Source: Isurus oxyrinchus (Eukaryota). Taken from it: 64,000 bases of DNA. The stretch lies in contig JANJGN010000002.1 of assembly GCA_026770705.1 (NCBI GenBank), positions 67,766,001-67,830,000 of the forward strand, written 5' to 3'. Within the stretch, counting starts at the first letter, position 1. The number at the start of each line of letters is the position of its first letter. The position numbers and the translations under genes are program-made. Positions 1-64,000 of the stretch are shown in pieces. The notes under the pieces are model-generated. The model saw nothing but the letters and a program-made list of their open reading frames with translations, had not been told where the DNA came from and ran no database searches.

Positions 1-62
1 GCCCCAATAAGGGAGGTTTATCTGGGTGTGTATCCAAAAACAATGGATCAGCTGGACACAAT

Positions 63-2327
63 GGGCTGGATTTTTCCAACCGGGGATGGTAGCCTGAGTT
101 GGCTAGTTTCCTGTCTCGGCAGACTTGCATCAATATAAAGGGCCCCGTTACATTCAGTTTTCACTCCAGGGAAGTGGGGGGGTGGGCTCTAGTCAGGCCC
201 ACCTACCCTGGAAGCAGATTGTAGGTGTCCACACAGGTAGACGAATGTTGACATGGGTTTGTTAGAAGGCCTGAGGTTCTCTGGGACTTTGTCCCAGATG
301 TTTTAAGCTGTTAGGCCCTCAAACCCTCATCTGTCACAAACACTCACCCCCACCCACACTACCATGGCCCCTCATACCCCCATTTCCCCTCCATGCCAAC
401 TTATAACCTGCACCAGCTGCTCACCCTATCCCTCCTTAGAGCCCCAAGGCCCCTCATGACTCCACACCACCTCCACAGCCACTCACCCAGTATCTACCAT
501 AGGCAGACCATGGGAGATGGAAAAAATAAACTTCCAACAATCTAATTTACCTCTCACTCATGCACTCTTGATAGCTGAAAAGAAACCCTCATTCATGAAA
601 CCCATTCAAAGCTTTCAACTTTCCTCAAGTGTTTAGTCTCTTATAAAAGCAAACAAACTTTTATTCAGCCCTCACATCAAAGACACCTAGGGTGGAATTG
701 TCCCAGATTTGCACTAAGTGCAGTAGCGGGTGGGAAAAACAACATTTTATCTGCCAGCCGCAATGGCAGCTATTCACGCTGTATCGTCCCAAACCCCCGC
801 ATTAATTATGCATTCCTGGGATATATGCCGTATCAATGGTGATTCACCTGCCACCCTGTCACCTCACCGCTTCATCACACCAGGCACCATATTTAAAGTA
901 CAAGCACGGTCAGTGCTCCCAGCTCAGGACTGCAGTAAAGAAGGCATGGCCCCAAAAGGCAAGAAGACTGTAGCCCTTGAGCACCTTTTGAATGCCTTGG
1001 AGGCCTGCTGTAATGTACTCTAACCCCGTTCTGGCCGCAGGAGGCAGAAACATTGCCACTCCTGCTTGGTGGGTGATGGCAGTGGTGATCAGTGCCAATG
1101 CTGCGCAGAAGAGATTAAATGCTGATAGAGGATGAATGATCTCATCCATGCAGCCAGGGGATGGCAACCATCTCATCACTCTAAACTCACACACTCAAGC
1201 CCTTCACACATTCACTGGCATCTCACTCACTGCCAGATCCAGGGACATCACCACCCATTCTCACACAAATAACCTGACGTGTCCATCTGGCCTCATCTCC
1301 TCTGGAGACTGCCTCCTCAACCCTCACCATCTTGAGGCCACTTGCACAGATCAACACATGCCCCCATCCACACCCTGGGATACCCTCCTTTCTCTGTACA
1401 GCTCTTGCCCTGCAGCATCTTCCCTTGCCTGAGGCCACTTCCCTCCCTTTTCCAAGCAAGACCTTGTCCTGCAGCCATTGTAAAGCCACCCACATATAGC
1501 CGATCTGGTAGGCAGAGACTTACCTGGCACCCCTCCTAAAAGTGATGTGGTGCTGTCTGTGAAGCCTAGTGCTGATGACTGCGAGTGCTCATTGAAGCAA
1601 AGTAGGCAAACAAACCTTGAAGTCTCAAGCGAAGTGCAGCCCATCAAGTTCAAGCCTTATATATGCTGTTACGAAACACGTTGGCATGTTTTTCCGACAT
1701 CGGATGGTGGGAAATGTGTCCCATCATTGGTGGGCTGAGTGGACATTCGCATACTGGTTTCATGCCGTCCTGAAACTGATTGCACCATATTTTCTGTTTG
1801 CGGCACTGAACATGCCCGGCACCATAAGGCGAGGAAAATCCCAATATAACCTTTTAATAGCCTCTTTTAACTGTCAATTAAACTGTGAACTCAGAACCCT
1901 GTGCTGAGATAATTGTAGATTTTGAAACTCAGTCAAGCATTCATAATGGCATAATGTTGGACATATCAGCAAAGAACTTAACTGAAACTGCACAAATAGA
2001 TGGTCATTGTTTTTCCTAACCTACAGCCCAGGTGACCCGTTAAGGAGGGAGCGTCTCTGCATGTTATCAGCCCTCACTGGGAAACCTGCTGTGCTGGCCA
2101 CTTAGCATGGGCCTCTCCCACCACTGCTTTAATCCCGGTGGTGAGGAATGAGGCCCTTATTCCCACTCAAGTGCCTCAATTGGCTGACATCTGCACTACT
2201 ACTGGTATAATTGCAGTGGGGGTAGGGATGAGTGGAAAGGCTGCGGGCAGGCCGCCAGCTGATTTTAATTCAGGCCCCCCCTCCACTGTCTTCAAACCTG
2301 CTGGTGAGGAAGCATTAAATACAGCCT
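63..2327. mobile_element. PIF/Harbinger-type non-autonomous element (MITE-like) hosting a nested insertion at 690-1845
   Basis: Starts GGGCTGGATTT (63) and ends AAATACAGCC (~2326), matching the GGGCTGGATTT/AAATCCAGCCC TIR seen elsewhere in the window. Subterminal sequence resembles 4564-5150 and 32299-32982. Confidence 0.6.
690..1845 (+). mobile_element. Internally deleted Harbinger element with decayed Myb/SANT exon 1
   Basis: Left end GGGTGGAATTGTCCCAGATTTGCACTAAGTGC is the reverse complement of the 9150-9187 end of the 5274-9187 element. ATG at 946 gives MAPKGKKT..LEHLLNALEA..L*PRSGRRR..VISANA..RMNDLIHAAR. Confidence 0.75.
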
Positions 2328-3345
2328 GTAACATCTCTAGAAAATTGCAGAGACAGCTATTGCTGTAATTTCCAGGGAACCAGTGTCGTAACTATCTTAC
2401 TGTACAACTAAATGTTCTGAGTTAGCCCACTGTTGCAATGTTTCTAGAATGTTGGAAAGTGGTATCACGGACAAGTTTTATGGGCTTTCTCACTGCCATG
2501 ATCAGAGTGTTTTGAATGTCAGGAATGAGCATTTTTTTATCCTCAGCGTGATTTCAATAATTCCAGTAGCAAGCGTTTTGTGAATTTGAAAATAAGGAAC
2601 GTTATTTATTGTCACACACTTGCCCTGGAATTTTAAAAATATGATGTCTCACTCAGTCAGCTCATCAATGTTATCACTCACATGAAGGTTATATACAGAT
2701 GGAAGTAGAATAATACAATTACAATTTATGTTGGTCTCAGTCTTTTTTGTGGCAGGCTGTAGTTTATTAGATGAGTTGATGCTTTGGTTGAAGTGAAAAT
2801 CTTGTAAAGCAGAGGAGATTCAGTAAGCTGTGAAGTTTCTTGTTGAATGTCCAGGAAGTTGGCTCTCAAGTGAACTTGAAGTTAGAACAAGTTGGGGGGT
2901 AGGGGGAGTCCTTCTCTCACTTTCAAGGTATTGCTGTTTATTACATGGCTGTTTATATAATATAGCTGGTTTGATAGTTGCTCGGTGGATTTCTGTCTGT
3001 AGAACAATTTCTTGCTGAAATTGCAACAAAATGGCTGAATCACCATGTGACCTGTTACAAGTCCAAAGTCCTTTTCCAAATAAGGTGGGTGTCCAGGTCA
3101 ATTATACATCCTGTGTGATGACTTCACATTTTGAGAATTTGAGTCAGCTAATGTCTTTGTATCTGAATGACCCATTCAATTTGAAAGTACACTTTTAGTA
3201 TTAGTTTCAGGAGAGTTATTGAGTAAACCTCAGTTTGGAAAGGTCCATTTGTTCCCTCTTGAGACAGGAGAGTTTTTCAATCCACAAAGTCAGGTGATCC
3301 TTGGCAGCCATCTTTCTGTAGCCTTTTGTGGTTTTAAAAAATATA

Positions 3346-4005
3346 AAGCAGAACTTTTACCTCACCAGGCAGGCACGGTGGCCGGGCCTGGGAGCGGCCA
3401 CGCAACGGACTGTCACCCGCAATCAGGCTCCAACCGTGTTTTCTTGCTAGCTGGTCGATTAATGGCCAGCCAGCATAAATTGTGTGCTGCAATGCTCAGT
3501 GCTGCCAGGGTGGTGGGGGGAGGAGTGTGAGTGCCGGAAGTCAGTGCATGCGCGCGGGCGCGCTCAGTGAGAGCCTCCTGAAGGCACAAAGCTGCCTTAG
3601 GGAGCTGAAGGTTTTTCACATTAAAAATAAAGTTTTCAAAAAAGAGGAAAACATGTCCCCTCGTGTGACTCTGACATACGAGCAGAGACATGGTGAAAAT
3701 GAGTTCTGAAAAATTTTATTTTATTTTTAATTAACATCGGAAACTTCATCCTGGCCATGGATGAAGTTTCTTCAAAAATCCAAAGGCTGCTTGGCCTATT
3801 CGTCCGCCCACCAGCCGTAAGGTTGGACAGCAGGGGAAAGTTCTAATTAATTAAGTAATGGGCTTAACAGCCCTCCTAATTGTTGGTGGGTGTGCTGCCA
3901 ACTCCCGTGCATGCACGCCGACCGAAATATCGCGCCAGTGCACAGAGACGTCAGGACGCTCACCCAGTGTCATCGCTGACTATTTTTCTCCCGTTCGGGA
4001 CGTGC
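3346..4005. mobile_element. Harbinger-type MITE, degraded, same family as 26523-27129 in the opposite orientation
   Basis: Shares reverse-complemented blocks with 26523-27129 (ACATGTCCCCTCGTGTGACTCTG, GCTGCCTTAGGGAGCTGAAG, CG-rich subterminal motifs). Confidence 0.6.
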
Positions 4006-4563
4006 ACCATAAAGTATTTACTGTAAGTTCATAATATACTAGAACATAAGAGTGGTCACAGAGAAGGACTTCAGGAGTTCGGCTCATTTGTGTTGGAAAG
4101 GACACCTCGAGCTAACTTCAGATTCGTCTTCAAAATGATCAAGGGATTGATGGTTTTAATATTGGCTTAAATCTCATGATATACAAGTTAAATGAAGTAA
4201 TTAAAAATGAGGAATTCATAGGTATAAATATGGAATGTGACAGAACTATTTCAAGTAAAAGCTAATAAAAGGAACATAGGAATAGGAGTAGGCCATTTCG
4301 CCCCCAAGCTTTTTCTGCTATTCAGTGAGATTATGGATGATCTGTGACCTGACTCCATATCTCATCCTTGCCCCATATTCCTTAACGCCTTGACTAACAA
4401 AAATCAGCCAACTTCAAATTTAAAATTAAGTACCGGTCTTGCATCAATCACCAATTGCAGGAGAGACATCCAGACCTTTAACCCCTTTGTGTTAGGATAT
4501 GTTCCCTAATTTCATCCCTGAAAGGTGTGGCTCTAATTTTTAGACAATGCCCCAGAGTCCTAG

Positions 4564-5150
4564 GGCTGGATTTACCGGGCACCATGGTCCCTGCCCCACC
4601 CTTGTTGAAAGGTTGGTGGGGAGTTTTCCCAGGGAAAGAACGACTGCCCTGCTGTCATTTAACAGTCCAGATTTCTGCCTCTCAGGCACAGGAACCCACA
4701 CATCAGAAAGCTAGTGGCCAGGCAGTGAGGGAGGTGTGGTGGTGTGCTGGGTGGGACAGTGTTGGGGGGGCCAGGTTTGAGAGGCCATGGTGGGAGAGGG
4801 TAAAGGGAGATGTGTGATCTTGGGGTAATGCCTCCAATGGGCACAGGGGATCCACAAACGAGGTCCCTTCCCCCTTGCCCAGGCCGCGCAGCTAATGCCA
4901 GGCTTGTGGCTTCCCTCCTGCTCTTGGTAAAATAGCAGCAGGGACAGAATGAGGCCCTTAAGTGTCCATTAGTTGGCTACTTAGAGGCCTCAGTAGCCCA
5001 AGGGTTGGTGGGGTGCCCGACACCTCAGCTGTCCCACTATAAAATTTCATGCAGGTTGGAGGTGGGGGTGGTATGCAGGAAGTCACACACTGGATTTTAC
5101 GAGCTCCCCACCTTCAAATCCACTGCCAGAGGAGCAGAAGACCCAGTCTC
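4564..5150. mobile_element. Harbinger-type MITE inserted in CR1
   Basis: GGCTGGATTT left end and degenerate right end (AGACCCAGTCTC). TAG duplicated at 4561-4563 and 5151-5153. CR1 is continuous across the site. Confidence 0.75.
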
Positions 5151-5273
5151 TAGATTCCTCAACTAGAGGAAATTGTTTCTCCCAATCTACCCTATCTGTT
5201 TCCCTCAATATATCTTGAAAGCTTAAAGCAAATCACTGCTTAACCTTTTAAATTCCAGGGAATACAACTCTAG

Positions 5274-8200
5274 GGCAGAATTTTTCATGTCACTGGCATC
5301 AGATGTGTTCAGCAGCGGGAGCAGACAATATGGTGAGAAGGGCAAAAATCGGTTTCATAATGTCATGAAACCAGTTTGCAGTTGTCCGCTCCGCTCATCA
5401 ATGGTTGGCCATGTTTCCCACTGCCGGACGTCGGGAACTTCATGGCGATACATCTGCATATCTTTATAAGCCCAGCTCACCGGAATCATCCCCCACTCCG
5501 GATCATCCAAGCATGTCAGCGGGAAACACGCTGGTGCAGAACATGTCTTGACAATTGTGATGTGCAGAAGTTGGGACCTATCGTCAAGGTCTTGCTCACA
5601 TCGTGGACATCCGAGGTGCAGGAGAGCCCAACAGCAATGGGAGCTTGGAGGAATATCCATTGCATGCTGGGTGGATTCACATGAACATGGCTCTGCTGCA
5701 AAGCAGCTAACGGAAGGTGGAAAATCACCATTGAGGGCCTGCTCAGTATCTTGGCCATGGTCTGCAATGGATGGCCATCAAGGGGGGAGGGGTCGAAGGA
5801 AGATCCAGCTGTGTTTGGGAGAGGAAGATGTACCACGGGGGTGGGAGAGATCTAGATTCAACTGGGAGAGGAAAGTGTGTTGGGGAGTTGAGATTTAGAG
5901 GGCAGGAACAAAGGTGTTGAGGGGATGAGGTAGGGAGGTGAGATTGGGAGTGGGTGGAGGGAGTGTAAGGGGGAGGGGGTTGTGCAGAAGACGGCAGCTG
6001 GGGAAGTCGATGTAGGGGGGGAAGAATGCGTAATGGAAGGAGTTCGGAGAGGGGAAGGAATCTGGGCTGTGGGGGAAGGAGTCTGGCTGGGAAAGGAGTC
6101 CAGGGGGACGAAAGAGTCCAGATAGGGGAAGGATTGAGGGTGTATGAAGAAGTAAGGGTGAAGGAAGGAGTCAGGAAGGGGGAAGGACCAAGGAGCAGAA
6201 GGAGTCCGGAGGGAAGAAGGGGTCCAGGGGCAAGGTGGTGGAAAGGAGTTTCAAGGGGGCAAGGAGTCTGGAGGGGGAAGGACTAAGGGGCAGATGGAGT
6301 TCGGTGGGGAGAAGGGGTTCGGGGGCAGGGTGGTGGGAAGGAATTCCAAGGGGGTAAGTAGTCCGGACTGGGGGCATCCAGTGAATGTGCAAGGGAAGGG
6401 TCTGTGAAGTCCTTGACTGCCTCCTGGGAAGCGAACAGAGGGTGGTCATGGTAGGAAGGAATGGTGAGAATGACCGAGGGCAGAGTGAGACGGGAGGGCG
6501 AGGATGTGACTGTTTCAGTAGAAGGGATGGTGAGGGTGGTTGGTGGGGACTCGGAGGCAGATACGGACCCTGGGGTTGGGAAAGAGGATGTTGGGGAGGT
6601 TAATGTGGATGGGGGTGGGATTTTCGAGAAGGAAGAAAACGTGCACGGTTCTCATCCCCAAAAGAAAAGGGTTGTGGCTGGTCAGTGATGGTGGGGAGGT
6701 GGAAGGTGATACCCGGGGGAAAAGAATTGAGTGACTGGGGATGGGGAAAGGATGCGGTACCTCAAGAAAAACTGTAGCATTACCATGCCTGCTAAATCAA
6801 AAGTGAAAGGAGAGTTGTGGTGGGTAAGAACAGATGCTGCATGGGAGTGTGATCAGTGGGTTGGGTGGAGATGCAGGTCAGCTCAGATGGTCAACTGAAA
6901 GAGAACCCCAGCATTGAAAATGCTCAAAACATCGAGATGAGTATGATGCATGAAGGATCCACATACATGGGAGAGTGCTTGCCACAAACAACTTCTCCCT
7001 CCAGAATCACTCGCAGGCCTGCTGTGTGCAGTTGAACTGCTAGTGGGGGGCTAGGGGGGTATGCAGGAAGATGACTCACGCAGCCTGTCAATGAAGCTGA
7101 AAGACACCATTACACATATTTCAATGAAAATTAATATATTTTCAGATTGTAAAGTGACAAAATGTCTTCACCCATGTGACTAACTGTGACCAGAATCTCT
7201 TACCTTTTCTACACCTTAGACCTCTAGGTGCTAGCCGGACATCCACAGCAAGGGTGGAGACAGCCTGTGCAAAGGTTGGCCCTGTTGCCTCTGATGACTT
7301 TGATGTGAGTCCTCTGGAAAGCTGAGGTCTTGGGGGCCTTGGCTTCTTTTGGCTGTCCTCCTATGTGCCAGCTGCTTCCTCTGCGGTGACAGAGGACCAA
7401 GTTGAGGGGATCACAGGCAAAGGGGACTTAGAGGGAGCAGGCAGCCTCTGAGATTCCTAAGTACATGACTAAGGGGTATCCAGCTGACACTCCTCCTCCT
7501 TTCAGGTGCCCGAGGGTCCTGGCCTGAAACCTTGAGGGGAAGGAGCACCTGGAAGGATGTTAATGTGCCCTGTTTCCCTCTCGCATTGCCATTGCAGGAA
7601 TTCACCCATGGCTACCGCAATGGTGCGCAGGTCTGCATACATCTTTGCATTCTGCTGGACCAGGGACTTCATGGTGTCCTCCATCCTTCCCATGGAGACC
7701 TCCATATGCGTACATGTGGGCAGCACTTCATCAGAAAACAGGCAGATACACTCACCTGACTAGTGTGCCACTCTGTTGAGAGCTTCCAACAGCTCTGCAT
7801 GATTTTCCCCCTCTTTCTGCTGACTCTCCACAGTGAGTTGGAAGTCCAAATCCAGAGGCTCGTCATCTGACTCGGACCTTACAGATGCCTCTTCCCCAGC
7901 AGCCCTCCGAGTACTGAGGAGCTTGGCTGAACCTGCCTCCTTCTGCTGTGGACACATATCCATGCGGTGACCACCAGATTGTGAACCCAAGCCTGCTCAA
8001 CATCTAGGTCCCACCGAGGTGTGTGTCTCTGCACTAATGAAGGGTGTGGGTAAGCGCTGTGACGGATCTTCCAGGCTGCTTATTTCTATCTCTCCAATGG
8101 AGGGTAAGTTCTCTTGGCTGGAGATGAAGACATGGATGGAGCTGAGGGACTGGCTGGCTGAGGGTGTCGGTCACTTGGCAGAGCTCCCTGTGAACCAAAG

Positions 8201-9187
8201 TAGAGATAATTAGTGCATGGCAGCAGAGTCAAAAGCAGGAGAGCGAGCATTCACATTTGCATTGAGAGAGGGATGATGTGGTGTAGGATCCTCAAGTGGG
8301 TGTTCACCTCCGACCTCACCATTGCTGCAAGCATGGTCCACGTACCTACCAGTCAGCATGCTGGCACACTCCTCAAAGTGAGTGAGGGGCCTAATGTGGG
8401 CCACTCAACCCCCGGTCTGGGACCTCTACCTGCTGCCACACCCAGCTTCTCCTTCATGAAAACAGGTGGGGAGAATGTGAGCAGGACACATGGCACATGG
8501 TTTGTGTGGTGAGTGGAGCCATGGGTGGGATGAAGACAAGAGCTCAAGCGGATATGAGCCTGATGGAGATGTGAGGGTGTGAGTGAGAGTTAGTGGAGTT
8601 GTCCCTTGAGGTGTGTGATCCCTGTGAATGTGTGATGTGTTTGTGAGTGTGTGAGTTGACAGTGATGAGAAGAGTGTCTTACCCTGGTGGAACAGATGAT
8701 TCATCCTCTTTTGGCACTGGGCAGCTGTCCTCTTTCGTAGCACATTGGCGCTGATCACCACTGCCACTGCCCCCCATGCTAGATTGGTGACCTTACTTGC
8801 TGATCTTGGCCCAGAGCGGGGGTAGAGGACATCACGATGAGCATCCACGGCATTCAAAAGATGGCATTAAACTAGGGGATGGCAGTGTTCTTGCCTTTTG
8901 GAGCCATATTTTCTGTGCAGCAGTCCTGGGCTGGAAGCACTGAGAGGTGTGCATGTGGCTGCACTTTAAATATGCGCCTGGCATGAGGAGGATGCAGCAT
9001 AGTGACGACATGGCGGGTGAATGAAAGCCCACCCATCATCAAAATGGTGCATTTCTTGGGAATGCATGATTATTGAGGCAGGGTTGGGATGATATGGCAT
9101 GAAAAGCTGCCATTGCAGCCAGTGGATAATATGTTCTTTTTCATGCCCGCTACCGCACTTATTGCAAATTTGGGACGATCCCACTCC
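5274..9187 (-). mobile_element. 3.9-kb PIF/Harbinger element carrying a Myb/SANT gene but no recognisable DDE transposase
   Basis: TAG duplicated at 5271-5273 and 9188-9190 within a continuous CR1. Ends GGCAGAATT and (reverse complement) GGAGTGGGATCGTCCC. Homologous to 690-1845 and 61619-63700. Confidence 0.85.
7200..8907 (-). pseudogene. Three-exon Harbinger Myb/SANT-like DNA-binding protein gene, decayed
   Basis: Exon 1 8907-8683 reads MAPKGKNT..NAVDAHRDVLYPRSG..AWGAVAVVISAN..KRTAAQCQKRMNHL, followed by a GTAAG donor. Exon 2 from 8451 (AG acceptor) reads EKL..TGGG..HIRPLTHFEECA. Exon 3 from 8187 (TTCACAG acceptor) is acidic/coiled-coil. Contains stops and frameshifts; the 3' end is approximate. 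Confidence 0.8.
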
Positions 9188-10079
9188 TAGTAACTTCTGC
9201 TTGTAGTTTCACCCTTTGAGCCCAGATAGTATTCTGATAAACTGACACTGCACTCTCTCCAAGGCCTTTAAATGCTTTCTCAGGTGTCATGCTTGGAACT
9301 GCTCACAGTGCTCCAGGTTGCTCTAAGCAGAGCTGAAGAATGCTATCTACCCCCTTGTATTCTAGTCATCGAGATATAAAGGCCAGTATTGCATTAGCCT
9401 TTCTGATTATTTTCTGTACCTGCTCATGACATTTTAATGATGTGTATACCTGGACCTCCCAAGCAGCTTTGGGCCTCCACTGCTTCTCGCTTTTCACCAT
9501 TTAGAAAGAACCCTATTCCATCCTTTTTACTTCCAAAAAGGATGGCCTCTCATTTGCTTACAAAGCCTATTTGTCACAATTTTGTCCATTTACTTAAGTA
9601 AGATGTGCAATTTTCCAATCTAAGGGGACTATTCCAGACTCATTATAGTCTAAGTTTATTATAGTTAAGATTATAATTAGAGTAAGTATAATGTCCTCAT
9701 CTATTTCCTGTAAAACTGTGGGGTGGAAAGCACGTGATCCTGAGGATTTGTCACTCTTTATTACCATTATTTTCTTCATTACCGTTATTTTGGTTACATT
9801 AATTTTGGTGACTCCCTATCCCTGATTCCATATTAGTTTCCTTGGGATGTCTGACATGCTGACTTCTTCATCTACAGTAAATACTGATGAAAAGTATTAT
9901 TCAGCATGCTCACCGTTTCCTTATTTTCAACAAGTGGTCCACATTGTTCCTGATCACCCTCTTTTTCCTAAAATAATTGTAAAAATGATTGTGTTGATTT
10001 TGATATCTCTTGCAAGCTTCTCTTCATAAGCTGCTTTGTAGCCCTTTCAATCTATCTTTCCACCTTTTGCATTCACCAA

Positions 10080-11515
10080 GGTCTATGCTAAGTTCTGTGC
10101 CAGAGGATCGTTGGCAATTATACCAGTAATAGGAAAAACTTTTTAAGTAATGTGAAGTGTCAGAGAACTGTCAAAGTCTGGATTGGGCCACTGAAGGATG
10201 TTACAAAGGGTTCACTGGGTTTGGCATAAATATTAAATGGGCATCAATTATCACACTTGAAGACAGCTGGAATTAATGATGTAAATAATAACACTAATAA
10301 TATTATTATAAGTTATTTAGATGGAATTAAGAACCTGAATATTGATAGAGCAGTTGGGCTGGATGATACACAACTTTGCTGGTCCCTTTTTAATAGCTTA
10401 ATGCAGTCTCAGATATTTCCTCTAGACTGTAAGGAGATGACTGTAGTCCCCATCTTTAAAAAAAAGAAGACAAGATGGACCAGATAACTATAGACCAATT
10501 AGTTTGAAATCAGTAATAGAAGAAGTTGAGGGAATGATTAGGGATATAATATATGATTACTTGGATAGAGAGAGACACCTAATATGGCTTCATAAAAGGA
10601 GATCATGTCTTACAATATTGATTATACTTCAAGTTGGTGGATAAAAGTAGCCCAGTAGACACTGACTACTTAGTCTTCCAAAAAGTTGTAAGCAAGGTTC
10701 CGCACAAAAGGCTTTTCTACAAGATCAAAGCCTCAGGTATCCGTGGTAATATTTTGAGCTGAATTGAGAAATGACTGCAAGGATCTAAGCGGGAAGTAGT
10801 TATACATGTACTTGCATCTGTTTTACATCTGGCACCATTGCTCATTACCATTTTTTGTTAATGATCTACATGTAAGTGTGCTTACAATCTGCAAGTTTTC
10901 AGATCGCGTTAAGGCCTGTGGAATATTATGGCTGTAGATGATGCTTGACTGCTTCAGGTGGAACAAACGTGTTGGAGGATTGGCTGCAGAACTGATAAAT
11001 TTTGTTTCATTTGGGAAGGTGCAGTGTTATTACTAAAACAGGGCAAATGTTCAACATACATACATCCATCAGAGAAAAAACGTTAAAGAAGGTGGAGAAA
11101 GAAAGAAATCTCAGTGTTCTACAGTGGATATCTCTTACAGTTCATGAACAATGATGTGAAGTGATATCTAGAGCAAATAGGGTTTTGGGCTACATTCATA
11201 TAACAATTGATTATAAGTCATAGCATACTATTTTGTTCTTGTGCAATACCTTGGTCAGGCCCCCGTTGGAATATTGTTTCCCATTTTGGTCTTCTCACAT
11301 GGCGGGTGATATTGAGGCTTTAGAAAGGATTAATAGCAGGTCCACTAGACTAATTCCCAGTTTAAAGGAACTTAGTTATCAAGGCAGGCTAAAAGAACTG
11401 AAACTCTATACTTCAGAGAAGCAAAGATTTAGGGATGATATGATTAAGGTTTGTACGATGATGAAGGGAATAGATTGCATTTGAATTGACAGTTTTTTTT
11501 CCTAATAGATTAGGG
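10080..11515 (+). mobile_element. Old CR1 LINE ORF2 (RT) fragment
   Basis: FPLDCKEMTVVPIFKK and YRPISL-like motifs. ORF 11233-11484 reads LVRPPLEYCFPFWS..DIEALER..SY..RLKEL. Confidence 0.85.
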
Positions 11516-11851
11516 AGGAATAGTTTTGATTGCCTAGAAGAGGAATTTCCCCAGTTTTTCCCCCAAATTGGCCTGTGTTTTTACCTGTTTTTTCACTTCT
11601 CCCAGGAGATCAGGTGATTTTTGGGTAGGGTGCAGTGTATGTATTGTGATACACTAGCACCACAATTTGTGGCATAGGCTGGATGGACCTGTGCGTCTTT
11701 TCTTGTACAAGTTGCCAGCTATCTACAACTCGGGAGGGTGGAGGTGGGAGGTGGAAATTGGTCCTTGTTACACCCTTACCCAGGCTGTAAACAGGAGCAA
11801 AAAGATTATTTTCAGTTGCAACATCCCAGACTTCAAAGGGACCTAGGGACT

Positions 11852-12166
11852 GGCGAGGTGGTGGCATAGTGATATTGTTACTGGGCTGGTATTCCAGAGA
11901 TCAGGGTAATGCTCTGGGGATCTAGGTTCAAATCTCACCATGGCAAATGGTGAAATTTGAATTCAATAAAAATCTGAATATTTACCATGATTGTTGTAAA
12001 AACCCATCTGGTTCACTTCCTTTAGGGAAGGAAAGCTGCCATCCTTACCTGGTCTGGCCTACATGTTGACTCTTAACTGCCCTTTGAACAAGGGCAATTA
12101 GGAATGGGCAATAAATGCTGCCCTAGTCAGTGACACCCACATCCCATGTATGAATAATTTTAAAAA
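11852..12166 (+). mobile_element. tRNA-headed SINE composed of the 5' and 3' ends of the L2/CR1-group LINE
   Basis: A box TGGCATAGTGA and B box GGTTCAAATC. The first ~230 bp match 40578-40840. The tail (GGGCAATTAGGAATGGGCAATAAATGCTG..CCCACATCCCATGTATGAAT) matches the LINE 3' ends at ~32030, 44505 and 53430. Confidence 0.8.
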
Positions 12167-12421
12167 GGCTCACAAGTGGATAATAGGAAATTATTGTAAT
12201 TGCACATTATATTTAAAGCTAAAAGGTTCTGGTTTTACTTGCTTAGATTTTGGTCATAATGTGGCCTCATCAACAGTCCTTATAGAAACTTCTGGTGGCT
12301 GTCAGCAAAAAGGTAAGTGAAACTTTTAAATTTACCTGTATTTGAAACCAGTGTAAAAATGGCTGCTCCTTTTGCTCCACAGCACTACCATAGGCCAGTG
12401 CTATCTGATCACTAGTTATAT

Positions 12422-12666
12422 TATTACTGTGGTTTTATCTCAGGATTTGTTAGTTTCTTATTTTAGAAGAGATCTTGCGGGAGGCAATGTCTTGTTTAAA
12501 ACACAGTTATTTACATGCTGACAATTTACAAAGGTTAAGTAACAAAGACATAGCTGGAGCTGCTCTCTGCTATACTACTCAGTCATCTTCTCTCAGTGAG
12601 TGACATCACTGTGATCTTTATGAACATGTTCAGTGGTTAACAGTAGAGTTAACTGTTTACTCTACA
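12422..12666 (-). repeat. 3' LTR with adjacent polypurine tract (12667-12688)
   Basis: Begins TGTAGAGT on the minus strand and aligns by eye with 19993-20219. Confidence 0.85.
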
Positions 12667-13690
12667 TACTGCTCCTCCCCCCACCCCCAAGGTTCACTCT
12701 CCAACAAACTGTCAACCTTAAGCACTATTTACAATTTCCATCTGACTCCTACTCCTCCCACCCTCAACCCAGTCACTTTTTCCAAAGGTGTTAATCCCCA
12801 TGTGTTCTCAGCTCCCTTGGAGGATGTATGTGTACCCTTATCATCTCTTTGGAAGGCAAACACATTGGTGGAGTGGGATAGCAGCTTATCATGACAGCTG
12901 GCTCCTGGGCTTGTGACATTTACAATGACCTGAATGTAAAGGCAGTGAAGACCAAACAAGGAAAAAGTGATTCAAGAGAGAACCTTTCAGGACTGGACCG
13001 ATCACAACCTCTTGAAAAGGAAGACAACAAACTGAAATTCTCCCTCTCATCTTCTGGGGAAAGGTGAAAGCACTGGCCTGATAAAATGAAGCACTTTTGG
13101 CTCCTATGAAGAACCTCACAGCTGTATCATTCACTGTGCTGTGATGACGGGAGAAGCATTCAATGCCTAATCAAGGAATGAATCTCTTAGATGAAAAGAA
13201 GAATGGAGAACATTCTGAAGATACTGCTGGAGATGATGAAAGGAGGGCCTCCTTACTACTCTTAGGGTTGCAAGTTCCCTTTCAATCATTAGGTTGGATG
13301 ACTTCCACGCATGCTTCAGCGTGAAGCTGCTCCACTGCAGATATCACGGGGTCAGCAGGAGAAAGTAGGATTGCACGATCATCAACAATGGGATAACCAT
13401 CAGGACCGGATCTATAGGCAGTTCCTGCATTGTACTCTTGTCTGCAGACTTGCTTGAAAGTTCAGCAAAAGTGTTGGGTGTTTTTATGCAAGAGTCTCAG
13501 TAATAGGACAGAAATAGTGTCAGTGCTTCTTCAGATAATTGCCCTGTAGCCTACTCTTTTGTCTGATGCTATGTCATTTCCTTAGATGCTGTTTGCATTT
13601 ACACACTCCTGTACTGCAATATGCTCAATTTGTTTTGTTGTTGCACAATTTCTAATGTAAAATCCCTCTCTGTGGCTTCGTAGTGCTGGG

Positions 13691-14017
13691 TGACTGCTGA
13701 TAGCTGGATTTTAGTTCAGCCTTCTCTCTTAGATAGTTAGACTTCTCCAACTCATGCATAATTGTAATATTTTCAAGCTTCATTTGATGCTCAACTTTCA
13801 GTTTTTCTAAAGTACTCTTCAGCTACAGAAACTCCGTAGTTTGGGCCTCTGCTTCTTTACTGAAAGAAAGCTTGAGTGCTTCCATGATTTGCTGATGAGA
13901 TCCAAGTGTGAGCCCCAGCTTACATTTGTACAGATTAATAAACTCTGAACTTTAACTATTGATTTAAAATAATTTGGAGATAAGCACCTCATTCTCCCTG
14001 GATAGCTGTTTTTCTGA
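13691..14017 (-). pseudogene. CLIP1: CLIP1/CLIP-170-like coiled-coil fragment captured inside the Gypsy element
   Basis: Manual translation: SEKQLSRENEVLISKLF*INS*SSEFINLYKCKLGLTLGSHQQIMEALKLSFSKEAEAQTTEFL*LKSTLEKLKVEHQMKLENITIMHELEKSNYLREKAELKS. This is colinear with human CLIP1 as recalled ([82 protein letters not shown]). Three in-frame stops. Confidence 0.75.
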
Positions 14018-14329
14018 CTACGTGTAATTGTTGTTGCATGTCATTGGTGGGCTCAGTGGAATAAGCAGACAAATTCACCTCTTTATTACCTTCTTCAAAA
14101 AAGGAGTAATTCTCATCAAAAGAGATCATTGGCAGTGGAGACTTTTTCTTACAACATCTCCCTCAATGGCGGTTTCATTCTCTTGTACTGTTTCCTGAAA
14201 GAGCAAATTAAGGTCCAGAATGTCATGTTTTGGGTGGTCACCATAATTCCTGATACATCCTATTCCTGCTTCTTCCAGCTTGTCCCAAAGAGAAGCGAAA
14301 GAACTGCAATGTCTTCCTGTGGTCCCAGG

Positions 14330-14683
14330 ATTGAATAGAGGATGGTTGCAGTGTCTCTTTATTCAGCCATGAAACTCTGTCAGATAACATTGAGGTCCCA
14401 GCTCCCATGTCTAGTTCGGTCAGTTGCCCCTTTACACCAAAGTCAGCACTCCAATACTGGCTTTTATTTTCCTTTACTTCTCCTAGGAAGATGAATTCCT
14501 GGTTGTCAAAGACTTGAATTTCATGAATGGAGGTTCCTTTAATAGATTTCTCCTTTTGGCTTGTAAAAACGGATTCTCTGGAACGGCTGACCGTTTTAAA
14601 ATGGCTTAACTTGCCACACCATTGTCACTGTGCAATTCGGGTGGGGCGTTCTTCCTGCCTGTGGACCATCTTCCCACCAGCAT
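14330..14683 (-). pseudogene. Gypsy gag zinc knuckles and aspartic protease remnant
   Basis: ..HRQEERPTRIAQ*QWCGKLSHFKTVSRS (degenerate CCHC), then FLGEV..YWSADFGVKGQLTELDMGAGTSMLSD (DTGA-like). Confidence 0.75.
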
Positions 14684-15157
14684 GGACATAGGACAATGGC
14701 TGTTATGGATATATGAAATAGGAACAGAAGTAGGCCATTTGGTCCCACGATATTTGATAATATCATGGCTGATGTATTTGTGTTTCGAATTCCACATTCC
14801 CATCCACCCCCAATAACCTTAGTTTCCCTTGCCTAACAAAAACCTAGCTACCTCCACCTTAAAAATATTCAATGAACCCGCCACCACTGCCTTCTGACGC
14901 AGAGAGTTCCAAAGTCGTACAACGCTCGGAGAGAAAAAAATTCTCCTCATCCCTGTCCTAAAAGAGCAACCCCTAATGTTCTGGACTCACCCATAAGAGC
15001 AAACATCCTTTCCACATCCACCCTGTCAATACTATTCAAGATCTTATATACTTCAACCAAGTCATCCCTCACTTTCTAAAGTCCAGTGGAAACAAGCACA
15101 GCCTGTCCAACCTTTCCTCATAAGACAACTTGCTTATTCCAGGTATCAATCTAGTAA

Positions 15158-15374
15158 ATAAAAGCAAAATACTGCAGATGCTGGAAATCTGAAATAAAAA
15201 CAGAAAATGCCAGAAAACTCAACAGGTCTGGCAGCATCTGCGGATAGAGTTGTGCAACTTTGGAACTTTCTGCCTCAGAAGGCGGTGGAGGTAGGGTCAT
15301 TGAGTATTTTTAAGGCAGAGTTGGATAGATTCTTGTTAGACAAGGGAATCAACGAGTTAATGTTTCAATTCCGG
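15158..15374 (-). mobile_element. Short Penelope-terminal-repeat-derived element nested in CR1, containing a small plus-strand CR1 piece
   Basis: AAAAGCAAAATACTGCAGATGCTGGAAATCTGAAATAAAAACAGAAAATGC motif shared with 20520, 29700-29799 and 54793. Confidence 0.7.
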
Positions 15375-17478
15375 AACCTCCTCTGAGCTGCCTCCAATGC
15401 ATTTACATTCTTTCTTAATTAAGGTGACCAAAACTGCACACAATATTCGAGATATGGTCGCACCAATGCCCTATATAACTGAAGCATAACATCCTTCCTT
15501 TGATGTTCAATTCCTCTCATAATAAAGAATAGTATTCCATTAGCCTTCAAAATGACTTGCTGTACCTGCAAGCTAACTTTTTATGACTCATGCGTGAGAA
15601 AACCTAGATCCCTCTGCATCTCATTCCCAAAGTAATACTCTGCTTTTTTTCCTGCCAAAGCGAACAACTTCATATTTTCCCACATTATACTCCGTCTGCC
15701 ATATTTTTGCCCACTCACTCAACCTATCTATATCTGTCTGCAACCTCCATTTGTTCTCTTCACTTCATACTTTCCTACCTATCTTGGTGTCATCTGCAAA
15801 TTTAGCTATCATGCCTTCACTCCCCTCACCTAAGTCATTGATATAAATGGTAAAACGTTGAGGCCCCATCACAGACCCCTGTGGGACTCCACTCGTTACA
15901 TCCTCCAACTCAGAAAAAGACCCATACTCTCTTTTCTGCCAGCCAGCCAATCTTCTATCCGTGATAATATGTTACCCCCTACACCATGTTTTCCGCAATA
16001 ACCTTTGATGTGGCACCTTATCAAATGTCTTTGGGAAATCCAATTTACAGCACGTCTATAGGCTCACCTTTATCCACCGCACATGTTACTCCTTCGAAGA
16101 ACTCCAATAAATTGTTTAAATGTTATTTCCCTTTCACAAACCATGCTGACTCTTCCCAATTACGTTGAGTTTCTCTAAGTGTCCAGCTATAACCTGCTTA
16201 AGGATTGATTCTAACACCTTCCCTGAGAAGGAAATAAGCTAACTGGCCTATAGTTTCATGTTTTCTGCCTCCCTCCCTCCTTGAATGGAAGTGTTATATT
16301 TACTACTTTCCAGTCTGATGGAACCTTTCCAGAATCTTGCAAATTTTGGAAAATTATCACCAACGCATCTACTACCTCATCAGCCAGCTCTTTTAATACC
16401 CTAGGATGATGCCCATTAGGACCTGAAGACTTGTCAGCCCGCAGCTCCATCAGTTTGCTCAGTACTGCTTCCCTAGTGATTGTAATTTCACCAAGTTTAC
16501 CTCTCCCTTCCATCTCACGATTTACAGGTATTACTGGAATGTTTTTTGTATCTTCCATAGTGAAGACAGAAGCAAACTATTTGTTCATTTCATCTTCCAA
16601 TTCCTTATTATCTATTGACACCCCATTGTCACTTTCTAGAGGACTAACACTCATTTTACTTACTCATTCCCTGTTTAAATACCCGTAGAAACTCTTTCTA
16701 GCTAGCTTCCTTTCATACTCTAACTTATTTCTCCTGAAAAACCTTTTAATCATTCTCTGCTTTCTTTTATATTCTGACCAGTCATCTGACCTGCCACTCA
16801 TCTTTGCACAGCTATATGCTTTTTCCTTAAGTTTGATGCTTTCCTTAACTTCTTTAGTTAACTACAGATGATGGGTCCTGTCCTTGGAACTCTTCTTTAT
16901 AGTAGGAATATACTTATCCTGAGTATTCTGAAATATCCCTTTAAATGTCTGCCGCTGCTTCTCTATTGATCTCTCCCCAAGTCTAGCATCCAAATTTATT
17001 TCAGTCAACTCAGCTTTCAAGCCCACATGTCTGCCCTTATTTAAGTTTAAAATACTGGTCCTAGACCCATTCTTCTCCCTTCCAAACTGGATGTAAAATT
17101 TAATCTTATTGTGGTCGCTGCTACCTACGGGTGCCTTCACTCTGAGGTCATTAATTAACCCTGTCACATTACACAATACCAAATCTAATATAACAGGCTC
17201 TCTGGTTGGTTCCAGAGTGTGCTGCTGTAAAAAACTATATTGAAAGTGTTCTATGAACTCCTCCTCCAGGCTAGTACTGCCAATCTGATATTTCCAGTTC
17301 ATATGTAGATTAAAATCATCCATGATTATTACTATCCCGTTATCACAAGCAGCCAATATTTCTTCTTGTATATTTTGTCCTACATCCTGGTTATTGTTAG
17401 GGGGCCTGTATAGCACACCCACTAGTAACTTCTTTCCCTTACTATTCCTTGTCTCCACCCAAACCGATTTTACATCCT

Positions 17479-17609
17479 ATGTGCTCTGAAGAAGAGTCAT
17501 ATACACTTGAAACATTTACTCTGTTTATCTCTCCACAGATGCTGTCAAACCTGCTGGGTTTTTCCAGTATTTTCTGTTCTTACTTCAGATTTCCAGCATC
17601 CGCTTTTAT
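17479..17609 (+). mobile_element. 131-bp Penelope terminal-repeat unit with a degenerate hammerhead core
   Basis: CTGAAGA-AGAGTCATATACACTT-GAAA at 17486. Flanked by a 14-bp imperfect duplication CGATTTTACATCCT / CGATTCTACATCTT. Confidence 0.75.
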
Positions 17610-19110
17610 CGATTCTACATCTTGATGTCCTGAATCAAGGTCATCTCTAACTATTGCACCGATGCCATCCCTGATTAACAGTGCTACCCCTTCACCTTTA
17701 CCTAGCTTCCTAGTCTTCTTGAATGTCATATACCGCTCAATATTCAGGACCCAATCCTTGTCATCCTGCAGCCATGTCTCCATAATGGCTATCAGATCAT
17801 ATTTATTTACTTCAATGTGTGCTATCAATTTGTTTACTTTGTTATGAATGCTACCTGCATTCAGATACAGAGCCTTTAGTTTTATCTTTTTGTTATTTTT
17901 GTAACATCTAGTCTTCACTATTGGTGCATTCTTAGGTTTTATCTCTCTGTCCCTTCCTGTTATTCTATACCCTCATTTTCCATATTACTATTATGGTCTT
18001 CTGCCTTGAATCTACCCCTTGATTTACTACGTCTACTCAAGCTTGACCCCTTGTTTTAGTTTAAAGCCCTCTCTACTTCCCTAGCAGGGTTCAGGTGCAG
18101 ACCATCCCAATGGTACAGCCCCCAGTTTCCCCAGTACTGGTGCCAATGCCCCACAAACTAGAAACCACTTCTCCCACACCAATCTTTGAGCCACACATTC
18201 ATCTCTCTAATCTTATTTGCCCTATGCCAATTTGCATGTGGCTCAGGTCATAATCTTTTGATGTTCTGCTTCTTAATTTGATATCTAGCTTCCCATACTG
18301 AATATGCAGAATCTCCTTCCTTGTCCTACCTATGTCATTGGTACCTACATGGATCACAACAACTAGATCCTCCCCCTCCCACTGCAAGTTCCTCTCCAGC
18401 CTTGAGCAGATCTCCTGAACCCTTGTACCAGACAGGCAACACAGCGTTCAGGACTCTCGCTTTTTGCTGCAGAGAACAATGTCAATCCCCATCACTATAC
18501 TGTCCCCTCCTACAGTTCTGTTTTTCCTACCTGCTTGAATGACTTCCTGTACCATGGTGCCATGGCCAGCATGTTCATCAATCTTGCATACCTCACTTTT
18601 GTCCACACAGGTTGTGAGCATCTCAAACCTGTTTTTGACAATTGCAAAATCTGAGGATCCTCCACTACTGTCTGCTTGGTCTTTTTACCTGCCTCACTCA
18701 TGGTCACATCATCCTGTCCCTCAATGCTGACCAAAACAGATGACCCTATTCTAAGGGGCGTGACCATCTTCTGGAACAAAGAATCAAGGTATTTCTCCCC
18801 CTCCCTTATGTTTGTGCAGTGTCTGCAGTTTGACTTCCAGATCAATAACCCGGGTCTGGAATTTCTCTAGCTGCTTACAATTTATTTAGATGTGTTTGTC
18901 ATGGATCGCCTTGATGTCCAAAAGCTTCCACATTCCACAGCTGGAAAATAACACCTGACTTGCCAATGTTACTTACGTTATTTAGTTAACTTAATTTAAT
19001 TATTCACTTAATTAACTTAGAATAATTTCTACATACACTACACCTCTTTCTCCCATTTGCCAAATTCCCATGTGAACCTAATTTGCTGCTCACTCGGTCT
19101 CCCGCTCACC

Positions 19111-19800
19111 CCAGCATAGGTGCCTGTCTCCTCATGTGACCCTTGTTCATTGCTGCCTTTTCAGAGCATTTCCCTGGTTGCTGCCTTGCTATATTTTCAG
19201 TTTTACAAGCCACAAACTGAACGAATTCATAGAACTATTCTTGGGAAATTTCCCTCACTCCTCTGACAAAAGCATTATTCAGCCTCCACTCTTTGACCTG
19301 CTTGGCCAATTGTACAGCTTTGCTTAAATTGAAATCTTCCAGAGATTGTAAAAAGTTAGAGAGTTTTTCATCCAAATCGCCAATGACTATTCTATCTATG
19401 ATCAGGCCATCTTTTAGTGTTTCATACTCACAATTTTTGGATAGGCAGTACAATTTGTTGATGAGTGAGTTGATCCCTTCACCCTGTTTTTGACTGCATT
19501 GATTAAATTTGGCCCTCTTGATCACAATTTTTTATGAATACTGAAGTATAAGTCAAAGGCTCCGATGACATCCTCATAGGATGCTGTCTGTTCATTCACC
19601 TTCTGTCTGGCTAGCATGTCATCTGCTATGCTCCCTATAGCATATAACAAAGTGCTAACTTGATCTTTGTTTGGTTTACTTGCAAAACCTGAGGCATTGC
19701 AGTACCGGGTAAATAGCCTTTGCTAGTTTTGTCATTGCTCAGCCTGTCCGGGGACTTCAATATTTCGAAAGCATTCTGGTAGGGACAAAGTAGTAGCCAT
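19111..19800 (-). pseudogene. Gypsy gag N-terminal/capsid remnant
   Basis: KRAKFNQCSQKQGEGINSLINKLYCLSKNCEYETLKDGLIIDRIVIGDLDEKLS..LSKAVQLAKQ. Upstream QVSTLLYAIG..ADD in another frame. Confidence 0.85.
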
Positions 19801-19992
19801 TTTTCAGCCTGATTCAAAGTTGCATTTTCCAGTTGCTGGCCAGCTCTTGTTATTTTGTAATTTCAAGTGTGCTTGCTGGGTTGGCCTTAAAGTCCTTCAC
19901 CAACTGAACTGCATTATTGTTGGGCTTCACTTGAGGTCTTTTCTGCCATTTTCTACTGTTTCTCTGGGGGTGTAGTCACTGCTACCAACATC

Positions 19993-20219
19993 TGTTGCTG
20001 TGGTTTTATCTCGGTATCTGTTAGCTTCCTATTCTAGACGTGATCTTGCTGGAGGCAATGGTCTTTTGTTCAAAACACATTTATTTACATGCTGACTATT
20101 TACAAAGGTTAACTAAAACCAAGATGTAGCTAGGGCTACCCTCTGAGATGCTACTTTCATTGAGTGACATCACTTGATATATCTCCTTATGCACATGCTC
20201 AGTAACCCTTTACTCTACA
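19993..20219 (-). repeat. 5' LTR with tRNA-iMet-like PBS at ~19977-19987
   Basis: TGTAGAGT...CAGCAACA on the minus strand, followed by TGGTAGCAG. Confidence 0.85.
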
Positions 20220-20519
20220 GCTACCTTAAAATTCTCTTCACCTTTCCCAGGACTCATATGACAGCAGCTGCCAGTGAGGCAACTTGGCCTCATAGCAATT
20301 AGAGACACAGCAAGCTCTGGCAGCTCACCATGCTTATTAAGCTGAGCCCCATAGTTCAATTTCAGGAGATTCGATCAACGATCTCATCTTGCTGATCATT
20401 TAAAGTTCATGTTGGGTGATGAACAATTATTACTCCCATGTTGGGCAAAGAAATGTCTAATTGTATGGATTATTTTGCTATTTTAGTTCAGATATTGTTA
20501 AGTAAGATAGTGAATTTCC

Positions 20520-22210
20520 CAAGAGCAAAATACTGCAGATGCTGGAAATCTGAAATAAAAATAGAAAATGCTGGAAATGCTCAGCAAGTCAGACAGCATC
20601 AGTGGAGAGAAACAAAGTTAACATTTTAGATCAATGACTTTTCATCAGAATTGAGGAAAGTTAGAAATGTAACATATTTTCACAAAGTAGAAGGGGGGAA
20701 GAAAAAAGAAACAAAGGGAAGGTATGTGATAATGTGAAGTGCAGGACTGGTTAAATACTAAAGGCTTCATGTTACAAAAGCCAAATGGAGACATTATGGG
20801 GAAAGTAAAGAAGCAAAAGACATGCTTAGACGAAGTGTGAATAACAGGATAGCAGCCATCTGAAAGCAAAGTAAAACGGAACAGCAAATGGGGCAGAGGT
20901 TATGATCTAACAGTGTTGAACTCAATGTTGAGTCCAGAAGGTTGTAAAGTGCCAAGTTGAAAGATGAGATATTATTCCTCAAGCTTGCATTGAGCTTCAT
21001 AGGAACATTTGAGCAGATCAAGGACAGAAACGTAAGAGTGAGAGTATAGTAATTGTAAGTAAAACATTTCATACTGTTTTGGGGATCATGTGACTGTATA
21101 GTCAAGTCAGCCCTATACGTGGATAATCTTAGGGGCAGAGCTTTCTAGTCATGGACCTGGTTCAAGCATGTAGCTTCATTTGGAGCTCTATAAATAAAGT
21201 TTACTGTTTCTAACAAGAAACCTGTCCAGTAACCAAGTTTATTACAGAGAGCAAGGTAGACCAATGAAATGGCAAGCAACAGATAGCTCAGAGCCATACT
21301 TGCAGACTGAATGAAGGTCATTCAGTCTGCATTTGGTCTCTGTGTTTGGTCTCTTTAATGAAGATGCGACCACATTATGAGCAGCAAACACAGTGTGCTA
21401 AATTGAAAGAAGTACAAGTAAATCACTGTTTCATTTGGAAGGAGTGTTTGGAGTCTTGGACAGTGAGAAGGGAGGAGGTAAAAGGACAGATATTGCATCT
21501 CCTGTGCTTGCATGGAGATATGCCTTAGGAAAGGGATGACTGAGGAGTGACCAGGTTCTCATGGAGGGAATCATCCCTTTGGAATGTGAAAAGGGAGGTC
21601 AGAGGCAGATATGTTTAGGGATGGCATTATACTGCCAGTATCAAAATGGCAGAGGATGATCTGTTCAATTTGTAGGCTTGTGGGGTGACAGGTTAGTACA
21701 AGGGGAGCCCTATCATGGTTCTGGGAGGGAGGGAAAGGGGTGAAAACAGATGCGTGTGGAATAAATCGGACATGGTGGAGGGCCCTGTCAATCATTGTAG
21801 TGGGGTGGAGGGGTGTTTGGGGGGGTGGGGTGGTGGTGGGTGGCCAGAGAGGGGTGAGGGCATTAATCATTAGTTGAAGAAGAAGGAAGACATGTGGGAA
21901 GTGCTATTATAGAATGTTGCCTGCCAGGTGGAGGAGGATGGTGGTGGTAAGAACTGGTTTGGACCTCTGTTCAAGGAAGAAACAGAGAGCTCTTGGACTG
22001 TCCTGCTAGGATATGGAGGTATAGAGAAGTTGGATGTCCGCAGTGAAAAAAATATGGTTAGGGGCTTGCAACTGGAAACTGCTGGAATAATGGAGACCAT
22101 CGGAAGGATCATGGACGTAGGTAGGAAGACAAGGAGAGAAAAAATAGAGTTGACATAAGAAGAACTCAGTTCAGTGGCGCAGAAACAGGCTGAAACAATT
22201 GGTCTACCAT
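20520..22210 (-). mobile_element. Decayed Penelope-like element (GIY-YIG end and terminal repeat)
   Basis: Antisense homology to 28900-29799 (QCKLEEQHLIF-type region, 'RAPLVLTCHPTSLQIEQIILCHF'). Terminal repeat at 20520-20660. Confidence 0.8.
21045..21246 (+). repeat. Solo LTR (Gypsy-type) inserted in the Penelope element
   Basis: TATAGTAA (degenerate TG) ...TTATTACA ends, 5-bp TSD GAGAG at 21040-21044 and 21247-21251, AATAAA present. Motifs shared with LTR 51284-51523. Confidence 0.8.
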
Positions 22211-22211
22211 T

Positions 22212-22690
22212 GAATTTCCCCTATCTTTTCTGAACATTTTATATCCTTGAACATTAAGTCCTCACCATTTTTATACTATTTTTCTGTTATTGCCGCTCCA
22301 TCACATTCCCACATGGCTATTTGTGCTTGTAGCTCCCCAACCTTATTCACCACATTTTGTGCATTCACATACATGCATTGTAATCCTATCTTTGCATTCT
22401 CTGTAGCCCTTCTTAGTCCATTCCTATCTAATATGGAACTACTCCCTTCTATGGTCCTGTCCAACACACTTCATGCACTTTATTCCTCTTTACTTTTACA
22501 TGGTAGTGCCCATCCCCCTGCCAATTTAGTTTAAATCCTCCCCAACCAGACTGGCGAACCTCCCCACAAGAACATTGGCCCCAGTCCTGTTGAGATGAAC
22601 CCATCTCTTTGGAATATATGTCTTCTGCCCCAGAACTCATCCCAGTGTCCCAAGAATCTGAAGCCCTCCCTCTTCACTGCACCATGTTGT
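22212..22690 (-). mobile_element. CR1 ORF1/ORF2 junction fragment
   Basis: REGFRFLGHWDEFWGRRHIFQRDG and LQCMYVNAQNVVNKVGELQAQIAMWECD. Confidence 0.8.
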
Positions 22691-23284
22691 TTGAATATTA
22701 AACTAAACAAAGATATGGTTAATTTTCTGACATTGCCCACTGGAGCATGTCAAAAATTTGCATGTATGCCACATAAAGTAGTTAGATATTTATGTACCCA
22801 ACCCAAAGTGTTTCCACTGGGTGCATTATTTCAGGAAGTTATCCTGTTATTTGAATTGAAGTGTTGTACTTTACAATAGCTTTAATTTAGCATTATTAAG
22901 AAGTGATTACCAAATGTTATTGTTGCGTCAAGGCCTTGAGTACTAATACAACTTGTCCTTCTGCTCATAGTCACTTGAAAAGAGTGTTTTTGTTTTGTTC
23001 AGTGCAGTAAATTGTTTTGTGATTGAGGGATCCTCATTTCACAATTTCGAACAATTAGAAAGAATTATACAGCACAGAAATAGCTCTGTCAGCCATACCA
23101 GCAATTATGCTCTACTCAAGCTTCCTTCCATCTTTTCTCATTTAATTCCATCAGATCACCTCTATTTCCTTCTTCCTCTTATGCTAATCTGGGTTTGCCT
23201 TAAATTTGTTCATACTCTTCACTTAAACTATTCTTTGTAATAGCAAGTTCCAAAATTATTAATTAAATTATTAATATAAATTGT

Positions 23285-24395
23285 GAATAAAAAGGGTCAC
23301 AGAACTGATCATTGTGTGACCCAACTTCCCATCTTCTGCCACCCTGAATCTCTACCGCTTACCCCTACTTTCCAATTTCTGTCTTGCAACCAGCTAATCT
23401 ACTTGTTCTGCCAGTTATCCCCTGACCTTGCATACTCTGACCTTATTCACTAATCTATTATGTGGTACCTTATCAAAGACTTTTTGCAAATCTAGTTATG
23501 TTACACTTACTGCATTACCCTTGCCCACTCTCTGTTACTTCTTCAAATAATTCAATGAGAATGGTCAAGCAAGACTTACCCTTTGGAAATCCATGATGAC
23601 TATTCATTATTATATTTTTGTTTTCTACATATTTTACTATTTTCTATTTTAGTAGGGATTTCATTATTTTTCCTGCCACTGATGTGAAGCTGGCTGGCCA
23701 TGTACTATCTCTATTTTTAAATATAGATCTAGCATTTGCTCTCTGCTAGTCATCCTGCACTACATTTTTTTCAAATGAATTATTAGGCAACAGTGCCTCT
23801 GTTATCTCCCCATTGAGTTGGTAAGTTTATTTTAAAATTCTCTTTTTATCTTAAATATAGTTATATAATTTCTAATCTCATTTTTTGATGGCATATCTAC
23901 CTGATCTTTCTTGCTGGTAAATACTCAAGTGAAATATTTATTTAATACTTCTGCCATTTTGCTAGTGCTGCCTGGGATCTTTATCATGTCTATCACTTAG
24001 TGACCCTATTCCCACCCTGACTTTCCTTTTGTTTAAATGTATGTGCCTGTGGAATGTTTAACTCTTTTGTTTTATATTCCTTGATAATTTAGTTTCATAT
24101 TTCCTCTTTACCTTCCTAATCGTTTTTTTTTACTTCTCTCCTAATCTCCTTGCATGCTCTCCTCTGTTATCTATGCACTTAGTGAGCTTCTTTATCCTTT
24201 CCACATTTTTTACCAAATGTCCTTACTTATCCACCGTATCTCATTATTGTTTAACTTGTTCTTGTTTTTAGCAGAATATATCTTTCTGGATTCTGTTGAA
24301 TATGTTTAAATGCTTCTCATTGCCATTCTACATCATTGTTTGCTAAGATTGTTGTCAATTTCATTTTCCTAAATTGCATTCTCAGCCCATCAAGT
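23285..24395 (-). mobile_element. Old CR1 ORF2 fragment
   Basis: Antisense remnants of QHGF.KGKSCLT, LDLQKVFDKVPH and the GV.QGS region. Confidence 0.7.
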
Positions 24396-26111
24396 GCTAG
24401 AAAGAAGTAAACAATGTCTTTGATCATTCATATTCATTCATGTCAAGTCTAGTTTTGGTTTTTCAGTCACTTTGTCAATCATTGATCATAGCACTGGTAA
24501 TAAGCCTTGATCCATGTGAATCAAACATGGCATTTGTCAATGTTAAGCACAGATGTGACATATTGTCACAGTAAATGCGGTCCCTAATGAGAACAAGTTG
24601 TAGTAATTACCATCTTCTCAATCACTGAGCCTCAGGCATATTTTATAGTGTCCTCTGAATGATTATATAATTAATTTAAACTGTAAATTTCACAATTCTG
24701 GCAAATATTTCAATGTTTTCTATATATTGCTGGTATATGATACCTATATTTGATGGATGGAGTGAGTCTCTCATAGAACTGGAATGTTTTGAAGTGAAGC
24801 TTAAGAAAGATGGATAACACAAAGCCATTAAAAGGTGATTGCCTGAGGATCTATTTACAGTAATTAATCTAGGAATAATTAGGCTTTTTGTTTTTTGAAG
24901 CATCAGAGGCAAGCATGGATTGTCATCCAGACTTTTAACGTACCAATGGTCTTGAATTTCAAATGTGGCACTTTCAATCTGGTGACAGACATTCACAGCA
25001 TGAGCAACAGATAGAAAATGCCTCCTGTTGATATTTTTTATCAAAACAGTGCTGTAGGTAGAAAATAGGAAAACAGATGAAGGTGTAGAAGGGAGTTAGC
25101 AGGGTTGGTATGGGAGCACTAAGAATAGGCTTGTAAGTAAGTGAGCCAAAGCTTCTTGAGTGCTACCAGGAGGGAACAAAGGCTAGATACCGTGGATAAA
25201 ACACACTGGCTAAAGGATTGTGACAGTAACAGCAAGCCATTGTGACCAGTAGAATTGGGTTGAAGATGTTTTCAAATTTTCTGATAGGTCTATAGTGTCA
25301 CTTAGTTAACATAGGCCCAACAGCAATGTGTTAGGTGTAATACAAACATAAAGACCTCAATATTAATTCCCACTGCTGCCCAACAATGGACAGGAAGAGG
25401 TCAGGGGGGTTCAACCTGGAAAAATATGAAACATGACCCCAATGCCACATGTATTCCTGCCTCCATTTTTCCAATTTTACAATGGTGAATAGGGAGATAT
25501 GTGACTGTTCCATTTTGGAAAGGTGAGAAACGTCATTACCATACTTAAATCAAGTTCTCCTGGTGTAATTGGGATTCGGATTTAAACTTAGCTTCTGCCA
25601 ACAGGATTTCCCAGGGCTCAGGAAACCCAGAAGTGAAACGGGAGTGGGAGCTGTAACTCCAGAAGTTAAGTGCCTTGATAGTGCTGTTTGTGGGCTAGGA
25701 AAAGCATGAATAGTTTCACCAACAGCAACCCCCACCACCCTCCCTCATCCCCCACCCTCTGCTTCTCAGTGAAGTGTTCAACCTTCCATCTGTTGATTTC
25801 AGCCCCCCAAGCCCTGATCTGCCACTGACGATCATGGCTGATGCACTCCCATAATCAACCCCAATCTGCAGCCTGTTCCCCTCCCAATTGAGAAGGACTG
25901 ACCTCAAGAGTCCTCAGTGGTGATGTCCTGCCACTGGTTTTCCTACCAAGCAGCTGACCAATCTGTCAATGTGTCCAGCTGCCTGAAAGGAAATGACAGG
26001 TCCTGCTATTAAATTTGGAAGGTGTTCCCTCCTCCCCAACCTCTCAGCTATTGCACTCCCCAGCTTCCTCACCACTTTCTCTAAAAATATAAAGATTCAA
26101 GAAACCAAACT

Positions 26112-26471
26112 TGTTACGTTTAGTATAAAGATACGTAGTAAGAAACTGATAATATACACTATATAGCTGATAATATGATCCGGGCTCACCCTGTTTGAAG
26201 AACTGAGGGCACATGCGGTGGATTCAGAACAAGACAAAGCAATCAACCAGAGTGAAGGGCATTGGGTGTTAACTGTATTTAATTGTATTCAGGTGATGAA
26301 CTGTAACTGGAGATTCAATTAGACTCCTATGTATAGAAGCAGACTGAAACAGTGGTTGTGGGGTTAGGGAGGTGCATGTTTGTAATGTGTATCTCCGTAA
26401 CTAAAAGCTTCTAAGTATATGAAAGGTTAGGCTCCAGTTCTATCTATCACCTGGTAATCTGGAATAGAACA
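26112..26471 (+). repeat. Possible solo LTR
   Basis: TGTTAC...AGAACA ends and LTR-like composition. No TSD found. Confidence 0.35.
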
Positions 26472-26522
26472 ATGGGGGTCTTTGCACTGCACTTCTTCTC
26501 AATGACTCTATCTTGTGTCATA

Positions 26523-27129
26523 GGGCAGAAATTATCACTTAGCAGGCGGGCGTGTGCCCGACCCACTCAAGCGTGAAGTGACGCGTGTTGACATTGGCCG
26601 AGCGTGCTGACATCAACGCACAGTTGTGTGATAGTTTAGTCAACGGAGTCGGCAGCGCGCCCGCTGACAATTACAAGCCCTATTAAGGCCATTAAGTAAC
26701 CAATTAAATCAAATTTATCACCAAGTGGCCTCTGCATTTTTTTGGGAACCTTATTCACGGGCAGGATAAGGTTTCCAAAAGCAAATAAAATTTTTTTAAA
26801 ACTTTAATTTTTCATTATTTACGTGTCCCTGCTCCTGTGACAGAGTCACATGAGGGGACATGTTTCATTACGTTTTTATTTTTTAATTAAAAAAAGAAAA
26901 TCTCTTCATCTCCCGGAGGCAGCTCCATACCTCAGGGAGATTATGGAGCGCTCACTCGCCTGCACTGTCAAAGTTCACACTCGCCTCGCTCGCTGTCCTC
27001 CCACCTCCCGCACAGACAGCGCTTAATTGGCCTGCCAATGTGAAATCGCGGTGCAATGCCGATCACGGGTGGCAGTTGGCTTCCTGCCCGCCCATGCTGT
27101 GCACCCCCGCCAAGGGCAAATTTCTGCCT
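26523..27129. mobile_element. Harbinger-type MITE
   Basis: TIR GGGCAGAAATT / AATTTCTGCCT with 3-bp ATA duplicated at 26520-26522 and 27130-27132. Confidence 0.85.
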
Positions 27130-27912
27130 ATACTACTCTGAGTAGGAAAAGTAACTTGGTAGCAAGCTGTTGTCACATCTGATAGCCTCTTTGGGATGGT
27201 AGTGACTTCTTTAGCAAAGAACTCCACCAGCATGCCCATTTGACAGGAGAACATGGGAACAGGAGTAGGTCAGCTTATTCTGCCAACTGAGGAAGTTGGT
27301 GGAAGATCCACCCACAAACTCACTCCGTGGAATCGAAAATTCTGGTCTAAAGAGGATGAAAACCTGGCCGGACTCGGTTCAGCTCACTATTCTGGGATCG
27401 TGGAGTATCTACCAAATATATAAAGGTGAAGTTCTGGAATACTCTAAACGAGATTTTACCAGGATAGACAGCCTGCTGATTACTTGTGGAGGCTATTTGG
27501 CAATTACGCAGTAGAAATGCATATGTGGCAAAGTTAATTTTGTACATCTTGACCATCTTTCCCTGCAGAAGAGATTTCTTGTGGCAGTCATTTGAAAAAC
27601 AAATTTAAAAGTTCTATTTTGCAAATGGGCCATGATTCTTACCAGAGTTAGTGGCACTCTATTTTATTTCTATAGGATAAGGATAGGACTTGATTTGTAT
27701 AGGATAGATAGATTACCTTAACTATCCTTCCATCATTTAGCCACTAGTAGTGGAAATTCATTCCAATCTTAAAACACAGGGGCTTAGAACAGATAGCTTT
27801 ATTGATGTACTTTATATGCTCTTCATTCTAACTACACTCAAGACCATGATAGTTTTGGAAAGCAAAATAAATTATTCCTAAATAAAATGTTTAACAAACA
27901 GTTGCTTAGTAG

Positions 27913-29799
27913 TACAGAACTTGAATATCGTTGAAAAGAGAGAAATGTTGTCAAAGCTTTTCGTCTTGCACTCATCAGGACAAAGGCAAGAATGGCAAAT
28001 TTCAAACGATCACTACAATTTATACCTCATGTGAAAAGGGTGCTGCTTGGTTGGCAAGTCAACTCTAATTGTCCAAGGCATTGCTATGGAGAAAGCAATG
28101 AACTATAGGATCCCCAAGCTCCTGGGTAAGTCCAAAAGGGTACAAGATTGGAACAAATTCCTTTTGTTTGCAGAGAATATGTCCTGGTGTACGAATGTAT
28201 ATCATTTCTTTCAAGCGTAAATGAGCCACATTATGGGCAGCACTGATTATTTTAAATTAGTTGTTAGTGTAGCTATTAGTGCATTCAGGGCTTAGGAGTG
28301 TTCAGCATGTGCTACCCAGTCACAGAATCATATCTAACAGCAGATGTTTTCTCTCCTGGTGTTTACCAAAACTCGCTTTCACAGCCATATTTCCTTCCTC
28401 AGTCACTGTCTCCATCTCTAAATTACCCCATGTGGATTCCAACCAAAGTTCTATCCCTCAAGTTTTGAATCGACCCAGGATTACAGGTATCTCTGGGGCA
28501 TACAACATTCCCCTGACTGCTGATCTTGCTGCATCCTGAGGTCCACACTCAGTGCCATGCACCACCATATGAACACACTTGACCTCACCCTCCAGCAGCA
28601 CTGACTCACCCTATCTCAAAGCTGTCCTTTTCCCCAGTTTCATTTTATTCTGTCTCATCCGGTGCCTTACCAAGAAACTTTGTCTCTTCCTTTCTGGTGC
28701 TAAAGAACACAAGATTCAACAACTCATTGATACCAATGCCCATCCATTACCCTCCACCCCTTTCCATTCCTCTGACCCCATCCCATCTTTTAATCCCAGC
28801 CCTTGCCATGTATTCACCATACCCTCTTACCTTCCCCTCTCTGATGCTGAACATTCAGTACTCAGAAAAGGTCTCAGTTTTATACCCTTATGCCCTCACC
28901 TCAATGAAAAAATGCACCTTCTTCAATTCGGTCTACTGCATTTGCTGCTTCCAATGTGGTCTCCCCCACATTGGAGAGACCAAACCCAGAGTGGGTGATC
29001 GCTTTGCAGAACACTTTCAGTCTGTCCACAAGCATGATCCAGAGCTTCCTGTTGTTAGCCATTTCAACACACCACCCTGCTCTCATGCCCACATGTCTGT
29101 CCTTGGCCTACTGCAATGTTCCAGTGAAACTCAATGCAAACTGGAGGAACAGCATCTCATTTTCCAATTAGGCATTTTACAGCCTTCCAGACTTAACAGT
29201 GAGTCCAACAACTTTAGACCATGAACTCTCTCCTCCATCCTCACCCCTTTTTTTATCCCCTTTTTTCAATATTCATTTTTATCTTTTAATCTTAATTTTT
29301 ATTTATTTTCATTTTTATTCATTGTTTTATCCCCACATTTTATCTTATTTTCAATCTTTTTCCCACCACTGTCCCCTCCCCTCACTCAACCCCACAGGGG
29401 CCTTTTGTCACTTGCTCATGTTGTTCTTTCCACAGTGCTTACCCTTGCTCTGCTATTATCACATTCTGCTTTCTGACCTTAATGTCACAACCAGCACCTC
29501 CTTTAGCCAGTACACTACCATTAACACCCCTTTGCCCTTTTGTTCATGCCATCTTTGTCAATCTCTCCTTTGCCTCCACATATCGCTGGCCTCTATCCAG
29601 CTTCACCTGCTGCACCTCCGTTAAACAGTGTAAATTTCATCACATTTTTCCTTCTCTTTAGCTCTTAAGAAAAGTCATACAGACTCGAAACATGAACTCC
29701 ATCTTTATCTCCACAGATGCTAGTAGACCTGCTGTGTTTTTCCAGCATTTTCTGTTTTTGTTTCAGATTTCCAGCATTTGCAGTATTTTGCTTTTATTA
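27913..29799 (+). mobile_element. Internally deleted Penelope-like element (ORF N-terminus fused to GIY-YIG, RT missing)
   Basis: VFTIPSYLPLSDAEHSVLRKGLSFIP joined to VYCICCFQCGLPHIGETK..RFAEH..VVSHFN..KLEEQHLIFQLGILQPSRLN. Terminal repeats at both ends. Possible TSD TAGTAG (27907-27912, 29800-29805). Confidence 0.88.
27948..27983 (-). ncRNA. Minimal type I hammerhead ribozyme motif
   Basis: Minus strand TTGTC-CTGATGA-GTGCAAGAC-GAAA-AGCT-TT-GACAA: stem I TTGTC/GACAA, intact core, palindromic AAGCTT stem III. Confidence 0.75.
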
Positions 29800-30206
29800 T
29801 AGTAGATGTTTTGTTTTTGCTTTTGCAAGCACCGTCTGGCTTAGTACAGTCTGTACTCTGCCTATTGGGAACAACTAAAGGAACATGCTGTTTGATTCAA
29901 TCAGCTAGATGTTGGGATGTCATGCCTACACACCTGGCATCACACCAGCACAAAAATTCCACTGCAGCTTTCAGATACTTGAGGGAAGCTGTTTGTATTG
30001 TAATAGAAACTGGACATTGGCCATCAGATGATGCATCATTATCAGTTCCACAGGTATGGTGAACACTTATTCCATGCTGAAAAGGATGAGCTCCAAATGC
30101 TGCACAAAACCTGTACCAGGTTAGTGCTAGACTCCTGCATGCTCTTTAATACTGTGCTCAGGCTTTTTGGCAGCTTTTCCAGTGCCCCAAGCATTTGGTT
30201 TTGTAC

Positions 30207-32032
30207 AGCTCTGCAGTCTTGCCACATCCAGTCATGAATTGTGGTAGACAATTAATCAACTTGCCGGAGGAGGAGGCTCTACAAATATCCCCATCCTGAA
30301 TGATGAGTGAGTCCAACATATCAGCGCAAAAGATAAGGTTGAAGCATTTGCAACAATCTTCAGCCAGAAATGCTGAGTGGATGATCCTTTTCAGCGTCCC
30401 TCGTTAGTCCACAGCATCACAGATGCCAGTCTTCAGCCAATTCGATTCGCTCTACGTGATATCAAAAAATGGCTGAAGGCACTGGATGCTGCAAAGGCTA
30501 TGGGTGCTGACAATATTCCGGCTATAGTGCTGAAGACTTGTACTCCAGAGTTTGCTGCACCCATAGCCAAGGTGATCCAGTACAGCTACAACACAGGCGT
30601 ATACCCGGCTATGTGGAAAATTGCCCAGGTATGTCCTGTACACAAAAAGCAGGACAAACCGAATCCAGCCAATTACCGCCCCATCAGTCTATTCTCCATC
30701 ATCAGTAAAGTGATGGAAGGGGTCATTAACAGTGCTATCAAACGGCACTTGCTTAGCAATAACCTGCTCACTAATGCTCAGTTTAGGTTATTTCAGGGCC
30801 ACTCATCACCAGATCTAATTCCGGCCTTTGTCCAAGCATGGACAAAAGAGCTGAACTCCAGAGCTGAGGTGAGAATGACTGTCCTTGACATCAAGGCAGC
30901 ATTTTACCGAGTGTGGCATCAAGCAACCCTAGCAAACCTAGAGTCAATGGGAATCAGGGGAAAATCTCTACACTGGTTGGAGTCATACCTAGGAAAAAGG
31001 AAGATGGTTGTGGCTAATGAAGATCAATCACCTTGGTTCCAGGACATCACTGCAGGAATTCCTCACCGTAGTGTCCTAGGCCCAACCATCTTCAGCTGCT
31101 TCAGCAATAACCATCCTTCCATCATTAGGTCAGAAGTGGAGACATTCACTGATAATTGCACAATGTTCAATACCATTTGCAGCTCCTCAGATACTGAAGC
31201 AGTTCATGTCCAAATGCAGCAAGACCTGGAAAATATCCAGGCTTGGGTTGATGAGTGGCAAGTATCATTAGCGCCACACAAGTGCCAAGCAATGACCATC
31301 TCCAACAATAGAGAATCTAACCATCGCCCCTTAATGTTCAATAGCATTACCATCTCTCAATCCTCCACTATCAACATCTGGGAGCTACCATTAACCAGAA
31401 ACTGAACTGGACTGGCCATATAAATGCTATGGCTCCAAGAGCAAGTCAGAGGCCAGGAATCCTGCAGTGAATAACTCACCTCCTGACTCCCCAAAGCTGG
31501 TCCATCATCTACAAGGCACAAGTCAGGAGTGTGATGGAATACTGTCCACTTGCCTGGATGAGTGCAGCTCCAACAACAGTCAGGAAGTTTGACACCACCC
31601 AGGACAAAACAGCCTGCTTGATTGGCACAAACATTCACTGCCTTGACCAGTGACACACAGTGGCAGCAGTGTGTACCATCAACAAGATGCAATGTAAAAC
31701 TCGCCAAGGCTCCTTAGACAGCACCTTCCAAACTCACAACCACTACCACCTAGAAGGACAAGGACAGCAGATGAATGGGAACATCACCACCTGGATGTTC
31801 CCCTCCAAGTCACTCACCATCCTGACTTGGAAATATATCACCATTCCTTCACTGTTGCTGGGTCCGAATCCCGGAACTCCCTGCCTAACAGCACTGTGGG
31901 TGTACCTACACCACATGGACTGCAGCGATTCAAGAAGGCAGCTCACCACCATCTTCTTAAGGGCAACTAGAGATTGGCAATAAATACTGGCCCAGCCAGT
32001 GAACCCCACATCCCATGAATGAATGAAAAAAA
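30207..32032 (+). mobile_element. 5'-truncated L2/CR1-group LINE with the longest ORF in the window (RT, 30377-31405)
   Basis: NYRPISL, NAQF, LDIKAAF..VWH, GIPHRSVLGP, FTDN (degenerate FADD). 3' stem-loop and (ATGA)n/poly-A tail. Confidence 0.92.
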
Positions 32033-32298
32033 GCATCTATCAGCACTGTGGATGTACATACACCACATAGACCGCAGCTCTGATCATCCATTCCCCCTGC
32101 CCTGGCTCCTTTGCACTTGTACCCAATGTTTAATCACATGCAGATACTGCATATATCCTAGTCTCTAAAATATGCGCCCGCCAATCTCTGATTTGGTGGC
32201 TGCGGCTTTTAGATTGAGTGATGATGTCTGACATTTTATCTTTCTTCTTTCTCCACTGCCTGGTCAGTTCTTGGGTTTCCAAAGTATAAAAGTGACAA

Positions 32299-32982
32299 GG
32301 GGGCAGTCGTACCGCCCCCTACACGCAAAATCTGGGCATGAACCTGATTCCAGTCGGGTGATTAGTCCCGTAGCTATGTAACGGCTGAGTGGCGGTTAAT
32401 TGGTTTGTGGTAGGACTTGCATCCCTCAGCAACAGGAAGCCCTGCCTCAGCAAGCTGCTGGCCAGTCAGAGGTCAGCAGCTCTCCATTATCTGAACGGTG
32501 GCCACTGCCGGTACTGCAGTGAGGCCGGCAGGAATGCGTGCTGGAGCTGGGACTGGAGGATCCCATGGAGTCTCACCAGGGTCAGCTGGCAGGCCCCGGC
32601 GAGGAGAGGCTGGGTGGATGGGGTAGTTGTGAGGCCGGGGTAGATATGCTGGGGCAGGGGTGTGGTGGCTAACTGGGTTGGGGAAGATCTTGAGGGAGCC
32701 TGTTAAGGAGGCACTGCCACTCCTTGCCCGCCTCCAGCTTGCACAGTGAAAGTGGGCCTTTCTGCCTGCATGGTAAATCCCAGCAGTGGTGGGATGAGGC
32801 CCTCAAGTGACCACCAATTGGACAGTTAAGAGCTTCAGTTGCTCCATGGGCAGGTGGGCCTCCTGACAGGTCCTCCAGCAATGATAAAAATGCAGCGGGG
32901 GCCGGCAGCAGGCACATGCCCCTGGCATTTTTCAGACTCCCTGCCTGCCAACCCACCACCAGGTAGCCATAAAATCCAGCCC
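32299..32982. mobile_element. Harbinger-type MITE
   Basis: Right TIR AAAATCCAGCCC and degenerate left end. Subterminal sequence similar to 4564-5150. Confidence 0.6.
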
Positions 32983-35124
32983 AAGAAATGGGTTGTGGCG
33001 AGGGGGTTGGAAAAAGACAGAAGAATGTGTTGGCACCATCTGCAGCTCATAAGTCAGAAGAGATTGTGTGGATGAGGGAGAAGTGAGGTGATAAAAGTTT
33101 TTGATGCCCTCATTATTGATCTCTTCAGCGTCACAAGTGGCCACGACCTCAGTGAGCCTCCTTCCAGCTCTACATCCTCCACGAGGGTTCAAAACATGCA
33201 AGACATCATGCAGAGCTCCAGTGCTTTTCTGCTGCCTCCCGTTACGTGCCTTTTTCTGCAAGAAAGAAGAACTGTATCAATGTGTCCTGCAATATGTTTG
33301 CATAATGTGGTGATCATGGTTGAATAACTGCCAATGTGTGTGAACTATGAGTTCTGGGTGTAAGTATTGCAAAAGTTTTGTGTTACGATGAGTCAAAGCA
33401 GAAAAGTGATAGAGTTGAATCCTGATTAATAAAGATTGTTGACAGGTGAGTGATGGGGTGTAGTGATTTTACCAATGGATGAGATTAGTGGTGCTGTTTT
33501 TATGATATGCCATTTGAAGATGACTTTGACAAATTGTGTGAGATCAGTAAACTTTATCCAGAATTGCATCCAGGTTCTGGAAGCAACACTCTGGCAGTTG
33601 CTTAACTTTGCCATCTTTCTGGCAACTCCTGATACCAAGCTGGTGCCAAACATAGTGTTTTGCATTCCTTTGGACTCAACCGGAAAGTGGAGAGTGGGAC
33701 CATAATATTTGAGTAGCCAAGGATCTCCTTAATTTTGTCCAGGATTGTGTGCTGCAGAGCAAAACTCCAGTTTTGCTGAACACAGTATTGTCCACCAAGG
33801 CACAAACCATCATTTCATGAGACAGGTAGCTGCCAGAGAGAACTGCGAGTGCCGAGGCAGGCTGGTTAGAAGAACTGCGTTGGTTCTGTGGGACTTTAGC
33901 CCATTTGTATTAGAGGCTATTAGGCCCTGAACCCACCCCTTACATTCTTTAACCCCACCTAATCTCCATGCCTACACAATGCCTCCCCTGCCCCTCATGA
34001 CCCTCATAACAACTTCCATACCCCCTCAGGTATCCATACCTCCATGCCCACTCACCCAGTATGCACTATTTTCAAAAAAAATGAACCATATATAACACCG
34101 GCAAGTCTTGAAATATTCATGAAAGAAAATACACTTTAAAAACAACTTCTGGTCTAACAACTTTATAAACATCAAAAACTGTCATTCATAGTTTCAATAA
34201 CAGAAGCTTTATCCCACTTAATAATTCTCCATTTTGTCCATATAAACATGCAGACATTGAAAACTAAGATCAAAGAAAGAATAACTTGTTATAACCACAT
34301 AAAAATGTCAATCGATCAAAGCTCCCCTTTAACCTATGTATTCAGACTCCTGCTGAGCTGATCTATTACTTAGTCTTGGAACTCAGTCAAGCATTCATAA
34401 TGAAGCCATCTGGAGAAACAGATGCCTGGTCACCTATTTCTATTGATACAGTTGCCAAATAACCTTTTTGACTCTGAACACCCAAGTCTTAATTTTTAAT
34501 TACTGGTAAAAATGAAATTGAGGTCTACAGGCTGAATGATAGGAAGACAGTAATACAACAAAATTGAGCAAAATATTGTATTTCCCTCGGGGCAGCTTTG
34601 TTATTACCAAAGTAATGTTATATATTTGTAAAGATAATTGTATTTTATTAGGTATTTTATTCTACATGCAACTTCTTTTAGTATCTTGGCACCAGTCACA
34701 GCCAAGTGAATGGTGATCGCAGGTTTCTGCAATGTTATCTGAAAGCAACTGCTCAGAGAAGTGTGTTAATGAATATTACTCCATCCATTTTCACTCATCC
34801 CCTATGCTAACACCTTACCACAGTAGAAGGGCTGAGATAGGAGCTCAGCTTGGAGTGAGAGCTGTTTGTGAATATCCTGCCTTCCCATGAGACAGTGCAG
34901 TGATAGTTAAAAGCCAGTACATTGCCAGAGCTGCAGCAGCATCTTTTGTCAGTGAATTGAAGCTGGGGGGGGAAGAAGGATGAGATCTGCACCTCATTTT
35001 GGTTTGATCTTCTTTCCCTACATAGCCTTCCACAAGTAAAGAAAATTAAGCATTTATTCAGAATCCAGTGCTGTTGCTTTAAACATAAAATGGAAGGGAT
35101 AAGGTGAAATTTCAACAACCATAA

Positions 35125-37115
35125 TGTCAGCTGTGGCTCAGTTGGTGGAACTGTTGCCTCTGACTCAGGGGTCCTAATCCAGAGACTGGAACATAAAAAT
35201 CTAAACTGATGCTCCAGTGCAGTACTGAGGGAGTACTGTGCAGTCAGAGATACTGGCCTGGAATTTCATCCTCGAGGTGGCTATGGGGAGTCGGGAAGAT
35301 TCCCAGCTCAGCTCACTCACCTCAGGGGAAAGTGCCCACAAAGGCGGGATCTTAATTGCTGAGGGCTGGGTGTGGGCTGGAGCCTGGCCAGCTGACTTGG
35401 CAAGAAGCACAAAGATAACCACGGGACTGCCGGGTGCCAAGGTGGCTGTTCAAAAGGTCTGCCTCAGTGCCATGGCATACTGTCCCAGAGGGCCCACTAG
35501 ACCTCACCCCTCACACTCCCTTCACCCTCCAAACACTCCCTGTGCCCCATCAATGCCACCACATGCTCCCTAGCCACCCACATGACCTCTCATACCTCCA
35601 ATGCCAAGCTATGCCCTTCCACCCACTCCTTCAGGCTTCTCATGCCCCCTGTGCCAAGCTCTGCAATTCCACCCATCCCCTCAGGCTGCTCATGCCATCT
35701 ATGCCAAGCTCTGGCACTTCCATGCCTATTAATCCACCATACACTTTCTAGAACCAATAAACACCATAGGGATGTGTAAAACAAATAGCTTTGAAAAACT
35801 GTAATGCATTGATAACTTTCTCCTAGGTTTGAAAAAAAAACCTGGACTGCAAGATACTAGAAGTGTCAATCATATAGGCTCTTTGAGATTTCAAAAACCA
35901 GAAACCCTTGAAACCACTTAACTTGTATCAAAAAACATTGTGAAATTGAGTACAGAGGTCAGAAAGCCTGAGGTGTTAATCAAACAATGGTTCATAACTT
36001 CTGAGATCCAGGGCAGCGTAGCTGGGGGGTACCCCAAGGATGCACTGGGGAACCGCAATCCCGAGGCCACCATTCCCAACTCCCCCCCCCCCCGCCATGT
36101 CCCCCAGTCCCTGCCAAGGATTGCATGGCAATTGTCTGGGAAATTCAAACTTTCAATGGACAATTGCCCAGCACTGGGAACCATCTGAAAATGTGATTTA
36201 AATTGCAAAGTTCACATGGGTCCGACAAACTACCCAGAACATGTTAGAAGAATTAAAACAACTTCTAGCTTCTGGTAAATATTGTACTGACCCCCCCTAA
36301 ACACCCTCCCCCAACCATGTGAACCACGACTACCCCCATTTCCCACTACACCCCACCGACTTCCACGGAAACCTGTCCACACCTCCGACCCCCCTCACGA
36401 CCCTCCATGACTAGAACCCACTCCCCTTCTTTGATTGCCACTCCATGGAAGTTCAGGCCCAATTTTTCCCCTGGTGAGCAGCTGTTCTCATATTATAAGC
36501 ATACATAATGGTGCATGAGGGGGACCTTTTGAACTTCCTTTTGAAAGAGCCCCACATGCACACTAGCATTAATGACTCCTCCAAGGGTCCGTGAAACATG
36601 ACTCTTTAAAAATCTGACCCAACTCCCTGAAAATTACAGAGGAGTAGTACTTGCCTATCCCTGAAATGGGACTGGCCAGGTTGGGAGCGGCAGATCTGAA
36701 CTTTTGACAGGAACCAGCCTGCAGGGTTTAAAGGCACTCCTGAAAATTAGACAGCATGGGAATGGGGTCAGGAATTCCAGAATCAGGACCCATCTGCCAT
36801 TTTTAAAGGGCTCTTGATTAAACCCAACTTGGTGAAAGTCCAGGCCGCTGTTTTTTGAATAGATGTTAAACTGAGGTCCCATCAGCCCTCTCAGGTGAAA
36901 TTGCAGGACCCAAAGGCACTATTTTGAAAAAGAGCAGGGGACTTACTCTGGTGTTCTGCCCTCAAGCAACATCGCAAAATCTGGCATTATGGGACCTAGC
37001 TGTGTGCAAATTGGCTGCCATGTTTCCTACATTACAACTTTAAAACTTCATTGGCTGGAAAATGTTTTGGGGCATTCTGAGGTCATGAAAGGTGCTATAT
37101 AAATGCAAATCTTTT
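35125..37115 (+). mobile_element. DeuSINE (SacSINE1/AmnSINE1-like) split by a MITE; SINE parts are 35125-35254 and 36847-37115
   Basis: A box GTGGCTCAGTTGG, then CTCCAGTGCAGTACTGAGGGAG, Deu-like GGCACTATTTTGAAAAAGAGCAGGGG..AAATTGGCTGCC..TTTCCTACATTACAAC, and tail GAAAGGTGCTATATAAATGCAA. Confidence 0.75.
35255..36846. mobile_element. Harbinger-type non-autonomous element inserted in the DeuSINE
   Basis: 14-bp TIR GGCCTGGAATTTCA / TGAAAGTCCAGGCC (1 mismatch). 3-bp flanks ACT/GCT. Confidence 0.8.
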
Positions 37116-40100
37116 ATGCTTTTGTTTTTCTAACTGTGGCCAACAGACAACTGCCACAAAATGAATTCAGATTGAAGGAAAATGTTTCCCATTCGTTATC
37201 CTGTCACTTGAAAGGATTTAAAAGCAAAAATATAGCACTGTTTGGTTTGTCATTTGTAAAGTACAGATATTACATTACGCCAGGCAAAAAAAAATATTGG
37301 CAATAATTCAATAAACTTGCACAGGTATATCTATTTCTTGTCTTAAAAAATGTGTTCTAAATAATTATGACACATCCTGTAGTGCAGCTGTTAGAGGATA
37401 TTTCAGATTTTTGCTGTGTCTGGCTATACTGAATCTTTACATTTGTAATGCAGACATGTTCCCCCAGCAGACAAAACATGGTCCATTTCAGTCAGACAAC
37501 TCAGTAGAAGGTCTATTGTCATGCTGGTGTGATTGTTGTGAATATAATAGGAAATTTTGACCATTTTGATCCCACTATATAAAAACATCTCCTTATGACA
37601 AACAAAACCAACACAAAGCAGCTTTAGGGCATTGATATGTAATAGGAAATTGCAGTTACCTGAAAGATGTTGGCATTCCAAAACTGCCTTTGTTTGCATT
37701 TTCTATGTATTTCATCTGATCTGCCTTCTCCAACATTATTCCTTTTTCCGGTAATATGAAAATTCACCAAGACATAGATAAACTCATGCAATTTATAACT
37801 GCAGACCTTTCATTTCTATTTTGTAAATTATGGAGAACTGCATTTTGCAATATATTGTAATTATTTGTATGTTGAAATGATCAATTTGTACAGCCCTTTT
37901 ACTATTTTATACTTATGTTAATTTTAATGATTGTCTATAACTATGTCATGAATTATGATTGCTTGTTTTATTTGTATCATCATCACATTTTGGCATTTGC
38001 CTCCATGAAGATTTTCAATAAGCTATCGGTCTATCCATCTAGCCACCCAACCAACATTAAGGTGAGAATTTAGTTAATATCAAGGAAGAGTATGACAAAA
38101 TACAGTAATTATATTAATGAACTTAGAAGAAGCTCTGGGTGTAGGCATGGCTGCATGCACTTCTTCCACTGATGGATGCTGCACCAGGCCTGGTTGGTCT
38201 GGGTGATGTGGCGATGATTTGTTGTAGTGAGTGGTGATTGTTTCTTTCTGTGTGGGCAGAAGTGGTATTTGTCAGGTTGTTGATGGTGTTTCTTCTTCTT
38301 CTCCTTTTCTGGCATCGGGAAGCTCTCTGCAGTCGAGGGAGAGCACTTCTGTGGATGGAAGAAGAGTAGAGAGGTAGCTCACCTTTGTATAACTGTGTTT
38401 GCGTGAGGCTGCTACCTGGTTCCAATTGATGCTGTGATTTCAGTACGCTTGCTGGGGTTGTGCATTGGTCAATGTCTTTACCGTCTGCACCATGGCTGTT
38501 GGCGGAGGCAGAGGCTTCCTTGGAGGTTGTTCTGGCTTTGGGGTCACCTCCATTGCGGGTGCTGCGATAACATCCTGCACGGCAGGTTTGAGGACCAGAA
38601 ATGAAGAAGACCAGACCTGCTCCGCAAACAGAGAAGAGTGGACAGCCAACCTGCTCCAAGGAGACTGGTTGAAACTCGGAGACAACTCAGGGCCTCATTG
38701 TCATTCAATCTTTCAATGTTAAGTGTTGTCAGTTGGATTTCTTGAGAGCCGGACAGCTTAATCGAGGCAAAGACCTGGCATATTCAGCTATCTCCTGGAT
38801 CCATGTGTCATCCTGAATAGCCTCTGCAATCAGGCACCCTCTCCCCACTGCACCAGCCTTCACCCTGAGGCCTCTGACCCCACTACAAGACTTCTGATGG
38901 CTCCCCTCTCAAACCATGCCTTCAACCGCCTCATTGCTAAAAGACTTCCAATCTCATCACCATCACCAGGCATCTGATCATCCCCCCGCACCCCCCCCAC
39001 CCCCCCCAGGCCTCCGATTCCACCAAGGCATTCAATTCTACCCAACTCATGCTCACTAGGGGCCCCCAAACTCCCCTCACCCTTAGGATTGGCGGGTCAC
39101 CCGATTTCCCATCCTCACACAGCATTCAGAAGGATCCAGACTAGGGAGGCAGCTGCAGGCCTTATTTCCAGGTGCTGACACATGCACTAGGCCTGCCAGG
39201 GAGCAGGCATATGATTTCATGTCATTGAGCGTGTGACAGGAAATGGGTGATTCCCTGGGTTGGAGGGTACACTGCAGTTTTGGTACACTGCTCCTCTTTA
39301 GTGTCCAAACTGATTGAATATAATCACCATTAATGATTCTTTGTTGTACACTTAATCCACAATGTTATGAAGCTTGTTGATGGTTTGGAGCTTTATTGTG
39401 TAGGCTACAAAGGACGGTGCCTCACCTCTTGCAGCCAATTCCTAATGCATCTAATTTTGGGGACCAGAGGAGGTAACATTACCGGCAAGAACATCAAATT
39501 CAAATATTACAATGAGGTCTTGCAACAAATTCAAAAATTTTGGATGAAGCTCCTTTCTTGATTCTGATCTGTATAAAAAGGGATAATGCCAGATTAACTG
39601 ACCAACTTTAGCAAGTCTATTGCCCTGTGAATAAACTGCACCATTTTTTCACTAGGCTGTTTGCACAGCTTTTTTGGCTTATGTATTTCTGTTTTTTTGT
39701 TGGAGTGTCTCCCTGTATTCTTGGTGGCTGCTGCTGTGAATACCTTGGGAAGAAACACTAAGATATTCAGTAAGAAGCATTCAGAATCAGAACTAAATGT
39801 GCTGTTAAAACAGTGGATTCCTTTAGTCTCTTTTCAGATGCTCTCTGCTGGTACACGTGTGTCTGCTAGTCTTCAATGGACAAAGTACACAACGTAATTC
39901 TCAATACATTACGTCTCTCTCCTTCTTAGTAAATGAGAGGCATGGTGTGTTTTAATGGTTTGTTTCTAAAAGTGTAAGTAGTAACCATAAGCGTAACTTG
40001 AACATTCAATTTCATCAGTAACATATGCAAACTCTGGTATAACTTTAACACAGCATGTACCATGATGTGAATGATTGGTTCACCAACTGAAAATATTTCA

Positions 40101-40139
40101 CTTTGTAACATAATCACTTAAACATGGTGGATGTTTTCT

Positions 40140-40560
40140 CTCATGAGCAGGATATCATCTGACATCAGGTGTGGTCTCATTTAATTTAGGTTCTTCATCT
40201 GAGATGTCGACGTCAGAATCAGATTTATGAATGGATGGTGCTTTCAGTGCTTTCAAGAATGACATGTTTCATGTGATGATTTGTGAACCACTTAGCAGTG
40301 ATCATTGATCATTTGTGTTGCTCACAACAGATGGCCGGATGTCATAGCTGGTTGTTTGCTTTCCAACTTGACCGTCACATTTCCCCAGCACTTTATCTTC
40401 TGGCTTTAGCGGTGCAGCTCTAAATTTTGTGCAGCTCTGCATTCACTTCCACTCGATCCTTCCATTCTCGACTGCATTCGTGTACATGTTGATTATTAGC
40501 TCTGCGGGGTAGCTCATGAAGATATGCACGTACATTGTATCCAAAGATTAGTGGAACTGG
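40140..40560 (-). mobile_element. Gypsy integrase C-terminal remnant
   Basis: PLIFGYNVRAYLHELP..LKPEDKVL..KQTTSYD..MITAK..IIT*NMSFLK resembles a GPY/F module. Confidence 0.55.
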
Positions 40561-40577
40561 AGGCTTTCCAGCTTTCA

Positions 40578-43500
40578 GGGGAGGTGGTGGCATAGTGGTA
40601 TTGTCGCTGGATTAGTAATCCAGAAACTCAGGGTAATACATTAGAGTTTGAATTTCGCCACAGCAAATGGTGAAATTTGAATCCAATAAAAAATCTGGAA
40701 TGAAATGTCTGATGATGGCCATGAAACCTTTGTCAATTGTCAGAAAAATTCATCTGGTTCACTAATGTCCTGCCGGTCTTTCCTGGTCTGGCCTACATGT
40801 GACTCCAGATCCACAACAATGTGGTTGACTCTTAAATGCCCTGTGAAATGACCTAGCAAGCCACTCGGTTGTAACAAACCAGTAAAAAGTCTAAAAGGGA
40901 TGAAACCAGAAGGACCATCTGGCATTGACCTAAGCACCGGAGATGACAACTGTAAACCCAGCCCTGCTGACTTTGCCAAGTCCTCCTTAATAACATCTGG
41001 AGCTAGTGACAAAATTGGAAGAGCTGTCTCACAGACTAGTCAAGCAACAGCCCAGCATACCTTACAGATAATGAACCACCATCACCAGGCCTGGGTATGT
41101 CCTGTCCCACCGGGAGAACAGACCAGCAGAGGTGATGGCACAGTTGTTTACACTTGGGAGAGAGTTGCCCTTGGAGTCCTCAACCTCAATTCCAGACCAC
41201 ATGAAGTCCCATGTCATCAGGTCAAACATGGGCAAGGAAACCTTCTGCTGATTACCATGTACAGTCCTCCCTCAGGTGGTGAATCAGTGCTCCTCCATGT
41301 TGAACACCACTTGGAGGAAGCACCAAGGGTGACAAGGACACAGAATGCACTCTGGCTGCGGGACTTGACTGTCCATCACCAAGAGTGGCTCGGTAGCACC
41401 AGTACAGACTGAGCTGACCAAGTGCTAAAGGACATAGCTACTAGACTGTGTCTGTGGCACAGAACCAACAAGAAGGAAAAACATACTTGATTTCATCCTC
41501 ACCAAACTGCCTGCCGCAGATAGATCTGTCCATGACAGTATTGGTAAGAGTGACCACCGCACAGTCCATGTGGAGACGAAGCCCCATCTTCACACTGAGG
41601 ATACCCTCTATCATGTTTTGTGGTATTACTGCCGTGCTAAATGGGATTGATTTCAAACAGAAATAGCAACTCAAGACTGGGAATCCATGAGGTGCTGTGG
41701 GCCATCAGCAGCAGCAGAATTGTACACATCCATAACCTATAATCTCAGGGTCCAGCGTACCCCTCACTCTACCATTATCACCAAGCCAGGGGATCGACCC
41801 TGGTTCAATGAAGAGTGTCAGGAGCAGCACCAGTGTCATGAAGCTCTTAATGTATATAATGTTATTTGAATTTCTTTTTAAATAGTGGTTTAGTCTGTGG
41901 CTGTGTCTGTGTGTGTTATAATTGGATTAAAGCTAGCTAGATTGGGTGCTTTGATCTGTTGAAGTTTTGAGGTATAAACAGAGGTAAAAAATACATTTGC
42001 AGTTTGTTGAATAGAGCGTTCGAGAGTGGGAGCGAAATTGTGCACCTAGCTAGGGGAAATGAAGCAATGTTTATATTACTAATAAAACTGGTACAATTAA
42101 AGGAGTTCAAAGAGCCTGGTGATACTATGAAAATTTACATTCAAACAGAAGTGCTGGCTATAACCTGAGGGAGTTTGTGTGTGCCGAGCAGAGGCATGTA
42201 ACATCAAAGCTGCTGTAAGCCTACTACTGCCCGTGAGGGAACTAAATTGAAAGGAACCTTTAATTTGTAAGGTGAAAATGCTTTACCTGGTGTCTGCTTA
42301 CAATCTATGGATTGTTGTTGCCTTAGTGGAGATTAATTTGGGAATCTGTTAAAAAGTTATGATAGCAGTAATTTGTAGCTATGTGTACATGTTTAATTTG
42401 TTTTAAAGTAATAAATGTCTCATGTAGTTTGATATAAAAATCTCTTGAGAACTGGTGGTCTTATTCCTGAATTTAGAGCTGCATCTTAAACACACCAATT
42501 GAAAATATAGGTAATGACAGTTGTTTAAAGTTTCCTCTGGGATTTTAAATAACAGCCTTTATCAAATGCTGTATCATAACACCAGGCATACCTAAAGATG
42601 AAGTGTCAACTTGGTGAAGCTACAAAGCAGGGCTACTTGCAAGCCAAACAGCAGAAGCAGCAAGTGATAGACACAGCTAAGCGATTCCACAACAAATGGA
42701 TCAGATCTAAGGTCTTCAGTCCAGCCACATCCAATCGTGAATGGTGGTGGGCAATTAAACCACTCACTGGAGGGGGAGGCTCCACAAATATCCCCATCCT
42801 CAATGACGGGGGAGCCTAGCTCATTAGTGTAAAAGATAAGGCTGAAGCATTTGCTAAAATCTTCAGCCAGAGGTGCCGAGTGGATGATTCATCTCGGGCT
42901 CCCCTGGAGATCCCCAGCATCACAGATGCCAATCTTCAGCCAATTTGATTCACTTCACGTGATGTTAAGGCTCTGGAAACGGCAAAATCTATGGACTCTG
43001 ACAATTTTCCAGCAATAGTGCTGAATACGTGCTCCAGAACTAGCTGCACCTCTAGCCAAGTTGTTCCAGTAGAGCTACAACACTGGCATCTACCTGGCAA
43101 TGTGGAAAATTGCCCAGACATGTCCTATCCACAAAAAGCAGGACAAGTCCAACCCAATTACCAACCCATGAGTCTACTCTCCATCATGAGTAAAAGTAGT
43201 GGAAGGGGTCATCAACAGTACTATCAAGCAGCACTTGCTTAGCAATAACCTGCTCACTGACGCCCAGTTTGGTTCTGCCAGGGCCAGTCAGCTGCTGACC
43301 CCATTACAGCCTTGGTCCAAACATGGGCAAAAGAGTTGAACTCCCGAGGTGAGGTGAGAATGACTGCCCTTGACATCAAGGTTGCCTTTGACCAAGTGTG
43401 GCATAAAGTAGCACTAGCAAAACTAGAGTTAATGGGCCTCAGGGTGAAAACTTTTCACTGGTTGGAGTCATATCTAGCAGAAAGGAAGGTGGTTGTAGTT

Positions 43501-44505
43501 GCTAGAGGTCAGTCATCCTAATTCCAGGGCATCAGTGGAAGAATCCTTCTGGTAGTGTCTTCGGCCCAACCACCTTTAGCTGCTTCATCAATCACCTTCC
43601 TTCCATCATAAGGTCAGAAGTGGGGATGTTCGCTGATGATTGCATAATGTTCAGCATCATTCATGACTCCTCAGATACTGAAGCAGTTCATGTCCAAATG
43701 CAGCAAGACCTGGAAAATATCCAGGCTTGGGTTGACAACTGGCAATCACCATTCACGCCACACAAGTGACAGGCAATGGCCATATCCAACAAGAGAGACT
43801 CTAACCATCGCCCCATGACGTTCAATGGCATTACCATCGCTGAATCCCCCGCTATCAATATCCTGGGGGTTACCTTTGACCAGAAACTGAACTGGACTAG
43901 CCATATAAATACTGTGGCCACAGGAGCAGGTCAAAGGCTGGGAATTCTGTGGAGAATAACAGATTCCCCAAAGCCTGGCCACCATCTACAAGGCACACGC
44001 CAGGAGTGTGATGGAATACTCCCCACTTGCCTGGATGAGTGCAGCTCCCACAACACTGAAGAAACGTGGCACCATCGAAGGCAAAGCAGCCTGCTTGATT
44101 GGCACCACATCCACAAATATTCACTCCCTCCACCACCGACGCACAGTAGCAGCAGTGTGTACCAGCTACAAGGTGCACTGCAGGAACCCACCAAGGCTCT
44201 TTAGATAGCATCTTCCAAACCCACAACCACTACCATCTAGAAGGACAAGAGCAGCAGATAGATGGAAACACCACCACCTGAAACTTCCCCTCCAAACCAC
44301 CCTCCATCCTGACTTGGAAGTTTATTGTCATTCCTTCACTGTTGCTGGGTCAAAATCCTGGAATTCCCTTCCTAACAGCACTTTGGGTGTACTTATAACC
44401 ACATGAACTGCAGGTCACCACCACCTTCTCAAGGGCAGTTAGGGATGAGCAATAAATGCTGGCCCAGCCGATGAAGCCTACATCCCATGAATGAATAAAA
44501 AAAAA
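40578..44505 (+). mobile_element. Near full-length L2/CR1-group LINE with a tRNA-like 5' head and a single APE+RT ORF (decayed)
   Basis: A/B-box-like head at 40581-40660. Endonuclease from ~40980 (SRGDGTVVY, ITMYSPPS, DLTVHHQEWLG). RT LDIKVAFDQVWH, FADD at ~43630. Tail ATGAATGAATAAAAAAAAA. Confidence 0.9.
41834..42581 (+). repeat. Solo LTR (748 bp) inserted in the LINE
   Basis: TGTCATGA...TCATAACA ends with 4-bp TSD CCAG (41830-41833, 42582-42585). The LINE is continuous across it. Confidence 0.9.
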
Positions 44506-44900
44506 TTACCATCACTGAATCCCCCACTATCAACATCCTGGGGGTTTTCATTGATGAGAAACTGAACTGGACTAACCATATAAATACCCTGGCTACAAGA
44601 GCAGGTCAGAGGCCAGGAATCCGTAACTTACCTCCTGACTCCCCAAAGCCTGTCCACCATCTACAAGGCACAAGTCAGGAGTGTGATGGAATACTCTCCT
44701 CTTGCCTTGATGAGTGCAGCTCCCACAACACTCAAGAAGCTTGACACTGTTCAGGACAAAGCTGCCAGCTTGATTGGCACCACATCCACAAATATTTACT
44801 CCTTTCACCATCAACACACAGTGACAGCAGTGTGTACCATCTACAAAATGCACTGCAGGAGCCCACCAAGGCTCCTTAGACAGCACCTTCCAAACCTAAA
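44506..44900 (+). mobile_element. Second fragment of the same LINE directly after the poly-A
   Basis: Repeats 43831-44220 (TTACCATCACTGAATCCCCC..; MMEYSPLA.MSAAPTTLKK). Confidence 0.85.
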
Positions 44901-45341
44901 CCCCACCCCCTCCCCTCACCCCTTCCTGCTATGGCAGAGGACAATGTATTTGCCATTCCTACTTCTGACTGTTCTCCTTTGTGAGATGACTTAAAGGCAA
45001 CTTCAAATGCTGGAATGGCTCTCCTGATAGCTGTGAAGGTCATAATGGCTCTAAGCTTTAATGCAACATCCTGGTTACAGCGAGCAATATCTTTCAGAGC
45101 GCCAGCCTGCACTTCATAACTATAGAAAGCAAGTGACTGATGCCATGCTTGTCAACCCCAGGGCCTTCTGGATGGAATCAGTGTGGCCACTGTCAGCCTT
45201 AAAGTAAAGGTGAACAAAAAAGGTTTCTGCTCCGTCAACACCAGATGGTTTCTAACAACTTGAATGTTCAATAATACATGTTCATTCACAATATCTTGGG
45301 AGAGTCCATGATGCTTCAAGAATGCATTGGTCCATACTGTC

Positions 45342-45470
45342 TGAAGGGAAAGATTTGCAGGGCTATGGGGAAATAACAGGTAGTAGAATGAGATGGACTG
45401 TTCTACCAAAGAACAGGCACAGGCTTGATGGGCCAAATGTCTTCCTTCTCTGCTATATTATTCTATGACT
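45342..45470 (+). mobile_element. CR1 3'-end fragment
   Basis: GGGAAAGATTTGCAGGGCTATGGGG..GATGGGCCAAATG..TTCTATGA tail. Confidence 0.7.
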
Positions 45471-47229
45471 ATTTTCAGCTCCTGGAAAAATGCATGTATA
45501 GCTTTGGGTAAATGGGGTTGCTTCACAGCTGTGGCTCATGACTCCATTTAGAATCGCCAACACTTAGTGAAGCCCTAGATTCCAATCAGTCTTGCCTCAT
45601 TTTGCTCGTGGTATCCTGTATAAACATTCAATTCCAATAGTGTCAAGGATGACTCAAGTTTCAGGTCCTACATCCAGGACTGCACAGATCAGAGGCTCTG
45701 AGAAGGATTAGGTAACAGGTTGGGTGTTCCTGTTCCATGGGTGGGTGCGGCCTGGAATTTTTGGGGGCCTTTAGGCAACTTTGTTAGAGAATCATTTTTT
45801 TCTTTCTTTGTATGTGGGTATGCGGTGACAGTAGAAAGTGTACCAGGATTTATCAGTGAACTTAGGCAGTATAAAGTAATTCTGATTTTGCTCTAATATT
45901 TACCTTTTTTCAGCATTTCATGTCCATTATGTTTAGATCTTTATTATTTGCGCATGACAATAATTTTACAGGAATTCAGGGCTTAATCTCCATTTAATAA
46001 CATTGTCATACATTCCCAGGCACCAGTAGGTCAAGCTCACATCAAGTGAGACAGTTTATGTTCCTTTTAAACCCACTGAATGCTCTTATGTTGAATAAAA
46101 TGGAAAAAGAATGATCTGAACTAATCCTGCTAACATGTATACAATATTAACGATGTAAGTCTGCACAAAATGAAAAACAGTCATTAAGCTGATCAACATC
46201 TCTAGCTATCAATTTAATATTATTTATTTGAACAAACAGTTTACACAAATAAAGGGATGATTGCCAGTGGAGATTACTCTCCAGAGTAAGGTGCTAAATT
46301 TAAACCAATACTTTAGAAAAATCAGACACAATACCCTGACCCCTAACCTGTGACCCTGTTGTGTGATATAGTTGAGAACCTGATTTGCTTTGACCCTGAT
46401 GTGAGTAACCAGCACTTACAAATGGAGCTTCACAAGTAAAGGAAGGCTATTCAAGTGAGGTGCTGTAAACTTTGGAGTATCTTTAAAATCTTAGCAAGAC
46501 ACAGCACTTTCAGGAGAGGAGAGAAAATGAAAAAAATTTGAAGTGAGTGGCATTTAGAGGTGAGAGTATACAACCACCCTGACCCAAGAATATATAGCCA
46601 CGCCCCTAATCAAGCTGTTCCTGCACAGCTTCAAGACTAGCATCCAACCAACAACGTAAAAATTGCACAGGTAGGTCCTGTCCACAAAAAGCAGGACAAA
46701 TTCCATCCAGCCAGTTATAACCCTATCAGTCTCCTCTTGATCATGGACAGTGCTATCAAGCAGCAATAATTTGTCAATGCTTAGTTTTGGTTCTGCCAGA
46801 GCCGCTCAGCTCCTGATCTCATTACAGCCTTGGTTCAATCATGGATAAAAAACCTGAACTCAAGAGGTGAAGTGAAAGTAACTGCCCTTGACATCAAGGT
46901 AGCATTTGGCCGACTGTGGCATCATGGAACCCTGGCAAAATTGAAGCCAATGAGATTCAGGGGGAAAACTCTCCACTGGTTGGAGTCATACCTACTACAA
47001 AGGAAGATGGTTCTGGTTGTTGGAGATCAATCATCTCAGTCTCAGGGTATTGCTGTCTAAGTTCCTCAGGGTCATGTCCTAGGGCCAGCTATTTTCAGCT
47101 GCTTTACCAAAGACCTTACTTATCATAAGGTCAGAAGTGGGATGTTCACAAATGATTGCACAATGTTCAGCTCCATTTGAAACTCCTCAGATACTGAAGC
47201 TGCTCATGACAATATGCAGCAAGACCTGG

Positions 47230-47425
47230 CCATAGAGTCACAGAGTTATACAGCACAGAAACAGGCCCTTTGGCCCATCATGTATGTGCTGGCCATCAAG
47301 CACTTATCTATTACAATCCCATTTTCCAGTACTTGGCCCATAGCCCTGTATGCTATGGTGTTTCAAATGCTCATCTAAATACTTCTTAAATGCTGTGAGG
47401 GTTCCTGCCTCTATCACCCCCTCAA
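47230..47425 (-). mobile_element. CR1 3'-end fragment occupying the place of the Gypsy 3' LTR
   Basis: CATAGAGTCACAGAGTTATACAGCACAGAAACAGGCCCTTTGGCCCA is a typical antisense CR1 tail. Confidence 0.8.
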
Positions 47426-50400
47426 CAGGAAACGGACATCCGGTCTACATCACTGTTGGAACCAAATCTTGTTGATTTATCTCTCACATCCTTAAATGGT
47501 CTACATGTTTCCGGATGATCCGTCCTTCCACCTCCACGTAGTAAGATAGAGGCCCAGTCACCGCACTTATTTCACCTGGTAACCACTTTGGTCCTTCCAC
47601 GAAGTTTTTCATGTATACCAGCTCTCCCACAGTAAATTTCCTCTCGTGACAGTACCAATTGTGTCTAGTTTTCTGGCTTCCCTGACTCCTTTTCACCCTC
47701 CCCTCTAAATTCGGCATTATTAAACTCAATCTTGTCCTGAGACGGTGTTTCAACAATAACTCCGCAGGTGTGGCACCTGTTGTTGTGTGGGGGGGTAGTC
47801 TTGTAATAAAAAGGAAAGCGTACTAGCTTGGTTGCCAAGGAATCAAAGTTTCACTTTTCCATACCTGCCCTGAACATTTGTGCCATCCATTTGGCCTGTC
47901 CATTTGAGGAAGGGTGGGTGGGTGCAGTTTTTAGATGAGTGATACCGTTGACACTGATAAACCATTGAAACTCAGCATTCGTAAATACCGTGCTGTTATC
48001 AGAAACGATTACTCCTTGTAGTCCGTGAATGGCAAAACTCTGAGGTAGTTTCTCAATTGTAGTGGCTGACACTGGTGACTTCATCTCATATATGTCCAAC
48101 CATTTTGAATGGGCATCGACAATGAGCAGAAACATTGTCCCCAGGAAAGGTTCAACGTAGTCAATGTGTAACCATATCTGGGGTCTACCTGGCCACTCCC
48201 ATAAATGTAACAGAACTGTTGCTGGCAATGTTTGCAATTGCTGACATTGCACCCAGTGCTTTACTAAACTCTCTATTTCACCATTCATCCCAGGCCACTG
48301 TAGATAACTGCGTGCTATGGCTTTCATTCGGGAACTTCCTAGGTGGGCGCTGTATAGTTCAATTAAAAGTGGCTGCCTTCCCTTTGGAGAAGCTATCACT
48401 TGTGCTTCCCACAATAGGATGCCAGCATGGCTGGTTATTTCATGTCTTCTATTGAAGTACGGTTTCATTTCATCAGATACTGGCTCCTGTGACCAACCAT
48501 GTAGAACTTGTTCTCATACTTGAGATAGGACTGGGTCCCGACTTGTCCAGTCTCTGACCTGTTGAGCACATACTGGTGAGGAACCTAAGAAATTTGACAA
48601 TAAAACAAGTTCCTGTGGAACTGGGATGTGCTTATCATTTTCTTGTAAAGGCAAATGACTAAGGGCGTCGACGTTTGCAATTTGATTGCCAGGCCTAATG
48701 TACGAAAGTATATTCATATGCTGCCAGAATTAAAGCCCATCATTGTATTCTTGCTGAGGCTATGGGTGGTAGAGCCTTGTACATGCTGGTGAAATTTCTT
48801 GACACCAAAGATGATGGACAGGCCTTCTTTTTCCATCTTCAAGTATCCCTTTTCTGCTGTGTTGAGCATTCTTGATACATATCTTATTATCCGTTCCATG
48901 CAGTCATTCATCCATTGAGAAAACACTGCTTCCACTCCGTAGGGAGATGTGTCACATGTCAGCACCAATTCTTTCATCTGGTTGCAATGCACTAATAGAT
49001 TGGATGAGTGCAAAAATTGTTTTATCTTTATGAAAGCTTCTTTCTGGGATGCCTCCCAAGACCAAAGTTGGTTCTTTTTGAGTAGAGAATGCAGGGGGGC
49101 CAGCACTGTAGGCCAATTGGGTAAGAACATTCCGTTGTAGTTGATCATTCCTCAGAATGATTTAAGCTCTGAGGCGTTCTTTGGCACAGGTGCCTCGCTT
49201 ATGGCTTTCACTTTCTCCTCAACCAGGTGAAGGCCCTGTGAATGTACCCAGTGACCCAAATAGATAACCTCCCTCGGTTGGAACATGCATTTTTTTTTAA
49301 AACTCACTCCAGCTTGCAAGAAACATTTTAAGACTTCTTCTAAGTTCACCAAATGCTCTTTTTCAGTGACTCCTGTCACCAATACATCATCTGAATAGAC
49401 TCCACCTGGGGTAGTCCCTGCAGTAAGCTTTCCATTGTTTTCTGAAAGATGGCACGAGCAGAGGAGACACCGAAAGGCAATCGTGTATATTGCTGCAACC
49501 CTTTGTGGGTATTAATTGTGACAAATTGCCGGGAGGCATTATCCAACTCTAATTATTGATAAGCATGACTCATGTCAAGCTTTGTGTACATTGTCCCTCC
49601 TGTCAGCTTGACATACAGGTCTTCGATTTTGGGAATGGAGTGCCTGTCTAGCTTAGCTACTTTATTGACCATCAGTTTGTTATTTCCACAAATTCGTACA
49701 CTTTTGTTGGGTTTAAGGATGGAGACTATGGGTGCTGCCCATTCTGGGAGCTGAACAGGTTGTATAATGCTCAATTTCTCTCGTCTTTTCAGTTCAATGT
49801 TGAGATTTTCTCGCAGGGCATATGGCACTGGTCTCGCCTTCATGAAGCAAGGGGTTGCTTCTGGATCCACATGATTTTCCAGGCCCTGGATTTTCCCCAG
49901 TTCATCCTTAAGGACAGTGGCGTACTTTCTAAGTAGTTCTGGTAGTCCACTTGCTCTCAACTGCAAAATTTTAGCTCATTCTAACTTAATCTTCTTTAAC
50001 CAATTTCATCCCAGGAGGCATGGCCCTTCACTTGCTACCACCATCATGGGTAGCTCTGCCGATTGGCTTCCATAATGGACAGTTACCCTGCTTATGCCTA
50101 TTACTTGAATGTCTTCACCCGTATGTTTTTAACTTGGCGTCTGTTTCTTTTAAACTTGATTGATAGTCACCATTATTCAGATACCTGAAGGTATGTTCCC
50201 CAATTACTGTAGTGGAAGCTCCTGTGTCCACTTCCATTCTAACAGGTTTGCCATTTACTTTCACTGTGACAAAGATTAGCTCTGGCTTTCCAACTTTCAG
50301 ATTAAACAATGAGTAACTGTCTGAATTTGTTGTTTCAGGCTCTTCTACATTGTAGATTTCATTGGGCTTCTTCTTTTGTTTAGAAGCCTGCTTGAATCTT

Positions 50401-51523
50401 TCCTTGCATTGCCTCATTATATGTCCATTTCTGTGACAATAGTAGCATTTGATATTTTAAAACTTCCAATCCTAATAGACTGCTTGTTTCCACCTCTATT
50501 AAAATTATTCTTCGATTTTGCTGCTAAGTTATTTTTCTTTATTCTTCGGCTAGCTGGGGCTACTTCCCACTTCTCGGTGGAGTCTTGCTTTTACGTGCCT
50601 CTTTCAGCTGAGGCTTCCCTCTGGTGTGGAGAACAGCACCATTTTGTGCACCCTGTATTGCTTTTGAATCTCTTACTGTGCTTTCCATGGCCAGCACTAT
50701 CTCTAATGCCTATTTCAAATCCAGATTCACTTCAGAAAATAATCTTTTCTGAATAGTGTCCTCTTTCATACCACACACTAAACGATCTCTGAGCATGTCG
50801 TTCAAAGTCCTATCGAACTCACAATGTTCTGCTAGCTGCTTCAAATTTGCCACGTAGGATGCAATTGTCTCACCTGGGGCTTATTTCATGAATTAAACCT
50901 GAACCTCTGTATCGTGACTGAGGGCTTTGGTTGAAAATGACCCTTCACAAGGTCCACCAGTTCATCGAAATTTTTCGAATCTGGGGCATTGGGTGCTGCC
51001 AAACTTCAAATCTGCCTGTAAGTTTTGGTCCCACAAGTACTGAAGAGGACAACTCATCTCTTCTCCCATAATCTTGTTCACTTGAAAATAGAACGTGAGG
51101 CATTCTATATATTGAGACCAATCATCTGTAGCAGGTTCAAAAGGATCAGTTCTCCCACATTGTGGCATTTTGAGAGAGAATAACTTCTTCAATTCTAACA
51201 GAACCTGCTGCTTACAATCACTGGGTGAGGTTCAGTGCCGATTTCTTTTTAACTTGATTTCTTCTGTTCAATCATCGCCAGTTTGTTGCAGGGTGGACGA
51301 GTTGTGCAATTAATGATAGAGTTGATCTGCAGACACTTCTTGGGTGGAAACGTAAAGTTTATTTACAATATACTCAACAGCTTTCAACTCCAACTTTATC
51401 TCTACGCTCACCGCTGAGGTAGCCTGCTACTCTCCCATTGGTTACCACAGATCATGTGATCTTACTTAACAAGTATTATTCTTAAAGGTACATTACAAAC
51501 TAAATAAAACCATAATTACTACA
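47426..51523 (-). mobile_element. Gypsy (Mag/K02A2.6-like) LTR retrotransposon with decayed gag-pol, lacking the 3' LTR
   Basis: 5' LTR 51284-51523 (TGTAG..CAACA) and PBS TGGCGATGA. Gag DPFEPATDDWSQYIE, PR MEVDTGAS, RT WAAPIV/LDMSHAYQ/YSDD, RH LTCDTSPYGV, IN HLGSSRMK/LHIDY/VSDN/PSSNG in PR-RT-RH-IN order. CCTGG at 47225-47229 and 51524-51528. Confidence 0.93.
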
Positions 51524-51952
51524 CCTGGACAACATTCAGATGTGGGCTGATAAGTGGCAAGTAACATCCAGGCTACACAAGTTTCAGGCAATGACCATCT
51601 TCAACAAGAGAAAATCTAACTATCTCCCTTTGACATTTAATGGCATTAACATTGCTGAGTCCCCCACTATTAACATCCAGGGGCTACCATTCACCAGAAA
51701 CTGTATTGGACTATCTATATAAATAATATGGCTACAAGAGCAGGTAAGAAGCTGGGAATTCTGAGGTGAGTAACTCATATCCTGACTCCCAAAGCCTGTC
51801 CACTATCTACAAAGCACAGATCAGAAGTGTAATGGAATACCCTCCACTTTCCTGGATGAGTGTGGCTCCAGCTACCCTCAGGAAGCTTGACATCATCCAG
51901 GGCAAGAAACCCGCTTGATCAGCATCCCAAACAGCATTTTAAACATTTACTC

Positions 51953-53039
51953 TGTCACGATGGTGTGACTTGTTCATGAGTGATATCAATTTGTAATTTA
52001 ATCGGCTGGCCCAACATATGTTGAACTATTTAAAAAGGACTTCTTAAAAGCAAGAAAGACACTAACTTAAAATGGCTGCCACAAGTCACTTAACGTCTGG
52101 TATTGCAAGTTGACCAGCATACCACGACATTCTTCTCTGGAATTTCACAGCTGATGACGTCAAGAGCTACATCAGAAGGATTTGCTGAAAATGGTACTGG
52201 ACCTCACTCTTGCCTTTCCATAAGGCTACCTCTCAAGCAAAGACAGAAGGTCTACTAGGACAATAGCTCCATGGAAAGGTATATTTCCTATCTCATCAAA
52301 ATGGATAATGAATTATTCAGAAGTTAATGGTTTGGACATTATAGGCCATGAAACAAAAGCCACAGTCGGTTCAAGCATCAGCTAAGCAAATACCTTCTGA
52401 AATCAATATGGGGAGAGAGAGGTGATGTGACTGAAGTAACCATTTTTGAAATCTCTTCAATATGGCACACAAGCTCCTGAGGAATATTCTGGAAAAACCT
52501 ACCAGTGGGGCAGTAATGTTCTTCCCTTTCTCACCTCTCCAAAGCTAAGACCCTATCTCTTACAGTTCAAAAAATCCAGCATAACGAAAGGAACCTCGGG
52601 TGCAAAAATCATCGACTTCTGGAAAAGACAGTTATGCTTTAAAGAGAAATTGTCTCCAGCAATTGCAGCTTTACATTGGCTTCAACTTCTGAAATCTGAA
52701 GACCCCCATGGAGAAAAATCTGTCACAGCTAAGGACTCAGAAACAGTGAGCTCTCAGCTTTTTTTTACCGTTCAGTATTGAACTTCAATTTAGCCTAAGA
52801 AAATTACCAACAGCCAAGGTTTATCTTTTAAATATTTTTATATCTTTATCTGAGTGGGTTTTTAACTCAAGAAAGCCTGCCAGACTAGTTTCTTTACAAC
52901 CATCACATAAATGGTTAAGCACAGACAGTGAGTAAATACCTTTGTCCTTCTAAATTCACAAAAAAAAACACTGTTTAGTCATACTTGGAGTGATAAACTA
53001 GGGGAGTCAATTTTTACCCCTCCTCACGCAGTCTTAACT
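51953..53039 (+). repeat. Solo LTR (~1.09 kb) inserted in the LINE
   Basis: TGTCAC..CTTAACT (degenerate CA) ends, ACTC duplicated at 51949-51952 and 53040-53043. The LINE is continuous across it. Confidence 0.8.
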
Positions 53040-53854
53040 ACTCCCTCCACTGCCAACCCACAGTGGCAGCAGTATGTATATATACAAGATACACTGCAAC
53101 AACTCACCAAAGCTCCTTCAACAAGTGCTTCCAAACTTGTGACCTCTACCACCTAGAAGGACAAGAGTAGCAGGTGCATTGGAGGATCATTACCTGCAAG
53201 TTCCCCCCCAACCCCCCCAAGCTACAAACCACGCTGAATTGGAAATATATTGCCTTTCCTTCACTGTTGTGGAATCAAAGTCCTGGAACTCCCTACCCAG
53301 AAGCACTGTAGGTGAATCTGCGGTAGTTCAAAAAGATAGCTCACCACCATCTTCTCAAGGGCAATTTGGGATGGGTAACAAATACTAGCCTTGCCAGCGA
53401 TGTCCATATCCCATAAAATAATAAAGAAAATAAATGTGCATGAAATTCAAAGGGTGAATAAATACTTGCCTTCAAAGGAACCCAAAGCTTCTTAATGCCC
53501 AAGATAATCCAGTTGGAAATCTGTGAATGTTGATAATAACATTGGCTACACTTGCAGCTTGGCAGTCAATTACTCAGTACTAAGCATTGCATTTTAGTAG
53601 CTAAGTGATTGACAGGACTAAAATCTAACCTCTGCTTAGGTTCTCAACCGTCAGTGAGTTTTAGAACAGAAACTGGTTGGGGCCAGTCCAATATTGTTAA
53701 GTTATCACTGATACGTGTTGGGTTCTTGCCTATTGATATATAATTAACCAACTTGTACAGCTGCAGATGCAACAAAATAAAATTAACATGCCTTGGAAAG
53801 CAAGTTTTTAATCGCAGAAGTAACAAGAAATAATCGGGAATGGCTGCCTGTAAT

Positions 53855-54042
53855 CTAAACAGAAAATGCTGCAAATACACAGCAGGTCAATTCAACAACT
53901 GAAGGAAAAACCAACTTTATATGTAGAAATGTGACATTTCATCAAGAGTTCATAAAGACCACCTAAAACATTAATCTATATTTCTCTACCAAACATTGAC
54001 TGATGTGCTCTGTATTTTCAATATTTTCTATTTTTATTTCAA
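53855..54042. repeat. Old inverted pair of Penelope terminal-repeat units
   Basis: AAACAGAAAATGCTGCAAATACACAGCAGGTCA at the left and its degraded reverse complement at the right. Confidence 0.55.
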
Positions 54043-54792
54043 GGTTTAATTGTGTACAGTTGTCGCTTATACTTAGCTGACAGTTTGGAATTTCTGTTAA
54101 AAGAGGAATACATTCCTGTATTTAAATGTACAGATCAATTCAGGGAACATTCAAAGAGACTGGACATCTGGATGGACTGAAATGTCATTGCTGTATTGGA
54201 TACATAGGGTAGGAGTTTCCACTGGGTGTTGTTGGTTTTTCAGTAGGTTTCACCCAAAGTCAGACAATCTAGTTCATAAGATTCTAGGAATTTAAACACA
54301 AATTGTTTTCCGCACAAGTTGTGATTCCACAATATTCTGTGCTAGACTGAAAAACATTGCACTTGAAATCTGCTCAACACACAAAACCGACCACGTCCTC
54401 CATTAAAATTAATCACCATTGCAAGTTTCTGCTAACTCCATTAATTTCCAGGCCTTCAAGGAGTCTGTATCTTCCTTTTAGGTGTAAGGCCACTAATAGA
54501 CAATTTCATAAGCTTTTAATTTTGTTTTTAAAGTAATTTCCATTTTCAGTTATTCAAAATCAGGTTACCCGCAGGTAGTGGACTAGACACTGATTGAAAA
54601 TGCTTATTTTAGTGACAAACTGATTTTCAGGTGTAGTAATATAATTGCACTATGTTACCATTCTTTAATATGTCAAGACTACTTTTAATGCAAATTTTAG
54701 AAAAATATCAAGTTTTAAAATGCTGTACAACTTTGTAGCATATGTTTTGTTTGGTGATATGAAAAAGAGTTTAAATGGAAACTTAGGAAGAA

Positions 54793-55662
54793 ATAAAAGC
54801 AAAATACTGCAGATGCTGGAAATCTGAAATAAAAACAGAAAATGCTAGAAAAACTCAGCAGGTCTGGCAGCATCTTTGGACAGAGAAGCAGAGCCAACGT
54901 TTAGAGTCCGAATGACTTCTTCGGAACTGAAGAGAGGTAGAAATGTGATGGTTTTATACTATTGAGAAAGGGGGGAGCGACAGGTAGAGCAAATAGAAGG
55001 CTAGGGATAGGTTAAAGAGCATGAGAGTTTAAATGACAAAGATGTCATGGAACACAAGACAAAGGGAGTGGTAATGATAATATTAAAAAACTTCAGACTT
55101 TAATACTATCATTATTACTCCCTTTGTCTTGTGTTCCATGACATATTTGTTACTTAATCTCCCATGCTCTTAACCTATCCCTGGCCTCCTCTTTTGCTCC
55201 ATCTGCCCCTCCCCTCTTTTTTCAAAAGCATAAAACCCATCATATATCTGCCACTCTTCGGTTCCGAAGAAGAGCCATATGGGACTTGAAACATTAACTC
55301 TGCTTCTCTCTCCTCAAATGCAGACAGAAAGAACATATACACATATTGTGCCTGTTTTAGCTAAACAAATTAAGTGACAGCCATTTGTTGGTTCATTCCT
55401 CAGGGCAATGCCTTGATCAATCAGAGTTAAGCTGCCTGGTTTAAATTTCAAACACGGTTTGACAGTTAACTAGTCGGTCATCATCAACTGGTGTATGCTC
55501 CATGGCAATGTCTCTACCAATCAGAGCCCACTTGCCAACCAATCAGCACTCGCTTCTCATATAGTATAAACTTGTTTTCTTTACATTGGGTATTCTTGCG
55601 AATTGTCCTGATGAGTGCAAAATAAAAAGCTTTGACAAAAAGTGTCTCTTTTTTCAGCAATA
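54793..55662. mobile_element. Non-coding Penelope derivative: inverted terminal repeats plus a second hammerhead-bearing repeat
   Basis: Arms ~54860-55087 and ~55099-55328 are reverse complements. 55330-55662 is the reverse complement of 27915-28210 and includes CTGATGAGTGCAA at 55608. Confidence 0.8.
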
Positions 55663-56264
55663 TATCTAGATAGAGTGGGGTTCGGTAAGTAGCCAAAAGG
55701 ACAAAATTGAGGTCAATGGAAAAGATCCTTGAGAATCATGTGCAGTATCAAATAGGTCACGGATTCACTATGAGTCCATTATGCATTCCTGTCCTGACAG
55801 AATCTCACCCTACAAAACCTGCTCATAGTAAACCTTTGTTAGTAACAAAATAAACATAACTCAGACCATGATTCTACACTCAATTTGCAAAATAATTATA
55901 GATCACAAAGGCCATCGAGCCCAGTTCATCTCATCCTTCCGTGAATGACATACAACATATGTATTAAGAGCAAGAGTTGGCCATTCAGCCCCTCAAACCT
56001 GCTCCGCCATTTGACAATATTGCTGACATTATGCTAGTGATTACAACTCAAAATAACTTAATTGTCTGTAAAGTAACTTGGACATTGTGAAAGGTGCTGT
56101 ATAAATGTAGGTTTTGTCTTTCCTTCATTACATCTGCATGCAGTAGGCAGAGTGACTGTAACAATGGCAAAATTAGAGGCTCGGTGCTGATCCTTTCAGG
56201 ATAATTAATCACAGAGCAATCAACTGGTGTTAGGAAAGTGGCTACAAAGAAATCACTAGTGAAA

Positions 56265-56745
56265 CCCCCTCCAAACCCTCCCCCTTCTAATCTCCCTCAA
56301 CACCCCCTCAAACCTTCCTCTAACCTCCCTCCAAATCCCACTCCAAACTCCCCCAACACCCCCTCCAACCTCTCCCACCCTTCTCTAACATCCCTGCAAC
56401 CCCTCTCCAACCTCCCCCCAAATCCCCTTCTGACATTCCCCAAAACCTCCTCCATCCTCCTCTCCAGCACCCCCTCCAACCTGCCCCCAACTCCTCCTCT
56501 AACCTACCCCCAACACCCCAAAATACCCTAAACACACCCTCCAACCTCCTCCCCCCAACCTTCCACTCACCCAACTTCTAACGTCCCCAAACCCCCCAAC
56601 CTCCTGCCCAACACCCCCTCAAGCCTACCCCCAAACCTTCCCCCACCCTCAATCACCCCTCCACCCTCTCCAATCTCCCCACCCCCCTAACCTCCCCCCA
56701 AGCTTCCCCTACCCTCCTCAAATCTTCCCCCCCCCCCTCAACCCC
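56265..56745. repeat. C-rich degenerate tandem/low-complexity repeat (CCCTCCAACCT-like units)
   Basis: Seen directly. It explains the Pro-rich and Gly-rich ORFs at 56238-56574. Confidence 0.8.
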
Positions 56746-59700
56746 AACAAACACACTCAGACACATATGTTTAATTCGTTCTAACAGTTCAGGGATTTTA
56801 CTTACATTTTCCAAACAAGAATGCCCTCCTGACAGTTGCTGTGCTGCTGCTGACCTTTGGGCAGCTTCGGTTTTCTGGCGGGTCTTTCCAAAAAAAAAAA
56901 TTGGACTCACGAAGCTGCCCGAAATTCAGAAACACAGCGCAGCCACTAGTGAACTGATACTGATACTAACAGACAGGATTGTTAAAAATCGGAACCTTCA
57001 GCCTGACAGATCTTTTTTTATTTAAAGCCCTTCTGTCAAGTCCATAGCCCTGGCTACACTCTGGACGACGAGAAACTCCATTTACAACACTGAGCCCAGG
57101 CCCCTCCAGCTTCCGGGCCCCAGTGTTTGGCATCATCTGCACCCCCTTCTCCTGGGCTCCACCTTCAGCACCATTTTGAATGCCATTGCACACTCATTCT
57201 GTCCTGATTGAGAACAAGAAAACCCTGCCCTTGGTCACAGTAATTTGTGCAAGATTTCTGTTCTCCCTAAGAACAACATGTCTTCTAAATAAAACAGAAT
57301 TAGATTTTGTCCTGGGTCTGCTTTGGGGCCTCGACTCAAGCTAAGCAACCAGCATCTGCTCAAACTGCGAGGATCAAGGGAAATTGGTCCTTGGGCCTCA
57401 TTGCCAAACTCGGCAGAACTGCCAGTGCTAGTTGTGTATACAAAAGCATCTCGTACAACTGAGGAAATTGATATCAGGTTGCTAACAGGTCTATTTACAA
57501 CAGTTCAAAAGAACTCTGCAGTCACAAAATGTCTACACTCATGTTTACTGTTCAGCTTCTTCTAGTAGCTTCACTGTTTACTCAAGCTCTGACTTCACAC
57601 CCAAGCTTAATCAATCAAGCCCAGTTAGCATAGATCAGCTACCAGACTCACATAATCAAACACAGAACAATTGTACACTACACTCCAGTTCCCCAACTTT
57701 ACTTTTAAATGTTTCCTTTTCCATTGGTAATTGTGGGGTTCAGTAAAGAGTCTTGTGTAAGTCAGGGCCTGAAGATTAGGCTGCTTACATTTCTTGATGG
57801 AGGTCCTTCAATAGGTGTTGGACTCTTAATTTACATATTCAATTACCTGATTTTCATTTTGGATGTCCATCCAAGATGCCTTAAAATAAAGGCCCCCATT
57901 AATTTAGCAGTGAGGTAAAGCCTGTGTTGCACCCCACTGCTAATCTGGTATTATTTGTGTCTGTACTACCTCAAATTTTCCTAATTTTGATACTACTAGT
58001 ACTCAAGCAGTCTTTAAACTATATTTAAAATGTGATTAATACAACATGCTTTTAGGAGTAATGGTATTTTATTGGGAGGCTGTTAGTTACAGTTTCTCAG
58101 TAAACTGTTCAGACATTCAAAGTGCTGAGCATATCTATGAAATGAGGCAGAATAGCCAAAGGAACTCTCAAATCTGAACAACCATAGTGGAAACAATTAA
58201 ATATATTTTTTATTATTGGTGAAGGTCAGTTAACTTTATTTCCTTTACAACTGAGCCAATCCTAGTTTACCAGTCTCTACAACTGAAAGATTTTAACTTG
58301 TGTACAGAATTGCAAGCTGATGTTTTTAAACTTTCACTGGATACTTATGAACACTGGTAAAACCGACAAAGAAAACAAAATCAGATTTAAAAAAAAGCAC
58401 TAGAGGGATAACTGTAATGAATGTGTTGTTCTTAGTATTTTTTCTATCTCAGGGAATACTTGTCAATTTGAGTGATAAAATCAGACCAAGTGGAATGATG
58501 AAAATATTTGTCTTGTCCTTTCTTTTTGCATGACAATAGAAGCTGCCTTTTTTGATAGATTCTGATAATGCTCAACCTCATTTAGAGAAGTCATTGACTT
58601 ACCTGCTTCATCTCTTTAGAGATATTACATTGAGCAAGCATTTGCAAAATAAGATTAATCATAATCATACTATTAATACTAATTAATCATACTATTTTAC
58701 AAAATAGTAACAGCACATTTCTGTGATATCTAATGCCATGGCGCAAGTATATTTGCATAGGCTGCGTGAGATATTTCCATTAACATTCCACACAACCTTG
58801 TTCTAGCACGTTATATATCAGTTGGTGATTATTATTGACAGGAGAGTGTCCCGCTATATTAAGTAACCTTGCAGACATATCAAGTGATGTGCTTTGGCTG
58901 TTCTTTTGGGATCAGGCTCGATAACTAAGAGGTGAAAGTCAAATCTTTCCAGACAGGGTGAGAGGCTGAGCAGCAGGGATTTGTTAGTCACACATTTCAG
59001 ATGTCTGTGAGCCATCCCAGAACTGTCCCCTTGCAATGAGCCAGGGGCCTGCAAACAGAATGATGAAGAGCTAATAAATGCATCTGGGAAAGTGGGCGAC
59101 AGGAGAGGCGCTGTTTGATTAATGACTTGTGATGTAAACGTGATTGATTTCTGGCAGAGATTCGCTGTGCTTTTCAGCAATAATTTATCTTCATTTTGTG
59201 GTTATTATCGATAAATTGGGCAGGAGCTATAAGGTGTCATCTGCAATGCACATCACAAGGCCAGGACATCTCAAAAGTACGCAAACTCGTACTTTAATTT
59301 ATTTATTTATATAGTTTTGTTGTTTGTTTCACATCTCTGAGACAGCAAGCTGCAGACTCATCTCTTCTTGTGGAATGTAAAGACTAATGAAACATGATAA
59401 TCATACATTCTAATAGGGTACACTTGCATTTGGAATGACCAACTTGCTTCCTGCATATCAAATACATTATTATATTATTGGTACGTGCTCATTGCAACTA
59501 GAGTTTGAACAGAAGGCCTTCTGCTACTGATTGTCAGAGAAATGTAAGGAAAATCTTCTTTATTTTTTCTATTAGTGAATTTTCTCTGGGTTTGAGGACT
59601 AAAGGGAGAAAGGGAGGAGAACACGGATATTTTTTGCACAAAACAATGAATCATGGACTCCATGCTATTTTTCAAATCAGGAAAAGACAAACAGATTCAA

Positions 59701-61044
59701 AAATGCCAGTGATGTTGCTGCAATATGATTCTGGAAGCTTTTTATTGTGCCAATAGAAAGCATGTCCTAATCATAACCTTTAATAGTATATAATTACCTG
59801 GAACTGTCTTCTATTTGAAAATGGACACTAACAAGACTGCGAAGATGGCTGCCAAGGGTCAGGTGACATACATTTGCAATTTCCACACAGACAAAGGATT
59901 AAGTCATGTCTGAAAATGCTTCTGGAAAGTTCTCAGATGTGAATGGGTTTCTCAGGTGCAAGCCCTCTCCAAAACTGCACTGATTATGGACAGCAAAGGC
60001 CCATAACATTTTTATTTCCTTCTACTTGTATGTGGTTTTTGTGTGCGTTGCTGCTGGAAAATGTCATTCTTGTGAACATGCAAAACGTAGTTATTTATGG
60101 GAAATAAATTCCACCACTTTTGATTGGCTGCAAATCTTGTGGAAAAGAAGAAAAAACACTAGCTGAAAAGTCCTTTTGCTTTGATAAACATTGAAACAGA
60201 TTGTGTCCAATTGTGAGGACGGAAGGTTGTCAATGATGTCCATATTATCTATTTATGGCCCTAAAGCCCCACAGCTGTCACCCTGGTAGATTCACTGGGA
60301 TCATGCCCATTGGTGGCATCCAGCATTCATTGGTCGGGGGTGTTGGGGGGGGGGGGGAGGTGGTTGAGCGTGGTGCATGGGGCAGGGGGCGTGGGCAGGG
60401 TGGGTGGATGGACCCTGGAACTCATTTGCATGGGTCAGATAGTCACAAGTGCCACTTTGGATGTCCCATTGGCACCTGGCTTCCATAGTGGCCTAAACTC
60501 AGGTGCCTGCCTGTGGGATGCCCCTGACCCTGTTACAGCTCTGATAAGCCCTTGAGCAAAGAAGCCATATTTTCAGTTTTCCAAAAAATAATTATTTTGG
60601 GGGATTACATCCCATTTGACAGGCTAGACCCCACTGGGCTGGGACATGTCCCCTTGTGGAGGCCGGTATTCCAGATCTTGGTGACTTGGTGCATTCGATG
60701 CCATTATTATGACAGGTCCCCATTCTTGGCCATGAAAGTCCAGGAAAGCTCTTAGCTTAGTAAATTTGAACTCCTGTACATCATTTGTTCACAACTGAGA
60801 GGATGGAGGTTCTGCCTCACATAACTCAATGTGAAAATTTCCAGAATTGTCAAAATCCACCATAACCTGGTCTCCCCAATCCTTAAATCTGATTGGTTGC
60901 CCTTTTCACTCAAGCCCCGGAGGCCTGTTTCCCTCATTGTGTTGTTACCAGTTTGCATTTTCAGTAACCTTGTGGGTAACATATTTTCATACTGAAGGAT
61001 ACTGGGATAAATGTATTAAATGGCCCGGATGGCTCTGTTGATTG

Positions 61045-61615
61045 CCAGGGTTTGGGACATCTGCTCAAGGCTAGGGAGTAACTTGTAGTGGGAGGGGGAG
61101 GACCCAGTTGTCATGGCCCATGTAGGTACCAATGACATAGGCAGGGCAAGGAAAGAGGTTCTGCATAGTCAGTATGGAGAGTTGGGCACAAAATTAAGAA
61201 GCAGAACCTCAAAGGTAATAATCTCTGGATTAATACCTGAGCTGTATGCAAATTAGCATAGGACAAATAAAATTAGGGAAATGAATGCATAGCTGAAAGA
61301 CTGGTGTGGGAGAAGTGGGTTGCAATTCGATAGGCCCTGACATCAGAACTGGGGAAAGTGGGGTCTGTACCGTTGGGACGGTCTACACCTAAACCCTGCT
61401 GGGACCAGTATTTCAGTGAGCCACACAACTCTGAGAAGTAGACAGGGCTTTAAACTAAGCAAGGCGGAGGTGAGGGATCAAGCTTGGACAAGCATAACAA
61501 ATCAAGGGGTAGATTCAGGGCAGGAGAGCAAAATAGTAATGTGGGAAATCAGGGTCAGAGAATGGCAGGAAGAGAGAGAGAGAAAAATACCTAAGAATTC
61601 ACCAACAGTCAAGAC
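61045..61615 (+). mobile_element. CR1 ORF1 (SGNH esterase) fragment
   Basis: EGEDPVVMAHVGTNDIGRARKEVLHSQYGELGTKLRSRTSKVIISGLIPE..WDGLHLN. Confidence 0.85.
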
Positions 61616-61618
61616 TAG

Positions 61619-63700
61619 GGCTGGGGTTTTCTGTGCCAGCCAGCATTAGCTGTGTTCAATGGCCTGAGCAGACAATATGGTGCAATTGGTTTCACAACAG
61701 CGTGAAACCAGTTTACGATCGTCAGCTCAGCCCATCGATGGCGGGTTGCATTCTCTGCCATTGGATGTTGGGAATCTCCTTATAATATGTCAGCATATCA
61801 TTATTAGGTCTGTCCACTGGGATCATCCTGCCCCTGCTGGATCGTCCGCCCATGTTGGTGGGAAAGCATGCCGGTGTAGAACCCACTTTGACAAGTGTGA
61901 TGTACAGAAGTCGGGACTTACCCGCCAGGGCTTTGCTCACATCACAGACATCCAAGGAGCAGTAGATGCTGGAGCCCAACACCAGCAGCACATGGAGGAA
62001 CGTATATAGCATGCTGCGTGGATTCTTATGGATTCTCTGCTGTGAAGCATCTCACGGAAGTTGGAAAATTACGATTGATGCTCACAGCAGATGATGGTTG
62101 AGGGGGAGGGAGAGAAAGGGCTAGGGTCGGCTGGGAGAGGAAGAAATGTTGGGGATGGGAGTGGCAGGGAGAAATGAAGGTGTCAGGGTTGGGGGAGGTT
62201 TGGGGGGGTAGAATGAAGGTGGAAGGATGGGGTGAGTTTGGGGAGAGTAGGGAGAACAGTGGGAGGAGGGGGCAATGGGGGAGAAGATGGCAACTAGTGA
62301 GATAGGTGTAAGGGGGTGTGAAAGGTCCAACGGAAGGAGCGCGGAGAGGCCATGGTGTCTGGGTGAGGAAGGGGTGCAGAGGGGACGGTGTCTGCTGGGG
62401 AGGAAGGAATGCGGAGAGGGGATGGAGTAAGGGTGGAGGAAGAAGTAAGAATGGAGGAAGGAGTTAGGAAGGGGGAAGGACTAGGGCAGAAGGAAATCAG
62501 GCTGGAGGAGGAGATGAGGCCGGAGGAAGGAGTTGGGAAGGGAGAGGGGATTAAGCAGGTGGGGAGAGTCTTGGGTGGGGTGCGATGACTGGTGGGGGGA
62601 GGGGGTGGGGGGGAACGGCTCTTGGGGGCAAAGTGTTCTGGGTGAGAAAGGGTTCTTGGAGGAAGAGGTTCTGGGGGGTGGGGCACAGAGGAGGGAAGGG
62701 GTGCAAAGTGGGGAAGACGTGCAAAGGGGGGAAGGCATGTGAAGGGTGGAAGGGGTACAGAGGGAGGGGTGTGCAGGTGGACGTGCATGGGAGAGGTCAG
62801 ATAGGTCCATATCTGCCTCCTGGGGAGAGAACTGAGGGTGGGTGTAGTAGGAGGAAGGGTGCGAATGACCAAGGGCAGAGTGAGACAGCAGGGTGGGAGT
62901 GTGAGTGTTCGATGATAGCAATAGAAGGCATGAAGAGGGTGGTTGGTTTGTACCTGGAGGCAGACACGGACCCTGGGGATAGGGAGGAGGAGGTCAGGGA
63001 GGTGATTGTGGATGGGGGTGGGTTTTTCGGGAAGGAAGGGAACGTACACGTTCATCTGGACATCCCCAAAAGGAAAAGGGTTGTGGCTGGTAGGTAATGG
63101 AGGGGAGGTGGAAGGTAATGTCAGGGTTGGAGGGGGTTGGGGAAGGCAACGGTGATAGGGGAAAGGAAATGGGTTACTGGGAGAGGTTAAAGGATGGAGG
63201 AGTTGAAGTAAAACCGAATTAGCACCATGCTATTCAAATTAAAACTAGATGAGATCATATGCTGCATGGGACTGTGATCATTGGGTGGGCGGAGATGCAG
63301 GTCAGCTCAGACGGACAACTGAAAGCAAACCCCAGCAGGCAACATTGAAAATGCTCAGGACATTGAGATGAGTGTGAAACATGAAGGATCCATGTGCATG
63401 TGAGAGTGATTGCATGAGGCTCCAAAAGCCCCTGCCACACACACACTTTTCCCTCCAGAATCACTCATGGGATGGCTGCTCCCTCTGCAGTGGCAGGTCT
63501 TCCAGGCTGCTTATTTCCACCTCTTCACTGGAGGAGGAGTCCTCTTGGCTGCAGATGATGAAGTGGATGGAGCTGAGGGATTGGCTGGCTGAGGGTGTTA
63601 GTCCCTTGGCAGAACTCCCTGTGAACCAAAGTGGAGATAATTAGTGCATGACAGCAGAGTCAAAAGCAGGAGAGAGAGCACTCACAGCTGTATTGAGGGA
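61619..63700 (-). mobile_element. Second copy of the Myb-bearing Harbinger family, internally deleted and truncated
   Basis: Starts after CTAG (61615-61618). Colinear with 5274-7010, then jumps to the 8065-8270 equivalent. Confidence 0.85.
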
Positions 63701-63702
63701 GA

Positions 63703-64000
63703 GACTACAGACCAGTCAGTCTAACCTACAGGCCAGTCAGTCTAACCTCAGTTGTGGGGAAATTATTGGAAGTAATTCTGAGGGACAGAATTAATCTACA
63801 TTTGGAGAGGCAGGGATTAATCATGGACAGTCAGCATGGTTTTGTTAAGGGGAGGTCATGCCTGACCAATTTGATTTAATTTTTGAAGAGGTGAGCAGGT
63901 GTGTAGATGAGGGTAATGCATTTGACGTGGTCTACTTGGATTTCAGCAAGGCTTTTGATAAGGTCCCGCATGGGAGACGGATAACGAAGGTAAGAGCCCA
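63703..64000 (+). mobile_element. CR1 RT fragment running off the window
   Basis: YRPVSLTSVVGKLLE..QHGFVKGRSCLTNL..DVVYLDFSKAFDKVPH. A ~23-bp tandem duplication lies at its start. Confidence 0.9.

Follow-up and report, generated by a model that had tools for sequence, protein, structure and literature searches.

Acutely transforming retroviruses carry gag-onc fusions in place of pol/env and are helper-dependent. The shark family described here is built similarly, with coding sequence of the host joined in frame to gag and an apparent dependence on helpers, but it is a germline Gypsy family for which neither env nor an exogenous phase was seen and whose captured part shows no selection at the sequence level. 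Host fragments that took the place of internal ORFs by an LTR-mediated process have been described in animals (PMC5131818). In the cases detailed there, as in the shark family, host sequence stands in for part of the internal ORFs between the LTRs, as a partial duplication, and the chimera keeps moving as a non-autonomous element. Those cases are young retrocopies with one or few insertion sites, whereas the shark family has far more than 100 loci and several subfamilies, and its fragment is fused in frame to Gag and protease (Gag-PR) and was moved between helper lineages.

The plant elements RLG_Quinta from wheat (GAG+DUF1; PMC11302176) and TR-GAG (PMC8704663) resemble the shark family in having a single Gag ORF without reverse transcriptase (RT) and integrase (IN), an LTR and primer binding site (PBS) type in common with an autonomous partner, and recombination between lineages; Quinta, too, has a tail domain of unknown kind. 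Mobilisation in trans with their own Gag has been proposed for both. The shark family differs in its vertebrate host, its partly kept protease, and its tail with an identified host exon piece. It is likely of the Gag-supplying semi-autonomous type, the putative use of its Gag in particles being suggested indirectly by the dN/dS of gag (see below). Host-derived coding pieces inside proteins of transposable elements have been surveyed (PMC3597677), with purifying selection reported for 8 of 24 testable fragments; in the shark family conservation extends to the frame but not to the residues. Modules common to several element lineages are also described for rotifer retroelements (PMC5408684), but these are separate ORF3s, several of them enzymatic, whereas the shark cassette is fused to Gag-PR.

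LTR elements that capture other sequences are thus already known, as are helper-dependent families with Gag only. New is the combination: a vertebrate Gypsy Gag-PR-host-exon fusion, widely amplified and re-grafted across lineages, with conserved frame and free sequence. No report of this family, and no paper that combines CLIP-170 with a retrotransposon and gag, was found in the openly accessible literature, and neither CLIP1 nor sharks are mentioned in the supplements of PMC3597677 and PMC5131818 (all but one file each). The family represents a vertebrate gag-onc-like architecture in a Gypsy retrotransposon that was amplified widely in the germline.

The copy analysed lies on the minus strand of the window, i.e. 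the whole 64,000 nt stretch of DNA under study. Its 5' LTR (19991..20219) starts with TGTAG and finishes with CAGA, the ends having been placed by comparison with other copies. It is paired with a 3' LTR (12420..12666), and the two are 75.7% identical (blastn). Together with a PBS of tRNA-Leu type (19972..19987; motif matched in 11 of 41 aligned rows) and a polypurine tract (12667..12688), which was read from the sequence and keeps its position across copies, the paired LTRs fit the Ty3/Gypsy lineage of LTR retrotransposons. The PBS complement equals the end of 65 genomic tRNA-type sites, three of which were analysed by ARAGORN (two Leu, one Trp). Among these 65 genome-wide matches, tRNA-Leu-type 3' ends are clustered on contigs C26, C38, C42, and C49. 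An LTR terminus of CA-GA instead of CA was found in 11 of the 15 elements with both ends placed; such ends concern window positions 12420-12424 and the A-type copies L042-L080, L089, and L097. The candidate 5-bp target site duplication (TSD) of the window copy is eroded (3/5 match). A TSD with at least 4/5 matches occurs in 3 of 15 elements, the mean match being 2.13 versus 1.29 after shuffling (maximum 2.33 in 2000 shuffles). The best TSDs (L046 and L070, 5/5; L043, 4/5) begin past the GA; L057 instead fits the CA end.

The Gag capsid region and the start of the family ORF (ATG at 19800) are located at 19150..19800 and contain three private stops; in L246, a relative that has pol, the homologous gag gave a weak PNMA match (Pfam, E 0.0014). 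Gag is interrupted by a later insertion cluster (14705..19149, no strand assigned) with LINE endonuclease remnants (Pfam Exo_endo_phos matches). This cluster of ~4.4 kb is absent from the elements of other copies, and copies without the interrupting insertion are ~3.4 kb long. The Gag zinc-knuckle region follows (14500..14704; weak zf-CCHC match, E 0.06, in sister copy L063) and then the N-terminal half of an aspartyl protease (14325..14460; RVP/gag-asp_proteas, E ~0.004, in L063). The window copy is a member of a subgroup without the in-frame 225 nt that code for the C-terminal half of the protease; the catalytic Asp is kept in 22 of 39 copies.

RT, RNaseH, and integrase gave no Pfam match in the six frames of 12641-14704, and without these enzymes the element is not an autonomous Gypsy element. 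Their place is taken by a cassette of ~1.6 kb. It consists of an acidic linker of ~130 codons between protease and CLIP1 piece (14034..14324 in the window; D+E 23%; predicted disordered), the captured piece of a CLIP1 coiled-coil exon (13690..14033; exon nt ~259-607 of 945; predicted helical), and a C-terminal ORF part of ~290 codons (12791..13689; the family's common stop is near 12793). In three relatives with the same LTR and gag (L090, L095, L097), Pfam RVT_1, RT_RNaseH, and Integrase_H2C2/rve matches occur in that order, so that these relatives carry PR-RT-RNaseH-IN as is usual for Ty3/Gypsy; after the protease, the ~1.6 kb of the family does not match their pol. The replacement of pol proposed in the preliminary description is thus upheld, except that the CLIP1 piece represents only ~350 nt of the non-pol cassette. 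Other internally deleted relatives (L089, L094, L096) keep pol fragments and not the cassette, with deletions that differ among them in this sample.

For a natural stretch of 359 codons, AlphaFold predicts long helices that cover the CLIP1 piece and continue shortly beyond it, between a linker and a tail that are both disordered (mean pLDDT 54); in sister copy L050 the linker has a pLDDT below 50. Searches for a donor of the linker and the C-terminal part yielded nothing in Pfam (sense or antisense), nothing in the Atlas at 0.9 or higher, and nothing in the remainder of the host CLIP1 locus or in the pol of the relatives. Nine matches in a representative library, each consisting of 5-16 short stretches, were provisionally taken as repetitive chance matches.

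The translation of the 109-codon frame at 13691-14017(-), with its three stops, agrees with the earlier quotation, and the stops are private to the window copy (a stop at the same columns in 3/39, 0/39, and 2/38 other copies). The genome (4.98 Gb) has a host CLIP1 locus on contig C13, with two CAP-Gly and CLIP1_ZNF matches on one strand and a 945 nt coiled-coil exon with 81-89% identity to five CLIP1 proteins from sharks, which marks the host as a shark (probably a galeomorph, to judge from the protein tree described below). The window segment matches this exon with 77.7% nucleotide identity over 319 nt (E 3e-66) and 61% amino acid identity (E 6e-35), and it shows 63% identity to CLIP1 from Hemiscyllium. 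A protein profile built from 14 copies matched three of 7999 scored proteins. All three are CLIP1 from sharks (E 1e-37 to 4e-41), generic coiled coils being absent from the matches. As a lone query, the segment had no match in the same database (5.8 billion proteins), in the PDB, or in Pfam, since it is too diverged or was crowded out (a protein search of the own genome was filled by family copies). The assignment to CLIP1, made earlier from the letters alone, was therefore decided by the host locus and the profile, and both bear it out. Such CLIP1-like fragments, far more than 100 in number, can mislead shark gene annotation. A side observation concerns the host CLIP1 locus (L022-L041, C13:35298360-35295973, minus strand), which contains an open coiled-coil stretch of 796 codons, possibly a very large exon.

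The location of the captured piece stands as first given, but its boundaries were corrected to ~14033-13690, about 350 nt (349 nt of exon). In 39 copies, the match begins near exon nt 259 and finishes near 602-607, distant from both splice sites. The piece is thus contained within one exon and does not cross a splice junction. An mRNA route of capture is our inference. That the CLIP1 piece is an independent later insertion was ruled out by the recurrence of the same exon endpoints. Similarity fades over ~15 nt at the junctions, beyond which donors of the flanking sequence were not found. As had been noted, CAP-Gly domains were not captured: a DNA profile of the group-A cassette gives one match, the exon-internal piece, in 200 kb of the host locus, so the C-terminal zinc knuckles of CLIP1 are absent as well.

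About 145 distinct cassette loci were fetched (tally from place lists). Of 272 candidates in the first search, 40 were scored; the first-look candidates of later searches numbered 521, 840, 979, and 1272, sets which overlap and do not represent copy numbers. Copies were selected as top BLAST hits and are a non-random sample. The cassette alignment excluded seven group-A copies with large insertions and two near-duplicate loci, the group counts excluded three C-front copies and E_L145, and the front-end lineage and strict selection comparisons used copies with an alignable front end only. The CLIP1 piece is present in 39 of 39 fetched copies and is thus family-wide. Group A has the full piece, whereas groups D, E, and F are devoid of 387 nt which include its 3' third; identity to the host exon declines from 83% (nucleotides) and 73% (amino acids) in A to 59% and 36% in F. 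Different flanks, LTR pairs, and long terminal branches led us to reject segmental duplication as the origin of most copies. Some near-identical or closely related pairs (L044/L048 on C4, L059/L064 on C6, L207/L208, L162/L164) suggest segmental duplication or haplotig redundancy.

The examined copies are decayed, each of L042-L080 having at least eight frameshift-like breaks. Gag, protease, and cassette nevertheless were one ORF, as the preliminary description had suspected for the ancestor. Stops were counted per column in 39 copies, and a stop was taken as shared where it made up at least 40% of a column. By this measure a single sense frame stays open over 2661 nt (window ~19806 to ~12793), whereas the other five frames reach 111-345 nt. 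This is the frame of the CLIP1 piece, ~885 codons from the gag ATG. In three further subfamilies (30 copies each) the stop-free lengths are 2733 nt, 1989 nt, and 2205+489 nt; the break in the last is a column with TGA in 12, CAA in 10, and CGA in 2 copies, which fits CpG decay after insertion. In a natural copy (L065:1990-3039), zinc knuckle, protease, linker, and CLIP1 follow each other with no frameshift between them, and most group-A copies lack the 225 nt of the protease, again in frame. Private post-insertion changes served as neutral control. Fixed changes between subfamilies include no stop among 374, with 10.4 expected (P ~3e-5), and all six net inter-group indels within the ORF preserve the frame (225, 387, 9, 12, 3, and 6 nt), compared to 25% of 1021 private indels. 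That the frame stayed open by chance, in a fragment carried along as a passenger when a non-coding element was amplified, is hardly credible in view of these figures and of the length of the frame relative to the other five, unless mutations during the active phase were biased against stops and frameshifts, even though the near neutrality of the cassette residues would accord with it.

The reading frame is under selection, the cassette residues are near neutral, and Gag is strongly conserved. The dN/dS values of Gag are 0.12, 0.18, and 0.05 (p from 2e-3 to 2e-9), and those of the protease are between Gag and cassette (0.27-0.61); the conservation of Gag could be partly inherited from helpers. 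For the cassette, the fixed N/S is 2.5-3.4 compared to 2.5-2.6 in the private control. Strict pooled tests gave p=0.86 for the linker, p=0.59 for the CLIP1 piece, and p=0.69 for the C-terminus, whereas in two strict E2/F/G comparisons the cassette showed weak signs of purifying selection (p=0.03 and 0.04). These two comparisons, and a cassette dS that is low relative to gag dS (see below), speak against a purely neutral cassette. Residues invariant in vertebrate CLIP1 are lost as often as variable ones (7/39 versus 13/74 in A; 17/29 in F). The dN/dS of 0.30 between host and group A includes the constrained branch of the host itself. Purifying selection on the CLIP1 piece, as the earlier proposal envisaged, was thus not found: its fixed N/S equals the post-insertion control, invariant residues are unprotected, and a third of the piece was deleted and prolines were gained later. 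Two measures that usually go together are separated here, the frame being clearly selected and the residues not.

Autonomous partners with the same termini and gag were found for two lineages, A-type and C-type. The A-type front (gag/PR) differs from pol-type relatives in 0.5% of 616 columns. Among the best 30 C-type gag matches, gag is followed by the cassette in 24, by pol in 3, and by neither in 3; for the best 30 F-type matches these numbers are 25, 0, and 5, so that no pol-bearing partner of the F type is among them. According to front ends (gag/LTR), five lineages carry the cassette. Differences in the A/C pair amount to 0.41 in the front end but 0.05 in the cassette, and in the E1/E2 pair to 0.35 but 0.03, which indicates at least two swaps of the cassette between gag/LTR lineages. 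Such repeated re-grafting of one cassette on different gag/LTR lineages presents a parasite module that outlives its helpers.

We thus read the window element as a decayed Ty3/Gypsy copy whose pol was replaced in frame by a CLIP1-exon cassette, which likely borrowed RT and integrase while making its own Gag, and whose frame was likely kept open for the sake of translation up to the 3' end and not for CLIP1 activity (probability roughly 0.55). Capture may have occurred by RT template switching onto a co-packaged RNA, near the base of the galeomorph sharks. Mobilisation would have been in trans, with RT and integrase from autonomous relatives and self-made Gag. A stop after Gag/protease would leave an untranslated tail of ~1.6 kb on the unspliced RNA. 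Such a tail would expose the RNA to nonsense-mediated decay, so that any stop-free filler would serve; retroviral RNA with a premature stop has been reported to be degraded and less packaged (PMC5035971). The CLIP1 piece would then be a filler in a Gag-supplying, helper-dependent element. This makes the family a natural test of whether translation itself (through RNA surveillance or cis-linked packaging) limits the cargo of helper-dependent LTR elements.

The tail might instead act as a protein by its coarse properties, as an acidic disordered spacer and helix that occupy Pol's position in the particle, or that tune the Gag:Pol balance on co-assembly with helper Gag-Pol. We regard this as possible though rather doubtful. 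It would agree with the protected frame, with the predicted disordered acidic linker adjoining a long predicted helix, with retention of linker, ~74 CLIP1-derived codons, and C-terminal part in all four subfamilies, and with a cassette that was re-grafted at least twice and outnumbers pol 24:3 among the best C-type matches. However, by BLOSUM the substitutions fixed in the cassette are not more conservative than the private ones (p=0.24 and 0.47), E and F gained 3-4 prolines in the helix, and the 387 nt deletion was tolerated. Selection for the CLIP1 coiled coil as such, at least early on, would have paired it with host CLIP-170 or let it self-dimerise, tying particles to microtubule plus ends. 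The idea is motivated by the reported binding of CLIP170 to HIV-1 cores, which promotes early infection (PMC8259435), and by a piece that is in sense orientation and in frame and that in group A is still predicted helical at the above-mentioned amino acid identity to the host. We nevertheless consider it unlikely, as CAP-Gly was not captured, invariant residues are lost at the rate of variable ones, N/S equals the neutral control, and D, E, and F are without the 3' third.

Equally improbable, in our opinion, is that the cassette is important at the RNA level, as a signal for packaging, export, or dimerisation, the open frame being a secondary constraint. The cassette moves between front ends as a unit, and both its dN and dS are low relative to gag dS in the pairs C/E1, E2/F, and G/F; in seemingly co-diverged lineage pairs, cassette dS is 0.13-0.20 and gag dS 0.39-0.66, i.e. 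a third to half. This gap suggests either constraint at the nucleotide level or more swaps than were counted, and front-end swaps may account for it; moreover, A and F cassettes differ at 30% of columns. A bolder extension can be put forward only tentatively, with odds well below even. A mobile 'Pol-decoy' cassette, seeded by the captured coiled-coil exon, would have hopped among Gypsy lineages of early galeomorph sharks. Each hop would have made an autonomous element a more successful parasite, the Gag-fused tail aiding assembly or trafficking, at first possibly via CLIP-170 pairing.

In a protein tree, the captured piece is sister to galeomorph CLIP1s (support 84) and outside Pristiophorus, and the copies do not have five residue states that, among the sharks compared, only the host has. 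Capture near the base of the galeomorph sharks is a tentative placement owing to the long stem. The median difference within LTR pairs is 0.19 (local alignment of 12 elements), and terminal branches have lengths of 0.13-0.15. In a second organism (B), contigs cross the flank-LTR junction of the window (472 nt, with 5 differences and 2 gaps) and the greater part of the CLIP1 piece (660 nt, with 17 differences). The window insertion thus predates the split from organism B, roughly tenfold on these distances. The distances are inflated by CpG decay and no absolute dates were derived from them, the shark mutation rate being given per generation in the source considered (PMC10587355).

Elsewhere in the window, purine-rich repeats with a periodicity of 18 nt occur at 6009-6282 and 62217-62753 in another dispersed repeat pair, ~56 kb apart, and an inverted repeat with 73 nt arms (89% complementary, spacer of 11 nt) is located at 55015-55171.
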